DNA from: a virus
Length of the DNA: 64,000 nucleotides
Strand: one strand, 5' to 3'
IMG/VR virus record: IMGVR_UViG_3300036790_000231
Location: 27,256-91,255 of that record
How positions within the stretch are numbered: the stretch's first letter is position 1; each line of letters opens with the position of its first letter. The notes beneath the pieces are model-generated. The model was not told the DNA's origin. It searched no databases and worked only from the letters and a program-made list of their open reading frames with translations. Made by a program: the position numbers and the translations under genes. Shown here piece after piece: positions 1 through 64,000 of the stretch.

Positions 1-80
1 TTTCCCCATTCTTCAATAAAATTACCAACAGTATTCTTACCTGAATTCTTCAGACCGGCCAATCCGATTAACTTAGTCAA
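1..80 (-). CDS. deoxynucleoside monophosphate kinase-like P-loop protein (N-terminus only; runs off the window)
   Basis: TTG at 80 after a GGAGG RBS gives MTKLIGLAGLKNSGKNTVGNFIEEWG, matching the IGLxGxxxSGKxT start typical of phage dNMP kinases. Not in the ORF track. Confidence 0.6.
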   Translation of the reverse strand, partial: MTKLIGLAGLKNSGKNTVGNFIEEWG

Positions 81-279
81 TTTTCATAACCTCCATATCG
101 TTAACTTGCAAACCACTATGCCTGACCAATCTATCTGCTGTCATTTTAACCACCTCATTCAACTCATCATCTGTTAAATTATAATGATCTTCAAAACCGG
201 CATTAATAAAATCTTCCTCTTCTATATCACTATCTAAAACAGTTATTTCGCCTTCCAGGTGTACATGAAAACGTTTCAT
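73..279 (-). CDS. hypothetical acidic protein
   Basis: 68-aa ORF translationally coupled to the SSB gene (ATGA overlap). Confidence 0.6.
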   Translation of the reverse strand: MKRFHVHLEGEITVLDSDIEEEDFINAGFEDHYNLTDDELNEVVKMTADRLVRHSGLQVNDMEVMKID

Positions 280-1106
280 CTATTAAAAGCAGACGATCTC
301 ATTAGCGGCGCACTGCCACCGAAGACATCATTTTGTGCTGGAGTTATCTCGGAAGAAGAATTCTCTGCCACTGTTCCCTGTCCATTTACTATCGCGCGCA
401 TTTCCTCAAAGGTGGGCGATTTAGTAAGTGAATCTAAATCAAACTTCTCCTGCATAATAGACATATCCGCGACAAGCATTGGCTGAGGTCCGCCATCCAC
501 TTCAGCAGGAACAATTGTATATTTAGTATCACTCAGTCCAGAACCTTCTCTAGAAATTACGAAATCTCTCGACATTAAGCCTTTGTAATTTCTATCAGTC
601 TGAACTGCTAAGTTGAAATTTGTAGCAGAGCACTTCCAAAGAAATACACTGTCTCCAAACCCAGTAATAATTGGTTTCTTGTTAGCATCACGTTCAGTAT
701 AACCTTTATCACTTTTCTTATATATAGGTCCAAGAACAAATGCTTTTTCTCCCATAGGGGTAATTTTTTCATTTAATTCCTGAAGATCTTCATTACCTCT
801 CCAAATCAAATTAAGAAAGCCCTTCTTACTTCTCTTACTAATTTCTTCCTCCATCGAAGAACAAGCAGGACAAGGAATGCCTTCATCTTCCTGGTCCAAA
901 CAAGGAACATCAGAAAAATATTTCCCTCTTCTCAATCTATGAACTACGGCCCAAGTAAGTTCTTCTCCATGTTCCAGAAATCTTACTCTAGCTCTCTGTC
1001 CATCTTCTATTGCGAAATACTGTAAAGCCTGACCAGTTCCCGCCGCTGCACTTCTAGCCTTTGATCTTTCATTTGATTTTATAAAACTGCTAGCTCCACG
1101 AGGCAT
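276..1106 (-). CDS. single-stranded DNA-binding protein, gp32-like
   Basis: RVRFL...H...C..CPAC zinc motif, RDFVISREGSGLSDTKYTI segment and flexible C-terminal tail. Lies next to primase and helicase. Confidence 0.65.
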   Translation of the reverse strand: MPRGASSFIKSNERSKARSAAAGTGQALQYFAIEDGQRARVRFLEHGEELTWAVVHRLRRGKYFSDVPCLDQEDEGIPCPACSSMEEEISKRSKKGFLNLIWRGNEDLQELNEKITPMGEKAFVLGPIYKKSDKGYTERDANKKPIITGFGDSVFLWKCSATNFNLAVQTDRNYKGLMSRDFVISREGSGLSDTKYTIVPAEVDGGPQPMLVADMSIMQEKFDLDSLTKSPTFEEMRAIVNGQGTVAENSSSEITPAQNDVFGGSAPLMRSSAFNR

Positions 1107-1292
1107 ATTCTTGCCCTTTCCGTTTATTCGCGTTTAATTTTCTTTTACCAATCAATCAAATTTACCCTTTTTTAAGTAGCATCAAAACCGCAATTTTTAC
1201 ATCTAAAAAGTGTTCCTTCTATATTCCATTCACAGTTTTTCCATACGCATGCGCTTCTACAATATATTTATTTTTAGTCCAATTCTTATTAA

Positions 1293-2438
1293 TCATAGTC
1301 CATCCCTTATTATAAATGATAAAGCAGGCTCTGCATTTACTATTAACTCTTCTATTTCATTTGTTTTAAGTTCAGCAGCATCTCCTGAAGCATTGGTGAC
1401 GATTCTTACATCTATGTGCGGATTAAGCATTTCTACGATTTTTTGCGTTCCCTTTTGGCCTGCTTGATCATTATCAAAATATACGATTATCTCACTGCAA
1501 TATTTAATTATTAATTCCGCTTGAGTTTCAGAAAACTCACTGCCTGCCACGCCTAAAGCTTTCCAACCGCATTGATCCATTGCTATTACATTTAACTCAC
1601 CCTCAACAACAACGGCAGAATACATATTATGTCCTTCAAAATCATCAGGTTGATCTAATAGTCTATTCAGACCAAATACATATTCAGACTTTCTATATCT
1701 ATCAAAACCATAATGGACTGATTTATAAGGAGTATCTCCAAGAATAAGATATCTAGGATATGCAGGATTGTCCCTATATTGACGTCCCTTAAATCCTACC
1801 AGTCTTCCATTCTCATCTCTAATAGGAATAGTAATTCTATCTGTATATTGATCATATCCAATTTCCCACTTATTTAAGATATCAGGATTAAATCCTCTAT
1901 CATACATATATTTCTTGTAGTCAGGATAATTACTGCAACCACAGCATTCTGGCCCTCCTACAGTGTTGCAATTGTCTCTATATGGTTCACACTCATAACA
2001 CCAATATTTATTCTTCCAATCCATTCTAAACTTTTCAATCCAAGTTTCGCTAGGGAGAATAACTTTCATATCATTCACATTATCTAATATACCGTTATTC
2101 ATAATCTTTTCTACCTCGACGCTTAAATCATCTATAGGGGATTTTAATTCCCCTCCATATCTTTCTTCTAATAAACGTCTAGCTTCAGTTTCTGGTATTT
2201 TTTTATACCAAGAAAGAAATGATATAGCATTTCCCTTACGACCGCATGAGTGGCACACAAAAAGTGTAGTATTTATATTCATTCTTGCGCTAGGATTTAT
2301 ATCTCCATGTATATGATCTTCGCTAGGACAACTAAAATTGCACTCTGATCCCGTTACACTAATTTTTTGTATGCCAGTTGATTCGAGCAGATCCTTAACA
2401 TCAACATACGACAGATCTAGCAATTCTTTTCTTTTCAC
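1293..2438 (-). CDS. DNA primase (CHC2 zinc finger + TOPRIM)
   Basis: CP..H...CHSC zinc finger; RITIPIRDENGRLVGFKGR; VVEGELN; YFDNDQAG. Confidence 0.92.
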   Translation of the reverse strand: MKRKELLDLSYVDVKDLLESTGIQKISVTGSECNFSCPSEDHIHGDINPSARMNINTTLFVCHSCGRKGNAISFLSWYKKIPETEARRLLEERYGGELKSPIDDLSVEVEKIMNNGILDNVNDMKVILPSETWIEKFRMDWKNKYWCYECEPYRDNCNTVGGPECCGCSNYPDYKKYMYDRGFNPDILNKWEIGYDQYTDRITIPIRDENGRLVGFKGRQYRDNPAYPRYLILGDTPYKSVHYGFDRYRKSEYVFGLNRLLDQPDDFEGHNMYSAVVVEGELNVIAMDQCGWKALGVAGSEFSETQAELIIKYCSEIIVYFDNDQAGQKGTQKIVEMLNPHIDVRIVTNASGDAAELKTNEIEELIVNAEPALSFIIRDGL

Positions 2439-2847
2439 AAGTTATACACCTTCTGCGTCCATTATCCCATCTTGTATTATTTTCATCAAAAGCGTGACCA
2501 TATTTGCAGTGTGTCTTTCTTTTATTTATAGCTGAAGGGGAATTAGATAGTGCATTATTATCAGTGTTACTTATGCACATGAGATGATGAGGATTGACAC
2601 AGGACGGGTTATCACATCGATGATGAACTTGATAGAAAGGTGGTGATAAAATCCATCCCCATCTTAATAAAAATGAGAAACGATGCGCCTTGATAGATTT
2701 TCTTTTACCTCCCGTGAAATTACCATATCCCTTAGCGTCTTTACTTCCTGTCCATATCCAACATTTTGTTCCTAATTTAGATATTGGACCATCTTTATTT
2801 ACCTTCTTCCAAAAAAGTAAAACTCTTAAGGGATTTTCTACTTCCAT
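2401..2847 (-). CDS. HNH homing endonuclease
   Basis: CWIWTG...GYG...AHR...HHRCDNPSCVNPHHL, plus a C-terminal THCKYGH..RRCITC zinc motif. Confidence 0.88.
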   Translation of the reverse strand: MEVENPLRVLLFWKKVNKDGPISKLGTKCWIWTGSKDAKGYGNFTGGKRKSIKAHRFSFLLRWGWILSPPFYQVHHRCDNPSCVNPHHLMCISNTDNNALSNSPSAINKRKTHCKYGHAFDENNTRWDNGRRRCITCEKKRIARSVVC

Positions 2848-2850
2848 TTT

Positions 2851-4128
2851 TCATGCATATCCTTTATCAAAATTATGAGAGACATCTTCTACTCCATCCC
2901 AAGGTCTAAAATACATTCGTTCAGGTTCCCATAGCATTGCCGACTCAGCAATCGAACTACTTCTACTCTTAACTAATCTCATAATCATTTTATTTTCTAG
3001 CTTTAATTCTTCATTTTGTTTCATCCCTATATATACATCAGATGCTTGCAATACGGAAATAGAACCGCCTACATTGCTCTCAGTAGAACCATCATCGGCC
3101 GATCCTCGCGTATCCTGACTGACCATAATAATTACTGACTCGGTAGAAAGAGCAATGGACTTTAATTCATTAGTTATCTCTACTAAACTCTCCCATTTGG
3201 CCATACTCGCGCGATGTGCCTTCATCAGTTGAACATAATCAACGCATGTGATAGCTGGCTTATACCGATTGATTTCTGCGTACACTCTATCAATCGTACA
3301 TGCTCCTAACTTATCTGCAATGATCAGATCATTATCTGAATCTTTATAACTATTAGCAACTAGTCTCCATTTTTGAATAGCATCATCAGACAGCTCTCGC
3401 TTTCTCAACATCCGATGCGAGAAATTCGTCACCATAGTGTCAAAGCGATCCATGATTTGACGACGGCTCATCTCAAGAGATAAAAGCAGCCCAGAATAGC
3501 CTTGATTTAGAGCGTTTGCTAAAAAGAGCTGTGAACTCAGACTCTTTCCGCGACCTGAGAAACCAGCAATAGTGACCACATCTCCCGGCTGAAATCCCTC
3601 TGTTAAATCGTCAAATAGAGGAATACCCATCTTGATTCCGGTAGAAATGCCTTCTGCCTTGTCTACTTCATATTGGTCGATCCTCTCGGCCATTTCTGCG
3701 CGAAATCTGGAGACTTGGCCAGAGGGGACCGTAGCCGCCAAATCTCGTGCAGCATCAAGCATCAACTCGTCTACATGATTCCTTAAATCCCTTTTACCGG
3801 ACTTAAATTCACGTGCATATTCTGCAAGCTCCAATACCTTAGATTCAAACTTCCTGCGCTTTGTTTCCGCAAGAAACTCATCTATTAGAGCCTCTAAGGG
3901 ATCTTCAGTAACTTCTCCACGCCAACTAGGAAAATTATTTCTTACCAGTGATATAGAAGGTGCAATAGAATATTTCCTAGTATGTTTTGAAACCCAATCA
4001 AAAATTTCTGAGCATTCTTGGCCCGATTGGGTTTGCGAAAAATGCCTTGATTCTATTCCCCTAGAAAGTAAATTAGCTATTTGCCCAGAGGAAATAGCAC
4101 TTGAAAGGAGCGCCCTCTCGGAATCCAT
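2851..4128 (-). CDS. DnaB-like replicative helicase
   Basis: Walker A AGFSGRGKS, SLEM, Walker B CVDYVQL, SQ motif and KSR arginine finger. Confidence 0.9.
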   Translation of the reverse strand: MDSERALLSSAISSGQIANLLSRGIESRHFSQTQSGQECSEIFDWVSKHTRKYSIAPSISLVRNNFPSWRGEVTEDPLEALIDEFLAETKRRKFESKVLELAEYAREFKSGKRDLRNHVDELMLDAARDLAATVPSGQVSRFRAEMAERIDQYEVDKAEGISTGIKMGIPLFDDLTEGFQPGDVVTIAGFSGRGKSLSSQLFLANALNQGYSGLLLSLEMSRRQIMDRFDTMVTNFSHRMLRKRELSDDAIQKWRLVANSYKDSDNDLIIADKLGACTIDRVYAEINRYKPAITCVDYVQLMKAHRASMAKWESLVEITNELKSIALSTESVIIMVSQDTRGSADDGSTESNVGGSISVLQASDVYIGMKQNEELKLENKMIMRLVKSRSSSIAESAMLWEPERMYFRPWDGVEDVSHNFDKGYA

Positions 4129-4151
4129 ACTTTCCTTTCTTTGGCGCTTAT

Positions 4152-4937
4152 CTATCTCTTTCCAACAACTACTCTAATGTCTTCTTTTCTATCCTTAATT
4201 CCATATACAATAGGAAATCCAGTATCTCTAATCTTCTCCATTACTACCTCACCCATATTGCCAAACTTACCAACCTCAAGAGCAATCACTTGGACATATT
4301 TTCTTTTCTTAACTTCTGACAAAAGTCTGTTAATAAGTGCGTATCCATCATCTCCTCCCCACAAAGAAATATCAGGTTCATTATTCACCATCTCAGATGG
4401 ATATGAATCGATCTTTTCTTTTGGAAGATAAGGTAGATTAGCAGTTATTGCATAGTAAACATCCGAGGTATTTTCTAATAAATTGCTATGCTTAATATTA
4501 ATAGGCAAATGTAAATTTTCTGAATTTACATAGGCTAAATCCAAAGCATCCTTACTAATATCCGATACTGTTACCTCAATATCAGGACGCTCATGCTTTA
4601 CAGCCAACGCAACTGCTCCAGAACCCGTCCCTACATCCAACAACCTTACATTTGCTGGAATATCAAGAATAGGCTCTACAAGTAATTCAGTCTCTATACG
4701 AGGAACTAATACTCTGTTATCAATAGATAGATCAAGTCCTCTGAACTTGCTTTTACCAATTATATAAGCTACAGGTTCCCTTTCATTAATTCTTCTACTA
4801 ATATATGTATTAAGCTGGATATCATTTTCAGCTGATTCAAAAAGTTCTTCGGTTTCTTTCCTAGGATTTTCTCCTTCAAGATTTGTAATGGCTTCAACAG
4901 TAGAATCAAAAACAGAACTATCAACAACGGTATTCAA
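4152..4937 (-). CDS. prmC: release-factor glutamine N5-methyltransferase (PrmC/HemK family)
   Basis: RRINEREPVAYIIG, VLVPRIETELLVE, DVGTGSGAVALA, ANLPY, EP..SLWGGDDG and LEVG motifs. Confidence 0.9.
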   Translation of the reverse strand: MNTVVDSSVFDSTVEAITNLEGENPRKETEELFESAENDIQLNTYISRRINEREPVAYIIGKSKFRGLDLSIDNRVLVPRIETELLVEPILDIPANVRLLDVGTGSGAVALAVKHERPDIEVTVSDISKDALDLAYVNSENLHLPINIKHSNLLENTSDVYYAITANLPYLPKEKIDSYPSEMVNNEPDISLWGGDDGYALINRLLSEVKKRKYVQVIALEVGKFGNMGEVVMEKIRDTGFPIVYGIKDRKEDIRVVVGKR

Positions 4938-4952
4938 GGGACTTCTCTCCTT

Positions 4953-5303
4953 TTATGGTATCAAACGACCTTGTTCACTTTGTCTAATCATATTGTGAAC
5001 TGTTTCTCTATCTTCAGCAACTGCCTGCTCGCAAAGTTTCTGTGTCTCATGGATTTCTTTTGTAATAAAAGACTTCTCCTCATCAGTTATTCCAATTTGT
5101 GGATCTATGTATCTAACTACAGTAATAGGTCCAACAACAATATTGGCATATTGTCTAGTTGGTATTAACTCAGCAGCAGAAACACTAATTCTTATTAGAG
5201 GATAACCATTTGAATTCACAGGAATATGATTATCAATATTTAATGAATCTCTTTCAGCAGTATTAGCTGCTACTTGAGCTTGCTGTCTCTCTTCTGCCAT
5301 CAA
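4953..5303 (-). CDS. hypothetical protein
   Basis: ORF with a GGAG RBS in the replication operon. Confidence 0.6.
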   Translation of the reverse strand: MMAEERQQAQVAANTAERDSLNIDNHIPVNSNGYPLIRISVSAAELIPTRQYANIVVGPITVVRYIDPQIGITDEEKSFITKEIHETQKLCEQAVAEDRETVHNMIRQSEQGRLIP

Positions 5304-5508
5304 TTATCTCCTCAATTATATCATTATCTAATACTTTTTCCAGGAAAGTTTTTAAATCATTAATACTATCCGCAAGATAGATATGAGAGTTTGCAATAGA
5401 AGCATTCAATAAAGTATCAGGATCGAACTCCTCATTCTCATCGGCCGTATTAAAAGCCTTTTTCAGATACTTAACTGCTTGCCATCTATTGAAATTTCCA
5501 TCAATCAT
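5263..5508 (-). CDS. hypothetical protein
   Basis: 81-aa ORF with a GAGG RBS. Confidence 0.55.
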   Translation of the reverse strand: MIDGNFNRWQAVKYLKKAFNTADENEEFDPDTLLNASIANSHIYLADSINDLKTFLEKVLDNDIIEEIIDGRRETASSSSS

Positions 5509-5673
5509 TTATACCTCATAGTTTGCTTATTTTACGTTGCTTCTACCTATACTCTATCACATCGAGACGCTCGTGGGCTTAGTTACAAATGTTACAATGT
5601 ATCCAAAATTGAGCTATTTAGATTTGCCAATTCTTAGCATTCAAGCCATTTCAAGAAGATTCGATAGAGGAGC

Positions 5674-5702
5674 TTGCATCTTCATTTCAAAGCTGTTATA
5701 GT
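5674..5702 (+). promoter_or_regulatory. sigma70-type promoter
   Basis: TTGCAT-17 bp-TATAGT with an extended TG. Confidence 0.7.
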
Positions 5703-5749
5703 TGTTCTTAGGCGTGCAAAAACACAAATCCAGTAGGAGCATATATTCA

Positions 5750-6115
5750 ATGAGTGGTTTCGTTTTGAAGCTTGCGGAAGAACACCGCGATCTTCTCAAG
5801 AAAGAAATTGAGACAAAGGTTGGAAGCCAGCTTTCTGATCTTGAGTCTGTTGAATCGGAAATTAAGAAGCTGAGTCGTAAAAGTGGTGGTACGACAGGAA
5901 CTACGGCTCCTGCAACCCCCGATGCAGTCCTAGTTGAAGCCGTTGATAAGCTTTCAAAGGACGGCGCAGTAAAGGCTAGCGATATTGCTTCTCATCTCGG
6001 CGTCGATTCGCGCTCCATTGCTCGCAGGCTGAGCAACTTCGCGAAGGATGGCGTTCTTGGTGGGGATAAGGAGTCCGGTTACATTACCGGCGAAGGTCTG
6101 CCAGCAGCGGCCTAA
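5750..6115 (+). CDS. coiled-coil + winged-helix DNA-binding protein
   Basis: ATG at 5750 after AGGAG. N-terminal coiled coil, G/T/P linker, then HTH KASDIASHLGVDSRSIARRLSNF. Stand-alone unit with its own promoter and terminator. Confidence 0.75.
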   Translation: MSGFVLKLAEEHRDLLKKEIETKVGSQLSDLESVESEIKKLSRKSGGTTGTTAPATPDAVLVEAVDKLSKDGAVKASDIASHLGVDSRSIARRLSNFAKDGVLGGDKESGYITGEGLPAAA

Positions 6116-6125
6116 TAAGTAGTTC

Positions 6126-6166
6126 AGAGGGGAAGGTCAAATCCATACGGGCCTTCCCCTCTTTTT
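6126..6166 (+). terminator. intrinsic terminator
   Basis: AGAGGGGAAGGTC / GGCCTTCCCCTCT stem followed by a T-run. Confidence 0.85.
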
Positions 6167-6184
6167 ATGTAGTATTTGAATCAT

Positions 6185-6268
6185 GGCAGCGTGCCCAAAC
6201 TGGTAAAGGGACCTCGTTTAAGCCGAGGCGGCTTCACGGCCTTGCGAGTTCGACTCTCGCCGCTGCTA
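6185..6268 (+). tRNA. tRNA-Leu(TAA)
   Basis: Acceptor GGCAGCG/CGCTGCT; anticodon arm CCTCG-TT TAA GC-CGAGG; long variable arm; T arm GCGAG-TTCGACT-CTCGC. Confidence 0.93.
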
Positions 6269-6760
6269 CTCATATATCTTACTTCTATTGAGCTGTATAT
6301 CTCTTTCGGCATTTTTCTTTGCCGTCCATTTGAACCAAGTGGTTCCCTGATGACAAATCTGATCTACATCGGATACTCCACTATACTTCATTGATCTTCC
6401 ATTTATAAATGTTCTCTTTATTGATAATCTACGAACAGTATACTCCCACTTAAATATTCTAACTTTATTAAATTCTTTTATTACTCCACCTTCGGCTGCC
6501 GTTAAATTAAGTTTATTAATTTCTTTTCTATAATTATTTTTTGATTTCATATCTATAACAGTACAATAATCATCCTCGCATATCCAACCATTATCAAAAG
6601 CATCTAACTCACAGTACTTTGAATGACTTCCTTTATAGAAAGTATTCATTGTCACTCCAGGACCAGTCGGCCTATTTTCATGCTTCCAATCATTACCAAG
6701 TTTTTTAGCAATTTCTTCTGCATTACCTGTTAAGAAACTCAACATTATATCCTTTCGCAT
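6266..6760 (-). CDS. hypothetical protein
   Basis: 164-aa ORF overlapping the end of the helicase gene. Confidence 0.55.
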   Translation of the reverse strand: MRKDIMLSFLTGNAEEIAKKLGNDWKHENRPTGPGVTMNTFYKGSHSKYCELDAFDNGWICEDDYCTVIDMKSKNNYRKEINKLNLTAAEGGVIKEFNKVRIFKWEYTVRRLSIKRTFINGRSMKYSGVSDVDQICHQGTTWFKWTAKKNAERDIQLNRSKIYE

Positions 6761-8162
6761 TATATATTTTATGCATACGCTCTCTAAATTGTCCTCTTAG
6801 CAATGACGTATCTACATCTCTGAAATCATATACTATTGCATCCTTCTTTTTTGGAGAAGTTCTCATAATTCTCCCAATAGCTTGCTCGAATCCTCTAACT
6901 TTTCTTCCCGGATAAGTTAGAAACAATCTATTCAAACAAGGAATATCTGTTCCCTCCTCAATAAGAGTCGAGAAAAGAATTGATCCTTGATATCCATTTT
7001 CTATTGAATCTTTTATTTCTTGAGTCCTATCTGAATTATCTCCAGTAAGAATATGTAATAAAAAATGACCTACTACCTCTTCAGGAATCATATTTATCAT
7101 TTCATCCAAATGATTCTTTCTTTTAGATAATATAATACAATGATTCTTATTTTCTATCGCCTCAGATAGAGCATAATTCACAATTAATTCATTTCTATCT
7201 ACATCTTTTTCTAAATATTTCATCATTGAATTATAGTTGTTTCTGACTATTCTTCCGAATACCTTTTTAGTAGGATGATAATCAAAATCAAATTTAGTAT
7301 CCACTACCTTGATCGATGGGATCACAAGGGCCTCCTTGGCATCGGAGAGAGAGGTATCTGCAATGATTGGACCAATTACTGCTTTTACTAAATCCCAACG
7401 CGCGGGATCGCTGTCAGGAGTGGCCGAACAGCCAAAACGATAATAAGCAGGAAAACGCTGAATTAGATCAAAAGAGGAATCGGCACCTGCATGGTGAGCC
7501 TCATCATACACAACCATTCCAAATCGTTTATACCAATCATCATCTAATTCATCAACATGATTCCAGACAGATTGACGAAGAGCAATAACAAGTTGAAATT
7601 CGTCATTCCAATATCCATCACCAATTACACTAACTGCCTTAATACCTATTTCATTGGCTGCAATCACCCATTGAGAAACTAAATCCTTCTTTTCTACAAA
7701 AACAATTGTCTTCTGCTGACAATCTCGAATGATTGAAAGCATAGTTCTCGTCTTGCCGCTTCCAGTAGGCGCACGATAAACTCCATTAGCATAATGAATA
7801 AGTTTTTCTTTAGCAGTTTTTTGATATGATCTCAAGCCAATTTCTAAATGGTTAGACCTATAGTTTTCCCGATGTATTAATCCAGAATAATCCCAATCAA
7901 TCTCTATATCATTATCTTTTAATATCTTTTCAAATGCAAAAACGAATCCTCGCGGAAGAATTAGTTCATCATTATTGTTATATTCCCAAAGAAATATATA
8001 ATCAGGAAGATTCTCTGCTTCCCAAAGATGCTCTCTTAGCGCTAATTTCTTAGCCGGATTTACAATAGTGAGATGACTAAGGATTTTCTCTAATATATTT
8101 GAGCTAAGCTGCTTGCGATCCAAATGAATCTTAGAATCAATCGTCGCCTCAATCTTCTCCAT
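6723..8162 (-). CDS. superfamily 2 DExH helicase (UvsW/XPB-like)
   Basis: LRSYQ, APTGSGKT, YDEAHH, SATP, EGTDIP and QAIGRIMR motifs. Confidence 0.92.
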   Translation of the reverse strand: MEKIEATIDSKIHLDRKQLSSNILEKILSHLTIVNPAKKLALREHLWEAENLPDYIFLWEYNNNDELILPRGFVFAFEKILKDNDIEIDWDYSGLIHRENYRSNHLEIGLRSYQKTAKEKLIHYANGVYRAPTGSGKTRTMLSIIRDCQQKTIVFVEKKDLVSQWVIAANEIGIKAVSVIGDGYWNDEFQLVIALRQSVWNHVDELDDDWYKRFGMVVYDEAHHAGADSSFDLIQRFPAYYRFGCSATPDSDPARWDLVKAVIGPIIADTSLSDAKEALVIPSIKVVDTKFDFDYHPTKKVFGRIVRNNYNSMMKYLEKDVDRNELIVNYALSEAIENKNHCIILSKRKNHLDEMINMIPEEVVGHFLLHILTGDNSDRTQEIKDSIENGYQGSILFSTLIEEGTDIPCLNRLFLTYPGRKVRGFEQAIGRIMRTSPKKKDAIVYDFRDVDTSLLRGQFRERMHKIYNAKGYNVEFLNR

Positions 8163-8168
8163 CTAGAC

Positions 8169-8197
8169 ATTGTAACACGTCATTATTTTTAATGCAA
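8169..8197 (-). promoter_or_regulatory. promoter for a leaderless helicase mRNA
   Basis: Minus strand reads TTGCAT-17 bp-TACAAT, then 6 nt, then the ATG; no SD. Confidence 0.65.
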
Positions 8198-8596
8198 GCC
8201 TTCAGGATTAGGTCCAATATGAGCAATTTTTTCACAATTAGTAGGAGCTAATTTTTTTAACTCAAATTTATATAATTTTTTACCAACTCTGATCTCTTCT
8301 GGGCTAGCAAGAAGCTCATGTTTTTTCAAAAGTATTATATCTTGTTCATATCCAGTTTCATCTATATCTCTCAAAATACTCTTTATTTTCTGAGTTTCTT
8401 CGCATTGAATAAAACTTCTTTCTTGAGAAGCTGGCCTAGCTTTTAAAAGATAGTTGGTAATTCTATCATTCTCGTGTATTAAAGCTACTACAAGAAAAGC
8501 AATTACTATCATGCAAATTAAAACCGCTATTGAAATTGGATTCTCTTTACAAAACCTTTTCAAAAAGTTTGCTCTAGCTCTCATAATACTGTACAT
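8189..8596 (-). CDS. single-TM membrane protein, possible lysis accessory
   Basis: Hydrophobic stretch ISIAVLICMIVIAFLVVALI; located at the end of the virion operon. Confidence 0.55.
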   Translation of the reverse strand: MYSIMRARANFLKRFCKENPISIAVLICMIVIAFLVVALIHENDRITNYLLKARPASQERSFIQCEETQKIKSILRDIDETGYEQDIILLKKHELLASPEEIRVGKKLYKFELKKLAPTNCEKIAHIGPNPEGLH

Positions 8597-8693
8597 CAGA
8601 TCACCCTAACAATTTCACCTATACAAAGAAGAGTCAGAAAAAAGCCAGTTACTAATAAGGTTATTTTGAAATCAGACCAAAACTGTCCACGTT

Positions 8694-8972
8694 TTATTGG
8701 ACGCTTTTTGTTTTGTTTTCTGTTAGTTCGTGATCTGATGGGGTAGGAGCTAAATGCTCCAAACTCTCCGTAGCTTTCATTATTCGCCGGAAAGAATCCA
8801 ACCAAAGCGCTGGAGGTACTGAAATGAACCACAGCCCCAGGAGGACAATTATCCACTGAGCGTCCGTTACCTGAAATATCTCCCGATACTCTATATATAG
8901 ACCTATCCCTATGGAAGCCAATCTTACTACGGTATTTACCGCCGTTTTTAAATATCCCAATAATTTTATCAT
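8694..8972 (-). CDS. holin-like two-TM membrane protein
   Basis: Two hydrophobic helices and a charged C-terminal tail; located after the tail genes. Confidence 0.5.
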   Translation of the reverse strand: MIKLLGYLKTAVNTVVRLASIGIGLYIEYREIFQVTDAQWIIVLLGLWFISVPPALWLDSFRRIMKATESLEHLAPTPSDHELTENKTKSVQ

Positions 8973-8988
8973 TCATTATAACTCCAAC

Positions 8989-9042
8989 AAAAAAAGCACG
9001 ACATAATTTTCCCCTTTCTCTTTGAGCCGCCTATGCCGTGCT
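8989..9042 (-). terminator. terminator-like hairpin with a large loop, upstream of the holin candidate
   Basis: Minus strand AGCACGGCATA...TATGTCGTGCT followed by a T-run. Confidence 0.55.
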
Positions 9043-9048
9043 CTATTT

Positions 9049-9420
9049 TTATACTAATGGAAATAACTTATTGTCAAAACTAAATACTGTTTCTAAAGTA
9101 ACAGCTAAGCTAATCTCTATTTTTCCTTCCGTATTTATTATAAAATCTCCTATTACTCCACCTATATTTGCATCAATTAATTGTTGCTTTGTTGGATGAT
9201 ATCCTGAAGGTAATTTGGCAATTGCAGCTTCTTTAGATACAGCACCAGATGATTTAATTACGCCTCTTAAATAGACTATTCCATTCGATCCCAATGAACA
9301 TTCTGCATTTGAATATGGTGTTCCTTTATTAGAAATTCCAGTTTCTAATGTAATAGCTTTCCATTCTCCTAAAGAAGAGCTTCCTACTCTAGACCCACCA
9401 GAGCTAGCCATAAAATACAC
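9049..9420 (-). CDS. tail fiber/receptor-binding head-like domain protein
   Basis: NGIVYLRG...IAKLPSGYHP...INTEG..SFDN..F pattern, typical of tail-fiber C-terminal domains. Confidence 0.6.
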   Translation of the reverse strand: MYFMASSGGSRVGSSSLGEWKAITLETGISNKGTPYSNAECSLGSNGIVYLRGVIKSSGAVSKEAAIAKLPSGYHPTKQQLIDANIGGVIGDFIINTEGKIEISLAVTLETVFSFDNKLFPLV

Positions 9421-9763
9421 ATCCTTCGACTTCGCCGCTGACTATTTCCAAATATATTGCATCATTATAAATAGTCGGTGTCTCTACGGGGAAAAAGTCT
9501 CTAGTAGATTCATTACTTTCTAGTGTAATAGTAGTTATGTAATATCCCGCATTAGAAGTTCCATCCCACAGGCGCACCTTTGCCTTTGCATCTCCTGTAG
9601 ACTCTGTTATTGTCCATCCATAAATAGTAGATACTGATTGAACTTTTGCTTCTTCTTCGCCAACTTTCTCATGATTAGGAAGTGGAGTTTCACCAGCTTT
9701 GACCAGCACCGCTGAGGCGGAGATCGCCGGATAGAATGGTGCTCTAAGGGCCTGTGATGCCAT
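9404..9763 (-). CDS. beta-rich probable virion protein
   Basis: ORF in the tail region with its own leader (GGAG RBS). Confidence 0.55.
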   Translation of the reverse strand: MASQALRAPFYPAISASAVLVKAGETPLPNHEKVGEEEAKVQSVSTIYGWTITESTGDAKAKVRLWDGTSNAGYYITTITLESNESTRDFFPVETPTIYNDAIYLEIVSGEVEGCVFYG

Positions 9764-9865
9764 CTTGTCTCCGAGTCGTTCGTTTAGATCTCTGTACTAC
9801 TGAGGAGTCTACCTCATTTCGGCCCGTTCTGGAGAATTTGTAAGATAACAACTATTTAGATAAAT

Positions 9866-10792
9866 TCATGTGGGAGAAATAACATTAAAAGAGAATGAGC
9901 AATTTTTCAATACGCCTATTTCCTTATAAATATAAACAACAAACAAACCTTTTTCAGTAAATGTAACGGCATGATAATCAACACCTGCCGCTCTTGGCGT
10001 GGCAACGGCTGAATAAAATTCTGTACTTTTTGCAGTATGCCAAGTAATTTTATAAATTCCAGTTGAAGTTTTTTCTGAGGTGAATTCATTTTCTTGTTCG
10101 CTTAAAATTTCGCCATTTTCTCCAATCACGCCAAAATATGAATATATGCTTCTAGCACCAAATTTTCTACGTACTGTTCCTTCACCTAGCTTTTCACCTG
10201 TAACAGCTCCATCCAAGATAGCTTCACCGTGTATTGATTCTCTTGCATATTTGCTATTAGCAAAAGTTCTTGCATCTTCTATATAATATGAGGACGAAGA
10301 AGATGCATTTTTAGGAACCAACACGCGAGCGCATCTGAAAGAACTTTGAGGCAATGCCGCAGCCCCTTTATATTCTCCATTTTCCATTTTTGTCTTAGTT
10401 GCTTCCGCAGTAGGAGTACCATTCAGCCATTCCAATTTGGCATAGCTAGAACCTCCAATTTTCAATTCATTTACATCATAAACTCTAAGAATAATTTGGG
10501 CTATTTGTGGATTGACAGAACTTACTTCTACATTGTTAGATGGTGTAGCTGATGTAGAATTTGGAATCTCATATAGTCCATTATAAAATGAATTAGATGA
10601 TTCTTGAATAGCATTAGTTTGAGCTACATAGGCATTCCCCTCATTTACGTTAACTTGAAGACCGGTTCCGGCAGTTACTTTATAATCATTTTCTTCGACT
10701 ACTCCTGCATTAACTAAAGTCTTTGCTATTAATCTATCCTGATAGGAAGGATAGAGAAGGTCTTCACAATCAGCAGGCAATAAAATAGACAT
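9866..10792 (-). CDS. minor tail / fiber-base protein
   Basis: GLQVNVNEGNAY...IILRVYD...GTP...LP pattern typical of actinophage minor tail proteins; DGAVTGEKL repeat. Confidence 0.7.
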   Translation of the reverse strand: MSILLPADCEDLLYPSYQDRLIAKTLVNAGVVEENDYKVTAGTGLQVNVNEGNAYVAQTNAIQESSNSFYNGLYEIPNSTSATPSNNVEVSSVNPQIAQIILRVYDVNELKIGGSSYAKLEWLNGTPTAEATKTKMENGEYKGAAALPQSSFRCARVLVPKNASSSSSYYIEDARTFANSKYARESIHGEAILDGAVTGEKLGEGTVRRKFGARSIYSYFGVIGENGEILSEQENEFTSEKTSTGIYKITWHTAKSTEFYSAVATPRAAGVDYHAVTFTEKGLFVVYIYKEIGVLKNCSFSFNVISPT

Positions 10793-10803
10793 TTATTTCC
10801 TCC

Positions 10804-10956
10804 CTATAGTTCTTCTACTTTTTCTTTTAATTTTTTAATTTCTTCATTCTGAACTCTTTGTGTTCTAATTAAAGAGCTAACTAGATTAGTTAGTTTTTTG
10901 TATTCAGATGGAAAATTAGGTTTTACTACGGGTATTTTATGTTCCGGTTCAGACAT
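10804..10956 (-). CDS. small coiled-coil protein (50 aa)
   Basis: MSEPEHKIP...EEIKKLKEKVEEL*, coupled to the upstream gene by TGATG. Below the ORF-track length cutoff. Confidence 0.55.
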   Translation of the reverse strand: MSEPEHKIPVVKPNFPSEYKKLTNLVSSLIRTQRVQNEEIKKLKEKVEEL

Positions 10957-13508
10957 CAGTTAGAATAAGTTGTTTGAATTGAATTAATCTTCTCAGTTCC
11001 ATTATCTTCAATATTAATACTCATTCCATATACCCTTACTGGTTTTGGATTAGACCAAGTACCTACTTTAAATCTAGGACCTCTTTCTATCGTGGTGTAA
11101 ACAAAATCTCCTAATTCATAATCTTCAAATGGGCGCGGCACCGAGGGAATTAGCACGTCCGTATACTCGATGCCCTTCGGTTCAAACGTAACGATAGTAA
11201 AGGGTTTTTCCAGTGTGAGTACCTGGATCGCCGCATAGGCTCTCAGGATCTTGGGTTCTTCTTCTCCAAGTCCATCAACAATAGAAGCCTCTTCCTCAAA
11301 TAGGCCATTTTTCTGAATACTATCGAGTGATTCAGCTTTTTCTACATCATATTGGCCGATGACCTCAAATCTGTTCCTAGTTTTAAGACCTTCACCGGTT
11401 CTTTCCGCGCCAATACAATTACCTGGATATGTAAATCTAATTCCCGGCCCCCTATCTACTCCAAGGCCAGCGATATTTTCTCTTATTGTATTTCTTACTA
11501 TATGCAATTTTCTAGTAAGAGGATCTATATAGAAATCAAATCCTGATTCAATATTACTTAACTTAGTAAACTGTTCGCCAATATTTTGAAATTGATTTAA
11601 GGTAAGAATAATTGAATTAGTAGTTTCAGGAATTTCTCCCATAGTGACATGCGTAGGAACATCAATATTGGCTCTTTCGATTAAATCAGCGCCAATCAAT
11701 CCAAGAGGTACACCAGGATAGCTTCCTGATCCAATAGGATATTCTCCATAAGATATTTCTATCGCCTGTTCCTGACTAAGAGGAGTATATCCGCCAATTC
11801 TACCTTCAGCGACTGCTTTTACCACCATTTCTGTCCACTCTGATCCAGTATGCAACATTCTGGAATTAAAGTTTTGATACCATCCCATCGCTGTTACTTC
11901 TAGTTGATCAGTATTAGAATTAGATATCTCTTTTGCAGTATAAATTGGTCCTGACCAAATCGCTTTACTATTCCTGTAACATACAATTGAGGTAGAATGT
12001 TCTTCTATTAGTGATGCGACAGGATCTAGCAGATGGAGCCAAAAATTTGCTGTTCCTGGCTGATTTAGCATTAATTGTAATTTTCTATCATGCGCGCTAT
12101 TTAATTCAGTAATTTGACTCATATCAGATGTATTTACAAGCCACCAACGCCAATCAACAGTTGCAGTATGTGTATTAGATAAGGTAGGTACAACAATTAC
12201 TAAGGGACCGGTCCTTAATATTTTATTTGTTTCAGGAAATAATTTACTGCTAGTTAATGATAATATAAATTCTGTTGTAACAAGAAAATCTGGTCTTATA
12301 GATAATTTATTATCCTTTAAATCTATTTGAAGTCTACCTTCTACAGTAAAATTAGTTGGTATGTTAATATGTGAGCGTAATCTATAATTGTTTTCTATTT
12401 TGGTTTCAAAAGTAGGATGTACTTGGACATTATTCTTAATATTAGAAATAAAAGATGTTTTAACCTCAAATTTAGAAAGTATATTGACAACCCTATCTAC
12501 AAGATTTATAATTAAATTAGCCGACTCTTCAATATTAATTTTTGCTTTTACAAATGATTTTATTAAATCACTTAGGGCTGATTTAGATTCAAATATAGGA
12601 TTTATTTTTCCAGAAACTTTTATAGAATTAGAAAATTGTACTTTACTTTCGAAAGTAGGTTTAATATTCCCATGAGATTTTATACTTGTAGATAATTCTC
12701 CCTTGCTATTGAAAGTAGATATAAATGGAAATAAATTTTTTACTTTTTCATAGATTCCATAATACGGTTTAAATAATCTTCGTGGAGATCTGTAAGTAGG
12801 TGGCCGATTAAATACATATCTAGGCTGTAATTTGGAAAGGGATTGAGTATTTATTATGAGAGATGATTTCTCTTCATAAATAGATGGAAATTTTATTTGA
12901 GACTTAAATGACTCAGATACAGTAACTGAAGAAGAAAAAGTAGGCTTAATTTCTATAGGACCAATAGCTCCTCCACCAAAGTTATCAGCACGAGAAGTTG
13001 TGCCCGTCATTCCTAACCCAATTTTGCCTGATCCTATTACTGATATATCAGTCTCTTCACCTACTAGAGATAGTTCAGAAAATGTTTTTCCATGCCATGC
13101 TTTTAAATTAGTTCCTTCTATAGTAAAACCAAATACATCACCACTACTAAACGATGTAGCGGTAGTAGAGGCTATAACAGAATAAACACCTTTAATTACT
13201 TTCGCCAGTCTAAGAGTAGAAGATCCTTCAATTTCAAATAAATATAACGATTCAGTCGCCGCCGTATATCTTAGATATAATTCATAATATGTTTTTGTAC
13301 TAATAATTTTTGTTGTTACAAATGAGGCTTGTTTTTCTGAAAATGTTTCTTTCCATAGAGCGCCAGATTCTTCACCAGATTCAATAGAAGCACATTCTTC
13401 ATTGATTATTCTGAGAGCTTTTAGGTTACTAGCGGCTTCCCAATTAGTACCTAAACCGCCATTAGCGCGATTAAATTCATCAAGAACTGTTGAAACAGGA
13501 AAGCTCAT
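10956..13508 (-). CDS. minor tail protein: N-terminal lectin-like domain, repeat linker, C-terminal Tal/gp37-like hub
   Basis: DEFNRANGGLGTNW start; C-terminal LNQPGTANF..IWSGPI..GFDFYI..DYELGD pattern. Confidence 0.7.
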   Translation of the reverse strand: MSFPVSTVLDEFNRANGGLGTNWEAASNLKALRIINEECASIESGEESGALWKETFSEKQASFVTTKIISTKTYYELYLRYTAATESLYLFEIEGSSTLRLAKVIKGVYSVIASTTATSFSSGDVFGFTIEGTNLKAWHGKTFSELSLVGEETDISVIGSGKIGLGMTGTTSRADNFGGGAIGPIEIKPTFSSSVTVSESFKSQIKFPSIYEEKSSLIINTQSLSKLQPRYVFNRPPTYRSPRRLFKPYYGIYEKVKNLFPFISTFNSKGELSTSIKSHGNIKPTFESKVQFSNSIKVSGKINPIFESKSALSDLIKSFVKAKINIEESANLIINLVDRVVNILSKFEVKTSFISNIKNNVQVHPTFETKIENNYRLRSHINIPTNFTVEGRLQIDLKDNKLSIRPDFLVTTEFILSLTSSKLFPETNKILRTGPLVIVVPTLSNTHTATVDWRWWLVNTSDMSQITELNSAHDRKLQLMLNQPGTANFWLHLLDPVASLIEEHSTSIVCYRNSKAIWSGPIYTAKEISNSNTDQLEVTAMGWYQNFNSRMLHTGSEWTEMVVKAVAEGRIGGYTPLSQEQAIEISYGEYPIGSGSYPGVPLGLIGADLIERANIDVPTHVTMGEIPETTNSIILTLNQFQNIGEQFTKLSNIESGFDFYIDPLTRKLHIVRNTIRENIAGLGVDRGPGIRFTYPGNCIGAERTGEGLKTRNRFEVIGQYDVEKAESLDSIQKNGLFEEEASIVDGLGEEEPKILRAYAAIQVLTLEKPFTIVTFEPKGIEYTDVLIPSVPRPFEDYELGDFVYTTIERGPRFKVGTWSNPKPVRVYGMSINIEDNGTEKINSIQTTYSN

Positions 13509-13514
13509 ACCATT

Positions 13515-14096
13515 TTAATTCAAAATCTCTACATACCATTGATAAACCGTCAATAAGTTAGAAGCAGATGAAGCTCCCCATTTAGCCCCTATAGTCAAAA
13601 TTTTTGATTCATCAGTATTTATGGTCGCTTCTCCACCGGTTGAAGTTGTCTCTGGCATCATTGTCGATCCAACTGAAGTAGTTTCAGCCGAAACAGCCTC
13701 AAATCCATCAACAACTCCCTGAGTGATGATCTTTCCAGTTGGGCCTACTGATATCACACGAGAAGTAGCTTCTAAAGCCCAAGATTGATTGCTAACTCCA
13801 GATGAAGTTTTAATAGCTATCGTTTCTGCCAGCGCCACACCAGCTACTCCACCATAGTACAGCCCTAAAATGATAGTTGGAGTACCAGTATTAGAATAAG
13901 TTCCTCTAGCCGTGTATCTTAAAATAGTTCCAGCTTCAAGAGGAGGACAATCCCTGCCTATAGTAAAAGCTTGTCCTAAAGTATTTCCTCCAGGAGATAC
14001 ATCGGTTAAAGTGGTAGATTCTTTATAGACGGTTCCAGTATTTTCCGAACTATATGAAGGAGCGTTAGCTAAAATCTCCCAAGTTTGATTAGCCAT
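13515..14096 (-). CDS. probable virion structural protein
   Basis: T/G/S-rich beta protein within the tail operon. Confidence 0.55.
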   Translation of the reverse strand: MANQTWEILANAPSYSSENTGTVYKESTTLTDVSPGGNTLGQAFTIGRDCPPLEAGTILRYTARGTYSNTGTPTIILGLYYGGVAGVALAETIAIKTSSGVSNQSWALEATSRVISVGPTGKIITQGVVDGFEAVSAETTSVGSTMMPETTSTGGEATINTDESKILTIGAKWGASSASNLLTVYQWYVEILN

Positions 14097-14115
14097 TATG
14101 TTACCTTTCTTTTAC

Positions 14116-14523
14116 CTATGAAAATATGAATTTCGCGCCTTCAACAGGAATATATGGCAAATTATACGTAGTATTAATTATAAATTCACTTAAAACAGTC
14201 CAAGCTATTTGTTCACCAGAGGTTTCTGCCGTTGCTAAACCAGATCCTTTTATTTTAGATTCTCCAGCAGTACATTCAGGAAATTCTATTTTTGCTTCAT
14301 TAACCATATATCCGGCTTCAGTTTCAGTACCTTCAACTATTTTCCATTTGGATGCTTCAACTTTAACTCGTTTATATCCCGTATATGCAGCCTCGGTTCC
14401 AGTAGCAATTCTGGTTGGTTCTGTTGTATATAGAGCAATCCAAGTAGTAGGCAGAACTGGTTGTTCCTTACCTGAAATCCATTTAAGGCCTTTAGTCTCC
14501 CATGCTTTGCTAAGTGATGACAT
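14116..14523 (-). CDS. tail fiber-associated protein
   Basis: WIALYTTEP...EAAYTGYKRV...N..IEFP..T..G pattern of a common tail-fiber family. Confidence 0.65.
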   Translation of the reverse strand: MSSLSKAWETKGLKWISGKEQPVLPTTWIALYTTEPTRIATGTEAAYTGYKRVKVEASKWKIVEGTETEAGYMVNEAKIEFPECTAGESKIKGSGLATAETSGEQIAWTVLSEFIINTTYNLPYIPVEGAKFIFS

Positions 14524-14551
14524 TCATTTTTCTCCTATATTATTTTTGTTT

Positions 14552-15301
14552 TTATGAATAACTTGGTGAATCAAATGTTACTATATGCGAAGTATTTGGA
14601 ACAATTTGTCTAGCTATATTAAAATGATTTTCTATCTCTTTTGATGAAAGGGCTCCCGCATATATGGCTACCTCAGATATATATCCTATGAATTCTTTAA
14701 GTGATAAAGATTCCAAGCTTGAGGTTCCTATATATACAGGTTCCCCTCCATCAGAAATTGTATGGCTACCAACATTAATTGATACTATTTCTTTTCCATC
14801 TATGAATATAGACATTTTCCCTTCAAATAGTCTACCTACTACATGATAAGGAATTCCTTCTAATAATTTTCTACTAACTAAAGTAATTTCTTCAGTTCCA
14901 TTTCCTACACCAAAATATATATGACCAGAAGATAATCCCAATATATATGGATTAGCGAATTTATTATTGGTCTTACCTACAATTATAGAAGAATGATTAG
15001 CATTGCCAGATACAATAAATGCCTCTATTGTTATATTGGAAATGATACGTAACGGAGCAGCATCAGATATTTCCACATTTTGATCAGTCCCCTTAATTCC
15101 GAAACACGCCGATCCAGCCGTAGTATCATAAATAAGTGCTTGATATCCCAGTGGGAGAGGAGTGCCATCATAAATACCATTAAGTCCATATTTAGAAGCA
15201 CGATCATATGCACGTGTTCCATTTTTCTCATTCAATCTCCAATATCCAACTATAAAGGGATTGCGGCGTATGGTAGCAAAATACGATGTAGGAATTGTCA
15301 T
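14552..15301 (-). CDS. LamG/ConA-like jelly-roll virion protein
   Basis: GYWRLNE..GT.AYD, YHVVG, IFIDG and ISEVAIY..ALS..EI..H. Confidence 0.8.
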   Translation of the reverse strand: MTIPTSYFATIRRNPFIVGYWRLNEKNGTRAYDRASKYGLNGIYDGTPLPLGYQALIYDTTAGSACFGIKGTDQNVEISDAAPLRIISNITIEAFIVSGNANHSSIIVGKTNNKFANPYILGLSSGHIYFGVGNGTEEITLVSRKLLEGIPYHVVGRLFEGKMSIFIDGKEIVSINVGSHTISDGGEPVYIGTSSLESLSLKEFIGYISEVAIYAGALSSKEIENHFNIARQIVPNTSHIVTFDSPSYS

Positions 15302-16872
15302 CCTAAAAATCCATATTCATAATAAACGGCTAGCAAAGATTTTTCTCCAAATCCTTTTCCAGTTATGTAAATGTCATTCCACATTGGCTCCAAAACTATC
15401 CAAGCAGAGCTAGAGGATGAGAAATTTTCCAGCTTATTACTTCCATTTGAATTTACTAATGTCTTTCTTTTTCCACATTCAAAGATTAAATAATCATTTT
15501 CAGCAACAGGAGCATTGTAGTAAACTTCTAAATTATTAGTTAAATTGGATATTAGAATACTTTCAAATGGTCCATATATAACAAATACAGGCTCTACGAA
15601 AGTCTTTCCTCTATTGCATATACTAAGAATATTGTTATCTTGAATAACAGTAGATCCAATAAATTTTCTATATCCTCTTGGATAACTACGCGGATACGAT
15701 CTACCAAGCAAAGGCGATTCTGAATTATTTGGAATTAGAAAATTACTTAATTGAGCTGTAGAAAATGCGCGAAAATCAGAAGATTTAAGAACCACTTGAA
15801 ATGGCCTTTTTATCTTATTAATAGTTGTTTGTTCCTCTTTAATTTGAGGAGGAGTAATACATCTACAATTAAACTCTACATCGCCAGGATAAATAGATTC
15901 AATTCTATATTCATCAAAATTCCATAAAACATCTTTTTGGTCCCCTCCAAATCCAACTTGGGATACTATTTCTTCTCCAAATAAATCTGCATACGATCCT
16001 CCTAAATCATAAAATGCCATAATAGAAGGAACATTGTTATCAGATGGCTTTTCTTTCCAAAACTCAATAGACAATCTGTTATCTATTTTTTTACCTCTCA
16101 AATAAAATAATTCACCTATTTCAGGGCGCAAATTTTCTGGAAGTGCAATTTTTTCTAATTCTTTTACTTCATTTTCTATTATAATCAATATTGATAAAAA
16201 CGGCTCCCCTTCATTGTCATTATATAAAACTTTTGCAAAATTTTCATCATCCTTAACTGAAAACACATACCCGAATGTGGATTCTGATTTAGACCCTCTG
16301 ATAATTTTTATCGTTGACTGAACATTACCAAATACACGTTTCTCAGAAGCTCTAATAAGATAATTTTCACCAGCTTTGCTCCACGATAAAAATCCATTAT
16401 TAACTTCTAGATTAGAATTAGAACCAATTAATGCTTCATAATTTCCAGATCCCAAAGAAGCAATAGGGCTATATGGTAAAATAGTTTGTGCTTCATCAAA
16501 ATTATCATATATATCGAACCATTTAAACTTTAGAGAAGATTCTACCAATGGTGCATAAGCAGCAAGAAAATCACCTTTCAGCTGATTATATACTTGCAAA
16601 CTCCCTGTTTCTATGTTACCAGTAAGGGTAATTACTCTTCCATTATAAAAAGCATCATAAACAAATTCATTATGTTGGGCTGGTCGGGGCTCGCGTCCTT
16701 CTCTTACTTCAGAGCTATCCAATCCAGTAATACCTGTAACTCTTATTAAATCTGATTGATAACGATCGTTGATTATATACCCATTATATTCTATAAATGC
16801 TTGAACTCCAAAGGATAATGGAGAATTCCAAGGCTGTTCTAAATGCCCATATCTAAGATTGGCTACTGTCAT
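15298..16872 (-). CDS. distal tail protein (Dit) with an inserted carbohydrate-binding-like domain
   Basis: Directly follows the tape measure gene. GRVITLTG, YPRSYP, NRG..VEPVFVIYGP and LEP.WNDI motifs, with a ~200-aa central insertion. Confidence 0.7.
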   Translation of the reverse strand: MTVANLRYGHLEQPWNSPLSFGVQAFIEYNGYIINDRYQSDLIRVTGITGLDSSEVREGREPRPAQHNEFVYDAFYNGRVITLTGNIETGSLQVYNQLKGDFLAAYAPLVESSLKFKWFDIYDNFDEAQTILPYSPIASLGSGNYEALIGSNSNLEVNNGFLSWSKAGENYLIRASEKRVFGNVQSTIKIIRGSKSESTFGYVFSVKDDENFAKVLYNDNEGEPFLSILIIIENEVKELEKIALPENLRPEIGELFYLRGKKIDNRLSIEFWKEKPSDNNVPSIMAFYDLGGSYADLFGEEIVSQVGFGGDQKDVLWNFDEYRIESIYPGDVEFNCRCITPPQIKEEQTTINKIKRPFQVVLKSSDFRAFSTAQLSNFLIPNNSESPLLGRSYPRSYPRGYRKFIGSTVIQDNNILSICNRGKTFVEPVFVIYGPFESILISNLTNNLEVYYNAPVAENDYLIFECGKRKTLVNSNGSNKLENFSSSSSAWIVLEPMWNDIYITGKGFGEKSLLAVYYEYGFLG

Positions 16873-19800
16873 GGCGCTGTAGGACTCTGACCGATTTGAT
16901 GAGAAAGTTCCTCACTAAACAATTGTGGATCTGCTACCTCGACAGGATGAGTAAGATTCAAGTTTTCTATCATAGTCGAGGACGAAGCACCTGGAGCGGC
17001 TGAACCATATACTGGCATATTTTCTGGTCGCATGCTGGCCGGGAGAGAAGCTGCATAAGCAGGTAACATACCGCCCATTCCATTGAAGAATGCTCCTCTA
17101 TATTGTTCCCATGCAGTAGTAGAAAAAGATTGTGGCTGATTTAAATGACCATTTAATTCGGCCATTTTCTCAGTATTCTGTTCAGTGGCTAAAGAATTTG
17201 TCTCAAGTTGACTGACAAGAGAACGCATAGTTTCTTTTTCTTTTTCTGTATGAGCAGAAGATTCGAGTCCCTTTATAGTTTGCTGTCCTTCTGAAGAAGC
17301 AAACCAAGTAAGAATTTCTTGAGAACTCATTCCGGCCACTTTCCCTAGGCCGACTCCGCTAGCAGTAGCCTCTAATTGGCTTCTTTCTGTTCCTAAAGCT
17401 CCTGCTTCGCCTTCGGTAGCAGACTTCAAGGCTTTGACATTCGTAACCCCTGTAATTTTCCCTACAGTTTCAATCCCCTGCGCGAGATTTGAGTAGATAC
17501 TTTTATTGAATGATCCAGAAGCCTCTATTCCCTTTACCAAAAGTTCTACTGTTGCAGCAGTATTATTTTGTAAGGCTAATCTATTTTCTTCAAGTTGTTC
17601 AGTATTTTTATTTATCTCTTCAATAAAGTGAGCTTCTTCCGATATAGCGCCAGAGGAATGAGCTTGCTGCTTAAGTTCCAATAGCTTAATACGTTCAGAT
17701 TCCAAATCACCTTGTTTCATTATCAAAGCACTTTGTTCATATTCTCCAGCTTCCTTGTTATTTCCTCTTTCAGCGGCTATCTTTGACTTAGATTGTAGTA
17801 AAGAAACTTCAGATTGTTTAGAAGATGATTCTTGTTCCATTTGCGACTTAGCAGAAGTAATTTGTTCGACTACAGCATTTGTAACAATTTGTTTCAAGCC
17901 AGATATTTCCTCCTTAATCGAAGCAACTCTAGAAGATTCTCCTTCTCTTTCAGCTTCATGTAGGACATTTTCTAATTGTACAATATATCCAGTCGTCGTA
18001 GAAATTATCTGCTGATCCATTTCCTTGACCTTGACAAAATTCCCTAAAGCTTGAGCAATTCCCTGTTCAGAAGTAATACCACTCTCAGTTTCTTGATAAG
18101 CTTGATTAACTTCAGATTGTAGTGCATTTATTCTTTCCATAGCAGCAGTTGCTATTGTTTGATTCAAACTAGCGATACTCTGTTTAATAGTATTAACCTC
18201 TTCCGTATTGCCAATTTTTTCTGCTTCCTTAAGAGGCTTTTGAAGATTTTGTATTTGCTTATTAGCAGAAGCAGCTATTTGCTTATTCAAAACTTGAACT
18301 TGACCATACTGGCCCTTAGATTGAGCCGTACTCTCTTGAGAAGTTTGTTCTTGAGATATTACGTTATATGATGATTCTAATTTAGATACTTGATCTTGTA
18401 TTTGCTGCGTTTGATCGCTATATCTATTTTCTATATTTTCTGACATAGCCTTAGATAGATTGTCTTGTTCTTCTATTAATTTATTATAACGAGCCCTTAA
18501 ATTATTCAAAGCCGCTGTACGCTTAGGACTGCTCTTCTCAGTTTCTACATGACTAACTTGACTCATAGTCTCATTTTTGAGCTGATTTATCTTGCCCAAT
18601 TCTTTTTTCATATCCTGAGATTCTTTCTCCATGGTTCTAATATCTAATCCCTCAGTTCCAGGTTCGCCAATTACTCTTTTAACAATTTTCCCTTTAGAAG
18701 AAAACACCTTTTGTATATTAGAAGAAGTCGATAATTCGGTTCTCTTTTCTCTACCAGTTTTCATCTTTTCTAGGAGCCCATTGGCAGCCCCTATTTCATT
18801 AGAAAATTCTTCAATATATTTATCATATTTTCCACTTTCTGAGCTGAATTTTTTTATTCCTTTAAATGCTTTACTTAATGATTTAAAGAACTTTTGAATA
18901 TTAGAAAATTCAGCTTGTTCATTAGGATTCATTTCAAGAAGCGTAGGCATGAATCTGGCTATGCTACTACTTATTGCGTTGCTGCTGCTGGATGCTTGAG
19001 CAGAAGACCCAATAACTCGCGGTATGCCACCATCAGCAAAATGTTGTCTCGGGGAAGAAGAGTTGAATCCCATGTGACTATCTAAACCACTTGGCGATGT
19101 TCCAGCCAAACGAGCTGCCTCACTATATTGGGAAGGATTCATAATTCTCTCACCCTCATGAGCAATGATTGGAACTGGAGAACCACCCCACGGCGCGCGT
19201 CCGCCAGAAGCAAATTCTTTCAATCTTTTTACCGCTCCTCCAGAAGCCATAAATTTTAGATAATCTCCACTTACAAAAGTTTCCCATGCTCCTAGTCCTT
19301 GGGAAGCAAGAATCTTTATAGCTCCAATTGTATTAGCAATAGGATTCTTTGCATTCCCTCCAGGAACATCAGCAGCATTCATTGGCATCTCAATTTGATA
19401 CAAACCCTCTGCGTGTGAACCTTCATCTGAAACAGGGCTTTCAGCTAATGGATTGCCAGCAGACTCAGCCAATGAAATAGCAGCCATAATTCTTGCCATT
19501 CCTCTAGGACCACCCTCTTTATCCCAGAGATTTTCTAATCTACTTCTATTATAACTTCCACCAGCAGAACTAGATGTTTCTATTCCGGCACCAGAAGATT
19601 CACCTAATTTTTCTAAGAATTGATTAGCCGCACCAGTTGCCGTATTCAAGGCACCTTGAACAACTTTCCCAATTAATGCTCCACCTTTGACTTTAGGAGC
19701 AACAATTTGCTGAAGCAATCCTAATGCTCCCCCACCTTTTCCGGCAGAAGCTTGTACTGCACTTATAAATGAGGCTGCTCCCTTACCCTTACCAATATCA

Positions 19801-22800
19801 GTAAGTTGCTGTCCATGATTCTCTAAGGTTTTTGCTGCTGATATCCAAGCCTTAGTTCCTTCTACATCAGGCAAGTGAACTGCATTGAATCCTGCTAGAT
19901 ATGAAGCGCTTGGTGAAGATTCAAACCAGCCAGCTCCTCCATTGTCCTTTTGTCTTGCAAACCCTGAAGTTCCCCAATATCTATCTCCAATCCTCATAAA
20001 TGTATGATCTCCATTGAAGAAAATAGTTACCAAACCCTCTCCTGAAGGAAATCCCCATGAGCCTATATCACCCGAAACTGTAGTTGGAACTTTGTATCCA
20101 CCTTGTTGTGTGACAAAAGAAACACCGCCTGAGCAATCGACACCATCTCCCAAGCGAGCGGGTTCTGTATGACCACCCCCATATACATATGGGAGATTCA
20201 TATTGGAAACTAAGTCAGCAGCAGCAAGAACTCTGGCCATATGCGTGCCACCGAAACTTGCATGAAATGCCCTTAATGCACTTACAGTTCCACCCTCGGC
20301 CATACTCCTAACAGCCGGTGCCCTACTCAGATACTCGTCAAGAAGAGAAGCTTGACGAGAAGCATGACGAGGATCGGTTGTAAGAGCTATCTCATCGTGA
20401 CCAGCCTCACCTACTCGATATGAATGTCCACCAGGAGAAGCATTCATCCAACCACCAGATGCACGCATATATTCTGGAACTCCTCCACCAGATGCATTAT
20501 TCGGTTCAGAAAAATTTTCATGTCTATATTGCTGATTTCTTGATCCTTGAATCTCAGTATTAGAAATTCCATACTTACTCAATGCCTCAGAAACCAATTC
20601 CTTTATTTCTTTCATGCCCTTAGCAGTACTAACGGTCCCCTTGCGCATAGCTTCATCAATAGCTGTCTCCGCACTTCCAAAATTACTTATTAATGCTTCC
20701 TTACCTTGCTTAGAGTGAAGTCCTAAATCTTCTGCAATACTTTCTATATTAGTTTTAACCCTTTCTTTTACTTGCTTAAAAATAAATTCTGTTGATTCTT
20801 TAATTGATTCAAAACTCTTTGATACTTTAGCAGTAACAGGTCCTAAACTTTCAAAATATTTTTTTGTATTTTCTGAAAATAATTGAGCTGCGCGCGTAGC
20901 AGGACTATAAGCTTTAGCAAGTTCTTCTAATTTTTTCTTCCATTGATGAAGAGCTGGATTATGAGCTAATTTGGTTGCTTCTAAAGATATTTCTTCTAAA
21001 GCACCGTTGGAAAGATTTTGTATTTTACCTTTATTTTCTTGAAGTAAATTTCCAAACTTTCTTAGACTAGATTCCGAACTATTTTCTTCACCAAAAACAT
21101 TTTGGGCGAATCCCGCATAATTACCCGTTACCGCATCTCCCAAAGAACTAAGAGAAAAAGCATGATGAATATCTCTTCCTAATTCATCGCCAAAATTACC
21201 TGTTGTAGGAATTCCCTGGGAACTATAAGTTTGACCTAAATTAGCCGTAGATTTGTCTAATATGTATGCAACTCCTCCTGCTACCACGACAGGAACTAGA
21301 ACCGCCCCAACTAAATCTGCTGCGCTTATTCCAATGGCTCCTACTGCTCCCTCGCCGCCAGCAATAAGATCAGACTCAGTAGAAGAACCTGCATCATGCT
21401 CTGCTGTGGAAACTGCTCCTGCTCCTCCTGCGCTCTCTGCGCCGCCAACTACTCTCTCATCATTAAGCGCTTCTTGAGCAACTTTTGTCTCTTCAATAGC
21501 TTGTTTGTTTTTGGTTACTGCACTGGTGAGAGCTTCCCATGCCTCTCTTCCCGTGCCACCCTCAAACATAATTTTCAATGCGCTATATAGACCTTTAACT
21601 ACGCCAATAGTGCCCATCACGGCTGATTTATATTTCATTACTTTAGTAATAACAAATATGCCAGCCAAAATGGTTCCAAATCCCTCTAATAAAATCCTTC
21701 CCGGTGCTCCAAAAAGATTGAAAAATTTCAATAAAATGTTTGTAAGTGTGCCAACTATTTTAACTACATTACCTAATCCAGGTATCAAAACTACTTTTAA
21801 GAAGGTAGAAAATGCTCCTAAATTGCTAAGATTAAATACCTCAATAAACTCCTTACCTAGAGTAAGTAGAACTCCACCAATTAATGACAGACCTTCTCTT
21901 GCTTCTCTAAAGAACTTAGTGACCTTTGGCCCATTAGATTCAACCCATTTAGTCGCCCTTTCGACTGATTCAGAAAAAGTAGTTACAGTCTTTAATCCCT
22001 GTGGAGCAGCATCATGGCCAATTGCCAAGAAAAGAGATCCGATTGATGATCCTAAGTGAGCAAACCCTTCAGCATATTTTACGGCACCAGTAAAGAATTC
22101 TTTAAGATCATTCACTCCTTCTGGAGTAGAATATTTTGTATCAAGTTTAGCCCAAAAATTATCCCAATCTTCTGACATTTTTTTGAAAGCCGGATCAGCA
22201 GCTTTTGCTATATCTTGAAATAAATTCATCAAATGTAAAATAGCTGAAGTAACTATAGGAAGATTATCTGTAGCATCTTTAGACATTTCCTCAAAGAATG
22301 AAGTGCCTTTTTCACCAAAGATCTCATTCTTATATTTTTTCAGGCTAGATCCCATAGCCTGAGCAAGATTGTCAATCGGTTCTAAGAAAGAGCCTGATCC
22401 TAAAAGACTTTCAAGTTTTAAAGCAGCTTCTTCAAATGGTTCAATGAAGTAATCAGTTATTTTCTTAAGGGGGCTATCTGGCGACTTGAGCTGTTTCTCC
22501 AGGTTGCTTAGGACTTTGACTAAGGCTTTTTCAGGGCCAGACATCTGGCTAAGCAATTGTTGATACTGAGCTTCTTGACTTGTCTCGGAAGAAGAAGGCT
22601 GAGCAGCTTGAAGTAAAGTTATTTGTCTCTCGCGGGCCGCCGCCGAGTGAGCTTGTTCTGCTTGAGTTACTGCTTGATGAGATGAAACAAGAGATTGACG
22701 AGCGCTTACAACACTTCGAGCCCCTTCAACTCCTCTACGCCGAGCAATATTCGCTTCTCTTTCTGCCCAAGGTACTTCCCAATCTGCCTTCTTTTTAGCT

Positions 22801-24611
22801 AATTCAGCAGCTTTTACTTGCTCTTCGGCAGTTATAATTCCTGTTGTTTCACCTTTTTCAATAGAAATCTGCTCTTGTCTTCTAGCTTCAGCAAGAGAAA
22901 CAGATGCACCTTCAGCAGCTAGTCTTGCACTCTTTTCAGCAAAAACAAGATCGGTAATATTTTTAAGAGCTTGTTCACGCGCTTCAGTAAGAGCAATCTG
23001 TGAATCTCTTACTTGTAATTGCGCATCATTTAATTGTATATTAGAATTTACTAGCTGTTGATTAGCAGAAATAAGTGTAGATTGATTTTGTAATTCTTTA
23101 ATTTTCCCAGCATTAGGTTCAAAGTAGGCAGTTTTTTCTGCTTCGCTTTTAACTGATACTGCTTGGAAAATTGATTTGAATCTAAGTAAAGCCGCACCAG
23201 CAATCGATATCATCGGAATAAGCTGACCAACTCCTGAAATAAACGCTCCTCCAAGAGCTGCACCTGCCTCACTTGCAGCAGAAGCAACAGATATTAAACT
23301 TCCAACTAAGCTATCTACTCCAGTAACTAATTGCTGAGGGACTGCGGCAATAAAAACCTCTTTTACCCCTTGTACTGCTGAAGCTACGCCAGTAAGTCTA
23401 AATTTTAGAAAGTCTAAATGAGCACCAATCGCTTCAAATGTTTCTCCAAAATCTCCTCTTTTGAAAGACGCTACTATTCCACCAGTAGATTCAAGAAGAG
23501 CTTTGCGGGCAATCTTAGAAGCTTCCTCCGCTTTGGATCCCCATTTCAGTGCATCTTCTCCACCAAGCTCAAATTGCCTGCTTAATGAGCTAAAAGCTCT
23601 AGCAAAATCTTGTGCTCCCCGTTTAGCCTCATTCTCAGTTAATTGGCCAGATTTTAATTTAGAAAGCCATCTATCGTACGCACTGGTAATATCATTGATC
23701 TTTTGCTTTAATTCTGCATCATCAAAACTCTTACCAATATTAAATGACTCGCTTCTTAATCTCTCCGAATCAGCAATTAATCTACCATATTCCTCATGAA
23801 CTGGTCCAAGAGAATTAGCCAAACTTTTATATTCTCTACTAAAAGCATCTATATAATTTTTTTGCTCTTGCTGAGATTTTCCTGTTTGATCTAGGGTAGA
23901 TCTATAATTTTGAAGAGCCTGATCTAAATCCTTAATTGAATTAATTTGTTTTTGCGCATCAGTAGATAAAGAAATTGGTTGACGAGAAGATGGCTCTAAA
24001 GTTTGTAATGCTTTTGCAGAAGCGCGCGCCTGCTCGGCTAAATCTCTTAACTTAGTAGCTTCTTGACTGGCTATATCAAATCTTTTAGAAAGAGAATCAA
24101 GTGATCCCCCTAATGCAGTATATTCTCTACGTGCATCTCCTAAATCCTTATTACCACTTTTTATCTCTTGCCCAAGATTATCAAATCTATCAACAATTTC
24201 ATCAACTTTTTTATTTAAATCATCTGAGGCTCCGCCTGTTTTCTCAAACTCAGCAGCAGTTTCAGCCATTGCGTCTTGAACATCAGTAGTTTTTCTTCCA
24301 AGATTCTCATGAGAAGATGCCGTATCATCTACCGACTTCTTATGACGATCTAAACTACCAGTAGCATCATCTATATCTCTACCAAGATTACGAGCGGATT
24401 GGGATCCTCTAACTTGCTCTTCTCGTAATCTTCTAGCCTTTTCCTCAGCATCCTCAGATTTATCACCAAGCTTTTCAATATCTTTGGCAACACCCTCAGC
24501 ACTAGAAGTTCCAGTTAATCTATCTAACTCAGCTTTAAGCGCAGCTACTTTAGCACTTGCTTGATCTTTTGCGCGAAGAAGTATCTCAATTATGTAGTCA
24601 CTGTCGGCCAA
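16869..24611 (-). CDS. tape measure protein with NlpC/P60-like peptidase and SLT-like transglycosylase domains
   Basis: 2580 aa, helical and Ala/Gly-rich. PYVYGGGH..DCSG..HTFM peptidase motif; AESAGNP..GLYQI..NP..N..GLGAW transglycosylase motif. Confidence 0.92.
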   Translation of the reverse strand: MADSDYIIEILLRAKDQASAKVAALKAELDRLTGTSSAEGVAKDIEKLGDKSEDAEEKARRLREEQVRGSQSARNLGRDIDDATGSLDRHKKSVDDTASSHENLGRKTTDVQDAMAETAAEFEKTGGASDDLNKKVDEIVDRFDNLGQEIKSGNKDLGDARREYTALGGSLDSLSKRFDIASQEATKLRDLAEQARASAKALQTLEPSSRQPISLSTDAQKQINSIKDLDQALQNYRSTLDQTGKSQQEQKNYIDAFSREYKSLANSLGPVHEEYGRLIADSERLRSESFNIGKSFDDAELKQKINDITSAYDRWLSKLKSGQLTENEAKRGAQDFARAFSSLSRQFELGGEDALKWGSKAEEASKIARKALLESTGGIVASFKRGDFGETFEAIGAHLDFLKFRLTGVASAVQGVKEVFIAAVPQQLVTGVDSLVGSLISVASAASEAGAALGGAFISGVGQLIPMISIAGAALLRFKSIFQAVSVKSEAEKTAYFEPNAGKIKELQNQSTLISANQQLVNSNIQLNDAQLQVRDSQIALTEAREQALKNITDLVFAEKSARLAAEGASVSLAEARRQEQISIEKGETTGIITAEEQVKAAELAKKKADWEVPWAEREANIARRRGVEGARSVVSARQSLVSSHQAVTQAEQAHSAAARERQITLLQAAQPSSSETSQEAQYQQLLSQMSGPEKALVKVLSNLEKQLKSPDSPLKKITDYFIEPFEEAALKLESLLGSGSFLEPIDNLAQAMGSSLKKYKNEIFGEKGTSFFEEMSKDATDNLPIVTSAILHLMNLFQDIAKAADPAFKKMSEDWDNFWAKLDTKYSTPEGVNDLKEFFTGAVKYAEGFAHLGSSIGSLFLAIGHDAAPQGLKTVTTFSESVERATKWVESNGPKVTKFFREAREGLSLIGGVLLTLGKEFIEVFNLSNLGAFSTFLKVVLIPGLGNVVKIVGTLTNILLKFFNLFGAPGRILLEGFGTILAGIFVITKVMKYKSAVMGTIGVVKGLYSALKIMFEGGTGREAWEALTSAVTKNKQAIEETKVAQEALNDERVVGGAESAGGAGAVSTAEHDAGSSTESDLIAGGEGAVGAIGISAADLVGAVLVPVVVAGGVAYILDKSTANLGQTYSSQGIPTTGNFGDELGRDIHHAFSLSSLGDAVTGNYAGFAQNVFGEENSSESSLRKFGNLLQENKGKIQNLSNGALEEISLEATKLAHNPALHQWKKKLEELAKAYSPATRAAQLFSENTKKYFESLGPVTAKVSKSFESIKESTEFIFKQVKERVKTNIESIAEDLGLHSKQGKEALISNFGSAETAIDEAMRKGTVSTAKGMKEIKELVSEALSKYGISNTEIQGSRNQQYRHENFSEPNNASGGGVPEYMRASGGWMNASPGGHSYRVGEAGHDEIALTTDPRHASRQASLLDEYLSRAPAVRSMAEGGTVSALRAFHASFGGTHMARVLAAADLVSNMNLPYVYGGGHTEPARLGDGVDCSGGVSFVTQQGGYKVPTTVSGDIGSWGFPSGEGLVTIFFNGDHTFMRIGDRYWGTSGFARQKDNGGAGWFESSPSASYLAGFNAVHLPDVEGTKAWISAAKTLENHGQQLTDIGKGKGAASFISAVQASAGKGGGALGLLQQIVAPKVKGGALIGKVVQGALNTATGAANQFLEKLGESSGAGIETSSSAGGSYNRSRLENLWDKEGGPRGMARIMAAISLAESAGNPLAESPVSDEGSHAEGLYQIEMPMNAADVPGGNAKNPIANTIGAIKILASQGLGAWETFVSGDYLKFMASGGAVKRLKEFASGGRAPWGGSPVPIIAHEGERIMNPSQYSEAARLAGTSPSGLDSHMGFNSSSPRQHFADGGIPRVIGSSAQASSSSNAISSSIARFMPTLLEMNPNEQAEFSNIQKFFKSLSKAFKGIKKFSSESGKYDKYIEEFSNEIGAANGLLEKMKTGREKRTELSTSSNIQKVFSSKGKIVKRVIGEPGTEGLDIRTMEKESQDMKKELGKINQLKNETMSQVSHVETEKSSPKRTAALNNLRARYNKLIEEQDNLSKAMSENIENRYSDQTQQIQDQVSKLESSYNVISQEQTSQESTAQSKGQYGQVQVLNKQIAASANKQIQNLQKPLKEAEKIGNTEEVNTIKQSIASLNQTIATAAMERINALQSEVNQAYQETESGITSEQGIAQALGNFVKVKEMDQQIISTTTGYIVQLENVLHEAEREGESSRVASIKEEISGLKQIVTNAVVEQITSAKSQMEQESSSKQSEVSLLQSKSKIAAERGNNKEAGEYEQSALIMKQGDLESERIKLLELKQQAHSSGAISEEAHFIEEINKNTEQLEENRLALQNNTAATVELLVKGIEASGSFNKSIYSNLAQGIETVGKITGVTNVKALKSATEGEAGALGTERSQLEATASGVGLGKVAGMSSQEILTWFASSEGQQTIKGLESSAHTEKEKETMRSLVSQLETNSLATEQNTEKMAELNGHLNQPQSFSTTAWEQYRGAFFNGMGGMLPAYAASLPASMRPENMPVYGSAAPGASSSTMIENLNLTHPVEVADPQLFSEELSHQIGQSPTAP

Positions 24612-25208
24612 CTACATCACCTCATTCCTAACAGAATGAAATTCTTCAATAACTATTTCTCTTTCTTCTATCTCTTTTTTAGTATAAGCACCTCCGCGAC
24701 AATTTCTAAATTGGGCAAATTTTAGAACTATTTCTGCTTGTCTTCTCTTATTACATAAATAAGGAATAATATAAGGGAATGAATTACAAACATCTCTCTT
24801 ATTTTGCAAACGCCATTGATAAGCTATTTTTCCAGAAACAGTTATTTGGTTAAAGGTTACCTTTCCACCGTCCATTACAGTTACCAATACATCCAAAGGT
24901 TCTCTATGAACTTGAGCCACACTAATAAGAGGGCTTCGGAATAAAGGATGAGTCCCCTTTTTCTTTGTTAATGAAAAACATCCCTCCCCATCTAAAAACC
25001 CAGCAGCCCAAGCATACTCTAATTTTTCATCAAAAGATGGTTCTTTATAAACAAATGGCTCAATCTTTTTGATACCTTTTCTTTCATTAGTACATTGCTT
25101 GCAATGAGTTTGTAAACCATCGCTAGATCTAATAGAATGCCAAAAATCACTAGCAGATTTCTTTATTCTGCATTTACTACATCTTTTATTTTCTATTAGA
25201 TAGGCCAT
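24612..25208 (-). CDS. free-standing LAGLIDADG homing endonuclease with an N-terminal zinc ribbon
   Basis: AWAAGFLDGEGCF and PYLCNKRRQA; N-terminal CSKC...CKQC. Confidence 0.88.
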   Translation of the reverse strand: MAYLIENKRCSKCRIKKSASDFWHSIRSSDGLQTHCKQCTNERKGIKKIEPFVYKEPSFDEKLEYAWAAGFLDGEGCFSLTKKKGTHPLFRSPLISVAQVHREPLDVLVTVMDGGKVTFNQITVSGKIAYQWRLQNKRDVCNSFPYIIPYLCNKRRQAEIVLKFAQFRNCRGGAYTKKEIEEREIVIEEFHSVRNEVM

Positions 25209-25209
25209 T

Positions 25210-25659
25210 TTAATGTTCTATTTTTGGAGGAGTAACCTTCGCTAAAGCTCTTCGTCCAGCTTTAAGGAATGGATCATTGTCCTCAATCTCTTTAAGTTCT
25301 TTTTCTTCTATTTCTGTTTCTTTAGGATCACGCCAAGCTACATTCTTTAATTTTTCATAGTAATCATTAAGAGAATCTATATATTTATTTCTAGTTCCCT
25401 TATCATCATCGTAATTTGAATTGGAATATAGAGCACTTATATGATCGTTTCTTTTCTGATCTATTTCATCAACTAATTTTCTTCTAGTCCATATTTCATA
25501 AGCCTTAGTAAATCTTCTAGCAGGCCACTCCAGAAGTTCATTTATAGTCTCAGGATGATGTCCTGAATATGACTCAAGTGCAGCAAGAGGAGTTAAAGTG
25601 CGCGGTTTTGATTCCTCTTCCTCGCCCTCTGCGTCGCTGTCAGAACGTTTCTCCACCAC
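25210..25659 (-). CDS. tail assembly chaperone, frameshift (T) portion
   Basis: Lies in the -1 frame relative to 25593-26291 and is reached through the T TTT TTA slippery site. Confidence 0.75.
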   Translation of the reverse strand: MVEKRSDSDAEGEEEESKPRTLTPLAALESYSGHHPETINELLEWPARRFTKAYEIWTRRKLVDEIDQKRNDHISALYSNSNYDDDKGTRNKYIDSLNDYYEKLKNVAWRDPKETEIEEKELKEIEDNDPFLKAGRRALAKVTPPKIEH

Positions 25660-26291
25660 TTTGTTAAAAAATACTCCAACTCTTCATAATTCTGCTCAAT
25701 AAACAAAGTAAGCATCTCCTCGCCATCCCTGACCGACATGCCGCCCTCGTCAGTCGGTCTAGACCAAATATCAATTAAGAGATTTCTCTCTGAACGCGGC
25801 ACCCTCAACCATATACACTGAGCTTCCGTAAGAAAATCAGGGATATAAGAAGCTAATTTGAGAACGCTTTTCAGGATCGAGTCAATACCACCTAAGCTGC
25901 TACCAGCGTCAACTGACAAATGACCATCTCGGAAGGAGAGAGGAAGTTTTTCATCTGGCATTATTTTGTCAATAGAAAGACCATCAGGGCCACTCATCGC
26001 CTCATCCATCTTGCGCGAAAACAGTCCAGTAAACTCAATCATCGCATGATATGAAAGAGGTTTTTGGTTATAAAATCTCTCAAAATGTTGAGGAATCAAC
26101 TCGCCACCAACTTTAACCTCATAATCTGCTTGGAAGTGCCATTCTTTAGTCGGAATAGGCTTTTCGATATCATCCTCAGAAGTCACAAGAGGTAAATCTT
26201 TTTTCTCCTCTTTCCCCTCAGCTACAGCGCCAAGTTTTTCTTGAAGTATTTTCTCTGCTGCTGCCTCATCTGTTGAATCTTCTGTAGCCAT
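25593..26291 (-). CDS. tail assembly chaperone (G)
   Basis: Between the tail tube and tape measure genes; slippery heptamer near its 3' end. Confidence 0.75.
   Translation of the reverse strand: MATEDSTDEAAAEKILQEKLGAVAEGKEEKKDLPLVTSEDDIEKPIPTKEWHFQADYEVKVGGELIPQHFERFYNQKPLSYHAMIEFTGLFSRKMDEAMSGPDGLSIDKIMPDEKLPLSFRDGHLSVDAGSSLGGIDSILKSVLKLASYIPDFLTEAQCIWLRVPRSERNLLIDIWSRPTDEGGMSVRDGEEMLTLFIEQNYEELEYFLTKWWRNVLTATQRARKRNQNRAL
25665..25671 (-). other. programmed -1 ribosomal frameshift site (U UUU UUA)
   Basis: TAT TTT TTA ACA in frame 0. A -1 slip reads NKVVEKRSDS..., which is the downstream ORF. Confidence 0.8.
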
Positions 26292-26322
26292 TTTATTCCT
26301 TTCTAACTTTCGCTTTATCTAG

Positions 26323-26856
26323 TTATCTAAGACTATCTGGTTGAAGTCTTAATTTTAGGATTGCTTTAAATTTCTCTTTCCAATAAGGTAATGTTACTAA
26401 TCTCATGGCAGCATAAGTAGCTGCCATATAGTGTTGACCTTTTTGTCCTTTTACTGATTTTTGATATATAGAATGTATTCCATCTGGAGGAAGCTTCATA
26501 TAATTAGCTCTAAAAGGATATATAGCGCTTGCATTATTTCCATAAATACCAGTTCCCTTATCTACATAAATTGGATACAACATAGAGCCAGGGTTATATA
26601 TAGAAGTGGAGTCCATAATTGCAGGAATACCTATTTCTGCAAGAAATTCTATTCCAACATCAACAGGTCCATGACTTCCAACTGCCTCAGAAAGAGCTAG
26701 AGTTGATCCATGAGGAACAATTCCCTTTAAAAATCCCTCAGTATCATCAGTAATTCCTTTGACCATATCGGACAAAGTTTGATGGACTGAATCTCCACTA
26801 AGTTTGCGCGTATTTGATTCTATACGAGCTACATATATTTGATTATCATTTGCCAT
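26323..26856 (-). CDS. HK97 gp10-like tail completion/neck protein
   Basis: YPIYVDKGTGIYG...KSVKGQKGQHYM motif. Start chosen at ATG 26856. Confidence 0.7.
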   Translation of the reverse strand: MANDNQIYVARIESNTRKLSGDSVHQTLSDMVKGITDDTEGFLKGIVPHGSTLALSEAVGSHGPVDVGIEFLAEIGIPAIMDSTSIYNPGSMLYPIYVDKGTGIYGNNASAIYPFRANYMKLPPDGIHSIYQKSVKGQKGQHYMAATYAAMRLVTLPYWKEKFKAILKLRLQPDSLR

Positions 26857-26956
26857 GAGCGTTTTTGAAGGACTGAGATTATAAAAAGCGTCGTGGATCA
26901 AGGGCCAATGGCCGAGATGCACGAGCGCGGCCTCGCCCTACGCTCATCTACTACGA

Positions 26957-26985
26957 TTTATATCATTTTTACAAAGAAACGTCAA
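26957..26985 (-). promoter_or_regulatory. internal sigma70-type promoter
   Basis: Minus strand TTGACG-17 bp-TATAAA with an extended TG. Confidence 0.55.
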
Positions 26986-27024
26986 GGGGGCGATGAGCGT
27001 CTATGAACCCATCGCCCCCTTTTA
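26984..27024. terminator. strong hairpin after the tail tube gene
   Basis: AAGGGGGCGATG / CATCGCCCCCTT inverted repeat. The longer T-run is on the + strand. Confidence 0.7.
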
Positions 27025-27037
27025 CTACTACTACTGC

Positions 27038-28018
27038 TTACCTATATACAACCTGATCAACAACTTCACCCATTGAATAGTCCGGATCTGAGACAACTGG
27101 GTCAGCAAATACCCTGAATGTTTGAGCAATAGTTTGTTGATTGCCAGACTTCATATACTCAAGGGTTGAAGCTTGAGGAGACTTCAGAACTCTACGCATA
27201 AGATGACCTCTTATTTTACCGGCAGAAGTTCCAACAGTTCTCTTATGAAGAATAGCCATTCTACGTTCTGTATAAGCAGAAGGATTTCCTAGTCCCAAAT
27301 GTCTCTCGTTAGGCGTCTGAGTTATATCAGTGGTGATTTCTCCACCTTCCCAAGCAAACTGAATATTTTCTAAGCTTGTTTGAGCAAGAGGAGCATCAAC
27401 TGTCATCTCCCATTCATCTGGAATAGCTAGAATAGCCGCCTGAATCTGATCAATATCGATCATACTCTCAGTGTTATTCCTGGTAAGTTTTATTCCGCCT
27501 TTAGTGGAACCAAGCTCAGTCCAAGAACCAACCGGATCATAAAGCCCAAAACCTGCTTGAACTCTTTTAATTTCTGATGTAGCTTCTTCAGCAGTTTTTT
27601 TCAGCGTATTTTGAGCAATAACGATCAATGGTTGAGCATGATTCTCCAGTTCTCCAGCAAATTTAACTGTAATTGCATTTTTATCTAATCCTTCTGTTCC
27701 TTCACATTCCACACCTTCTTCTCCGATAGAAGGAAGTTCTTCCAGAGCTTTTTGTATATCTTCAGAACTCAATTCATTATATTTAAGTTCTTTAGTTTCA
27801 TAAGACATAAAACCAAACGAAATGATACCAGTAGTAGGTTCTTTCGTTAATTTAGTAATTTCTTGTTCCTCATTAGTATAACCAGTAGTAGCAAGATTGA
27901 TTATACTTCCTAATTTCTTAGGATAAGGAGTAGAATAAGGGGCTACAAGAACACGAGCAGGGCCACGGATAATTCCGTCCCCCAGCGGTTCTACTCTCTC
28001 AAATCCACCCGTAGACAT
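27038..28018 (-). CDS. major tail tube protein with an inserted surface domain
   Basis: IIRGPARVLVAP...WTELGSTKGGIKLT...DQ tube fold, with a ~110-aa insertion. Confidence 0.82.
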   Translation of the reverse strand: MSTGGFERVEPLGDGIIRGPARVLVAPYSTPYPKKLGSIINLATTGYTNEEQEITKLTKEPTTGIISFGFMSYETKELKYNELSSEDIQKALEELPSIGEEGVECEGTEGLDKNAITVKFAGELENHAQPLIVIAQNTLKKTAEEATSEIKRVQAGFGLYDPVGSWTELGSTKGGIKLTRNNTESMIDIDQIQAAILAIPDEWEMTVDAPLAQTSLENIQFAWEGGEITTDITQTPNERHLGLGNPSAYTERRMAILHKRTVGTSAGKIRGHLMRRVLKSPQASTLEYMKSGNQQTIAQTFRVFADPVVSDPDYSMGEVVDQVVYR

Positions 28019-28038
28019 GGGCTATTCCTTTCTTTTTA

Positions 28039-28359
28039 CTAAGAGCCCTGCGCAGGCGCGATGGGCGAGGGAGTGGACACAGTGACAGAAGGAATTGGTT
28101 TAGATTCGGAAGAAGAGACAGACTTGCCCGCTTCCTGATCCTTCACAATTTCTATCTGAAATCCTTTATTAACTCTACTAAGCTCATTGGGTGTAATATA
28201 TACTACATCCCCATTCAAATAAAGGGAACGTGATATACCGTTATCACTTCTAAATAAATCTATTCTATTATTTGTATCACCTAACGATATATTGCCAATA
28301 TATCTCACAGGGATCGAAGGCTCGACACCATCGACCGTAACTTTTGTAGCGTCGGCCAT
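28039..28359 (-). CDS. hypothetical virion-region protein
   Basis: ORF with a GAAAGG RBS. Confidence 0.55.
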   Translation of the reverse strand: MADATKVTVDGVEPSIPVRYIGNISLGDTNNRIDLFRSDNGISRSLYLNGDVVYITPNELSRVNKGFQIEIVKDQEAGKSVSSSESKPIPSVTVSTPSPIAPAQGS

Positions 28360-28375
28360 TTTCTTTCCTTTCAGA

Positions 28376-29056
28376 TCAGAAGCTTGTCTTCTGTACTTTA
28401 TATTCTAAAAGTCTTCCTTGCAATATGCAAACTGGAGATGGTTCATTTCTCACAAAAGGTTCGGATGTTTTTGCTACTGGAGGATTGGATATTTCTCCAG
28501 TTAAAACCCCACCCAGCGAAGCATTTTTTTTAATACTCATATGTACTGCATCGGATAATCTTTGTAATTTACTATCCAGTTCTTCCTCTAATTTAATTCC
28601 TTCTTCATCATGTAAATTTTCTTGTTTAATAGGTTCTGATTTACATAATATATCTATAAATAAGGTTGCTTCAACTACATCAAATTGATCAGGTTGAAAA
28701 CTGGCTGGTTTAAAATCATGACAAGTAGTAGTTATATTTGGCCATCTGTCTAGCGAAGCTTCCATCAATGATGGCTTTATACCAGTAAAAAAATTATTTT
28801 TTTCTACTTGAGGTATAAGTATTCTATTAAATTCAAATCCAGTAATTTCATAGTATTCCTTATCTCTTTGATCCCAAGAATATTGTAACTGTTTAGTGAT
28901 GGATGGTAAATATTTTATTAATTGCGCTTTGGCAGCTCGCTGAACTTGCTCAGCTTCAATACCCTGTCCAACTGCTAAATGACTGTAATCATTTCCAAAA
29001 GGCTCAAATTCTTTTATAATTTCGTTAGCCATTTTATGGGAAAGGATAAAAACCAA
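28376..29056 (-). CDS. tail terminator-like protein
   Basis: Position before the tail tube gene; size and beta-rich C-terminal half. Confidence 0.5.
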   Translation of the reverse strand: MVFILSHKMANEIIKEFEPFGNDYSHLAVGQGIEAEQVQRAAKAQLIKYLPSITKQLQYSWDQRDKEYYEITGFEFNRILIPQVEKNNFFTGIKPSLMEASLDRWPNITTTCHDFKPASFQPDQFDVVEATLFIDILCKSEPIKQENLHDEEGIKLEEELDSKLQRLSDAVHMSIKKNASLGGVLTGEISNPPVAKTSEPFVRNEPSPVCILQGRLLEYKVQKTSF

Positions 29057-29981
29057 GTGTTAACGGATCGAATGCTCCCCAATAACCTGTATAAAGCGGC
29101 TGATTGTCAAATGGATCCTTGGTCACATATCCCCTTGGACGACTCAATCGTTTCAAATTCCCATTAGCTTCCCAGCCTTCGTCAAATTCCAATGATGAAG
29201 CGGGCATGGGAACTGCCTTGCGTTGAGGCAGTTTAAATACGAGAAATTGTAAATCACGCCAATTCTGTTCTAGCTCTTTGCATAATCTATCTCTTAATTT
29301 TTCCAGTGCTGTAATTGCTTCTGGATATGAAGTAATCTCCGTAGGGGATTGAGCAGTTTTCGTTCTTGCTTGTCTGGCCCAATAATCAATCCCTGGACTA
29401 CAAAGCTCAAATGCCAATCTCTTAGAAAAATAGTCCAACTGAACTAACGGATATACTTCTGCCTCTTCATCGGCTTCAACCGCTTTACCAAGCACCCTTT
29501 CTTGAATTAGAACGGCATATTTCTGAACTCTTCTTTCGCCAAAATTAGGATCTTTGATAAGGGCATAAAGAGTAGTTGGCATATGATCGGCTACTCCATC
29601 AACTATTGCACCTGTTTTTATCCCCAATCCAGGTCCGTGATCAGAAATTATTATAGGAAACTCTAAAGTCTCTTCATATTCCGAATCCTTAGAAATCCCC
29701 CACCATCCAAAATATTCTCCCTCAACTGCCACATCTGATTCAACAAATTGATATTTTACGTTATGCCCTTCTGCATCTTTTGGCCAAATTGATTCTCCTA
29801 ACTCACCATTTATTAATGGTACTCTAGAAGTTAATGGCCTCATAAAGAATTTAACTTCAATTCCTTCGGTATTGATTGTTTCTTGTCCTCGCAAAATCGT
29901 ATCGGTTAGGGGTGGATGGGTTACCCCTAACCGAACGATTACAGGATTATTAGAAACTTTTGTACTAATGAATGTAGTCAT
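29034..29981 (-). CDS. head-tail adaptor-like protein with an N-terminal BppU-like domain
   Basis: VKFFMR..VKYQF..SD..VEGEY.G.W..FP N-domain and helical C-domain; synteny. Confidence 0.5.
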   Translation of the reverse strand: MTTFISTKVSNNPVIVRLGVTHPPLTDTILRGQETINTEGIEVKFFMRPLTSRVPLINGELGESIWPKDAEGHNVKYQFVESDVAVEGEYFGWWGISKDSEYEETLEFPIIISDHGPGLGIKTGAIVDGVADHMPTTLYALIKDPNFGERRVQKYAVLIQERVLGKAVEADEEAEVYPLVQLDYFSKRLAFELCSPGIDYWARQARTKTAQSPTEITSYPEAITALEKLRDRLCKELEQNWRDLQFLVFKLPQRKAVPMPASSLEFDEGWEANGNLKRLSRPRGYVTKDPFDNQPLYTGYWGAFDPLTLGFYPFP

Positions 29982-29984
29982 GAA

Positions 29985-30599
29985 TTAGGCTACTACTGCT
30001 GCTTCACCTTCGGAGTTTATATCAACCTCATTGGCTATCTCTGATACTTCTGTAGCTTCTCTTTCAAATTCAATAACAGCTGGCCTTCTAGCATGATTCA
30101 TCTCATAAACTATAACTCCATTAACGCTATCATCGTCAAGGATCTCCATTTTCTCAAGTATATCTCTTACGCTCATAGCATCATATCCATTAAATGGCTC
30201 TCTCTCAGACGGAGCAACAAATTCAATTACAGTATTCCTATTCAGTCCACCACGCTCATATTGACGAACTTGCTCTACTTCATCAAATTTTAATTTCTTC
30301 ATTCTATCTATTATTTCTTTTGGATGAAGTCCTACATAATCTTCAAAGGGAGGGTCAACTGTTTGACCGTTAGGAGCAATTCTTGCCCCCTCAGCAGTGG
30401 TTGCTTCCACCCTATATTTCTTTGCCTCTCTATCAGTAAGTGGTTCAAAAGTTTGTGTGTACCAATGAATTCCAGTACTTATTTGCTTTTTTATATGGTC
30501 ACTAAGCTCCCAATCTGATACAACTTGACCGGGAAAATAATTCTGTGACTCGCCCTCAGAATCCATAGCAGTCGTTTGTTTTCTAACTAAATATGGCAT
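29985..30599 (-). CDS. head-associated protein with two short helical repeats
   Basis: PFEDY..L...EI...YE...NR..VI and PFNGYD.MSV.DI...YE..H..R..VI repeats; follows the capsid gene. Confidence 0.55.
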   Translation of the reverse strand: MPYLVRKQTTAMDSEGESQNYFPGQVVSDWELSDHIKKQISTGIHWYTQTFEPLTDREAKKYRVEATTAEGARIAPNGQTVDPPFEDYVGLHPKEIIDRMKKLKFDEVEQVRQYERGGLNRNTVIEFVAPSEREPFNGYDAMSVRDILEKMEILDDDSVNGVIVYEMNHARRPAVIEFEREATEVSEIANEVDINSEGEAAVVA

Positions 30600-30623
30600 G
30601 ATCTTTCCTTTTCCTTATATTTT

Positions 30624-31880
30624 CTAAAACGCCTTACCGAGTAAGAAGCACTGCGGCCTACGTAATCTGGGAAACCTTGAGCATCCTTGTCTAAAGTAAG
30701 TAGTCTTTGACTCGTGATCAATAATTATCTCAGATTGAGGTCCAATCTCCTTACGTAGAGAATTCCATGTATCAGATATAACTACAGGGCCATCGGCAAC
30801 ATCTGCGATATTCTCACCCTCGAACACATAATTCGTAGTCATAAGAACCTCTCCATTTTGTAAATAAGTAGTCATAGCCGACTGACCACGATTATATCCA
30901 AGTTCAGTAGCAACTTCATTTGTTTCTTCTCTATAGCCAGAATCTGTAACGATCAGCTTAGGAGGTTCGGCAGCAACCCCACCCTGAGCATCTGATGGAG
31001 TCGAGCCCCACAGCAAGCTAAGAATGTCATCTACAGTCGGGAGAAAAGCATTCCTATCTGTATTGGTTAAATAACCTCTGGCTTGATTTGAGCGCTGCAA
31101 TTTTTCATATGTATAAGAATTCATATGAATACAAGATCCATAAACCCCTGTATCATTACCAATGATTTTCTGCCACGAACGAATATCGTCAATAGGAGTC
31201 GAATTTAACCTATCTGTCCATGGGACCGCAGCAGAAGGCTTATGAGTTTCTAAATAGTTATATTTTATTTCGTATGACTGACCGCCAGCATAATTTACAA
31301 CAAGAGGATTACCCTTGAATACCTGCCAGCGCATAACTTCAGTCAATCTCTCAAAGCGAAGCTGAAGAATTTTTCCAAGAGTGGCAAGATCTACACCGGC
31401 ACGTGCTCTAATTGCTCCAACATCAGAAGTTAATCTAATATAAAGATCCTCCGAAATAGGAGACATTTCATCAAGTAACAGAAGCTCTGTGACTTCCTCT
31501 GTATAATTGATCTTTGGATTATAAATTGCAGGAGTTGCATTTGGCGCTCTAAACTGGCCGATACCAAACGGAGCAACCTCGGCAATATCCCTGCGAATTA
31601 AGCGATCCATTACTGGTTTGAGCGGAGCAATATCTGCCCCAGGCGATGGAATTGTCTCCCAGGCAGTCAGAAGAGCGCGTCTAACGATATCCGTAAGAGC
31701 GGCCTGCGGATAAAGATCAAAAACATTCAAGCCTACATCGCCAACACCAGGACTGGAGATTTCAGAACCTACACCGGCATCTCCTCCAGCAATAGGCATA
31801 TAAACATTAGCGAACCACTCTTCGATTCTCCTACTATCATCTATTCTCTTATTTTCCTTTGTCATTTTGGCTTTTGCCAT
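30624..31880 (-). CDS. major capsid protein (HK97 fold, lambda gpE-like)
   Basis: RLTEVMRWQVF.G, W...NSTPIDDI..W and MN...Y..L motifs, C-terminal FPRL..P; follows the protease and decoration genes. Confidence 0.85.
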   Translation of the reverse strand: MAKAKMTKENKRIDDSRRIEEWFANVYMPIAGGDAGVGSEISSPGVGDVGLNVFDLYPQAALTDIVRRALLTAWETIPSPGADIAPLKPVMDRLIRRDIAEVAPFGIGQFRAPNATPAIYNPKINYTEEVTELLLLDEMSPISEDLYIRLTSDVGAIRARAGVDLATLGKILQLRFERLTEVMRWQVFKGNPLVVNYAGGQSYEIKYNYLETHKPSAAVPWTDRLNSTPIDDIRSWQKIIGNDTGVYGSCIHMNSYTYEKLQRSNQARGYLTNTDRNAFLPTVDDILSLLWGSTPSDAQGGVAAEPPKLIVTDSGYREETNEVATELGYNRGQSAMTTYLQNGEVLMTTNYVFEGENIADVADGPVVISDTWNSLRKEIGPQSEIIIDHESKTTYFRQGCSRFPRLRRPQCFLLGKAF

Positions 31881-31918
31881 GACTTATTTCCCTTTCCTAT
31901 CTTGGTCAAAAGCCAATT

Positions 31919-32647
31919 TTAATAGAAATTACAATTTTTGAGGGCTTCTTCTGCTAATAAACCATATTTTGTCCACTGAGGCATTTTCGATATATCGAAA
32001 GTACAAGCATGAAAATAAAGTGGAAGAGGCTCGTCTGCAAAGAATTCATTTCCCCAGAAATCTTTATCTGGACCGTCATATACACCAATGATCTTCTCAG
32101 CAGTTTCACCAGCAGTAGTAGAGGTAGAAGTAACTTTTGGAGAAGTTCCTCCAGTAAGTCCACTTGAGTTCACTACTAATAATGGTTGAGCCTTATTACC
32201 AAGCTCGCCTTTGAATTCCACAACAGCAGCTTTTTCATTTATAGGCTTTGATTCTTCAGATGTTATAGCTATATTTTCCGAAGAAGCAATAGTGCTCATT
32301 GATACTAATGCCGTTGTTAATTCTGTAATAGTTGCATTATATTTTATTCCGCTAGACACCATTCCACCATATTCAATAGTGAAAGTTCCACCGGTTGGAG
32401 AACCTGTCTCAGTAAGAGTTTGTTTAGCATTTTTATTCGTGCCAAGCTTTTCAAATATCTTCACCTTAGTAGGATCAGATGTACTCTTGGTAAGAAAAGT
32501 TCCAATAGCTATCTCGTATCTTCCTTCTGAATTAGCCGTTAGAGTAGTTGCATCAAACCAAACTGATCTTATTGAGTCTCTTCCCGCGAAATCACGAAGA
32601 CAGGTGATCCTTCTAATTTCGCGATTACGAAAATGATTCCAAGGCAT
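31919..32647 (-). CDS. head decoration protein with an inserted surface domain
   Basis: Between scaffold and capsid genes; contains an insertion resembling the one in the tail tube protein. Confidence 0.65.
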   Translation of the reverse strand: MPWNHFRNREIRRITCLRDFAGRDSIRSVWFDATTLTANSEGRYEIAIGTFLTKSTSDPTKVKIFEKLGTNKNAKQTLTETGSPTGGTFTIEYGGMVSSGIKYNATITELTTALVSMSTIASSENIAITSEESKPINEKAAVVEFKGELGNKAQPLLVVNSSGLTGGTSPKVTSTSTTAGETAEKIIGVYDGPDKDFWGNEFFADEPLPLYFHACTFDISKMPQWTKYGLLAEEALKNCNFY

Positions 32648-32648
32648 T

Positions 32649-34916
32649 TTAGTTTCCTTTTCCGTTCTCGCTGAGCATCATTTTGATATAAGGATCATCT
32701 TTTAAGCTAGGATCGGCTTTTACCCATTCCTGAGCCATGTCAATGCCAGTTTTCTTTTTATCTGGATCGCTTGCTTTAGTCTGCAAATCTGGTCGCCCAT
32801 TTACAGGACTCTGCAATAATGATGCTTGCTCTGCAAAAGCTATTTTCTGTTTATCGTTTCTAGGAAGAGCTTTGACAATTCTTTCAACAATTTGGGTAGC
32901 TGTCTCAGGTATCGAAACAGTATGACCGTTATCAGACAATTGAAGTTTAATTGCTACATCTTCATCATCGCTAAGTAAAATGGTTTCAATCTCTTTAAGC
33001 AAACCAGGAAACTCTTTTAATCCTTCGTCAGCAAGCTCAGAAATTCTATTTTCTACACGAGCTTTTTTCTCTTTATTTTTAGTCTCAGAAAGTTCAGAAT
33101 TTATTTTCTCTATCTGAATATTCTGTTGCCTCTGAAACTCTTTAGCCTCATTAGAGAGGCCAAGAAGCTCCATTTGCTCCTCTGACATAGCAAGAAGCGT
33201 CATATTCCCTCCTTGGGGCTGATTACTTAAATGTGTTCCTCTTCTGCGCTCGCTGGCAATGATTAGAGGATCTTGTGACATACTTAATTTACTAGAAGTT
33301 TTTTTATCTTTCCCAAAACCAGGCAAAGATTCTATATCTACGCCAAGCTCTTTTGCTCTGCGCCGTATAAGAGTTTTAGCTGCTTCGTAATCTCCATGTT
33401 TAGAAGCAGCTAAAACAGCAGCGGCGTGAAGTTGTTTAACATTGTTTATAGGATATGATCCATCAGGTAATGAATTATTATTAGATTTAGCTTTATCTCT
33501 TTCTGCTTGATCTACAGAAAGATAAAGGTCAACTATAATTTTCTCTTGCTCGGATAGTCCCATCCCTTTTCCTAATTTGTCTAGTTGCTCTTTATCTTCT
33601 TTAGGATCAATTGTATCATTTACCCATCTTTTACTTACATCAATCCATTGTGAAAAAGATGATAAATGAACAACGTTTTTATCATCTACTGTATAAGGAA
33701 CCACCCAAGCATCATCATCTTGTCCAACTCCATAATTTACCTTTACTAAGGCTTTTCCATCAGTAATATCTATAACAAAATATTGTGGGTATGAATCAAA
33801 ATCAGGCTCAAAAGTATCTAATATCCTTTCAACCTGATTCTCTATATCATGATAGGAAGGTTTTTCTCCCCATTGAATATCCGCAAGAAACTCACCTTTA
33901 GAAGCAGTTTTCTCTGTTTTTGGTGGCTCTGTGATTTCTTGCGAAAGTTGTGAAATCAATTTTGGTGGATCTAGTTTATTCTCCGGAACAGTAATATCTT
34001 TTTCCGATAACATCATAGATATTATAGTTCTCTCAGAAAAATCGCTAGATTTACTTCCATAAGCAGATATTCCACCCATCCAAGGTTTATGAGTAAGCGC
34101 TGTATGATCTAAAGCCACTGGATATACTTTTCCCGTGGTAGTATTTTTATAGTCATATAAAATTCCAGAAGAACGAGAAGGAATAGTACCTCTCTGGACT
34201 TTTCCCTTAATATCTGGCTCAGTGAATTCATGAGCGGCCAGAACTACTTTCTCGCCAGGGAACTTTTTAGAATCTGCTATTACAAGCTGTTTTATATATC
34301 CTGTATTTTCTAAAAGATTATTTTCATGGCTAGTCGGAATAGTTACATACTCTATTGCATTATCATTAAAAGCATCTACAATGTCTTCCAGTCCAATAGC
34401 TTTTGTAGGATCGTTAGAATGACCAGGAACAAATATAAGAGGCTCATCTAGCTTCTCACCATTTGGACCAGGACGTGTCGCAAGCATTCCCGATCTAAGA
34501 ATAGGGGCCCAAATCAATCCATTATCATCTTCACCAAGAGTAATTGGCTCTTCAAGATTTATGTCTGAATAAATCTCAAATCCAAGATCTGTACTTTTAT
34601 CTTTTAGAAGTTTAGAAAAATCTTCGGAAAATCCTGTATTTAGATTTTTCATGAGAGTTGATTTAGCCCATACCTCACCCGCAGGGCCGCCCCAAAGGAG
34701 ATCCTCACAATCTTCTTTTGGACATTGGTCATGAGAGGCATGGAAATGAGCCATATCTGCGACATGCTCGTCAGCAAGTGGTTGACCAGAAGCAATTTTT
34801 TTGCCTATTTCCCAAGTTCTAGCAGGCATGTCGGGAGAAAAACGTCCTTCATCGCGAAGTGCTAATCCTTTTTTTGCCGCCGATTTCATCGCAGCAGTCG
34901 GCTGATTTTTTTTCAT
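32649..34916 (-). CDS. prohead protease/scaffold (Mu gpI-like) with accessory domains
   Basis: H..N..G.I, SRSSGI..Y and LDHTALTHKPW protease motifs; LPDGSYPI domain; C-terminal coiled-coil scaffold. Confidence 0.75.
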   Translation of the reverse strand: MKKNQPTAAMKSAAKKGLALRDEGRFSPDMPARTWEIGKKIASGQPLADEHVADMAHFHASHDQCPKEDCEDLLWGGPAGEVWAKSTLMKNLNTGFSEDFSKLLKDKSTDLGFEIYSDINLEEPITLGEDDNGLIWAPILRSGMLATRPGPNGEKLDEPLIFVPGHSNDPTKAIGLEDIVDAFNDNAIEYVTIPTSHENNLLENTGYIKQLVIADSKKFPGEKVVLAAHEFTEPDIKGKVQRGTIPSRSSGILYDYKNTTTGKVYPVALDHTALTHKPWMGGISAYGSKSSDFSERTIISMMLSEKDITVPENKLDPPKLISQLSQEITEPPKTEKTASKGEFLADIQWGEKPSYHDIENQVERILDTFEPDFDSYPQYFVIDITDGKALVKVNYGVGQDDDAWVVPYTVDDKNVVHLSSFSQWIDVSKRWVNDTIDPKEDKEQLDKLGKGMGLSEQEKIIVDLYLSVDQAERDKAKSNNNSLPDGSYPINNVKQLHAAAVLAASKHGDYEAAKTLIRRRAKELGVDIESLPGFGKDKKTSSKLSMSQDPLIIASERRRGTHLSNQPQGGNMTLLAMSEEQMELLGLSNEAKEFQRQQNIQIEKINSELSETKNKEKKARVENRISELADEGLKEFPGLLKEIETILLSDDEDVAIKLQLSDNGHTVSIPETATQIVERIVKALPRNDKQKIAFAEQASLLQSPVNGRPDLQTKASDPDKKKTGIDMAQEWVKADPSLKDDPYIKMMLSENGKGN

Positions 34917-36538
34917 AGAAGCACCATTTCACTTTGGGGCGGTTCATCGAGCCCGATTAAAACTCTGTATACATCGCACCTTTCAGACAGATCTTCCAGT
35001 ATCAAGGCTACATCTTCGGGCATCGCCATCTCCCCCATGTCAAGTTCTGATAAATGTCTGTGGCCGCCCCAAGGAGGAGCTGCGCCTTTATCTGCCTCTC
35101 CAATTACATATCCTGGATCTCCAACATCGGGAGTTTTTGAATGTCCGGCCTTACCACGCCAGAAAGTCGTCTGACGAATAGTGTCCTTCAAGACACCGCA
35201 GAGACCTTTTGTTTTTGGCCCAAATCTCTTAAGATTATCTTTATAACAATTATGTACCACTACTCCATTTACTACAAAGTTGTGGTTGTCTTCAACTTCA
35301 ATATCCCACACATCCTCATATTCATCTAAAACTACTACAGATAGAACTTTGTGATTATAGGTTATACCAACAGCCGGATTTCTTTCCCTATAAGCTCTCT
35401 TCGAGTATAAATCTCTACATTTTTTGGTGCAATGAACATGATTCCTGTATTGAACCGTAAATTCATCACCGCAATTTTTACAAGAACGAACAATTATTTT
35501 ATCTTTTATTTTTTCATTAAGTTTCTTAGTACAAGAGCGACAAGTTACATCTATATCTACTTTTCTAGTTCTAACTAATTTTCCACAATTTTTACAGTTT
35601 ACTTTTTTTCTCTCGTCAGAATAACTTTCCTGCCTACATTTAGCAGAACAATAAATTTGTGTAGTACCAGTAGCTACAAAAGGATTATCACAATTAGTAC
35701 ATCTTAATTCTTTTCCTATAATTTGTTTCATATAACTAGCGGATTCTGGGCATTCGCCACAAGTAAGATGGTTTTTATATTGAGGCAAAAATATATTAGT
35801 GCAATATCTACATTTTCTAAGATCTTGTTTCTGATTTATTTTATCTCTAGCAGTTTCATGATGAATTTTCAAATGATCAGCATTATCTAAAAGGGAAAAA
35901 TTATTAGGATCATTATTAGATCTACGTTCATCCAAATGATGGATATGATTATTTTTACTTTTACTGCTAACAGAAGCCAAGCATTTATACTCAGAAGCCC
36001 ATTGTGACCTATCTGGTGATAATCTAACTAGTGGTAGATAATCTCTATAAAATGGCATTAAAGAATCGCCCGAATGTAAATCTTGAGCCTCCACATAAGT
36101 AGAATCTCTACACATAAAACGATGATCCGGTGTACATCTGATCATTTTTCCGCTATCTAAAATGACCATAACGAGCTGAGCGCTTTTTCTTATTTGTTCA
36201 CTCCATTTTACAGTTTTAAGTTCAAAAACTTGTAAATTTGTATTAAAAGACCAAACCAGATCATCTTTCTTAATCTGAGAAATTGGAATTCCATCAGGAT
36301 ATTTATCCATATCTCTAGGAGCGTCTACTGGTGTATCAGCAGTAAAGCATTCTCTCCAAGGGTGCGCTTTTCCTGCATAATGTCTCAAAAGGAATCTTAA
36401 ATATCCCATAGATCTTGGATTTGATGTTACCTTTTGATAATTAGAAAGTAAAAGATCTATTCTTCTATCTATCTCATCAAATAATATAGATTCTATTCTT
36501 TTGTCTGACGCTAATTGTATATCAGACACGAATTCCAT
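34913..36538 (-). CDS. small head-region protein interrupted by an intein
   Basis: Exteins ...HYAGKAHPWRE / CYKDNLKRFGPKTKGLCGVLK.. flank a Hint+HNH insertion. ATG at 36538 follows GAGG. Confidence 0.8.
   Translation of the reverse strand: MEFVSDIQLASDKRIESILFDEIDRRIDLLLSNYQKVTSNPRSMGYLRFLLRHYAGKAHPWRECFTADTPVDAPRDMDKYPDGIPISQIKKDDLVWSFNTNLQVFELKTVKWSEQIRKSAQLVMVILDSGKMIRCTPDHRFMCRDSTYVEAQDLHSGDSLMPFYRDYLPLVRLSPDRSQWASEYKCLASVSSKSKNNHIHHLDERRSNNDPNNFSLLDNADHLKIHHETARDKINQKQDLRKCRYCTNIFLPQYKNHLTCGECPESASYMKQIIGKELRCTNCDNPFVATGTTQIYCSAKCRQESYSDERKKVNCKNCGKLVRTRKVDIDVTCRSCTKKLNEKIKDKIIVRSCKNCGDEFTVQYRNHVHCTKKCRDLYSKRAYRERNPAVGITYNHKVLSVVVLDEYEDVWDIEVEDNHNFVVNGVVVHNCYKDNLKRFGPKTKGLCGVLKDTIRQTTFWRGKAGHSKTPDVGDPGYVIGEADKGAAPPWGGHRHLSELDMGEMAMPEDVALILEDLSERCDVYRVLIGLDEPPQSEMVLL
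35249..36349 (-). mobile_element. intein (367 aa) with an HNH endonuclease and CxxC repeats
   Basis: Block A CFTADT, block B CTPDHRF, HHLDERRSNNDPNN, and blocks F/G VWDIEVEDNHNFVVNGVVVHN followed by C+1. Confidence 0.92.
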
Positions 36539-36767
36539 CCTCAATTTCTTTCATTTCATGAGAATTCAATGCTGGAGAGAAAATATGTCCACAAAAAGAA
36601 CATTTAATAATTACATTCAATTCATCTTGGAATTCTCTTGACAAATCAAATCTATTGAATGATAAAATGTCATGTAACTGCTTATCGTGCGGACAACGCA
36701 GTTTTCCATCTTCAAACAACGACCTACTCACGCGCACGTGCTTACTAGAAGGGGCAGAAATTGGCAT
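36522..36767 (-). CDS. small zinc-ribbon protein, first gene of the virion operon
   Basis: CPH...CSFCGH. Confidence 0.6.
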   Translation of the reverse strand: MPISAPSSKHVRVSRSLFEDGKLRCPHDKQLHDILSFNRFDLSREFQDELNVIIKCSFCGHIFSPALNSHEMKEIEDGIRV

Positions 36768-36843
36768 TTAACATATTATTATATATCTACATAGAAATCT
36801 CAATGGTGGATTCCCCTTCTGAGAAAAATCTAGTGGAGCACGT

Positions 36844-36872
36844 TTGACTCTTAAAGAAATATCTGATAAAGT
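36844..36872 (+). promoter_or_regulatory. sigma70-type promoter
   Basis: TTGACT-17 bp-TAAAGT with an extended TG. Confidence 0.7.
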
Positions 36873-36945
36873 GTGATAAGTAGTTATCAATTCATCCAAA
36901 AAATTATGCCCCAAATTGGGGCATTTATTTTATTAGGGTCACGAC

Positions 36946-37374
36946 ATACGCGCGGCCAAAACTAGGATTGGAGAAGGATGTATCTTTCTTCTAGCTACAC
37001 TACTTTCTATTTCACTATTCTCTACAAATCACAATCATCATAAATCTCATCACAAAATAAAAAATAAATTTATTGTAGTTCATACTCACAAGAAAAAAAG
37101 TTCAGAATTACTTCAGCATTATGAGGTAAGCTCTACTTGTTATGATCAAGGAACAACTACTGCATCTGGTAGCCCCGTATTTTTAGGTGAGGTAGCAAAT
37201 AATTTCCTTCCTTTAGGAACCCATATTAGATTAGATCATCCCGCCTTTGGTAGGAGAGAATTTACTGTGTTAGATCATATAGGATGGGGAAGCGAATTAG
37301 ATATATATAACCCAAGCTATGATTCCTGTGTAGAATGGGGAAGACGCGAGATAGGTTTTTGGACTTTGAAGTAA
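36946..37374 (+). CDS. secreted 3D/RlpA-like (double-psi beta-barrel) cell-wall enzyme; non-canonical start, position approximate
   Basis: Frame open from 36937 to 37374 with no upstream ATG/GTG/TTG. Encodes IRAAKTRIGEGCIFLLATLLSISLF..STCY..GTTTASG..VA.NFLPLGT.I..FTVLDHIG..ELDIY..WGRR. Missed by the ORF track. Confidence 0.72.
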   Translation: MRAAKTRIGEGCIFLLATLLSISLFSTNHNHHKSHHKIKNKFIVVHTHKKKSSELLQHYEVSSTCYDQGTTTASGSPVFLGEVANNFLPLGTHIRLDHPAFGRREFTVLDHIGWGSELDIYNPSYDSCVEWGRREIGFWTLK

Positions 37375-37394
37375 GATTTATAAAAATATCAATT

Positions 37395-37421
37395 AAAAAG
37401 GGCGCTTAATGCGCCCTTTTT
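37395..37421. terminator. bidirectional intrinsic terminator
   Basis: AAAAAGGGCGC-TTAAT-GCGCCCTTTTT between convergent genes. Confidence 0.88.
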
Positions 37422-37447
37422 ATAATTACAATATGAAATCAAACATT

Positions 37448-37705
37448 TTATCCTTCTAAAAACTCTCTTGCTCTATTAACAGCATCAGAAAATTTTTGAT
37501 GCTTTACATTTAAAAATGGTTTTTCCTTTACAGGAGATCTTTTTATTGGATAATTTATATATTCTTCATAGTACCAAGGCCATGAATACGGGTTCATACG
37601 TATTCTTTTTCCACAATAGGGACAATATGGCGATTCATAACATCTACATATATGATGACATTCATACATTTGGTTCTTCTCTTTTAAGAATTTCTCCTTC
37701 TTCAT
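37448..37705 (-). CDS. small zinc-ribbon protein
   Basis: CHHIC..YCPYCG. Confidence 0.5.
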   Translation of the reverse strand: MKKEKFLKEKNQMYECHHICRCYESPYCPYCGKRIRMNPYSWPWYYEEYINYPIKRSPVKEKPFLNVKHQKFSDAVNRAREFLEG

Positions 37706-38357
37706 TAATTAATCCGCTTGAAGACAAAGAGGCATATGATTTATTATTGGAAAGAAAATTAGCGCCCATCCCTCCCGCTCTCTTCATAGCTTGCTTAGTT
37801 CCACGGGAGCTTGATTCATAAGTAAAAGTTACGCCAGTAGATTCATTGGAAAATCCATATTCACTTCCTATTTTCCAAGCATCTTGATTAGATCCAAGAT
37901 AAATAAACGACCAATCTTCTGATTCCTTTTCCTTAATCAAATTACGCAAATTCTGGGGGCTAACCTCAGTGCTTGCATTCTCTAAACCATCAGTAAATAT
38001 AACTGCTAATACCTTACCATCTGAATTAGGATCAACCTCTATTCCCTTCATACTTACTACAAACTCATTAAGTCCATCAACAACAGCATTTCTATTTCCT
38101 ATCATAGACCCTGACTCATCAACCAGACATCCAATTACTACTCTTCCCTTTTTCTTTAATGAATCGAGATGACCAATAAACTTTGCAGTTGCATCACGTA
38201 ATGGAGTTAGACCATAAGGCTCATAATCTTCTGTATTAATACCAGTAAACTTTCCTAAAGTTGTCTCCTTTATTACTCTATAAACAGGAGAATTATATCT
38301 ATCGTCAAAAGTAGATATTACAATATCAACTACAGGAATTTTTTTCTTTCTTGTCAT
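37662..38357 (-). CDS. vWA (MIDAS) domain protein with permuted segment order
   Basis: DESGSM, TPLRDA, IFTDGLENAS and WSFIYLGSNQDA. Confidence 0.85.
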   Translation of the reverse strand: MTRKKKIPVVDIVISTFDDRYNSPVYRVIKETTLGKFTGINTEDYEPYGLTPLRDATAKFIGHLDSLKKKGRVVIGCLVDESGSMIGNRNAVVDGLNEFVVSMKGIEVDPNSDGKVLAVIFTDGLENASTEVSPQNLRNLIKEKESEDWSFIYLGSNQDAWKIGSEYGFSNESTGVTFTYESSSRGTKQAMKRAGGMGANFLSNNKSYASLSSSGLINEEGEILKREEPNV

Positions 38358-38610
38358 GTTTATCCTTTAATATACTAATATTTTCTTGTTCGGGGAAAAA
38401 GGATCCAATGGGTACTTCATAAGTGGTAGCCATCGCATATAGACTGCTTATAGATGGCTCTCTCTTATTTGACTCCCAGCGATGAATAGCTGATTCAGTC
38501 ACTCCCGCGCGAGCTGCTGCCTCGCGACGGCTATATCCCCTTTCTTGACGCAATAAAACGAGAGCCTGCGCAACTACAGGACCCACATTGTACAGTGAAT
38601 TTTCACTCAT
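38326..38610 (-). CDS. XRE/Cro-C1 HTH regulator
   Basis: LRQERGYSRREAAARAGVTESAIHRWESNKREP. Confidence 0.9.
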   Translation of the reverse strand: MSENSLYNVGPVVAQALVLLRQERGYSRREAAARAGVTESAIHRWESNKREPSISSLYAMATTYEVPIGSFFPEQENISILKDKHDKKEKNSCS

Positions 38611-38616
38611 AATTAC

Positions 38617-38646
38617 ATCTTACCATATGGCCATGCCATCTGTCAA
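38617..38646 (-). promoter_or_regulatory. promoter for a leaderless XRE mRNA
   Basis: TTGACA-18 bp-TAAGAT, then 6 nt to the ATG. Confidence 0.65.
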
Positions 38647-39400
38647 GTGTTCATTATCTCGTTTGCTATTGCTACTTCTCCCGTTATAGTTGGCCAATAT
38701 GAAGGAGCACCTATTATATTATTTTTGCATTCAAGAAATTTTCTTTTCTTTAAAATCTTACAAACGATATATGCTACTCCTGCATCTCCATTTGCTATTT
38801 TCGCTATACAGGGATAATATGGAGCCCACGCTCCCTCTGGATCATTAATAGACAGTCTATAATACTCTTTTAATATATCTTTTTCTAATTTATTCATATT
38901 TATTATTTTCATTCTTAATTAGACTGTGAATATCTTTTTTCCTTGTACTATTTTCAGATCTGTATTTTTCTCCTCAAAATCACAAAGAACCCTGAAATTG
39001 CCAGAAGTACCACCATCTACTGTAATTATAATCCCAGACCATAGTTCCTCACCATCTTCAAAATCTAATCTATCTAAATCAAAAGAAGAAACTCCAATTC
39101 CATTAGCTGGCGGATGAGTTGGATTCTCACGATTATGAGATGCTACTCCTATCCCGAATGCCTGAAGATTTTTGCCTATAGCTGTCATAATTCTTCTAGA
39201 GCTATTTTCAATTCATCTACTTCCATATTCCGAAATCTAATACTTTTCTTTCTTAGTCCCTTTCTCATTTCTAATCTACTACCGCAGTTGTAAGTAACAG
39301 GAGGATTACAAAATAAATCATCTGTCATAGTAATCCTTACATATACTGATATTCTATATCCTCTTTTTAACAACCACTTATATCTAAGTAATTTAATCAT
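38643..39400 (-). other. three small hypothetical CDS (38643-38912, 38919-39188, 39185-39400)
   Basis: Closely packed or coupled ORFs downstream of the LysRS-like gene. Confidence 0.55.
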
Positions 39401-40638
39401 CTCATCGTCGGGAAAGCTGTAACCTCACGAATAGATTTGCTTTTAGTAAGAAGCATTACTAATCTATCTATACCGATCCCAACTCCAGCAGTTGGAAGCA
39501 TCCCATATTCAAGTGATTCAATATATGATTTATCATATGGATTAGCTTCTTCAAAGATTTCGTCTTTATTATTCTCATCAACTACTCGATTAGATGTGCC
39601 TTCATTCCATCTCTTTGCTTGTTCAAGAGGATCATTCAAATCATTAGCGCCACTAGCTATCTCTACTCCATCAATATATAACTCCCATGCTTCTGAAATA
39701 TCAGGATTGTCCTTACTCTTTCTAGAAAGTGGCCAATCGTCAGAAGATAAACTTCCTACAAAATTTAAATCTGGTATTTTGTCTGAATCATTGCAACTAT
39801 AAAAAACATGTTCAATAAGCTGTTGTGTAAAAACCTTCATTTCACGATGATCAACACAAGTAGCAAAGAACTCAACCATAGAAAACTCCGGGCTATGGTT
39901 AATAGATATGCCCTCATTTCTAAATACCTTACCTATATGAAAAACCTTATCAAACCCTCCAACTAAATATCTCTTTAGATATAGCTCAGATGAAATTCTA
40001 AGATAAAAATTCTCACTTAATGCATTGTGATGAGTAACAAATGGTCTAGCAGTAGCTCCTCCATAAACAGGTTGAAGAATTGGTGTTTCAACCTCCAAAT
40101 AACCTGATAATTCAAGGAAATTTCTGATTGATTTTATTATATTTGATCTAAGTATAAATAAATCTCTAGTTTGTTTATTAATCGCCATCTCTACCTCTCT
40201 ATGGCGAAATCTAAAATCATCATTCATAATAATATTCGGTAAATCTCTAACTACCTTAGAAAGTATTGTAATTTCAATAGCTTCTATAAATTCATGTTCA
40301 TCTTTAGGATGATTTTTCTTATATCCTTCTATTCCAATCATATCTCCCGTAGCGAGACTATTACATATAAATCCTATATTTTCTTCCTTACAGTGTATCT
40401 CAATAGATCCTGTTGAATCTGCTATATCTATAAAAGTTATTTTGCCATGATATCTAATTGATGTAACCCGTCCAGCTATTGCAATTAGTTCAGGTATTGA
40501 TGAAGTATAAAACTTTACAGTTCTAATTGTTATTCTATTTCTAAAATTTGCCGGGTAGGGATCAATTCCGGCATTCATTAATTCATCAATCTTCTTAATC
40601 CGACGTTCTCTCATTTGTTCTTCAGATACACCGCTCAC
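39397..40638 (-). CDS. lysS: divergent class II lysyl-tRNA synthetase-like protein
   Basis: GIDPYP, OB fold AGRV..R.HGK..F, motif 1 LEVETPIL, GGATARPFVTHHNAL, motif 2 FRNEG..H.PEF and motif 3 GVGIGIDRLVM. Confidence 0.88.
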   Translation of the reverse strand: MSGVSEEQMRERRIKKIDELMNAGIDPYPANFRNRITIRTVKFYTSSIPELIAIAGRVTSIRYHGKITFIDIADSTGSIEIHCKEENIGFICNSLATGDMIGIEGYKKNHPKDEHEFIEAIEITILSKVVRDLPNIIMNDDFRFRHREVEMAINKQTRDLFILRSNIIKSIRNFLELSGYLEVETPILQPVYGGATARPFVTHHNALSENFYLRISSELYLKRYLVGGFDKVFHIGKVFRNEGISINHSPEFSMVEFFATCVDHREMKVFTQQLIEHVFYSCNDSDKIPDLNFVGSLSSDDWPLSRKSKDNPDISEAWELYIDGVEIASGANDLNDPLEQAKRWNEGTSNRVVDENNKDEIFEEANPYDKSYIESLEYGMLPTAGVGIGIDRLVMLLTKSKSIREVTAFPTMR

Positions 40639-40646
40639 ATAAACTC

Positions 40647-40892
40647 CTATTCGTAATATTCGGGAACAAAGGCTCGACCATTGTGGTCAATACCTAATTC
40701 CTCTCTCGCTACAGAAATCACTACCGCCTGGGCCGTTGTCGCGGCGTTGAGCCGTTTACGGGCTTTAGCGATCGTGTTCTCGACCGTCTTATGGCTCACT
40801 TTGCATTCAACTGCTATCTGCGCATATTGCATCCCATTGGCCGTCAGCGCCAAGAAGAGTTTTTGTCGCGCCGTGAGTCCTTTTGCTTCCAT
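40647..40892 (-). CDS. LuxR-type HTH protein
   Basis: LTARQ..LALTANG..YAQIA...VSHKTV...IA.AR.RL.A.TTAQAV. Confidence 0.88.
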   Translation of the reverse strand: MEAKGLTARQKLFLALTANGMQYAQIAVECKVSHKTVENTIAKARKRLNAATTAQAVVISVAREELGIDHNGRAFVPEYYE

Positions 40893-41726
40893 CGTTATTC
40901 AACACTATCACACGACTCATCCCAAAATCTCTTTCTATAAATTCATCAGCAGACTTTGCTAAGCGATCCCAATTCTTATTACTCATTAATTGAATATTGA
41001 ATTTATCTCCATTAGGGAAATCACACAACCACAATGCAACAAACTTTCTAGTTAAATCTTTACTATCCGGATGAGCAGCTTTATGAGCCTCCTGGATTTT
41101 TCTCAATAACAAGCCAAGCTCATTTAGCTCATCATAAGAAGACATTATATCTACATCGGCATTCATTTCCCTATCATCACACCACCATTCTTCCTTACTT
41201 CCGTCATCATAAAAAGTGATTACACCATCATACTTTTCATATTCTTTTACGTATGGAAAACGAGCCATAGAACTATCATTTTTTTTTGCTCTTATAACTA
41301 AAATATTCATTGCAGTGTTGTCATATGTAGATCGTTTACTCTAAATGCTATCTCTGCTGTCGATTCATCTCTTTTACTTCCTACAAAACAAGTTTTATTG
41401 AGAATTTCACCTGAAATCTCATTTATATTAAGTTCTACTATACAAAGTGCTAGAGATGGAAATTTATATATGTCTTGTACCGAAAATTCCTCTAATAATT
41501 TTTTAATTGAAAATTTTATTATATGTTCGTCTGGATTACTATTTTTTCCAGCGTATATTCCTCTGTAACTACTTTCTTTATCAGATATTCCTATTGTTAT
41601 CCAAGGCGGTCTAACTAGTTCAACCAATTCATCTAATGTATATAATCTCTCCGGCATCATGCAAATTTCAGAAAATAAAGTCTCTTGGGCATATTCTTTC
41701 TTATATAATAAAAGGTTTTTATTCAT
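40807..41726 (-). other. two hypothetical CDS (40807-41310, 41307-41726)
   Basis: Coupled ORFs. Confidence 0.5.
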
Positions 41727-41752
41727 GGTTTTCCTTATAATAGATTACTATA

Positions 41753-41824
41753 CTGGGGAATTAGGACTCGAACCTAAACCACTAGGACCAAAACCTAGTG
41801 TCCTTCCAATTAGACTATTCCCCA
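41753..41824 (-). tRNA. tRNA-Gln(TTG)
   Basis: Acceptor TGGGGAA/TTCCCCA; anticodon arm CTAGG-TT TTG GT-CCTAG; T arm TTAGG-TTCGAGT-CCTAA. Confidence 0.93.
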
Positions 41825-41980
41825 TTTAAATTTATTGTAAATCCTCTATTTCTTGCTCTAAATATGCAATTTCATTTGTTGCATCATTTAATTCTTCTTT
41901 TACTATTTCTAATTCACTTTCCTTCTTTTCTAGCGCATTTTCAAGATTTTTTATTCTATCAGTAGCTTCATCGGTCTGCA

Positions 41981-42304
41981 TCAAAATTGTCTCCCATGCT
42001 TATAGGGTCTATTTCTATTCTTTTCCATCTTAGCCATTACAGCTTTATCCATATCGAATTTTCTCTCTGCGGCATAATCTAGAAGCCTAATCAATACGTC
42101 AGTAGCCTCTTCTTCCTCATGCGCATGATCGCCGTCACGAAGGGCATCAAGCATCTCAGAAATCTCTGAATGTATTAATGCCAACTTCTCAGGATATATA
42201 GATGGATTTAAAAACTCATCTTTGTTATAGCCTGTTCTTCTATGATCCCAAAATCCATGATCCTTTGATATTTCATAGCATTCTCGTGCTAATTCATTTA
42301 ACAT
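41981..42304 (-). CDS. MazG-like nucleotide pyrophosphohydrolase
   Basis: HGFW..EKLALIHSEISE...EEEATDVLIRLLD...KMEKNRNRPYKHG. Confidence 0.88.
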   Translation of the reverse strand: MLNELARECYEISKDHGFWDHRRTGYNKDEFLNPSIYPEKLALIHSEISEMLDALRDGDHAHEEEEATDVLIRLLDYAAERKFDMDKAVMAKMEKNRNRPYKHGRQF

Positions 42305-42479
42305 TAGTGAATTTTTCCCTTCGTCTTAATTAATGATCCTGGTGACCAATAAGAAAGAAATATTATAAGAAGAAAAATAGCCAAAATTGTCTCAATAATA
42401 TTTCTCACCAGTGGTATAAAAATACATAATGCAAATGTAATTGCTATAAACATAAATACTTTTAGAACTTTATTCCTCA

Positions 42480-42650
42480 TCAAAATTCATCCAATACTAT
42501 TCTTGTTTTTGCAAAATTTTCTTCTGCATGCTTTTCTAGCGCATATCTAATTACTGCTGATAACTTTTCATTATTTTCTTCTGCTATATCCACTAATTGA
42601 TTTCTTAGCATTCCATCCAATCTAATATGTAATGTAGCTTCCTTTTTCAT
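42480..42650 (-). CDS. ribbon-helix-helix (CopG-like) protein, 56 aa
   Basis: MKKEATLHIRLDGMLRNQLVDIAEENNEKLSAVIRYALEK... Below the ORF-track cutoff. Confidence 0.65.
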   Translation of the reverse strand: MKKEATLHIRLDGMLRNQLVDIAEENNEKLSAVIRYALEKHAEENFAKTRIVLDEF

Positions 42651-42799
42651 ATCCTATCGTTCCATTATCAAGATTGTAATACCTATTATGACAATATTAG
42701 TCACAATAGCCAATATAATATTCATAGTCTACTTCCATACCAAGAGTATAACACATACAATCCACACAATCATGACAATATTTAAAACTATTCTCATAT

Positions 42800-44658
42800 C
42801 TACCTCATCAGGTAATTATTCGTTTTGATCCTATTATTATTCTCGACCTCTAGGCGTGCGCGGCCAGCGCGGAGCGTGCGCGTCGATTTAGCGCCCTTTA
42901 CCTTTTTCCAGCGGGACTGATGAAGATGGTACAGATCCCATCCCTGCGATCGTACTCCTTTATCATTTTCTCGGGAGAAAAATATGAACCTATATCGTCC
43001 ATCTTCTGTCTCAAACATTCCCTTTCTCAAAAGTCTTCCCGGCCGAGGATGAGATTGGTATAAAGGATCCTTTTGTATTGATCTAATTGATTTTAGCATA
43101 ATTCTTTATGTCTTTTTCTTACTTTACGAGGTACTCTCTCTATTTTTGCCTCTATCTCTATATCAGAAATACATTCATCACATATTAGACTATTTTTTAT
43201 TTTTCCGCAAGTTCTACATATAACTTTATTGTACCAAAGCATTTTGTTCTTCCTTCGCTTCTTTAACTATTTTTTTTAGCTTCCTTATTATTGTTCTCTT
43301 ATCCCTTGCGTTATCATTATATGAAATTAAATTACCTATCTTATCGCTAAGATAGGAAAAAATGACTTTATTGTATGGTAAATTTAAATCAAACTGGGCT
43401 CTATTTAATGCTCCCCACACACAAAATGATGTTGCGTTAGGACTGTTGTGCCTTACTTCTTTCCCTGAATTATCCTTTGCGAAGGATTCTCTGCACCATC
43501 CTTTTTCAAGCAATAATATCATTCTTTCAATAATTCTTATGTTACTATCCATTTTTCTCTACCTCGATAGCTGCCATCTTACATAATTCAGAACAATTTA
43601 TAACAACGTCCATCCAGCTTCTTTGATATGCCTTGATAGTTATTTCTTTAGACTTGTTTATAAGAGGGGTTATCGGGTCAACATTCGCTAATTGCCCCTT
43701 TTGAGACTCTATTTTAGCTAATCTACTTCTTATTTCGCTCATTTCTTCATATAAATTCATATTTTTCCTCTCATATATTCCAAATGAACGTCGCATTATC
43801 AGGTAGATTGTTTCTAAATCTATCTGGTATCATTCCTTGATGCCATAAATTAGTTGTCTCTAATCTTTTTCCACTGTTAAATTGTATAATAAACTTTGAT
43901 CCACCAAATCCTCGTCCAAGAGTTTGGAATATATTTCTAGGAGTCTCTTCTCCTATAATATAATGTCTATTGTTTACAACAACGGCTTTCTCTGGATTTA
44001 TTTCATCTGATCTTATTATAGCAGTCCAAAATGCGCAATCAAAACACAATTCCTTATTAAACATTTCTTCGCTTATGTCTCCTAGAAAATAATTTTCTTC
44101 TAGTTTATTACATATAATACATTTAATTATCGTATTCATCTTTTTACCCCTATAAATCTATTTTATATTCTAGCATTCCCGTTCCATCATTTTTATAGAA
44201 GGATTTATTTCATTTATTTATATAGTAGGAGATCCGTCCATCCTCACTCTGCTTTCGGCATCCAGGCTAGGGAAACCTGGCCGATGAAACGGTGTACTTT
44301 CTCCCTTTACCCGAGGATCGACTATATGGGCCGGGGCAATATCTATTGTAGCACAACTCGGGAAGAAAGCAAACCCTATGCGCGCCTACGCGCGGGCGAA
44401 TACAGTCTAATGATTTTTATTATTATATATATAGTTTTATTCTATACTTAATTAACTATTTTCTTTGATTCTTTCTTTTTCCTCCCTAATTAAATCAGAT
44501 TCAATTTCTTTTATTCTATTTACTAGATTAGATTCTAGATTGCGCATTCTTGTATCATATTCAATTAGTATATTGTTTATTTGCTCAAATCCCCTATATA
44601 TTTGTTCAAATTGATCAAAGATTTCCTCCTTATTTATTTCATTTTCTATATTTATCAT
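42800..44658 (-). other. cluster of small hypothetical CDS (42800-43099, 43226-43552, 43545-43796, 43771-44139, 44452-44658)
   Basis: Co-oriented short ORFs. 43226-43552 has a GWC..FA...FCVWGAL..YND motif common in small phage proteins. Confidence 0.5.
44230..44340. ncRNA. candidate structured RNA (GC-rich island)
   Basis: GTCCATCCTC/GAGGATCGAC closing stem and a CATC-CA-GGCTAGG-GAAA-CCTGGCC-GATG hairpin. Minus-strand promoter TTGCTT..TGCTACAAT is adjacent. Confidence 0.45.
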
Positions 44659-45723
44659 TTTATTTTCTCTTACGTATTTGTAGAATAGTTTCGTTATATG
44701 AGCTAGGATACTTTCTTATTACATCTCTTCTTACAATATTCGCTATCCATTTAAACGGATATCCAAGAACCTCTGTCTCTTGCTTAGAGTAAATTATCCA
44801 TATCTGATATCTTCTCCAGAATTTATAAGGTCGTTTAGTCAATAAGGGTTTTGAATCCATACATTTTCCTTTCAAGAATTTTCCGTGTATCCATTGTAGC
44901 ACACTTTTGGCTGTGCTACATCCTCGATCTATTTTGTAGCACAATATATAAATTCATATTATTATTTTTTATATAAATATAAAAAGAAAATATGAGATGT
45001 ATTTTCAATAATTGTGTGAGCTGGCTATAAATAACCTATTCCTATTTTATGCAACTTATGTAAGCTGGCTATCATCGCCCCCTCGGGAGTAATCCATATG
45101 CCAATAAGAAAAGATCCCTGGGGTGGGTACCGTGTGCTACATCGGATCTTTTGGTATTGGTTGATTGTTTTTATCGGGAAGAAAGATAGATGGATACCCT
45201 CAGCGCGGCTGGCGCGCAAGGACCCAGATATTGGCTCAGAGGACTCTAGAATCTCTTCTCCCGATAATTGATTAAGAGATGGAGGGATTGATCACATCGG
45301 CCGCATTCGGCGGCTCAGAGCCAAATTCTGGCGTGCTACAAAGATAAGTAGTTTCTACTTATTGATTAGTTTTTGAAGACGTGCTACATTGATTGAGTTG
45401 GTGCAGCACAGAGGCAGGAACATAGAAAAAGCAGCAGCGTAATGGAGATGGAGCACATGATTGATCGCTACGACCCAGATCATTACCGGACATGGTCGAC
45501 CAAATTGTTGATCTATTCTCTCCCCAAGGAAATCGTGGAGTGTCCAACAGCTGCTCAAGCAATGGTGAGAGCATTGCAACTACGTAACCTCTAACCCTCA
45601 TTCCGGCCAACTTCGCGCGGGCTCGCGGCGATAGGGATTCATAGTCTCTAGTTGGTCATCTGTAAACTATCGGAGGAAAAACATATCGGCGCAATTCCGC
45701 GACGGGATTAGTCGCTGTAGCAC
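44347..45723. repeat. eight copies of GTGCTACA/TGTAGCAC at the divergence region
   Basis: Copies at 44347, 44895, 44913, 44935, 45134, 45333, 45381 and 45716. Confidence 0.8.
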
Positions 45724-46407
45724 AACATAGCGGGTAAGTAGTTGGACCTGTATCGTCACAGAGTGCCAATCCAATCATGGATATGTGGTGACTGATTAGA
45801 TCTCTAATCGGATATCCAACGTGAAGTATGTAATGCACTGCGATGACGACGCGATCGAGTTGAATCTCTAGTAAGTACGAGTGCAGAGCCGTACCATTCT
45901 GAGATTGACAAACACATTGCAGTACAATCTTTTTCGGCCGGATTCAGCGGCGAATGACCAATGTGGAATATGGTTGCATTATCAACATGAATGCGAAGGC
46001 AATCAGATACTTGCAAACGGAACCGACATGGAATACGATTCGTTGGCTGACATTGCAGCATCAAACCTGCGCCGGTCGTGTTGTCAATCAATGATTGGAG
46101 AATCAATGCACAAGCGACCAATCAAGACATTAGTCGAGCAACAGCGTATTGCGAAGCTAGAGATTCGCCCTTGGAGCAATCGTGGACGAACGTAGCGAGT
46201 ATGGATATGCAATCCCATTGACCAATGGTTTTCAACCTTGTACTTGCTTGGGAATTGCGATCGGAGATCCGATAACAGCTTAGTTTATTTGGCCGATCTC
46301 AGTAGTTGTGAGTTGCCTTCAACGGCAAATCGGCCGATGTAGTTCTTCTACCGAATATGTAGTGCTAAACTAATGATTATCAACCTCTAATCATCATTGG
46401 AGAATCA

Positions 46408-48361
46408 ATGCGTGGAGATATTGGATATCGGCAGTTTGCGATTCTGAAACAACTGCAACGTCATCTCGGCATCCCGATCGCCGAGTATGTGATTGCGAGA
46501 GAGTATGCCGGAGTGTCCAATCGATACAATTACGATCAGGCATTTCGATCACTTGCGAAGCGAGGATATGTCTTTCGCCATTCATCCGGCGGCGGCGCAT
46601 CGGGGGAAGCAAGATGGTCTGAGATCACAACTGCTGGGTTGCAGTATCTGCGGCACATTTAGCGGCTGAGAATCTGGCCGGAATAAGCTTGAATAGCTTG
46701 GGATCAAATCCCTTTCCGGCCAATACTCGATATCATTCGAGTTTGAATACAAACATGAAGGGAATGAATCAATGGCAACTGTAGTCGATGAGAATGCAGC
46801 AGCAGAGATCACATGGGACGATGTCCAGACAAAGCCACGCTTTCCGTGGGATGAATGGACAGACGGCAACGTCTATCAGGTGATCGAGGGTGTGGACTTC
46901 AAGTCCAATTCGGCGTCATTCCGTATGCAGCTCAGGAAGCGTGCAGAGGCGACCAAAAAGGATCTGAATGTGAAGACAGTCAAGGATGATAAATCCAAGG
47001 CAGTCTCAGTATTCTTTCAATTCGTCTAAATGGATCATATAAAGGAAATCATAGTTCATGAAGTAAAGAATCTCGTTTCGGCGCTTCCTGAGCACAGATT
47101 GAATATCGAGCCGCCCGTTGAAATAAAGTATGCAATGGAGGATAATCTATCTTGTATTCTTCGTGTACGCGCAGCAGCAGGTGGCACGCCAAGATATTTT
47201 GAGATCAGCGTGAAAGAGCGTATTTAGTAATTGTGACGAGATTCAATGTGGAGATAATAAGGATATGAAAGGACATGATGAGTAAAACTATACTGGAAGC
47301 AATTGACATCGCGGCGGCGCTTGTAGGACCTGGGACCATCAATCCAGAGTATGAACGCGCACAGGCCGAGCTTATTGCAGACCTGTTTCCTGATGAGGGG
47401 ATCGACAAAGACGTTCATAAGAGCGCGATTCAACGTGCGATTTACGCGCATTCCCTTCTACACGCTTACAAAGACTTAGATTCACTATCAGATGACTGAG
47501 TAGAGCATCATTCCAGCCCGTCTCGCGCCGATGCGTGGTGTGGAGTAGGATTCATAGTCCACGTACCGCTGGATGCGGTTTGGACAGGGCCAGACGGCTG
47601 GCAATTCTGTGGGCATCGAGCTGATATCGAACATACGCCTGTAGAGCCTTCTCGCGCGGCTTTGAGCGCCACAGAACCTGTACGGCGCGGGCGCTCGACG
47701 GATGGTGGAATGCGTACTGATCTCGATGTCAAAGATGCTCTAGCTGATGCCGAACGCCAAATACAAAGTAAAGGATTGAATTCTGGCGCTTCTTACGATT
47801 CGCAAGATGAGACGCTAGCTGAAGCTTACTCTAGGACTGAATACAAGGAAGATAAAAATGTATGCTGAATTGATTTTTGTTGTGGACGTGGATAGTATTA
47901 CTGAAGCTGAAGACATAGCGGATGGAATTGCAGATAGAGATAATCTAATGAGCACGGAGGTATCGTTCGTCACAAATACACCTACATGCCTAGAGGCCAA
48001 ACAATTCTTTGGAGATAAACAATAAGTCCAGTGAATAAAAGGAATGATTTACATGATATTGAGTAGAGAACAAGCACGCAATGATATGGTTCAATCGGGG
48101 ATCCATTCGGTGGATATCGCACAAGGCATGGAATTTGGCATTCAGCGGGAGGAAAGGATTCAGAGCCATCTCGAGGCCAAGATCAGCGCCAAGCTCGAAG
48201 CGCACCATCACAGGAGGACTATAATGAGTAAGAAGATTATAGCAATAGGTAAAATTAAAAACGGCATAATCCAATATGATATTAGGAGCTTTTCCAAATG
48301 GCACCAAAAGATCATCTCTCAGAAGAAATAATAAGAGCACAATTACGTTTGAGCAGAGCAA
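46408..48361 (+). other. cluster of small early-type CDS (46408-46662, 46772-47029, 47030-47227, 47275-47499 and others)
   Basis: Co-oriented short ORFs with RBSs. ATTGGAGAATCAATGC is repeated at ~46094 and ~46396. 46772-47029 has an RFPWDEWTDG motif. Confidence 0.5.
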
Positions 48362-48417
48362 AGGAACAATTAGCGATGGGTAATTGTTAACTTATTCTAT
48401 AAAAAGCAATATGATCA

Positions 48418-49077
48418 TTGGAGAAAGTGGTAGTAGCTATGAATAATATGATCGAGCTTTATTGTGAATTGGGCGATCACAAATGGATGAGAGAATCACA
48501 GCGTGGCAAGCGACCAAAGAATTGTCCAGTTCATGCACCGGTAAAAGAATCCTCTACCGGCCAATTCCGCACGTTACGATGTGAAATTGGACAGCACGAC
48601 TGGCAAGCAGAACGCAAACGTGGCAAGCCTCCGCGCAATTGCCCTGAGCATGCCCCTAAGCCTTATCCAGCAGCTCGTCCAATTTCATTGCCGGGACCCA
48701 GCAACGTTCCCCATGTGAGCCCTTCCGGCATAATTGAGCCTAAAATGCGCCTATTGCACTGCGAAGGAGAACCAGGGGCGCCTGAGACGGCGCATGACTA
48801 CGAAGTGCCATCCAAACGCGGCAAGCCGCCAAGATGGTGTGAAGAGCACAAGCCAGAAGAAATCAAATCTGAGAAGAATCCAAAGACAATTGCTGTTGCA
48901 ATTCGCAAAGTGTTGGAACGTCGCAAAGACACGGTGACTGCAAGGGAATGTAAATGTGGTATTACTGTGTTTACAACTCGTGACGAATTGCGGGCAATGA
49001 ATGGAGGATGTAAGGATGTGTATATGGGATGGGTATGCCCGCATCTTAATGCTGTGCGAAAGGCAATAGGCGATTGA
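48418..49077 (+). CDS. protein with three C-H-RGKxP-C-H putative zinc-finger repeats
   Basis: CELGDHKW..RGKRPKNCPVH, CEIGQHDW..RGKPPRNCPEH and CEG..HDY..RGKPPRWCEEH. Confidence 0.7.
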   Translation: MEKVVVAMNNMIELYCELGDHKWMRESQRGKRPKNCPVHAPVKESSTGQFRTLRCEIGQHDWQAERKRGKPPRNCPEHAPKPYPAARPISLPGPSNVPHVSPSGIIEPKMRLLHCEGEPGAPETAHDYEVPSKRGKPPRWCEEHKPEEIKSEKNPKTIAVAIRKVLERRKDTVTARECKCGITVFTTRDELRAMNGGCKDVYMGWVCPHLNAVRKAIGD

Positions 49078-49224
49078 GATGAAAACTATGGAAATGTATA
49101 AGATAATGTGGACAGCTTTCTATATGCCTGGGCATCATACAGATAGAAATAACTTTCTCGATGTTAGAATTAGCCGGTATGGAGGCATATCTTTCTCGGC
49201 TATGGATGAGTGGATTAGATTACC

Positions 49225-51077
49225 ATGATAACAATTGAAACTTTAAAGCATAGAAGGTGGATAGAGAAAGAGATAGAATTTGTAAATGGAGATAGAAAAC
49301 ATATTTATGAGATACTTGAGAATTGTAGTCATATTTATAAACTTTATCATGATGAATATGAGGAACTACTTACTTATGCTGAAGGATATTCAGCAGGATG
49401 GCGCCAGAGGATGGAGAGCCAATGTCTGAACTAGACAAGAATGCTCAATTGCGGGAAAGCATAGATAAGGCTACTATTCTCATCGGAGATCTGACGCGCC
49501 AACTTTCTAAAGCCCACGAGAGAATCGGCCGATTGGAAGGAGAAAGGCAAGCCGCCGAGTGGCCAGGAGTGATTGATGGATGGAAAGAAAAGGTCAAGCT
49601 GGGAGAGGATTTGGCTAATATGATTTTGAAATCTGATAATTATATTATTATAGTAAAGACAGCACAAAGAATACTAAAAAATGCCTGAATCCTTTTATGA
49701 TAATGAATGGGCAGCTCCGGCCACAGAGATGGAAGAGTTGAAACGTCCTCTGAGCTATCAACGGCTTATAAAGTTGATGGATGTGATTCGGAATGAGGAC
49801 TCTATTCGGCCCGGTTCTGTGCCTTATACAATTATGTTTGCATTGAGAGAGACTGAAAAGGGAGAAAAAAGATGAAGCACATTCATAGAGATCTTCCAAT
49901 GCTTGAAGTATGGACATCCAATCATACTACGCATGTAGCTTTCAGCACATTTGGAGGAATAGCATTTGGAATATTTACATCAATAATAATAGCTAATTTT
50001 TTCATTCATTTTATTGATAGCTACAAATCTTAAATATTATACGGCAAAAGAGCTAAGAACAGCATATATAATTGCTAGCAGAAATAATAATAAGACTGAG
50101 CTAACGTACTTACATCAAGAGATTAAAGACCGTGGACTATCAATTACTAAAATGATGGAGAAGAAGTGATATATGGTAAGGGAAATAAAATATGCTCAAT
50201 GGGACATTTGATAAGGAGAAAAAATGAAAGAATCTATTGAGAGACAAGAGCTAATAGAAATTACTAAAACAACACTGAAGAAATTTCCTGATCTTTCTGA
50301 ATACAAGAGAAAAAAGCTAATGAAAGCTGCCAAATCAGCTAAATTTATTCTCGTTAATGGCTGGAGGTATAATGAGTGTGGATGCCTGGTTGGAACGGCA
50401 TATTTTAACAGTCTTTCTAATACCAAGTATGTTAACTCTATAGCAATTAAAAAAATATTGGGCCAAGAAATGTTAGAAATAGGAATGTATTTTAATAGAG
50501 AGATTATCAATCATCTAGATGGATTTACTACTTATCCTCCTATTGAACAACGAATAATTGATATTGTAGATTAAATGAATAAAAATATTAAACCCACTAA
50601 AAAAGATTATAATAATTCTCATATTATTCCTCTAATTCCCAATAGAGAACCATCTGACATAGATATATATTCTGCAAGAAATAGAACCGAAGGTTTTATA
50701 CTAGGGACTATAATCGCGTGAATGATAATGCTAAGATATGGGTGAATTTGCTACGAAGTAAAGAATACTTTCAAACTCATGGAAGGCTAAGCAGTACAGG
50801 ACATATACTCCATTATCCCCTATATTGTTGTTTAGGAGTTGCTTGTGTAGCGTACGAACAATCAGAAGGAACCATCGATCCTAGTTGGAAAAATGATACA
50901 ATTCTCCCTATACAAGTAAGAAAATGGCTTAACCTAAAAAGCCCGCTTGGATCATATGAGGATTCTTTTGGGAATAATACTTCCCTAGTACAAGATAATG
51001 ACCTTTATATGAAGGACTTTAATAAAATAGCAGCAATCATTGAAAGCGAACCACAAGGTCTTTTTGAAGATTCTTGA
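49225..51077 (+). other. cluster of small hypothetical CDS (49225-49434, ~49422-49688, 49681-49875, 50224-50574, 50718-51077)
   Basis: Co-oriented ORFs. 50718-51077 has a W..LRS..Y.Q..GRL..YCCLGVAC..ND..F..IA motif. Confidence 0.5.
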
Positions 51078-51102
51078 CATAGGAGGGGAAAGCTGCTAGA
51101 GT
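51074..51102 (+). promoter_or_regulatory. sigma70-type promoter
   Basis: TTGACA-17 bp-TAGAGT with an extended TG. Confidence 0.75.
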
Positions 51103-51192
51103 TGTTTGGGTAGGGTGGATCTAGTATGAAGCTGCTCTACAAATTATAATTGTTCATCATAAATTGAAGTTTTAATACAGAAAGAAGCAATC

Positions 51193-51474
51193 ATGCATAC
51201 ATACACAATTGGTAAGCGCAATGATGTTGTTATGGCAATTCGGGAGAAGAAGCGAGTCACATCGGCCGAGATCGGCGTTGAGACTGCCTATCTCGATGCA
51301 CTGAAGCAGGCTGGAATTGTCGAGGTAATTGATAGAATTCCTACCGGCGGTCGCGGCCGTCCAAGGAACCTTTACAGACTATCGAAGCGTGGTCAGGGTA
51401 TCGCTTTGAATCTCACGCGCAAGGCCCAGAAGGTTTCACAGCCCCGCGCCGAGCAAGAGCTAATTGCAGCATGA
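51193..51474 (+). CDS. winged-helix DNA-binding protein
   Basis: LDALKQAGIVE...GGRGRPRNLYRLS..G. Confidence 0.75.
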   Translation: MHTYTIGKRNDVVMAIREKKRVTSAEIGVETAYLDALKQAGIVEVIDRIPTGGRGRPRNLYRLSKRGQGIALNLTRKAQKVSQPRAEQELIAA

Positions 51475-51882
51475 CTAAGAAGGAAGCAATAGAAAAGTTG
51501 AAAGCCGCAGCTAAGACCTTTGACGCAGATACAGCCCACAGAGACGCGGATGATATCTTAGTCCAATACATCAAAGATCCGCAAATAACCCGTGCATACA
51601 AAGCCGTCCCCAAGTGGTACAGCTAATGGAGGAACCTTGTATCCATTGTAATGGCACAGGCGAGCGCCAGCCGGACGGTGTAGATGAGATGGGCTTGCCG
51701 CGTTGGGGACCGGAAGGACTAGACAATAAGGTAGACAAGAGCTGCACCTACTGCAAAAAGGACACCCCCCAAATGACATCACCTATTGAGACCCCCAAAG
51801 CGGGGGAAACTTATAAAGACGCCGACGGCCGCAAGCTAGAAATCACAGCCCCGCGCCGAGCAAGAGCTAATTGCAGCATGAC
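51436..51882 (+). repeat. perfect 40-bp direct repeat (51436-51475 and 51843-51882)
   Basis: TCACAGCCCCGCGCCGAGCAAGAGCTAATTGCAGCATGAC occurs twice. Confidence 0.92.
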
Positions 51883-51953
51883 GGATAAGGAAAAGATACT
51901 AATTTGATGAAATGTATAGCTATAGATGCAATTAATGACATTAAGGAACCGGC

Positions 51954-52331
51954 ATGAGTACAGATAACCTGGTAAAGCAGATCGATAGGCGATTGGAAAC
52001 AGTCACCAATAATATAACTGACTTGGTATTGAAGATTACTCCATTGGAGGAAGAAAAGGAAGCTTTGGATAACGCTCGCAAAGTTCTTTTGGGAGAAAGT
52101 CTTCAAGCACCAAAAAGGGAATATGCTCGTCTGCCCGATATGGCCGGATATATTCTTGACTATATCGACTCTAATCCCGGTCAAATTGGCTCAGCGATTG
52201 GACATGGATGCAAATTTATGAATACTCCCGCTGAATCAGGAAAGGTTTACAAAGTTCTTAATTCGCTATGTGCTGAACATAAGGTTACAAGGGATAGCAG
52301 TAAGAAATATTGGATAAGACAGCATGTCTAA
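51954..52331 (+). CDS. coiled-coil + winged-helix protein
   Basis: N-terminal heptads; ILDYIDSNPG...VYKVLNSL...KV.RD..KYW. Confidence 0.65.
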   Translation: MSTDNLVKQIDRRLETVTNNITDLVLKITPLEEEKEALDNARKVLLGESLQAPKREYARLPDMAGYILDYIDSNPGQIGSAIGHGCKFMNTPAESGKVYKVLNSLCAEHKVTRDSSKKYWIRQHV

Positions 52332-52490
52332 TAAGTAACCTGCTATGTTAAAAGTAGTAGCACAGATTGAACTAGAGGTAGAAACAATAAATTCCTTTAT
52401 TAATGAGACAGAATTAGAAGAACAACCTTGGGAAAAGTTAAAATTCTCAAAGTAAGGTAATGTGCTAAAGTAGGAAAAGATAGTATCAAA

Positions 52491-52568
52491 GCTCGCCTAA
52501 CCCCTCTGCTTTACAGGCAGTAGAAAGGGTAATTGGATTGCATCTAGGTTCGAGTCCTAGGGCGAGCA
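52491..52568 (+). ncRNA. atypical tRNA-like RNA (Val-TAC-like hairpin, rearranged lower half)
   Basis: Perfect acceptor GCTCGCC/GGCGAGC+A and T arm CTAGG-TTCGAGT-CCTAG, but non-canonical D and anticodon regions. Confidence 0.7.
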
Positions 52569-52627
52569 TTGGGGGTTTCCTAGCGGTGAGTCTGCCTCCT
52601 GCTTGCCGATCGGGCCGCTAGGAGCGC

Positions 52628-52698
52628 GCTGTTATAGCTCAATGGTAGAGCGCCTGTCTTGTAAACAGGTGATTCTGATTCGACTTCAGATAACAGCT
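52628..52698 (+). tRNA. tRNA-Thr(TGT)
   Basis: GCTGTTA/TAACAGC; GCTC-AATGGTA-GAGC; CCTGT-CT TGT AA-ACAGG; TCTGA-TTCGACT-TCAGA. Confidence 0.92.
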
Positions 52699-52860
52699 TT
52701 TTGGAGTATAGGCAAGGATTCGACGCAGTCTGGTCACCCGTAATTCTCAGAGAGCCTTTCTCCAAAGTTGGATTCGCAAAGGTATATTTATATGACTAGG
52801 TAATTTTACCAGCCTTGAATCTAATTCCAATGAGATTAGTCAGTCTGCGATTGGAAACTA

Positions 52861-52932
52861 CCGGCTGTAGAATAATGGTAATTCCCCACACTCATAATGT
52901 GCAAGATTCTGGTTCGAATCCAGGCGGCCGGA
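52861..52932 (+). tRNA. tRNA with CAT anticodon (Met or Ile2)
   Basis: CCGGCTG/CGGCCGG; CACA-CT CAT AA-TGTG; CTGG-TTCGAAT-CCAG. Confidence 0.85.
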
Positions 52933-53058
52933 TGAAGGGAGCCCACAAGATCAGCTATCTTCTGGCAATAAGAGAAAAGGAACATTCTCGAATAAGACAC
53001 GGCCGATAGGTCTACCCTTCTAATTTTTATTTCCACCACTCGAAATTCTAGATTAAAT

Positions 53059-53450
53059 ATGAAATTAATCAAGTTAAATATATATGAATATAGAATACAA
53101 GGATTAGATAAGGGTTCCAATCTTTGGAGCCATCCAACATATGATTTGTGCGAAGCTCAAAAGAAGAAGTCATTATTGGAAATAGAGTTCGAAAATATAT
53201 TAGAATCTACTTGGATAGAGAGAAGAAATAAGTTTGGATGGAAATGGAGAAAGATATGAAGATGAATGAATTTTCAAATGAGTATAGGGCATGCGCTAGT
53301 GATAAGGGAGATTTGTCTAGTGATTATGGTAAGGTACGAGAAACATATTTGGAAGCACAAAGAGATTTATCTTTAATGGGACAAGCAAAACCTTCATATG
53401 ATGAATTCTTCATTGAGAAGAGATGTGTTTCAGATTGGGAAAGAATGTAA
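53059..53450 (+). other. two small hypothetical CDS (53059-53259, ~53256-53450)
   Basis: Coupled ORFs. Confidence 0.45.
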
Positions 53451-53712
53451 TGAGTCATTTAAGAGGAATGGCTCTTGCATCATTATTACGTGAGGCTGCT
53501 GAGGATGCAGAAAATAGTTCTATAACTAATGACACAATGATAGAAGGTCTTTCAACTATAAGATTAATAATTTTCAATCAACTATAAGATTAATAATTTT
53601 CAAGGTTCATAGTAAGAAGAATGCATTAAATATAATAAATGAAATTGTAGGTGAGGCTCTTTACGGAAATTTTCCAGGAACAATTGAGAAGTATAATAGA
53701 AGGTATAAATAG
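53450..53712 (+). pseudogene. small gene frameshifted by a 26-bp tandem duplication
   Basis: TCAACTATAAGATTAATAATTTTCAA twice (53552-53603). Removing one copy restores a 78-aa ORF. Confidence 0.65.
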
Positions 53713-53718
53713 ATATAA

Positions 53719-53790
53719 GCCCTTGTGGTCCAACGGATAAGACGACAAACTTCTAATTTGTAAATCAAAGTTCGATTCTTTGCAGGGGCA
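53719..53790 (+). tRNA. tRNA-Arg(TCT)
   Basis: GCCCTTG/CAGGGGC; ACAAA-CT TCT AA-TTTGT; CAAAG-TTCGATT-CTTTG. Confidence 0.92.
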
Positions 53791-53892
53791 CTAGGGAGAT
53801 GGAGATATCCGTGAGGAATCTTAGATAAATTGGCGAAAATGTCGTTATACCAATTTATTGGCTGGAATCTCCCTTTCAATTTCTTCTGGCCA

Positions 53893-54054
53893 CCACTAGT
53901 GTGAGGCTAGCACAAATAGGTAACAAGATAAAGCGAAATTCTGTATCTAATGCGATGCGTATGTCCTTAAAGATTAATTTCTTTTTGGTTAACGGATACA
54001 GAGGCGGTCAGAAGAAAGCAAATTTCAAATCATCGACCACTCCTCACTTAGTGG
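53893..54054 (+). ncRNA. candidate ~160-nt structured RNA
   Basis: Closing stem CCACTAGTGTGAGG/CCTCACTTAGTGG, inner stem TCTGTATC/GATACAGA; no ORF. Confidence 0.5.
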
Positions 54055-54313
54055 AGGTTAAATCTCTTTGAGAATAATTGAGAGCCATTTTGACGGCAAC
54101 TCAGGCCGATATCCTAAGATATTGAGGTTAGAAGATTTAATGAAAATTATAATAGGTAATATACATTTTGAATGTTTTCAATCTAGGTACAAAATCGGCC
54201 CACTATGGATAGCTGATGATTTGCATTTGTGAATAGGTGATAGATGAGTACATGTATTTTTTTTTCCTATACCTAAAATAATTACTGATAAACTTAATAA
54301 GGATATATAGAAA

Positions 54314-55226
54314 ATGTATAATGAAACAATAGTGTGGATCGTGTTACAGCACGATTATGAAAATACGTATATTCATGAAATTTTTGATAGCGAAAGTGCC
54401 GCCGAGGAAGAGCGCGAAAAATGCACGAATGAAGACAAATCCGATCCTCCATATGGTTGGACAGTCAAATCATATAAGGTGAACTATGGCGCGCGGACTG
54501 TCCTCGACTACGAGCGAGAGCACCCGAAGTACGACGAGAAGGCACCTGCCGTCGAGCGCGCGGCTAAGGCGCTCACGATGTATCTGACGGGTGACCCGAC
54601 GCGCATCGAGGAGTTCCGCCGCCAGGCGCAGGTCGCTGTTGAGGCTGCGGGTGTGCCGTGGCAGCCGGATGCAGAGACTCGCGCAGCGCTTCTGGAGAGC
54701 GCGAGAGCCGACGACCCTTCCCTCCGGGATCTCCTACGGGCGCTGGCCGCAGCGACTGATCTTCAGACGGGGATGGGTGGCCTCAGTGATATCTCGGCGA
54801 CTGACTTGGATCACCTTGGAGCGATAGGACTGGTCGATGACCCTGCATGGCCGCACTTGACGCTCAAGGCCCGTGAGTTGATCCAGCAGGCAATCCAGTG
54901 ATTGTGCGTACCTACGACACGTTTTGTGACGTGAAAGGCAGCAAATGTCACGTCTGGGCCGAGGGAGCTTCGACTACCAGGGGCGCTGCCGCTACTCGTC
55001 AAGATGCTCTCGCAGTGGGCTGGCATCGAATTGGCACCAAGGATGTTTGTCCGAGCTGCCAGCAGGAAATCGCAATCTCAAAGATGGCAACAATGAGCAG
55101 GAAGTCGATGTAGAGGAATGCCTCTTCCATCTCGACGGTCGCATCGATATCTGGCTGAATGGATGGCGTCATTGGAATAGCGATAGAATAATCGAGCTAT
55201 TAAAAGCCCAAAGGAGAAAAGATTGA
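54314..55226 (+). other. mosaic hypothetical CDS (54314-54901, 54898-55113) with a GC-rich segment
   Basis: Abrupt rise in GC at ~54488, inside the first ORF. Confidence 0.55.
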
Positions 55227-55413
55227 ATTGAGATAGAAGTTGGTCAAGTATTTCGTCATAAGACAGATAGAAGTAGAAGATTAATAGTAATTAAGGATCT
55301 TGAAGAAAGATATTACAGATATTTATGTAGACAATATAAATCCAATTATAGAGATGGCACAGTAGAACTTAGTAAAACCGAGCTTTTAAGAGGATATGAA
55401 AAGGTAGATCCAA

Positions 55414-56538
55414 ATGAACGGTTTGGCACCTACGATCAATATGGAAACAGACTATGAAAATTATGAGAAGGCAATAAAGATTGGTGATCTTTTAACAGAG
55501 AAGATGGATGAATTTGGAATGAGGGCTGAGGTTGAGAATATTACTATTGCTCCTCAAGTTATTAAATTTGATATGATTCCTGCTTCGGGAACATCTGTGC
55601 GCAAGCTTCCCAGCCTAAAGTTGGATTTACAGTATGAGGTTGGAGCTAAGTCTTTGAGGATAATTGCACCTGTACCGGGAAAGAAAGTAATCGGAATTGA
55701 GATTGATAATCCTGATAGAAGATTAATTACTTTGGCCGACTTTCAGGAGAACGCGCCAACTGATCCACTTTCTTTTCCGCTTGGAATAGATACGGAAAAT
55801 AAAAAGATATGGATCAATCTTCCTGAACAAGGTCCGCATATGCTTATTGGTGGCGCGACTGGAGGGGGAAAGAGTACAGCATTAAACGTGATTATCACTT
55901 CTCTTATCTCGCGTTTTACTCCAGAAGAATTGAATCTAATACTTATTGATACCAAGAGAGTAGAGCTAACTCGATATGAAGGAATCCCTCATCTCGCCGC
56001 GCCTGTCGCGCAAGATGTTCTAAGCGCCGTCAGAGCATTTGCAGGAATTGTTAAATGCATGGAGAAGCGTTATGAGGTCGCTGCAAGACTAGGGGCTAAA
56101 GATCTAAATGAGCTAAATTCCCTAATTGCTGGTGACCTCTCTAGACCCTACCGTCGCTATCCTCACGTTCTCGTCATTGTAGACGAGCTAGCAGACCTTA
56201 TGATGATGGCAAAGCATGAGATTGAGGATTCTATTGTAAGAATTGCGCAAAAGGCAAGAGCAATGGGTATTCATCTTATCTTAGCCACGCAAACTCCGCG
56301 AAGAGAGATTGTAACCGGCACTCTAAAGGCAAATCTTTCAAGTAGATTGACATTTGCAACTACTTCAGAACTTGATAGTAAAATCATTCTTGACCAAATG
56401 GGAGGAGGACAATTGCTTGGCTCAGGTGATGCTCTTTTTTCCGAACAAGGCAGACTAGCTTATAGAATGCAAAGTCCTTTTGTAAGCTCTGAGGAAATTA
56501 ATACAATAGTCAATGAATTGAGGGACTATAGAATGTAA
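55414..56538 (+). CDS. ftsK: FtsK/SpoIIIE-family DNA translocase (alpha-beta motor only)
   Basis: RIIAPVPGK..IGIEI, PHMLIGGATGGGKS, IDTKRVEL, IVDELADLMM, RAMGIHLILATQ and LLGSGD. Confidence 0.9.
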   Translation: MNGLAPTINMETDYENYEKAIKIGDLLTEKMDEFGMRAEVENITIAPQVIKFDMIPASGTSVRKLPSLKLDLQYEVGAKSLRIIAPVPGKKVIGIEIDNPDRRLITLADFQENAPTDPLSFPLGIDTENKKIWINLPEQGPHMLIGGATGGGKSTALNVIITSLISRFTPEELNLILIDTKRVELTRYEGIPHLAAPVAQDVLSAVRAFAGIVKCMEKRYEVAARLGAKDLNELNSLIAGDLSRPYRRYPHVLVIVDELADLMMMAKHEIEDSIVRIAQKARAMGIHLILATQTPRREIVTGTLKANLSSRLTFATTSELDSKIILDQMGGGQLLGSGDALFSEQGRLAYRMQSPFVSSEEINTIVNELRDYRM

Positions 56539-56869
56539 AGGATGTACCTCAAAACTTATTTCTGAGATTTTGGAATAATACCAAAGGAATAATATGGACT
56601 TACATTTAAAAGAAGTAGAAGCAGCAGTAAGAGTTCATAAATCAGAATGGCCTGATTCAGTAAACATGCCCTTAGCCTTCAACAAGATAGGAAGTAATAT
56701 ATATTTATCTATTAGTGCTGTTAGATATCTTTATGATGGAAAATATTGGAAGAAGATTTCCTCATGATATTGGCTTGGCTTATAATATATTTAATAGAGT
56801 CTACACCTCATGTTTCTATAACAGCAAATCATAATGAATGGGGAATCAGTTTAATATTATGCATAATAA

Positions 56870-57670
56870 TTGATATTTACTACATTGGAAGGAAAAATGA
56901 CTGACTCAATTAATGATATTATTTTTCAAACAGTTCAAGCACTTAATTCTCGCAAGGACAAACTTGCAGATCTTATTGTAGAAACAGAGAAAAAGCTTGA
57001 ACAACTTTGGGCTGAATCATCGGATATAGATAAATCCATCTCTCATGTTCAATTGGCAGAAATATCTCATGTAAGTGATGATGTTCTTTCTGAACAAAGA
57101 GTTCTCGATCTGCCTAAACCTACTATTACAGAGAAAATAACTCGTAAAAGACCAATCGGTCCTCCAGTCATAGAATCAGATATACGTGATTGGATAATTG
57201 AAAAGAGAACTTTTACTTCTAAGGAACTTGCAACACACTTTTCTAGAACAATTGCATGGGCTCATAACAAGATAAATATTTATTATAGTAAAGGTGTCAT
57301 AGCCAAGGGCAATGAACCATCAAGATCAGGCATTCCTATCATTTGGGAATATGTTAAGCCTAAAGAAGAAGTTATCAAGTCTAACCCTTTTCGAGATACT
57401 AAATCCAACGAAGATTATCCCGAGCGCGGCAGGCCCGTGGCAGGCACGGGTAAGTGGCACAAAGATAATATAAGATATGCCAATAAGGATATTAAAAATA
57501 TCATTGACAAATCTAGATCCCAAGGATGCAAAATTGAACCTACAGGGTCGGGTCATATAATCATCTCCAATGATATGGGTAAGGTTACAATTTCATCTAC
57601 GCCATCTAGTAGGTCTAGCATTAGTAACGCCAAAGATCAGATAAAAAAGATTCTAGGAGTGAACGTATAA
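56870..57670 (+). CDS. coiled-coil + wHTH + C-terminal HicA-like domain protein
   Basis: N-terminal heptads; FTSKELATHF; C-terminal QGCKIEPTGSGHIII..VTISSTPS. Confidence 0.6.
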   Translation: MIFTTLEGKMTDSINDIIFQTVQALNSRKDKLADLIVETEKKLEQLWAESSDIDKSISHVQLAEISHVSDDVLSEQRVLDLPKPTITEKITRKRPIGPPVIESDIRDWIIEKRTFTSKELATHFSRTIAWAHNKINIYYSKGVIAKGNEPSRSGIPIIWEYVKPKEEVIKSNPFRDTKSNEDYPERGRPVAGTGKWHKDNIRYANKDIKNIIDKSRSQGCKIEPTGSGHIIISNDMGKVTISSTPSSRSSISNAKDQIKKILGVNV

Positions 57671-58161
57671 TGATTAACGATTTAAATAGTGATGGACAGG
57701 CAGAAGTCGGTGAAGTCAACGGCGAGCATCCTCATAGCCGCTTCCGTCAGGCCGAGCCATCCTCTGCCGAGTCGCCGTTTGAGTGCCCAGCGGTGATGAC
57801 GGATCTAGCCGAGGAGCAGAAGGTCGCCAAGACATACCTCGACGCACAGCAGAGATTCACCAAGAGCCACGACCTCTCTGTGCTTCAGTCCTTCTTAGAT
57901 GCTCTCCGCTGGAAGGCGGACGATCACATCGTGAATCACGAGGGCGAACATGTGTGGCTTCGCTCGGTCCCCGGTGGAATTACTGACTGTTGCCCCTACG
58001 AGGCTCCATGCCCAGAACATGATCGCCGCGACCCCAAGCAGCAGGAGATCACAGAGGCAGCACGCGTATTGGAGGCCCACGCAGAGCGACACTATTCGAT
58101 GTGGACGATCCGTGGATCGGACCTCGAACGACTCCGCGCCGCTCTGGGAAAGGATGATTAA
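57670..58161 (+). CDS. hypothetical protein, GC-rich mosaic
   Basis: ORF coupled to the upstream gene; GC-rich from ~57690. Confidence 0.45.
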   Translation: MINDLNSDGQAEVGEVNGEHPHSRFRQAEPSSAESPFECPAVMTDLAEEQKVAKTYLDAQQRFTKSHDLSVLQSFLDALRWKADDHIVNHEGEHVWLRSVPGGITDCCPYEAPCPEHDRRDPKQQEITEAARVLEAHAERHYSMWTIRGSDLERLRAALGKDD

Positions 58162-58418
58162 TATCACCTTTGAATCAAATACCCGACGGATAGAACTATT
58201 AAAATGGTTAGAAGTAAATAAAATACATCGTCTAACTACATCTGTTATTTATTCCAAAGCAAGAGGTTTTGATGAATTATATCTTTATGATCCTACAGAA
58301 TTTCCTCCATCTCGTACAGTAGGAATGCTTAGGTGCAGAAGAGATCTAGATCTGCTGCACAAACATTCGCTAATAAATAGACATCAATATCTCAATAGTG
58401 AGATAGAATGGTCCTTAA

Positions 58419-58904
58419 ATGATGAACAAATCAATTAACTTATCTGATGCCTTATTAATAGCTATTAACGTTCATGGAAAACAAGTCGATAAGCAAAATA
58501 ATCCTTATATTCTACATATAACTAGGGTAGTAGAAAAAGCTTATAGCGAAGAAGAAAAGATTATTGCAGCCTTGCATGATGTATGGGAGGATTCTCCCGG
58601 TACTACTCTACCATTTGTGTATCCTTCTATATATAATTCTTTAGTCTTACTTACAAGAAATCCAGAAATTACTTATAAAGAGTATATTAATAAAATATAT
58701 GAATCAAAAAATTTAAACGCTATAAAAATAAAGATTCTTGATCTAGAAGATAATCTATCTAATATGCCAATAAGACCTAGAGTAACAGCTCAATGTAGAA
58801 TAAAAAGATTTGAACAAGAGCTACAATCAGCATATTGGGATAAACAATGGCTAGGTCTTCAAGATAGATATACTAAAGCACTTACTATTTTAAAAGGAGA
58901 ATAA
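58419..58904 (+). CDS. HD-domain small alarmone hydrolase-like (SpoT-HD/Mesh1 type)
   Basis: A..HGKQVDK..PYILH..RV, AALHDVWED and IKILDLEDN. Confidence 0.85.
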   Translation: MMNKSINLSDALLIAINVHGKQVDKQNNPYILHITRVVEKAYSEEEKIIAALHDVWEDSPGTTLPFVYPSIYNSLVLLTRNPEITYKEYINKIYESKNLNAIKIKILDLEDNLSNMPIRPRVTAQCRIKRFEQELQSAYWDKQWLGLQDRYTKALTILKGE

Positions 58905-59197
58905 TGAATAAAGAAGATTTTATCAAACAAAGCTTAAAAATTTATGAAAAAGAGCTTGAAAGATACGAACAAAGATCATTTAAGTTAGCAAATGAAAATG
59001 GACTATTAAAATTCCAAAATTCTATTCTAAAAGAAGATTTAAAAAATAATAGCGCTAATCTTCAACGTAAGATTAGAAAGCAAGCACGGGTAATTAAAAG
59101 ATTTGAAGATAAAAGAGATAGGTCAAATGATCTCCATCCAGAGCCACCATTGGATATAACTTCAGAGGTAAAGATGGACCTAGCCAATGAATTCTGA
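58904..59197 (+). CDS. coiled-coil hypothetical protein
   Basis: Coupled ORF. Confidence 0.5.
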   Translation: MNKEDFIKQSLKIYEKELERYEQRSFKLANENGLLKFQNSILKEDLKNNSANLQRKIRKQARVIKRFEDKRDRSNDLHPEPPLDITSEVKMDLANEF

Positions 59198-59453
59198 AGA
59201 GATTAGAGAGCTATTTGAGTCTCATCTTTTTAAAACGGCTAATTGCTGGTACTTTCAAGGTAGTAGTATGCATGGTAGATCCTATTTGAAAATTAACGGG
59301 AAAAGAATCTCCCCGCGCCGAATTTCTTGGCTACTGTATCATGGAGAAGAATTAGATAACACAATGATGGTCAAGATTTCTTGCACAGAAAAAATGTGTG
59401 TCAATCCAGATCACTTATATTGTGTTCCACGAACTTATGGATGGAAAGTATGA
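59187..59453 (+). CDS. degenerate HNH-like protein
   Basis: CWYFQG...RRISW..C..KMCVNPDHL; the catalytic His is not evident. Confidence 0.65.
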   Translation: MNSEEIRELFESHLFKTANCWYFQGSSMHGRSYLKINGKRISPRRISWLLYHGEELDNTMMVKISCTEKMCVNPDHLYCVPRTYGWKV

Positions 59454-59480
59454 ATCAAGAGAATAAAAGTTTCAATAAAT

Positions 59481-60053
59481 ATGATTATATGCTACGTATT
59501 TAATAGTTGGTACTTATCAATAAGAGATATTTGGTACATCAATCATGAGCCATCAGGTTCTAGCGATGATATTTTTGAGGATAAAATTAGACAAATTTTA
59601 AGAGAAGAGATGGCACAAATTCCATTTAAGATTGATATACCGGATAGGCTAGATGAGAGATAATAATACAATTATACATGATGAATGCAACTCTATTAAA
59701 TTTACAATTAATCTGCCAGATCATTGTACAGAAGGCGATTTGCAATCGGTAAAGGGCGCTTTATATAATGCTGCTACATTTTACATAGACTGGGAAAAAC
59801 TCTACAATAGAACGAGTGATACAATATCTATCCCAGGTATTATACTTCTAACAATTGCTAACGAACTTAAATGAACGAAGATAAATCTACATATTATAAG
59901 TTTCCTAAGACTTTAGCATTTTTTCTTCTGGGAATGGTTTTCGGAATCGTATTATCTACTGGAATCATTCTTGGAATATTTTTATCTCCAGGATATTATT
60001 TAATAATGATAATATGTGGTTTAATATTGTTTTCATTTTCATTAACAATTTAA
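59481..60053 (+). other. three small hypothetical CDS, the last with two TM helices
   Basis: Coupled ORFs 59481-59663, 59653-59874 and 59871-60053. Confidence 0.45.
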
Positions 60054-60090
60054 ACAAGGAAGGATGACAGAGCGGTAATAAAGTAAAGCG

Positions 60091-60175
60091 AAAGAGCCGC
60101 CCTCAATAAGAAAGACGGCTCAGACGCTAACGAGAGATCTACTAACTGCGTGGGGAGACAATTCCAAGCAGCTAA
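60091..60175 (-). ncRNA. candidate trans-acting antisense sRNA (~85 nt)
   Basis: Minus-strand TTCCCG-18-TACAAT promoter with TG extension; terminator GAGCCGTCTTT/GAGGGCGGCTC+TTT whose G-U pairs work only on the minus strand; body complementary to two RBS leaders. Confidence 0.6.
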
Positions 60176-60250
60176 TAGTTATTGTAGCATAAATTGAAAT
60201 GGATCGGGAAGAAAATCACATCGGCCGCTAACGCGGTCAGGGAGGCATTA

Positions 60251-60721
60251 ATGAAGAAAATTTACGCAGTTAGTTCTGGCAGTTATAGTGATTATAGGGT
60301 GGATCTTATTTTTACAGATAGGAAAAAGTCTGAAGAATATTGTTCAATTGAAAATAGTTCATTTGATCATATTTATTATGATGATAAGTTTCGAGTAGAG
60401 GAATTTTATTTAGTTGATAAAGAGAAAATAAATAGGATATACATAGCGAGAATTATTTCTCGCAATGGAGATATGAATATCTCTGTTAGAGCTTATATAG
60501 GGAATCCTTCTAAGTATACAAGACCTCAAACTGAAACAAAGTTGCAACATTGTTGGGATCCAAGATATAAAACTAGAATAGCATATATGGAATTTATCTC
60601 TCGATGTATAGACCAAAAGCTTGCCGAAAAGTCTGTACAAGATAAATTTAAGCAGTACAAAGCGGAAAAAGAACTTGGTTATATTCCTTCTCCCACGACG
60701 GCGGCCAAAGTGATACAATGA
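60251..60721 (+). CDS. hypothetical protein
   Basis: ATG at 60251 after GGAGG; KIYAVSSGSYSDYRV..IF motif. Confidence 0.6.
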   Translation: MKKIYAVSSGSYSDYRVDLIFTDRKKSEEYCSIENSSFDHIYYDDKFRVEEFYLVDKEKINRIYIARIISRNGDMNISVRAYIGNPSKYTRPQTETKLQHCWDPRYKTRIAYMEFISRCIDQKLAEKSVQDKFKQYKAEKELGYIPSPTTAAKVIQ

Positions 60722-60763
60722 AAACCAGACGAGATCTACTAACGACTAAAGGAGACGATCCCG

Positions 60764-61003
60764 TTGGCGCTGCGCGTGAATTTCAATTTTTATGCATCTC
60801 CCGGCAATGTTGAAAACGAGACATTAAGCGAGCCTAAGACTCTCGCTGAATGGCAGGAAAAGACGAAAGAAGCCAAGGAAGAATTAGGTGGATTCGTTTT
60901 TTGTAAAAGGGCTCCAGATCCGGCCGATCTTTCAAAAGAACCAGAATTACTTGTTAACATTGAAAATGTTAGAAGTGTTCTCGTAGTAGAAGGAGGAGTA
61001 TAA
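60764..61003 (+). CDS. 79-aa hypothetical protein in a stand-alone transcription unit
   Basis: TG-extended TACAAT at 60711-60719, AAGGAG RBS, TTG start, terminator downstream. Confidence 0.7.
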   Translation: MALRVNFNFYASPGNVENETLSEPKTLAEWQEKTKEAKEELGGFVFCKRAPDPADLSKEPELLVNIENVRSVLVVEGGV

Positions 61004-61036
61004 TATATGGAAGACATTGTAGGATCATAAAATATG

Positions 61037-61064
61037 AAAAGAGCCCCGAAAGGGGCTCTTTTTT
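61037..61064 (+). terminator. intrinsic terminator, possibly bidirectional
   Basis: AAAAGAGCCCC-GAAA-GGGGCTCTTTTTT. Confidence 0.9.
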
Positions 61065-61479
61065 ATGGAGATATAGAACTATCCAGATCTTCATCCTATA
61101 TCCAAATGGCGTTGGCCCCTTAATTGATCTGGACCATCTTGGCGGGAACAAGCTTATCTAGAGACTTTTACTTGCCCAAATAGGTAGCAGGAAAATCAAA
61201 AAAGTATGCACGTACTTTTTCAACTCTCTCTAGACCTATGTTCGCGAGGGACATTCAAAAGCGTGGCAGAAAGCTATTGAGAGACTTTCACTTTTGCCAA
61301 TAAGTAGTCTCAAAAAATCAAGTCTTTTACTTGACTCCTTCTCTCAACTTATCGTGTCTCGGTAGGCTGCGTCCCGTATTGCTACTACTACTACTACTAG
61401 CACACTTCTCCCATGAAAGGGGGTAGGTTTTGACCTCGTCACATACGTCACAAACTATTGGAGGCGGTAGGTTCTGGAA

Positions 61480-61788
61480 GTGCGCAAACCGAAGACGACG
61501 GGATCAGCCGGTATCGGCATCTGCATCCTGCTCGCGATCCTTCCCTGGCGAGGCATAATGCTGCCTACATGGGGATTCATTCTCGGCTTGGTCGTCGCGG
61601 TCGGTTTCATTGCCTACTCCATTGTCTCGTTACTTCTTGGGCTTCTTTCAAGACGGCGCACCAGCAGGGGGTCGCCGATCGACAACAGCGACTTGATGAT
61701 CACGCTCTACGGAGTACAAGAGGAGGAACGCGAGAAGCGTGCGCGTCGAATGGCCAACGAACAAATCGACCGCGAAGCAAGAATTTAG
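61480..61788 (+). CDS. small membrane protein
   Basis: Hydrophobic WGFILGLVVAVGFIAYSIVSLLL and a charged tail. Confidence 0.5.
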   Translation: MRKPKTTGSAGIGICILLAILPWRGIMLPTWGFILGLVVAVGFIAYSIVSLLLGLLSRRRTSRGSPIDNSDLMITLYGVQEEEREKRARRMANEQIDREARI

Positions 61789-61828
61789 GCTATCCCCCAC
61801 AAGGGGGTAGATGTGCTACAGTAGGTGA

Positions 61829-62800
61829 ATGCCGCCTGCTGATCGCAACAACCCTGTACGTGGCCGCGCTGGCGGCACCGATTCGCGTTACTCCCTGATG
61901 GAGTTCATGCGGGATTACCCCGACGACGCAACATGTCTTGAGTTCCTTTGGCGCGAGCGCTACGCGCCGGACGGCCATCACATGCAATGCCCGAAATGTG
62001 CTCGTGAAAGAAAGTTTCATCGCGTAAAGAATCGCCCATGCTACGACTGCGATACCTGCGGATATCATTTGCATCCTCTTGCGGGAACAATCTTTGAGAA
62101 ATCATCGACTTCTTTGCAGCTTTGGTTTTATGCGATCTTTCTTATGGTAAGCACTCGTTGCGGGATCTCCGCCAAGCAGCTTGAGCGTGAGTTAGGTGTG
62201 ACTTACAAGACTGCTTGGAGAATGTTCAATAAGATCCGCAATGATTTGATGATTGAAGATGATGAGAAACTTCGCGGAGACGTCGAGATAGATGAGGCTT
62301 CCGTTGATGGCAAGCCCAGAAAGAGGCCTGGTGATTCTGGTCAAATTGCCCTTGGGCCTTCTCGGCGCTCTGAGGCAGCGAAATTGCGCGAACATAGTAG
62401 AGCGACGGTATTTGCGGCTGTAGAACGTGGAGGGTGCGTAAAGGCGACTGTACTTCCTTCGCGGCGCGGCCCTGCGCTGAAGAAGCAGGTCATCGAGTGG
62501 GTCGAACCGCAATCGATCGTGATTACCGATGAGTGGCCAGCGTACAACGGCTTGAACCGGCACTTCATCGACCATAGTCGAATCAATCATTCAACAGGTA
62601 TATATGTTGAAGGTGATACCCATACGAATACCATTGAGGGATTCTTCGGCCACGTCAAGCCGTCGATCAGAGGCACCTATCGCAAGGTGTCGCACAAGTG
62701 GTTGCAGGGCTACTTGAACGAGTTCACGTTCCGCTACAACCATCGCGACGACAATCGCGCGATGTTCGAGACGCTACTTCTGCGTGCTGCTGGGAGCTAG
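61829..62800 (+). CDS. IS1595-family (ISXO2-like DDE) transposase
   Basis: CPKC..CDTC zinc ribbon, GISAKQLERELGVTYKTAW HTH, VEIDE, ITDEW..Y, HTNTIEGFF and YLNEFTFRYN. Confidence 0.95.
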   Translation: MPPADRNNPVRGRAGGTDSRYSLMEFMRDYPDDATCLEFLWRERYAPDGHHMQCPKCARERKFHRVKNRPCYDCDTCGYHLHPLAGTIFEKSSTSLQLWFYAIFLMVSTRCGISAKQLERELGVTYKTAWRMFNKIRNDLMIEDDEKLRGDVEIDEASVDGKPRKRPGDSGQIALGPSRRSEAAKLREHSRATVFAAVERGGCVKATVLPSRRGPALKKQVIEWVEPQSIVITDEWPAYNGLNRHFIDHSRINHSTGIYVEGDTHTNTIEGFFGHVKPSIRGTYRKVSHKWLQGYLNEFTFRYNHRDDNRAMFETLLLRAAGS

Positions 62801-63055
62801 CTCGTCTACCAGCTCGCCTGGGCGCACATCGAGCCCTCTGGCAAGGCGCAGGATCGTCGTCAGACGTGGCTCACGAGCGCCGCGCTCGAAGCGTCCGATC
62901 GCGGTGGGATGCACGTCTGTAGCGCGCGATAGATCGTCCTGAGAGACGCCGTGCTGGGCTCGAAGCTCTTTTAGGCGCTTGCCGAAGGCGACGCTGGCGG
63001 CCTTTGGGTCCTGGTCGAGATGATCCATCCCTGGATGCTCGCCGCTGGAGGCCAA
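62774..63055 (-). CDS. XRE-family HTH regulator
   Basis: FGKRLKELRAQHGVSQDDL...HPTAIGRFERGAREP.L.TILRLARGL. Confidence 0.9.
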   Translation of the reverse strand: MASSGEHPGMDHLDQDPKAASVAFGKRLKELRAQHGVSQDDLSRATDVHPTAIGRFERGAREPRLTTILRLARGLDVRPGELVDELAPSSTQK

Positions 63056-63463
63056 GCGGTCCAGAGCGCATTGGTAGAGAGCGCTTTGGTAGGGTTCTGG
63101 GCTTCTGTAGAGCGCCTGGTCCAGAACCGAGGAGATCGTACCGTGATTGGCCTAGTATTTCTTGTCGTGCTCGTAACTATCGTCTGGGTTGCGCTTGATG
63201 CTCGCGACCACGATTTCTCTTACAGCAGAGGAATGCATTCAACCGCCGGTTGGGTTATTGGATGCATTTTGCTTTGGATTGTTTTCTTTCCCTGGTATGT
63301 AATTGAACGCCGAAAGGTTCCAACCAGAAAGGGACTTCAGGTCGAAGGGGCTTCTGCTGATCTTGAGAATTTGCAGAAATTGGCCGATCTATATAACAAG
63401 GGAATTCTCACAAGTGCAGAGATGGAAGAACAAAAGGCAAAGATACTGAAGAGACTTACATAG
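63020..63463 (+). CDS. membrane protein with a C-terminal SHOCT domain (true start probably ~63143)
   Basis: WVALDA..W..GCILLWIVFFPWY..RR and LQKLADL..GILT.AE.EEQKAKIL. Confidence 0.75.
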   Translation: MIHPWMLAAGGQAVQSALVESALVGFWASVERLVQNRGDRTVIGLVFLVVLVTIVWVALDARDHDFSYSRGMHSTAGWVIGCILLWIVFFPWYVIERRKVPTRKGLQVEGASADLENLQKLADLYNKGILTSAEMEEQKAKILKRLT

Positions 63464-63595
63464 CTATTTATCTTTGGGAATTGGCTTCGCCGCTTTCTTT
63501 AGGGCGTCCAATACATCCTTCTTCTTGGGTACGGGAATCTCGTATCCCTTTGGAGTCTTTTCTTTAGGTTTTGAATCATCTTTTTTGTCGGTCAT
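63464..63595 (-). CDS. small basic protein (43 aa)
   Basis: MTDKKDDSKPKEKTPKGYEIPVPKKKDVLDALKKAAKPIPKDK*. Confidence 0.5.
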   Translation of the reverse strand: MTDKKDDSKPKEKTPKGYEIPVPKKKDVLDALKKAAKPIPKDK

Positions 63596-63616
63596 ACAGA
63601 GGAGAATAGCGCGTCA

Positions 63617-64000
63617 TGGAGGAGTTGCTAGCCGGTGTCCGTGCGAAGTTGGATAGGGCAAATAGCCAATTGGAAACTCTTGAACGCGAAATCAAGGCTT
63701 TTCGCAAACGTCGGACATATCGCATCGAAGGTGAGTTTGAGGCTCAACGCAGCGGATATGTCTTCCGGCTTGATGTTATCGAATGGCCACCGATAGCTTG
63801 GGGCGTCCTTAGCGGAGAGATCGTCCACAACGCCCGTTCGGCTCTTGATAACCTCGTTTGGCAACTTATCCTTCTCAACGGACAACAACCGGGGGAATGG
63901 AGTAGCTTCCCTATCTGGGATTCTGGGAAGGCCGAGACATTCCTTTGTGAGTCCCAGCGTCCACCTATGAAAAAACGACGGCCCGGTAAACTCTATGGAG
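63617..64000 (+). CDS. hypothetical protein, possibly HEPN-like (runs off the window)
   Basis: ATG at 63617: AKLDRA..L..L...GEIVHNARSALDNLVWQL...FPI. Confidence 0.55.

Follow-up and report, generated by a model that had tools for sequence, protein, structure and literature searches.

Bacterial lysyl-tRNA synthetases (LysRS) of class II, LysS and LysU (TIGR00499, NF001756; PDB 1e1o, 3e9h, 9slz), consist of an N-terminal helix, an OB anticodon domain and a class II core, in that order. The ligands of the lysine side chain rank among the most conserved residues of the synthetase family. LysRS enzymes also produce Ap4A as a side reaction, and a LysRS-derived core can be turned to a new use, as in EpmA (PoxA, GenX; TIGR00462), the EF-P beta-lysine ligase, which lacks the OB domain and has the canonical Y/N/F/E pocket.

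Paralogues of class II LysRS occur commonly, and LysRS is a target of known natural toxins (PMC5388404). In human LysRS, R136, F144, Q155 and E195 read U35/U36, and the linker between the OB and catalytic domains contacts modified A37 (PMC11878792). Y280F in E. coli LysRS leaves the enzyme functional and makes it thialysine-resistant, according to a passage of PMC12546413 that cites Ataide 2007.

The enzyme described here is encoded by a soil phage with a genome of 91,255 bp, code 11 and five tRNAs. Its gene lies in the window, the whole stretch of 64,000 nucleotides that was analysed, and its product is called the window protein below. The best explanation, held with about even confidence and drawn from sequence comparison, is that of an active synthetase that would load lysine, held differently, onto host tRNA-Lys. 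Under this reading we infer that the enzyme is active, that its cargo is lysine, that tRNA-Lys accepts it and that the phage benefits.

The gene, its product and the catalytic core

The coding sequence (39397..40638, minus strand; P0001) begins with GTG and specifies 413 amino acids. Five nucleotides before the start codon lies a Shine-Dalgarno sequence, AGGAG (40644..40648, minus strand), which overlaps the TAG stop codon of the upstream gene. That gene is LuxR/sigma-region-4-like, and the LysRS homologue is apparently translationally coupled to it.

The window protein matches Pfam tRNA-synt_2 (E 3e-69) and, over residues 53-116, the OB anticodon domain PF01336 (E 8.8e-11). LysRS is its top match by profile, sequence and fold, with about 33-40% identity to LysS/LysU in local alignments and the same order of helix, OB domain and core. 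The closest solved structures are LysRS without exception. The ESM Atlas model is confident (pLDDT 0.85), with a TM score of 0.93 to LysRS models; the AlphaFold model is moderate (pLDDT 73). Judged by its sequence, the protein is a shortened class IIb LysRS homologue with a full open frame, and it looks like a working tRNA-charging enzyme.

Other family assignments fit less well. Against the EpmA model the score is 162.2, with a cut-off of 286.9. LysX is an MprF-LysRS fusion; the 413 residues hold no extra domain and reach 329 against a cut-off of 742 (NF002821). For AspRS/AsnRS the best score is 142 against a cut-off of 374. The E-I-x-S-G-A strand of the window protein presumably recalls a motif of archaeal/eukaryotic-type AspRS, which shares the class IIb fold but has a substrate-binding Arg where the window protein has Asp.

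The first part of the catalytic core (39808..40200, minus strand) comprises motif 1, the GG loop (QPVYGGATARPF), the alpha-amino ligand E218, motif 2 and the segment VEFF. Motif 2, FRNEG (residues 239-243; 39910-39924, minus strand), and motif 3, GIGIDRL (residues 387-393; 39460..39480, minus strand), which holds the ATP-binding R392, align with their class II counterparts and are invariant in the clade described below. All alpha-amino, ATP and Mg ligands (LysU G216, E240, R262, E278, E414, E421 and R480) are kept in the window protein and throughout the clade, and both Mg-binding Glu residues, E319 and E326, are in place.

Alignment to Salmonella LysS and the canonical set thus bears out two observations of a preliminary description, which had found motifs 1-3 and the metal-binding Glu residues kept and the insertion between motifs 2 and 3 missing. 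A scar of 15 residues (39763..39807, minus strand) stands in place of about 88 residues, LysS residues ~301-388. Since a LysRS from a WWE3 bacterium combines a shortened insertion with a canonical pocket, loss of the insertion is not by itself decisive.

In such a core, ATP-Mg would be bound by the unchanged motif 2 and 3 residues and two Glu, and the alpha-amino group of an L-amino acid would be held by the unchanged Gly loop and two Glu. The phage enzyme would form the aminoacyl-adenylate and transfer the amino acid to a tRNA held via the OB domain.

A wholly intact adenylation core would also suit a role outside translation, either Ap4A/Ap4N synthesis as in LysU or protein aminoacylation as in EpmA. 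The Ap4A side reaction of LysRS enzymes is in keeping with this, as is a MazG-like NTP pyrophosphohydrolase encoded 1.3 kb upstream. Such a role is nevertheless quite improbable. The OB domain and core residues are kept clade-wide, though needless for these activities, and Ap4A synthesis needs no rebuilt side-chain pocket. Modification of a protein in the manner of EpmA, one of the functions raised in the preliminary description, looks unlikely for further reasons: the window protein has an OB domain and a rebuilt pocket, EpmA neither, and the EpmA cut-off is far above its score.

The rebuilt side-chain pocket

For the pocket, the alignment included Salmonella LysS and 79 canonical LysRS, a number later raised to about 230. 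In the window protein, each of the four side-chain ligands differs: Y280F, N424S, F426A and E428D (LysU numbering). Among the canonical enzymes Glu428 is invariant and Tyr280 nearly so. VEFF (39865-39876, minus strand) replaces M/L-E-L-Y, keeping E256 and exchanging Tyr for F258. EIASGANDLND (39631..39663, minus strand) replaces EI(A/G)N(A/G)F(S/T)ELND; it keeps E326 and carries S329 (Asn to Ser), A331 (Phe to Ala) and D333 (Glu to Asp). These swaps had been noticed before, and the larger alignment shows them to be real and coordinated.

Two further changes escaped the earlier list and occur in every relative. DWPLSRK (39718..39738, minus strand) replaces xSPLA(K/R), with a clade-invariant Ser to Trp change (W302; S398W). 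AWEL (39679..39690, minus strand) replaces RFE, so that R413A/F414W lies beside the kept Mg-binding E319. The first description had spoken of a consistent shift to smaller residues and of an enlarged pocket. Although four residues do become smaller, two positions close by have acquired Trp, which offsets the case for enlargement.

The derived residues define a group. An identical F/W/W/S/A/D signature is shared by 33 proteins and is absent from about 230 canonical LysRS and EpmA sequences. All but two of the 33 fall in one clade (SH-aLRT 100), with the window protein inside it. Identity to the window protein ranges from 42 to 69%, and 90 columns are invariant over 29 proteins, every catalytic residue included. 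Column invariance was used as the measure of constraint in place of dN/dS, because the DNA pairs, at about 43% identity at the protein level, are saturated.

One could suppose that a captured lysS has here become inactive or is decaying, given its scores under the curated family cut-offs, the large internal deletion and a degenerate linker in the window copy. Such a relic is highly improbable. The frame is open and preceded by a Shine-Dalgarno sequence, the LysRS-like fold is confidently predicted, none of the four related phage genomes has lost the gene, and both the catalytic and the derived residues are invariant. Scattered decay among homologues had been named beforehand as the finding that would speak against a remodelled pocket; instead, all 33 signature carriers share the same six residues, and the changes are invariant down to about 42% identity. 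Invariance of derived residues across a deep clade is the opposite of scattered decay, and on this sequence evidence the pocket changes are not decay.

The phage short-form LysRS with a derived pocket is a subfamily not described before. Its markers, all present in the window protein, are F281, W398, A413-W414, S425, A427 and D429 (Salmonella LysS numbering) together with the deletion of the insertion. A literature search found no paper on it. When 185,579 species genomes were scanned with the clade motifs, the 14 best matches checked were canonical-pocket LysRS only, headed by a 438-aa WWE3 enzyme. No RNA dataset was listed with the gene, and the single DNA match was a soil metagenome, possibly the source sample.

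A similar pocket is carried by full-length LysRS paralogues of Solirubrobacterales (P0122, P0270-P0279; e.g. MDX6669776.1). Like the phage proteins, these GC-rich cellular genes encode Tyr to Phe, Ser to Trp, Asn to Ser and Glu to Asp changes, and a small residue in place of Phe; the Arg that precedes the Mg-binding acid is missing. Unlike the phage proteins, they are 498-546 aa long, with the insertion domain still present and the OB loop canonical, and most have Phe-Asp at 414/415, where the phage proteins have Trp-Glu. Masking of the pocket columns places them beside canonical Solirubrobacterales LysRS, away from the phage clade. The data do not reject one clade uniting these paralogues and the phage proteins, nor a single pocket origin, and convergence is not established.

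These observations bear on a change of specificity, in which another cationic L-amino acid would be loaded onto a tRNA-Lys-type acceptor with an xUU anticodon; candidates are, for example, arginine, homoarginine, N-epsilon-methylated or otherwise modified lysine, or another long diamino acid. All four side-chain ligands changed and were then frozen across the clade. An alike pocket in a bacterial clade that is separately supported under masking of the pocket columns suggests selection for one particular alternative pocket. The chemistry is compatible as well. Glu to Asp pulls the carboxylate back by one methylene; the missing Tyr hydroxyl, together with Ser for Asn and Ala for Phe, frees space at the bottom of the pocket. 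Guanidinium and methyl-ammonium groups are commonly caged by a combination of Phe, Trp and Asp. Since the alpha-amino ligands remain acidic, as does the bottom of the pocket, the side chain of the cargo should still be cationic.

A new specificity is the main rival to the lysine reading, possible but less likely. With the canonical anticodon domain of the bacterial paralogues, a cargo other than lysine would mistranslate Lys codons. No amino-acid-modifying or biosynthetic gene is conserved beside the gene in the four phage genomes, whose flanking genes are small unknown ORFs and FtsK-like, HTH, LuxR-like and MazG-like genes. The two Trp residues gained in the pocket region and the single pocket origin that is not rejected also count against it.

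The subfamily can also be set beside horizontally acquired, resistant synthetase paralogues. Both involve a second synthetase copy, active-site changes and horizontal spread; here the whole side-chain pocket has changed, not one or two residues. No inhibitor, producer cluster or resistance phenotype was found tied to the subfamily.

Anticodon domain and tRNA partners

The OB-fold anticodon-binding domain (residues 50-127; 40258..40491, minus strand) is divergent in the loop between strands 4 and 5, and its loop on the wobble side differs from that of LysS/LysU. R57, F69 and E114 correspond to human R136, F144 and E195, and the Gln is replaced by E80. This replacement lies in GSIEI (40396..40410, minus strand), which takes the place of GRIQL at the U35-reading position. 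Behind the domain, LPNIIMNDDF (40213..40242, minus strand) is a degenerate form of the linker LPDK(F/x)HGL.

The preliminary description had noted both the GSIEI change and the loss of the KFHGL loop. Both are present, but neither extends to the clade: Gln to Glu (Q96E) is restricted to subclade A, the window protein's own, in five of its six proteins, and linker loss to the window protein. Subclade B keeps all U35/U36 readers and the A37-binding linker. Since most clade members, like the bacterial paralogues, retain the R, F, Q and E readers, the clade as a whole points to an xUU anticodon, and the non-Lys tRNA proposed earlier is not indicated for most of it. Recognition of tRNA-Lys is least secure in the window protein, given the Gln to Glu change, the lost linker and an OB domain that evolves fast in subclade A (40% identity, compared with 72% for the core).

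In that subclade, the acceptor might have shifted, or relaxed, towards another RNA. One that may serve is the phage tRNA-Arg(UCU), found in all four related phage genomes, which has discriminator A73 and the loop CU-UCU-AA; its anticodon loop equals that of tRNA-Lys save for C35. Another is a tRNA-like element at 52491-52568 with a 7-bp acceptor stem, a T arm and a discriminator A, although the Rfam tRNA model finds no match to it even at E up to 1. The confinement of Q96E to subclade A, the faster divergence of its OB domain, with the strand 4-5 loop free-running, and the lost A37-binding linker of the window protein are consistent with such a shift. It is unlikely all the same. With Glu, an acceptor for the N3-H of U35 is still available, and R57, F69 and E114 are retained. 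The same tRNA-Arg occurs in subclade B phages, yet these keep Gln, and AGA and TTA usage simply explains tRNA-Arg(UCU) and tRNA-Leu(UAA).

Other partners were tried and rejected. The tRNA-Gln(UUG) encoded 1.1 kb upstream has an ordinary Gln identity (U1-A72, G73) and is missing from three related phage genomes. Recoding of stop codons was discarded as well: under code 11, ORFs of at least 100 aa already cover 81.5%, readthrough of a stop does not notably lengthen the long ORFs, and a search of all 91,255 bp yielded no suppressor tRNA.

All four related phage records contain the gene; completeness is at least 98% for three of these and 65% for the fourth. Comparison of the capsid with that of two related genomes gave 68-72% identity. 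Of 50,697 deposited phage records, none matched the major head protein, which thus offers no clue to the host. A tRNA-Lys, reported as missing from the window, is also missing from the whole genome and from three related phage genomes. AAA makes up 4.3% of codons, and the phage tRNAs match AGA, TTA, CAA and ACA.

The proposed cargo and its implications

To return to the preferred reading, L-lysine would be the likeliest cargo, its epsilon-ammonium resting on the shorter Asp and an aromatic box rather than on the Glu/Tyr(/Arg) network. The likeliest acceptor would be host tRNA-Lys with an xUU anticodon. Lysine is favoured because E. coli LysRS with Y280F still works, and because a cell, the setting in which the paralogues with a canonical OB domain are found, could hardly sustain the loading of a wrong amino acid onto tRNA-Lys. 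The likely benefit would be a larger supply of Lys-tRNA: the phage is rich in AAA codons and encodes tRNAs for other codons ending in A, but none for Lys.

Three points count against this reading. The replacement of four ligands and two neighbours exceeds typical drift or resistance changes. The window protein scores under both curated LysRS cut-offs (402.1 against 468 for NF001756 and 364.9 against 427.6 for TIGR00499). Finally, its U35-reading Gln has become Glu, and the linker that contacts A37 in human LysRS is lost.

In either case, one lineage has swapped all LysRS side-chain ligands, frozen the new set and lost the insertion domain. Soil phages carry the derived pocket, and soil actinobacteria a related version of it.

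If another amino acid is loaded, the subfamily would provide a rare natural case of altered synthetase specificity, borne by a virus, with a bearing on how phages manipulate translation and on the engineering of orthogonal pairs. The phage would then alter the reading of Lys codons on purpose, as a partial reinterpretation, or the aminoacyl-tRNA would feed a non-ribosomal use or an unknown tRNA-dependent pathway. The enzyme would be a compact, ready-made scaffold for genetic-code expansion.

If lysine is loaded, the subfamily would show a second way of building a site that recognises lysine, along with a minimal LysRS of 400 residues. The phage enzyme may then differ from the host enzyme in its sensitivity to lysine analogues or LysRS inhibitors.

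Gene and protein

The LysRS-like gene is a 413-codon open frame with a GTG start, located at window 39397-40638 (-). An AGGAG lies 5 nt before the GTG and overlaps the stop codon of an upstream gene for an 81 aa LuxR/GerE or sigma-70-region-4-like protein (40647-40892 (-)). Because of this overlap, the two genes are probably translated together through translational coupling. Slightly farther upstream is a MazG-like NTP pyrophosphohydrolase (41981-42304 (-)). No conserved neighbour of the gene hints at a special amino acid.

Pfam recognizes a class II D/K/N core (E 3e-69) and an OB anticodon domain. The top-ranking NCBIfam models are LysRS, with scores below the curated cut-offs (402 vs 468; 365 vs 427.6), and the EpmA, AspRS, and AsnRS models score much lower still. 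The closest solved structures are LysRS without exception, and they align in two pieces because approximately 55 target residues are unmatched. Both the AlphaFold model (pLDDT 73) and the ESM Atlas model (pLDDT 0.85, TM 0.93 to LysRS models) are LysRS-like, and the best Foldseek matches are also LysRS.

The window protein was aligned with Salmonella LysS, EpmA, and 79, later about 230, canonical LysRS, and the motif comparisons made in the preliminary description proved right. Motif 2 FRNE, motif 3 GIGIDR, the adenine-stacking Phe, both Mg-binding Glu residues, and the three alpha-amino ligands (LysU G216, E240, and E278) are retained. All four side-chain ligands are altered (Y280F, N424S, F426A, E428D). 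Further changes are S-to-W in the SPL loop and RF-to-AW directly ahead of the first Mg-binding Glu. In addition, 15 residues stand in for LysS residues about 301-388. Such an insertion can shrink without a change of pocket, since a LysRS of 438 aa from a WWE3 bacterium MAG (L102:3465-4778 (+)) combines a shortened insertion with a fully canonical pocket.

Conservation in phages and bacteria

In a database of 5.8 billion clusters, 29 short homologues of 403-446 aa were found, together with two longer ones of 465 and 477 aa that have Cys-rich inserts inside the OB domain. The clade members P0007 and P0015 carry Cys-rich CxxC inserts, possibly zinc-ribbon-like, within the OB anticodon domain; in P0007 a remnant of the insertion domain also persists. 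The short form is rare, since 1.84 billion representatives at 50% identity include two full-length examples and two fragments.

The same six pocket residues, F/W/W/S/A/D, occur in 33/33 signature-bearing sequences. This signature is absent from EpmA and from every canonical LysRS checked (about 230). Ap4A or protein-modifying roles are judged unlikely. One clade holds 31 of the 33 (SH-aLRT 100, stem 0.62 substitutions per site), splitting into subclade A (n=6), which includes the window protein, and subclade B (n=25). An alignment of 29 sequences, 42-69% identical to the window protein, has 90 invariant columns, among them those of all catalytic residues and of the derived residues. The substitutions are thus shared among homologues, and scattered decay, which the preliminary description had set against conserved substitutions, is not seen. 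The enzyme is very probably active, since its adenylation and alpha-amino sites are untouched, its OB core is retained, and the gene has been kept across the phage lineage; an inactive relic has little weight.

Derived pockets are also found in full-length cellular paralogues. In P0122 (516 aa) the pocket reads F/W/W/S/C/D; the insertion is present and the OB domain is canonical. Ten Solirubrobacterales proteins of 498-546 aa (such as MDX6669776.1), on contigs of up to 276 kb, show F, W, G/S, F, D, S, S, D, and the 106 sequences closest to them are canonical. Masking the pocket columns groups P0122 with these ten in one clade (support 100), nested beside canonical Solirubrobacterales LysRS and separate from the phage clade. 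Under this masking, monophyly of all derived-pocket proteins is not rejected (p-AU 0.37), nor is a clade of P0122 and the phage proteins without masking (p-AU 0.92). These tests are compatible with a single origin and with convergence; in both cases, the same alternative pocket is kept in cells and in phages.

GC content is 38% in the window and 40-47% in a related phage genome, G002 (L006 1-20000). Such values sit poorly with present-day hosts among the GC-rich Solirubrobacterales, and the relation to the bacterial paralogues may therefore date far back or reflect convergence. Literature searches turned up no description of a phage LysRS subfamily with this derived pocket and short form. In class II LysRS generally, paralogues are known to occur often; resistance through a synthetase paralogue is likewise a recognized theme (PMC5388404).

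Recognition of tRNA

In the human LysRS cryo-EM structure, F144 stacks on U35 and U36, to which R136, Q155, and E195 bond; T191 and K193, in the loop between strands 4 and 5, contact the modified wobble base, and the linker residues H215/H217/F218 read modified A37 (PMC11878792). Subclade B and the bacterial paralogues retain the R, F, Q, and E equivalents of the U35/U36 readers, which by analogy points to an xUU anticodon, that is, tRNA-Lys. The wobble-side loop is altered throughout the phage clade (F to G, T to N).

On the tRNA side, divergence is greatest in the window protein. Its U35-reading Gln is replaced by Glu, as in 5/6 subclade A proteins, and it alone lacks the KFHGL linker. Identity within subclade A is 40% in the OB domain vs 72% in the core. 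A shifted tRNA acceptor in this subclade is a further reading of smaller weight.

The phage and the likely cargo

The IMG/VR record is 91,255 bp long and 98% complete, uses the standard genetic code, and encodes a 2580 aa tape-measure protein, Dit, and a major head protein (window 30624-31880 (-)). A tblastn search of 50,697 deposited phage records gave no match to the latter, which is 68-72% identical in three IMG/VR contigs; the same range is given for the two related genomes in which the capsid was compared. The single sequencing run containing the LysRS-like gene is a soil metagenome. The phage belongs to a siphovirus-like soil lineage, uncultured and with genomes of about 91-94 kb. Set among the replication genes at window 4152-4937 (-) is a gene for a PrmC/HemK-like methyltransferase bearing the MTS small-domain signature.

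Five tRNAs are encoded in the whole genome (Leu-UAA, Gln-UUG, Thr-UGU, Met-CAU, and Arg-UCU; window 6185, 41753, 52628, 52861, and 53719), and the neighbouring tRNA-Gln is ordinary. No tRNA-Lys was found in the 91,255 bp, which bears out its reported absence from the window. It is also absent from three related phage genomes, all of which have the LysRS-like gene, tRNA-Arg(UCU), and tRNA-Leu(UAA). The LysRS-like gene is the sole Lys-related translation gene of the genome. A tRNA-like RNA at window 52491-52568 (+) has a 7-bp acceptor stem, a T arm, discriminator A, and a rearranged middle (folding energy -31.9 kcal/mol, z -2.0), and with E values as high as 1 allowed it still escapes the Rfam tRNA model. 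The phage tRNAs fit the favoured A-ending codons TTA (2.6%), CAA (2.3%), ACA, and AGA (2.6%), and AAA is more frequent than any of these at 4.3%.

The main rival to lysine as cargo, judged less likely than it, is some other cationic amino acid: a pocket in which the invariant ligands have all been exchanged and Glu has been drawn back to Asp is what a bulkier or longer cation would call for. There is about an even chance that the cargo would still be lysine, gripped by the Asp and an aromatic box and loaded onto host tRNA-Lys. Lysine is favoured because cells retain the same pocket beside a canonical anticodon domain, and because E. coli Y280F LysRS is still functional and better at excluding thialysine, as stated in a review (PMC12546413). 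It is also favoured because a phage that is rich in AAA and brings no tRNA-Lys would have an obvious use for extra charging capacity.

What the first reader, a model, noticed from the sequence alone, without database searches (positions are those of the whole stretch)
52491..52568. tRNA-like RNA with a perfect top half and a rearranged bottom half
Seen: the acceptor stem (7/7 pairs), T8A9, discriminator A and T arm are canonical. After T8A9, an ACCC/GGGT stem encloses a Val-type anticodon hairpin (CTGC-TT TAC AG-GCAG). A D-loop-like TAATTGGAT comes after it, so the order of D loop and anticodon arm looks swapped. It is the first RNA downstream of an extended -10 (TGTGCTAAAGT, 52461-52471). Inference: selection seems to keep the surfaces read by RNase P, CCA-adding enzyme and EF-Tu but not a decoding arm. 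It could be a decoy for anticodon nucleases or an amino-acid carrier for non-ribosomal use, possibly the partner of the divergent LysRS.
Basis: partly seen in the sequence, partly recalled or inferred. Interest (0 to 1): 0.7.

Follow-up and report, generated by a model that had tools for sequence, protein, structure and literature searches.

The report
Rewired phage valine tRNA gene
This 78-base phage gene is very probably a working valine tRNA that has every standard tRNA part, but with half of the D stem and the D loop placed after the anticodon arm instead of before it; it belongs to a large phage tRNA class that tRNA finders and genome annotations miss.

Summary
Window 52491-52568 has a 7/7 acceptor stem, U8A9, a canonical T arm and discriminator A. 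An ACCC/GGGT stem encloses a UAC anticodon hairpin, and a D-loop-like AAUUGG follows it. ARAGORN and Rfam tRNA do not call it.

It is neither chance nor a relic. The nearest phage found (FtsK-like protein 48% identical) carries the same layout near the same gene, with compensatory changes in all four helices. One pattern scan found about 100 more copies in phage tRNA arrays, including crAss-like phages and about 77 cultured Streptomyces phages, almost all unannotated.

- Covariation is strong: 17 of 22 pairs change on both sides.
- Anticodons are Ile, Met, Arg and Val only.
- Arg members carry A20.
- Arrays with a rewired Ile tRNA never also hold the cloverleaf one (0/30, against 15/16 without it).
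- Swapping the two blocks back in silico makes ARAGORN, 62 with the expected anticodon.

So the structural reading (swapped order) is supported. The functional reading (no decoding arm, decoy, LysRS partner) is not. This copy most likely decodes GUA, 37% of the phage's Val codons. Expression and charging are untested.

This scan noted the class before on other DNA (Ile, Arg); the valine identity is new here. I found no paper describing it.

The parts
52491..52568 (+). Whole gene: rewired (D-block-swapped) tRNA, anticodon UAC (Val), 78 nt, no encoded CCA
   Evidence: Class model R1 scores it 79.6 bits, E 2.5e-19. ARAGORN calls it tRNA-Val once the two blocks are swapped back.
52491..52497 (+). 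Acceptor stem, 5' strand (positions 1-7)
   Evidence: Pairs 7/7 with 52561-52567. All 7 pairs covary across the class.
52498..52499 (+). U8 A9
   Evidence: Invariant in 66 of 66 aligned members.
52500..52503 (+). ACCC: D-stem strand equivalent to positions 22-25, here directly after A9 and continuous with the anticodon stem
   Evidence: Pairs with GGGT at 52527-52530. The middle pair shows all four Watson-Crick types across the class. The numbering is inferred.
52505..52521 (+). Anticodon arm: stem UCUGC/GCAGU (U27.U43 plus 4 pairs), loop UUUACAG, anticodon UAC at 52512-52514
   Evidence: U33 and A37 are invariant in the class. U32 is shared with the other Val-type members L204 and L214.
52522..52526 (+). 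AGAAA bulge (N44 plus GAAA) between the anticodon stem and the second D-stem strand
   Evidence: GAAA was fixed by the search pattern, but it is also kept in Jay2Jay, found by BLAST, and in L106:5765, found by the model.
52527..52530 (+). GGGU: D-stem strand equivalent to positions 10-13
52531..52542 (+). D-loop equivalent AAUUGGAUUGCA (A14, A15, G18 G19, A20 ... A21)
   Evidence: A14 is invariant, G19 is invariant and G18 is G in 65 of 66 members. This copy is 1 to 3 nt longer here than the other members, typically 1.
52543..52543 (+). U, candidate position 48 (Levitt partner of A15 at 52532)
   Evidence: Alignment columns 42 and 54 covary: A-U 37, G-C 16, other 13.
52544..52560 (+). T arm CUAGG-UUCGAGU-CCUAG
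   Evidence: Four of 5 pairs covary across the class.
52561..52568 (+). Acceptor stem 3' strand plus discriminator A73. The next bases are TTG, so CCA would have to be added after transcription.
   Evidence: No CCA-adding enzyme domain (PF01743) was found in the phage genome.
52461..52471 (+). Possible -10 element TGTGCTAAAGT (gnTAnnnT type), 20 nt upstream of the gene; unproven
   Evidence: The sequence is present. The sigma-70 scan does not call it and the motif is not enriched.

Best explanation
The element is a gene for a functional elongator tRNA, most likely tRNA-Val(UAC). It belongs to a phage class in which two blocks of the tRNA core lie in swapped order.

- Canonical order: 8-9 | 10-21 | 22-47 | 48.
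- Order here: 8-9 | 22-47 | 10-21 | 48.

The D stem therefore still forms (GGGU with ACCC), but it is continuous with the anticodon stem as one bulged hairpin. The D loop (A14, R15, G18 G19) follows that hairpin and leads through a position-48 equivalent into the T stem.

Inferred mechanism:
1. The usual tertiary contacts (U8-A14, 15-48, G18/G19 with the T loop) rebuild a normal L shape.
2. RNase P, the CCA-adding enzyme, ValRS (which reads A35, C36 and A73), EF-Tu and the ribosome then accept it.
3. It supplies a GUA decoder to an AT-rich phage, alongside the phage's other U34 tRNAs.

Shown here: the architecture, its conservation and covariation, anticodon-linked identity elements, and replacement of cloverleaf isoacceptors in arrays. 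Inferred: the 3D fold, processing, charging and decoding.
For: 1. Homolog in the nearest phage found, L002:8663-8738, 1.3 kb upstream of the FtsK-like gene (2.9 kb here). The layout is the same. Compensatory changes include ACCC/GGGT to ACTC/GAGT and CTGC/GCAG to CTGG/CCAG, plus different acceptor and T stems.

2. Size of the class. One pattern scan of IMG/VR gave 108 stretches, nearly all with this layout: 112 copies, 63 distinct sequences. Model R1 separates members (about 70-99 bits) from cloverleaf tRNAs (<=24 bits in the FtsK-relative loci and this genome; a few reach 33-35 in the array loci).

3. Covariation over 66 sequences: 17 of 22 pairs change on both sides; score 0.624 against 0.163 shuffled and <=0.145 slid. 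This includes the tertiary 15-48 candidate.

4. Swapping the blocks back in silico: ARAGORN of 62 with the expected anticodon, this one as tRNA-Val. It of 62 native sequences and 18 of 62 in a reversed-block control.

5. Decoding signatures. U33 and A37 are invariant. Arg-anticodon members have A20 (8 of 8) and mostly G73. Ile/Met members have U20 (53 of 54) and A73.

6. Mutual exclusion in arrays with >=15 tRNAs. A cloverleaf GAT tRNA is present in 0 of 30 arrays that hold a rewired GAT, against 15 of 16 that do not. For TAT the figures are 0 of 20 against 20 of 26.

7. Same slot, different form. crAss001 has a cloverleaf tRNA-Ile(GAT) between tRNA-Trp and tRNA-Met. Kehishuvirus 'tikkala' and L096 have the rewired one in that slot.

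8. Valine type. Two further distinct rewired UAC sequences exist in tRNA arrays of other metagenomes (L204 with an identical copy in L211, and L214). All have U32, their own compensatory stems, and no cloverleaf tRNA-Val in the short loci fetched.

9. Fit to this phage. The genome is 38% GC and GTA is 37% of Val codons. The four other elongator tRNAs all have U34 (UAA, UUG, UGU, UCU), and no cloverleaf tRNA-Val is found.
Against: - There are no expression, end-mapping, CCA or charging data. The only run holding the DNA is a DNA run.
- The L-shaped fold and the position numbering are inference.
- The alignment was collected with a pattern that fixes parts of the D and anticodon stems and GAAA, so those columns cannot vary. 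Covariation rests on the other columns.
- This copy is atypical. U32 and G38 can pair, and the MFE fold shrinks the loop. Its D-loop segment is longer than in the other members.
- The nearest relative has UAU, one transition away, so the Val identity may be recent.
- Only two other distinct Val-type sequences were found.
- A46 replaces the usual G46.
Confidence: 0.7

Rival explanations
1. It is a tRNA mimic that is processed, and perhaps charged, but does not decode. It would act as a decoy or sponge for host anticodon nucleases or other tRNA-directed defences.
For: tRNA finders do not recognise it. Phages do carry non-decoding tRNA mimics; earlier notes of this scan describe some (untested here). 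The adaptive reason for the rewiring is unknown.
Against: A decoy should coexist with the tRNA it protects. Instead the cloverleaf isoacceptor is absent whenever the rewired one is present (0 of 30 and 0 of 20). The rewired form also occupies the cloverleaf tRNA's slot in related crAss-like phages. U33, A37 and A20 track the anticodon as in working tRNAs.
Confidence: 0.1
2. The class is functional but this copy is a decaying or recently disabled gene: an Ile(UAU) tRNA that took a U36C transition and other drift.
For: The nearest relative has UAU. G38 opposite U32 and the insertion in the D-loop segment are unusual for the class. The MFE fold closes the loop to 3-5 nt.
Against: All helices are intact (7/7, 4/4, 5/5). 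The model score of 79.6 bits is within the range of other members. U32 is shared by the independent Val-type members. UAC matches the phage's heavy GTA use and its U34-only tRNA set.
Confidence: 0.1
3. The transcript is cut and rejoined after transcription into the canonical order, as happens with circularly permuted tRNA genes, so the mature tRNA is an ordinary cloverleaf.
For: Swapping the blocks back yields a perfect cloverleaf. Gene-level permutation resolved by processing is known in Cyanidioschyzon (PMC3978253).
Against: A non-circular swap needs two cuts and two ligations. No bulge-helix-bulge motifs are seen here, and no bacterial pathway of that kind is known to me. Junction features make sense only in the unrearranged RNA: the conserved GAAA bulge, and a position-48 equivalent that covaries with R15 right after the D loop.
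Confidence: 0.03
4. It is charged with something other than valine. Either IleRS still charges it despite C36, or the phage's divergent LysRS-like enzyme does, giving recoding or a non-ribosomal amino-acid carrier.
For: The LysRS-like gene co-occurs in the only close relative that carries this lineage's rewired tRNA. The body is nearest to an Ile-type member.
Against: The LysRS-like gene is absent from 4 other carriers of the class. No member has a Lys anticodon. By established identity rules A35 and C36 are the main ValRS determinants and U36 is needed by IleRS; this rests on my knowledge and was not tested.
Confidence: 0.05

Closest known systems
Canonical bacterial and phage tRNA-Val(UAC) and tRNA-Ile (Rfam RF00005 cloverleaf)
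   Same: 7-bp acceptor stem, A73, U8, A14, G18 G19, T arm with UUCRA, a 7-nt anticodon loop with U33 and A37, a 4-bp D stem, and about the same length. The likely role is the same. In arrays it replaces the cloverleaf isoacceptor.
   Different: The backbone order of the core differs: the 10-21 block lies after the anticodon arm. The RNA is a three-way junction with one long bulged arm, not a four-way cloverleaf. It falls below the RF00005 cut-off and ARAGORN does not call it.
D-armless mitochondrial tRNAs, such as metazoan mt tRNA-Ser(AGY) (PMC4013460, PMC9427863)
   Same: No D hairpin between the acceptor and anticodon stems, and a three-way junction.
   Different: The mitochondrial forms have lost the D stem and the G18 G19 to T-loop contacts. 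Here every D-arm element is kept and only reordered. The setting is bacterial-type translation, not mitochondria.
Circularly permuted tRNA genes of Cyanidioschyzon merolae (PMC3978253)
   Same: The gene order of tRNA segments differs from the textbook order.
   Different: Those are circular permutations (3' half before 5' half) that processing turns back into a normal tRNA. Here both acceptor strands are in place, the swap is internal and non-circular, and the mature RNA is inferred to keep it.
Non-circularly permuted hammerhead ribozymes (Eckert et al. 2023, PMC10085705)
   Same: A natural RNA whose conserved elements are in a non-circularly permuted order while the 3D arrangement is presumably kept.
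   Different: It is a different RNA class. That paper states that no non-circular permutation was known in natural RNAs before it, and it does not report tRNAs.
TYMV valylatable tRNA-like structure and bacterial or phage YrlA (PMC11472068)
   Same: tRNA-shaped RNAs whose backbone topology differs from tRNA. TYMV is also Val-specific.
   Different: Those are mimics that do not decode, and the TYMV acceptor is a pseudoknot. Here there is a standard acceptor stem and a standard anticodon loop. There is no Rfam hit to YrlA or tmRNA.

Membership tests
Canonical tRNA (Rfam RF00005 cloverleaf) | 7-bp acceptor stem with an unpaired discriminator | tested here: met
   7/7 pairs and A73.
Canonical tRNA (Rfam RF00005 cloverleaf) | T arm: 5-bp stem and a 7-nt UUCRANY loop adjoining the acceptor 3' strand | tested here: met
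   CUAGG-UUCGAGU-CCUAG.
Canonical tRNA (Rfam RF00005 cloverleaf) | Anticodon arm with a 7-nt loop, U33 and purine 37 | tested here: met
   Loop UUUACAG. The stem has 4 Watson-Crick pairs plus U27.U43, as in nearly all class members.
Canonical tRNA (Rfam RF00005 cloverleaf) | D hairpin (10-13 paired with 22-25, enclosing the D loop) between position 9 and the anticodon arm | tested here: not met
   The two D-stem strands enclose the anticodon arm, and the D loop follows them.
Canonical tRNA (Rfam RF00005 cloverleaf) | Scores above the family cut-off or is called by tRNA finders | tested here: not met
   No RF00005 match even at E<=10. ARAGORN gives no call under any setting tried. tRNAscan-SE was not available.
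Canonical tRNA (Rfam RF00005 cloverleaf) | Is aminoacylated and decodes on the ribosome | not testable with these tools
   No RNA run holds the locus.
Rewired (D-block-swapped) phage tRNA class (model R1, built here) | Segment order: acceptor, UA, 22-25 strand, 26, anticodon arm, NGAAA, 10-13 strand, A14...G18G19...A21, 48, T arm | tested here: met
   It aligns column for column with 65 other members.
Rewired (D-block-swapped) phage tRNA class (model R1, built here) | Covariance-model score well above that of cloverleaf tRNAs | tested here: met
   79.6 bits, E 2.5e-19, against <=17.8 bits for the other matches in this genome. The element was in the seed alignment, so its own score is partly circular. 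L002 and about 100 others show the same separation.
Rewired (D-block-swapped) phage tRNA class (model R1, built here) | Swapping the two blocks back gives a cloverleaf that a tRNA finder calls with the same anticodon | tested here: met
   ARAGORN calls it tRNA-Val(tac). Across the class it of 62.
Rewired (D-block-swapped) phage tRNA class (model R1, built here) | No cloverleaf tRNA with the same anticodon in the same genome | tested here: met
   The five cloverleaf tRNAs of the 91-kb genome are Leu, Gln, Thr, Met and Arg; none is Val.
D-armless mitochondrial-type tRNA | Loss of the D stem and of the conserved G18 G19 elbow contacts | tested here: not met
   The D stem forms (ACCC/GGGU). A14 and G19 are invariant and G18 nearly so (65 of 66) across the class.
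Circularly permuted tRNA gene | The 3' half is encoded upstream of the 5' half, so the termini lie inside the gene | tested here: not met
   The 5' and 3' acceptor strands are at the two ends in normal order.
tmRNA or YrlA tRNA mimics | Match to the Rfam models; no anticodon loop | tested here: not met
   No such Rfam match. ARAGORN -m finds no tmRNA. An anticodon loop is present.

The most novel reading that the evidence does not exclude
These RNAs are ribosome-active tRNAs with a non-cloverleaf backbone, which would be the first natural non-circular permutation of tRNA. On this reading the form arose once, spread among unrelated phage groups (crAss-like, Streptomyces and other phages), and diversified by anticodon switching only among Ile, Met, Val and Arg. 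The restriction would arise because only class Ia synthetases, for which the variable-region side of the tRNA faces solvent (from my knowledge, untested), tolerate the rewired core. Its advantage would be escape from host tRNA-directed nucleases or other enzymes that read the normal D arm.
Probability: 0.2. Interest if true: 0.92.

Novelty: new variant of a known kind. Interest (0 to 1): 0.8.

Why it matters
If these RNAs are charged and decode, the cloverleaf is not obligatory for bacterial-type translation. The same L-shaped core could then be threaded in a different order and still pass RNase P, the CCA-adding enzyme, a synthetase, EF-Tu and the ribosome.

This matters in four ways:
- tRNA structure and evolution. 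The only natural non-circular RNA permutation I found on record is in hammerhead ribozymes (PMC10085705).
- Annotation. Standard tools miss these genes, so phage tRNA sets, including those of cultured crAss-like and Streptomyces phages, are undercounted. Apparently missing Ile, Arg or Val decoders may in fact be present.
- Phage-host conflict over tRNAs.
- Design of orthogonal tRNAs.

The question is directly testable, because cultured carriers exist: Streptomyces phage Jay2Jay and its relatives, and Kehishuvirus 'tikkala'.

Tried and rejected
**Detection and similarity searches that gave nothing**
- ARAGORN with relaxed thresholds and with the intron, mitochondrial and tmRNA modes: no call on the element.
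- Rfam at gathering cut-offs and at E<=10: no match.
- BLAST of 52300-53900 against GenBank phages: no match.
- Exact-match scans of the top and bottom halves in IMG/VR: none.
- The search for related loci with single neighbouring proteins: nothing.

**Tools and data not available**
The closest relative, a Logan contig encoding P0002 with 81% FtsK identity, could therefore not be fetched.
- The look-up of sequencing runs: no RNA holder listed, only one DNA run from a soil metagenome, probably the source sample. Read laying on it shows identical sequence only.
- Complex prediction and the structure tools were not used, because none handles RNA.

**Scans with few or no true hits**
- Val-type pattern in IMG/VR: one hit, inside coding sequence and without acceptor or T arm, so a chance match.
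- Pattern for members with G or U at anticodon position 35: 3 hits. Only one is a weak, doubtful candidate at 26 bits.
- PF01743 (CCA-adding enzyme) in the phage genome: none.

**Readings considered and set aside**
- A chance hairpin.
- attP or a tRNA fragment: both acceptor strands are present.
- A tRNA with an intron: ARAGORN -i finds nothing.
- A class II long-variable-arm tRNA: no D hairpin can be drawn.
- tmRNA.
- The opposite numbering of the D-stem strands (5' strand as 10-13). It fits C11-G24 preferences but would stack the anticodon arm on the wrong end of the D stem.
- The LysRS-partner idea.

**Promoter**
- The promoter claim could not be confirmed.

Full report
**1. The observation**

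Window 52491-52568 reads as follows:
- acceptor GCTCGCC, then U8 A9;
- ACCC, C, UCUGC, loop UUUACAG, GCAGU, AGAAA, GGGU;
- AAUUGGAUUGCA, U;
- T arm CUAGG-UUCGAGU-CCUAG;
- acceptor GGCGAGC, discriminator A.

The acceptor pairs 7/7 and the T arm is textbook. ACCC/GGGU encloses a hairpin whose loop has U33, UAC and A37. The minimum-energy fold gives exactly this structure, -30.2 kcal/mol, z -2.66.

ARAGORN calls five tRNAs in the window but not this one, even with relaxed, intron, mitochondrial or tmRNA settings. Rfam's tRNA model gives no match at E<=10. A strict top half occurs 6 times in the window (five tRNAs plus this) against 0.22 in shuffles. Logan's assembly of the one run that holds the DNA is identical here; it is probably the source sample.

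**2. Source and nearest relative**

The window is part of a 91-kb IMG/VR phage record, estimated 98% complete. The genome is 38% GC and comes from a soil metagenome. GenBank phages hold nothing similar at the DNA level.

The FtsK-like gene 2.9 kb downstream has phage-type relatives. An alignment of them (A1) fetched 80 loci. A structural scan of my own for top halves that ARAGORN does not call found one clear homolog in the best of these loci, L002:8663-8738, where the FtsK-like protein is 48% identical. It lies 1.3 kb upstream of that gene.

The two RNAs align over their whole length with the same order of parts. Compensatory changes occur in every helix: ACCC/GGGT becomes ACTC/GAGT, CTGC/GCAG becomes CTGG/CCAG, and the acceptor and T stems differ throughout. 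The anticodon there is UAU. The rearrangement is conserved.

**3. A large class**

A pattern taken from the residues shared by the two RNAs (CCTCTG, 9 N, CAGT, N, GAAAG, N, GT) hit 108 stretches of IMG/VR. All but a handful have the full architecture: 112 copies and 63 distinct sequences.

The members sit inside phage tRNA arrays at ordinary tRNA spacing. ARAGORN calls none of them at default settings. Of the nine copies in the seven loci scanned, Rfam reached the tRNA cut-off for only two, and barely, while calling the neighbouring tRNAs.

In GenBank the class is present in:
- crAss-like phages, including the cultured Kehishuvirus 'tikkala';
- about 77 cultured Streptomyces phages (Jay2Jay, Mildred21, NootNoot and others).

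With one exception there is no feature under the match. In Jay2Jay the gene lies between a nucleotidyltransferase gene and an FtsK-like gene.

Eleven further copies lie in contigs binned into bacterial MAGs.

A covariance model from 66 members (A3, R1) scores members at about 70-99 bits and this element at 79.6 bits. Cloverleaf tRNAs score at most 24 bits in the FtsK-relative loci and this genome, and a few reach 33-35 bits in the array loci.

**4. Structure**

On A3, 17 of 22 pairs change on both sides. The covariation score is 0.624, against 0.163 for shuffles and at most 0.145 for slid partners. Parts of the D and anticodon stems were fixed by the search pattern and so cannot vary. Members found by BLAST or by the model show that they do vary with compensation (Jay2Jay TCACT/AGTGT, L106 TCACG/CGTGT).

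The order of parts is best described as a block swap:
- Canonical: 8-9 | 10-21 | 22-47 | 48.
- Here: 8-9 | 22-47 | 10-21 | 48.

With this numbering the class keeps the following:
- G10-C25;
- A14 directly after position 13;
- R15;
- G18 G19;
- an A21-like A;
- U8 and the T-loop UUC...A.

The base after A14 covaries with the base just before the T stem (A-U 37, G-C 16, mostly G.G otherwise). That is what a 15-48 Levitt pair would give.

As a direct test I swapped the two blocks back in silico. ARAGORN then of 62 as tRNAs with the expected anticodon, this one as tRNA-Val. It of 62 native sequences and 18 of 62 in a control with the moved block reversed.

That the RNA folds into a normal L is an inference. 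In a cloverleaf tRNA, strands 39-44 and 10-13 are already coaxial across a nick. Joining them through a GAAA bulge, and joining 21 to 48, seems to need only short links.

**5. Function**

The class says otherwise.

- U33 and A37 are invariant. The anticodon varies, but only among UAU, GAU, CAU, ACG, UCU, CCU and UAC.
- A scan for members with G or U at position 35 found none that is convincing.
- Identity elements follow the anticodon. All 8 Arg-type members have A20, the ArgRS determinant (from my knowledge), and mostly G73. Of the Ile/Met types, 53 of 54 have U20 and all have A73.
- In arrays with at least 15 cloverleaf tRNAs, a cloverleaf GAT tRNA is present in 0 of 30 arrays that hold a rewired GAT and in 15 of 16 that do not. 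For TAT the figures are 0 of 20 and 20 of 26.
- In crAss001 the slot between tRNA-Trp and tRNA-Met holds a cloverleaf tRNA-Ile(GAT). In 'tikkala' and L096 the same slot holds the rewired one.

These patterns fit working isoacceptors. They do not fit decoys or relics.

**6. This copy**

The anticodon UAC gives A35, C36 and A73, which are the main ValRS determinants (from my knowledge). Two further distinct rewired UAC sequences occur in tRNA arrays of other metagenomes (L204, identical in L211, and L214). All have U32 and their own compensatory stems, and no cloverleaf tRNA-Val lies in the short loci fetched.

In this phage GTA is 37% of Val codons. The four other elongator tRNAs (UAA, UUG, UGU, UCU) all read A-ending codons, and there is no cloverleaf tRNA-Val.

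Cautions:
- U32 and G38 could pair.
- The D-loop segment is longer than in the other members.
- The nearest relative has UAU, one transition away.
- CCA is not encoded, and the phage has no PF01743 enzyme, so host CCA addition would be needed.

**7.

The LysRS-like gene (39397-40638) has a homolog in the record behind L002. It has none in four other carriers of the class. It therefore follows the phage lineage, not the RNA class.

The sequence TGTGCTAAAGT is at 52461-52471. It resembles a gnTAnnnT -10 element, but the scan finds no promoter there and the motif is not enriched.

**8. Novelty**

Six full-text searches found no description of such tRNAs. Eckert et al. 2023 (PMC10085705) state that no non-circular permutation was known in natural RNAs before their hammerheads.

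Earlier agents of this scan reported the same class on other DNA, for Ile and Arg. I saw those notes only after deriving the model, and I re-tested their claims here. The valine members appear to be new.

No expression or charging data exist, so function remains an inference. I put the chance that this is a working tRNA-Val at about 0.7.

Noticed in passing
L195:953-1019 (+), genome coordinates, outside the window: The same phage has a second tRNA-like gene of 67 nt. It has a 7-bp acceptor stem, a normal D arm (GGTC-GCCAGTGG-GACC) and a T arm, but about 15 unstructured bases where the anticodon arm should be. R1 scores it only 17.8 bits. No DNA match was found in the relative G001.
   Followed up: partly
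L026:16003-16097 (-): In another FtsK-relative phage there is a tRNA-Ala(UGC)-like gene of 95 nt with an insertion of about 22 nt in the D loop. ARAGORN does not call it.
   Followed up: no
L241:4553-4629, L231:7210-7286, L256:4506-4582, L166:4361-4438 (-), L097:5487-5565: A second, more divergent subtype of rewired tRNA (Ile GAU, Arg UCU/UCG). Here the bulge after the anticodon stem is not GAAA, and a GAAAA/GAGAA motif sits next to the T stem instead. R1 scores are 38-50 bits.
   Followed up: partly
window 52699-52860 (+): The spacer after tRNA-Thr contains GGATTCGACG, which resembles the 5' D-loop-like region of tmRNA (from memory). ARAGORN -m and Rfam find no tmRNA, and the fold is not unusual, z -0.66.
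   Followed up: partly
window 61813-61822 (+), 24547-24556 (-), 52462-52471 (+): GTGCTA[A/C]AGT occurs three times. One copy ends 6 nt before the ATG at 61829, which would fit a leaderless transcript from a TAnnnT-type -10 element. The motif is not statistically enriched.
   Followed up: partly
L192:2498-2574 (Streptomyces phage Jay2Jay, NC_029098.1 about 75237-75313): In cultured Streptomyces phages the unannotated rewired tRNA-Ile(GAU) lies between a nucleotidyltransferase gene and an FtsK/SpoIIIE-like gene. The element in this window and the one in L002 have the same FtsK-like neighbour.
   Followed up: partly
L149:10189-10265 and 10273-10349 (-); L248:3245-3320 (+): In L149 two rewired Arg tRNAs (UCU, CCU) stand in tandem 7 nt apart. 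In a 712-kb contig of an Actinomycetota MAG, a rewired Ile(UAU) abuts a cloverleaf Ile(GAU) with no spacer, inside an array of 23 tRNAs.
   Followed up: no
window 52569-52627 (+); L002:8741-8812: In both related phages a GC-rich hairpin follows the rewired tRNA. Neither is followed by a T run, and the fold of the window copy is not better than shuffles, z 0.29.
   Followed up: no

Follow-up and report, generated by a model that had tools for sequence, protein, structure and literature searches.

To our knowledge, few phage small RNAs (sRNAs) that regulate genes of their own phage in trans are known, and nearly all of these come from temperate enterobacterial phages. A likeness to the locus reported here is found in the c4 antisense RNA of phages P1 and P7 (Citron & Schuster 1990, as cited in PMC8198154), which in the account given there is a small phage RNA with short blocks complementary to repeated leader or ribosome-binding-site (RBS) sequences of genes encoded elsewhere, represses by pairing with the RBS, and is related to its targets by sequence repetition. 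According to the same account, c4 is however cut from the transcript of an operon on the same strand, and in a temperate phage it acts on icd/ant, which lie downstream in that operon (PMC8198154), whereas the RNA predicted here would have its own opposite-strand promoter and terminator, with targets 0.6 kb and 50 kb away. The OOP RNA of lambda and the sar RNA of P22 are likewise comparable, being antisense RNAs of ~70-90 nt with their own promoter and intrinsic terminator that lie between or within opposed genes; sar blocks initiation of ant translation, while OOP triggers RNase III cleavage of cII mRNA (PMC12197685). Both are however restricted to acting in cis on an overlapping transcript (PMC12197685), whereas the main targets of the predicted RNA are in trans and the plus-strand sequence that it overlaps is a non-coding spacer. 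In the 6C RNA of M. tuberculosis an exposed pyrimidine-rich loop, to be compared with UGUCUCCCC in the predicted RNA, pairs with the G-rich Shine-Dalgarno (SD) sequence of several mRNAs, but 6C is a chaperone-independent, conserved bacterial sRNA with an Rfam family (PMC6486639), whereas the predicted RNA is phage-encoded, is without an Rfam match and has a second seed in a linker. Finally, VpdS of phage VP882 and PreS of lambda are phage-encoded sRNAs that base-pair in trans, with VpdS influencing mRNAs of both the phage and its host (PMC12197685; bioRxiv 10.1101/2024.10.31.621285). These two are however Hfq-dependent, belong to temperate phages of Gram-negative hosts and were found experimentally; they bear no sequence relationship to it, and in their case target and regulator have no common origin.

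The predicted RNA matches no known family by sequence, and by analogy it resembles OOP and sar in its anatomy, P1 c4 in its logic of repeated target blocks and RBS occlusion, and 6C in its pyrimidine-rich anti-SD loop. We regard the site from which it would be transcribed, termed site C below, as a plausible phage sRNA gene, a reading to which we would give about an even chance.

The repeated motif and its three sites

The 64 kb of DNA analysed (the window) form the end of a 91,255-bp IMG/VR virus record that stems from a soil metagenome and is ~98% complete according to CheckV. A search of sequencing runs for this DNA found no RNA run, and the only run listed gave the identical source DNA contig, without variants. 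The G+C content of the window is ~37%, and gene orientation switches from minus to plus at ~45 kb. The pattern GAGATCTA-N12-GGAGAC has exactly three exact matches against 0.00 expected from 100 shuffles, and these are the only copies in the entire 91,255-bp record, while each of the 80 other viral contigs listed as having it contains just one. Two extra copies of GAGATCTA, at 58341 and 45797, lack the GGAG partner and were rejected as cassettes. The initial annotation of this DNA had reported the motif three times at identical spacing, twice in the 5' UTR and SD region of a gene (60764 and 9763) and once with no start codon after it, and both the count and the coordinates were confirmed. The sites and the cassettes around them are as follows.

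60731-60756, plus strand: site A, motif copy over the RBS, its end 7 nt 5' of TTG 60764
9767-9792, minus strand: site B, motif copy over the RBS, its end 3 nt 5' of ATG 9763
60134-60159, plus strand: site C, orphan cassette copy with the motif kept, without a start codon and without a sense -10
60688-60763, plus strand: cassette A, with a TTCTCC box, the extended -10 TGATACAAT (60711-60719), the leader with the motif, and the SD GGAG (60751-60754)
9764-9836, minus strand: cassette B, with a TTCTCC box (9836-9831), TAGACT, and the leader with the motif (9792-9767)

Downstream of site C a frame check found no ATG, GTG or TTG frame, and the promoter and terminator scan found neither element on the plus strand at this site. 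The similarity between the sites nevertheless extends past the motif. The upstream regions of A and B align over ~80 nt, from the TTCTCC box through GGCC, the -10 and the leader to the SD, with a local alignment score of 41 against 19.8 +/- 3.7 in shuffles, which bears out the earlier remark that AACGACT and TTCTCC..GGCC are common to the two target leaders. Sites C and B are homologous over 31 nt upstream of the motif with 21/31 ungapped identities, the C-versus-B alignment scoring 39 against 20.4 +/- 3.8 in shuffles, and A and C have a common stretch of 32 nt at 75% identity, with CTAAC after block 1 and CAGAC before it in both. Judging from these alignments, a single promoter-leader cassette of ~85 bp is present at all three sites in diverged form.

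The predicted RNA and its potential pairing with two leaders

Around site C the minus strand has the elements of a short transcription unit, which sits inside the 197-nt spacer between two plus-strand genes.

60181-60210, minus strand: predicted sRNA promoter, with TTCCCG (60210-60205), an 18-nt spacer and the extended -10 TATGcTACAAT (TG-c-TACAAT at 60189-60181, hexamer 60186-60181)
60173-60085, minus strand: predicted non-coding RNA of ~89 nt, starting near 60173 and with the end of its T-rich tail near 60085
60144-60173, minus strand: 5' hairpin with a 10-nt apical loop (60163-60154) that holds the anti-SD GUCUCC (complement of 60154-60159)
60129-60143, minus strand: single-stranded linker with UAGAUCUC (complement of 60134-60141), unpaired in the MFE and centroid structures
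60121-60094, minus strand: terminator hairpin of 11 bp, with 6 G-C and 3 G-U pairs, found by the terminator scan

The promoter is present as first described, TTCCCG-18-TACAAT with a TG extension. Its -10 is of the TRTG-type extended kind (TGCTACAAT), but the -35-like TTCCCG is weak with a 3/6 match and the promoter is absent from the output of the sigma-70 scan; it should also be mentioned that the promoter and terminator rules are assumed to hold in the host. Genome-wide, TGNTACAAT is commoner than expected (10 against 3.8 +/- 2.0, a count of 10 being reached in 1/300 shuffles), and 9/10 copies are oriented along the local genes, the copy in the sRNA promoter being the only one against them. 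The terminator hairpin begins ~52 nt past the predicted RNA start and is directly followed by TTTCGCTTT, in a T-rich tail (60093-60080) whose T-run is interrupted. The three G-U pairs had been said to make this terminator work on the minus strand only, and indeed the minus-strand hairpin has an MFE of -21.2 kcal/mol (z = -4.9), whereas its plus-strand counterpart has -13.4 and is followed by no T-run. In silico, the predicted RNA is accordingly bracketed by a promoter and an intrinsic terminator at a distance within the 50-300 nt expected of an independent transcription unit.

The 97-nt minus-strand segment 60176-60080 folds with an MFE of -37.3 kcal/mol, and its z of -4.83 is lower than that of the plus strand (-2.54). 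The 5' hairpin, with G-U pairs in its stem, behaves alike, the minus-strand form having -11.5 kcal/mol (z = -2.7) and the plus-strand form -9.4 (z = -2.0). The minus-strand fold leaves both seeds unpaired, GUCUCC in the loop and UAGAUCUC in the linker. Between 60085 and 60173 neither strand holds an ATG, GTG or TTG frame of >=20 aa, and the only frame in the RNA is a 15-codon one with a UUG start 6 nt from the predicted 5' end and without an SD. At gathering score Rfam recognizes only four tRNAs in the window and has no RNA-family match for the predicted RNA, and at 59950-60850 nothing is significant even at E <= 10. What stands in silico of the ~85-nt minus-strand RNA proposed at the outset is a compact non-coding unit of promoter, two hairpins and terminator around C in which both blocks are exposed; the length is now predicted to be 89 nt.

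Targets were ranked by the cofold ddG of the 89-nt RNA against 201 start regions, which was used instead of plain duplexfold, the latter being too permissive on long windows. The 60764 leader (leader A) is by far the best predicted target, with a ddG of -22.1 kcal/mol and rank 1/201, where all 201 start regions have a mean of -5.1 and an sd of 2.9 kcal/mol. The 9763 leader (leader B) reaches -13.2 kcal/mol and rank 4/201, two unrelated start regions scoring slightly better, and the start region of the neighbouring gene 60251 follows with -12.9 kcal/mol and rank 5/201. In view of these ranks A is a strong predicted target, whereas B is plausible but not exceptional. The claim that the RNA pairs with most of the 60764 leader including its SD is upheld by 13 bp over GAGAUCUACUAAC and a further 9-11 bp from the SD to 2 nt before the TTG. 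An additional pairing of CAGACG in leader A with CGTCTG had been claimed and is right for five extra pairs, but not for the sixth, since the last G is already part of the motif. For the SD region of 9763 the pairing likewise stands, with 9 + 8 bp flanking and covering the SD, but the leader's rank makes it a less distinctive target than had been implied. The loop seed covers the SD in both leaders, and both leaders are unstructured (z = -0.05 for A and +1.8 for B, the latter being less structured than its own shuffles). The seeds are accessible in loop and linker, and their duplexes range from -12.7 to -21.9 kcal/mol: in leader A the linker forms 13 bp (-21.9 kcal/mol) and the loop 9 bp (-13.3 kcal/mol), and in leader B the linker forms 9 bp (-13.8 kcal/mol) and the loop 8 bp (-12.7 kcal/mol). 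This complementarity is a result of the common descent of the three cassettes and alone it is no proof of selection for pairing. A 14-nt perfect complement to sRNA nt 8-21 at 31647-31660 on the minus strand (BLAST E = 0.05) was rejected as a target; it is probably due to chance, since it is located within gene 30624-31880, 220 nt into the coding sequence and with no start codon close by.

Alternative readings of the orphan site

The notion that the motif is bound by a phage or host protein, either as a DNA operator immediately 3' of three promoters or as an RNA operator for a translational repressor, with C as a third operator or a decoy and a regulatory RNA superfluous, is the alternative that fares best, even though we consider it unlikely. 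A constant 12-nt distance between two conserved blocks, with variable sequence in between, would suit such a site, GAGA(T/C) recurs 21 bp apart, and all three sites are found 11-21 nt downstream of a -10-like element. Furthermore, one related genome (G001) reuses a promoter and 5'-hairpin (CTCGGCGCGATTTGCGCCGAAA-like) before at least three distant genes (L018, L016 and L015), and these repeats, which look like a shared leader class, suggest that shared leader elements are a habit of the phage group.

G001:C1, 72840-72865, 39292-39314 and 907-919: promoter and hairpin repeats

The motif has however no dyad symmetry, being asymmetric apart from AGATCT and with block centres 19 bp apart, and C is inverted relative to the only nearby promoter. 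In addition, no regulator gene or DNA-binding domain is found among the neighbouring genes (P0004 is DUF7336-like), and binding of a protein would leave the minus-strand terminator, its strand-specific G-U pairs and the exposed blocks unexplained.

We are still more doubtful that C is a decaying cassette relic, left for example after the insertion of gene 60251 or after gene loss, in which case any RNA would act in cis only, in the manner of OOP, and the pairing in trans would be functionless. Such decay is in agreement with the homology of C to A and B beyond the motif and with what C has lost, since the -10, which is TACAAT in A and TAGACT in B, has become AAGACG, and both the TTCTCC box and the start codon are missing. 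It is likewise in agreement with the finding that between genes 59871-60053 and 60251-60721 the scan detects neither a terminator nor a promoter on the plus strand, which makes read-through, and with it a sense transcript across C, likely. However, the motif blocks of C are identical in 14/14 positions in a copy whose flanking cassette is otherwise ~68% identical to B and whose 12-nt spacer is 6/12 identical to A; uniform decay would give such retention a value of 0.68^14 ~0.005. Since this identity is kept even though C cannot act as a plus-strand promoter or RBS, the blocks look selected. Moreover, if the RNA were made together with the leaders, the pairing of 13 + 9 and 9 + 8 bp would be hard to avoid. 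The initial annotation had named the remnant of a duplicated leader among the outcomes that would speak against an sRNA, and C is literally a diverged cassette copy, but such an origin does not refute the sRNA, since the copy kept exactly the two pairing blocks while it lost the sense promoter and the start codon.

A scan for promoter-terminator units (own script, both strands of the whole 91-kb genome) bears on the role of chance. The 182 kb of strand contain 48 sites that are promoter-like and 14 that are terminator-like, the hairpin 60121-60094 being one of the latter. From these counts ~0.4 units per genome are expected by chance, and exactly one unit with an extended -10 and then a terminator within 40-160 nt was found, around site C; the odds of a chance pair bracketing a given 26-nt site are roughly 1e-4 to 1e-2. 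Each element is weak alone (the 13-mer repeat has a BLAST E of 0.2) and the ~0.4 units expected also speak for chance, but that the three matches and the flanking signals are a coincidence with nothing functional at C is very improbable, given three motif copies where none is expected, homology that continues past the motif and a single unit in the genome that falls exactly on the orphan copy.

Target genes, proposed origin and relatives

The two genes whose leaders would be targeted, and the terminator behind the first of them, are the following.

60764-61003, plus strand: target gene A, a 79-aa conserved phage protein with a TTG start
61037-61062, both strands: bidirectional terminator 3' of gene A, found by the terminator scan
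9404-9763, minus strand: target gene B, a 119-aa protein of a widespread phage family of unassigned function

The 79-aa protein has at least 35 homologues, the closest of which (P0068) is 74% identical, has the N-terminus MAQLRVNFNF and is encoded, together with P0007, on a Logan contig of 64,926 bp. In the public gene call (P0056) gene A begins 12 nt later, at GTG 60776, and encodes 75 aa; the start at TTG 60764 is however supported by the homologue N-termini (MALR.. / MAQLRVNFNF), and it places the SD of site A at the correct distance. The protein is charged and hydrophilic, its AF2 model has an alpha/beta fold with a pLDDT of 81, and a fold search with this model gave only weak matches (E >= 0.01) and no clear structural neighbour. 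In relatives its homologue is the second of two tandem paralogues. A type I antitoxin-like role for the RNA, which the initial annotation had considered possible, is in poor agreement with these properties and is not supported: the product is a soluble, hydrophilic and conserved alpha/beta protein with a tandem paralogue rather than a small hydrophobic membrane-active toxin, and the RNA gene neither overlaps nor adjoins gene A, as it lies 0.6 kb upstream with gene 60251-60721 in between.

Three related genomes of ~90 kb (G001-G003) were reached via the 308-aa protein encoded next to gene B and were examined whole; both G001 and G002 have relatives of gene B. The gene B homologue directly follows the 79-aa homologue in G002 and in the JGI contig L028, an adjacency that supports co-regulation of the two target genes and strengthens the link between them that had been drawn initially. 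The clustering of the target genes in one related lineage fits co-regulation here as well. The neighbouring 308-aa "virion structural protein" (9866-10792, minus strand) has weak PHROG head matches; its N-terminal ~175 aa are ~60-70% conserved in relatives while the C-terminal half is variable, a pattern that fits a fibre or receptor-binding protein better than a capsid protein.

If site C is an sRNA gene, as we prefer to read it, its history and action may be pictured as follows. The promoter-leader cassette that heads 60764 and 9763 would have been duplicated to give site C, and the duplicated copy would have lost its sense -10 and start codon while keeping GAGATCTA and GGAGAC, which are now read in antisense. 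A host promoter of the sigma-A type would drive an RNA of ~89 nt from the minus strand, both the transcription and the RNA ends being inferred, and its loop GUCUCC and linker UAGAUCUC would pair with the leaders of 60764 and 9763 to regulatory effect. Pairing would hide the SD and block 30S binding, and perhaps open the duplex to a double-strand RNase, with the outcome that translation of two functionally linked phage genes is held down, delayed or timed. The RNA would also be fully antisense to a read-through plus-strand transcript entering gene 60251, in the way OOP is to cII mRNA (PMC12197685), since that gene has no upstream promoter or terminator of its own. Taken as a whole, the notion of an sRNA gene born from its own target, in which a former promoter region was reshaped into an opposite-strand terminator and a two-seed anti-leader RNA came to co-regulate genes that form one operon in a related phage and are here 50 kb apart, is more tentative than the existence of the gene itself, and we put it forward as a possibility that we ourselves rate below even. 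If true, it would provide a readable case, from an uncultivated 91-kb soil phage, of a regulator that arises by duplication of a target leader and antisense reading, and it would show how a phage can control two genes jointly even though they lie apart; its practical value is limited, as one metagenome contig is all that is available of the phage.

Close relatives were found neither by megablast against phage records nor in IMG/VR by protein-seeded scans with P0004, P0002 and the 308-aa protein, and an exact scan with a longer motif likewise found none, while a JGI metagenome scan with the P0001 family gave one relative, at 42%. In the genomes G001-G003, whose versions of the 79-aa protein are 41-47% identical, neither a repeated GAGATCT motif nor a match to the RNA was found. 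The leader of the homologue in G003 has a single copy of GAGATCTC, which was treated as coincidence. A separate observation in G003 (G003:C1, L027) is that 17 nt at the 3' end of a LysRS-like gene are the exact reverse complement of the paralogue leader hairpin (49848-49864 and 49620-49640); the first paralogue is 200 nt downstream on the same strand, and the pair could form a long-range stem within one transcript.

A few further features of the window deserve mention. From 61400 to 64000 the G+C content is ~0.52, against ~0.37 in most of the window, and this part contains an IS1595-family transposase gene (61829-62800; PF12762, PF12760) whose best relatives, at 82% aa identity, are in Solirubrobacteraceae MAGs. 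The high-G+C end could be an IS insertion, a hint of the host or a chimeric contig end; a guess of a Solirubrobacteraceae host from this transposase was not used as evidence, the phage having 37% G+C. The segments 60141-60151 and 60264-60274 form a perfect 11-nt inverted repeat. In a plus-strand RNA that reads through, the site C spacer could thereby base-pair with gene 60251 at its codons 5-8, and the 11 nt of the coding copy in that gene are found unchanged in the predicted sRNA. Just 5' of gene 60251 there is also a composite repeat, TCGGGAAGAAA ... ATCACATCGGCCG followed by a short GC hairpin, which is found at 60203-60240, at 45173-45184 with 45291-45312, and at 51234-51268. At 60203-60240 it overlaps the opposite-strand -35 region of the sRNA, and it may serve gene 60251 as a leader or promoter element on the plus strand. 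Where the minus-strand and plus-strand gene blocks diverge, at 44340-45725, eight GTGCTACA boxes occur in both orientations, and TGCTACA is found 17 times genome-wide against 8.5 expected. A good -10 ending in T follows only three of the eight boxes, and they may be protein-binding boxes rather than all being promoters. The sRNA promoter has a 7/8 version of the same box, ATGCTACA.
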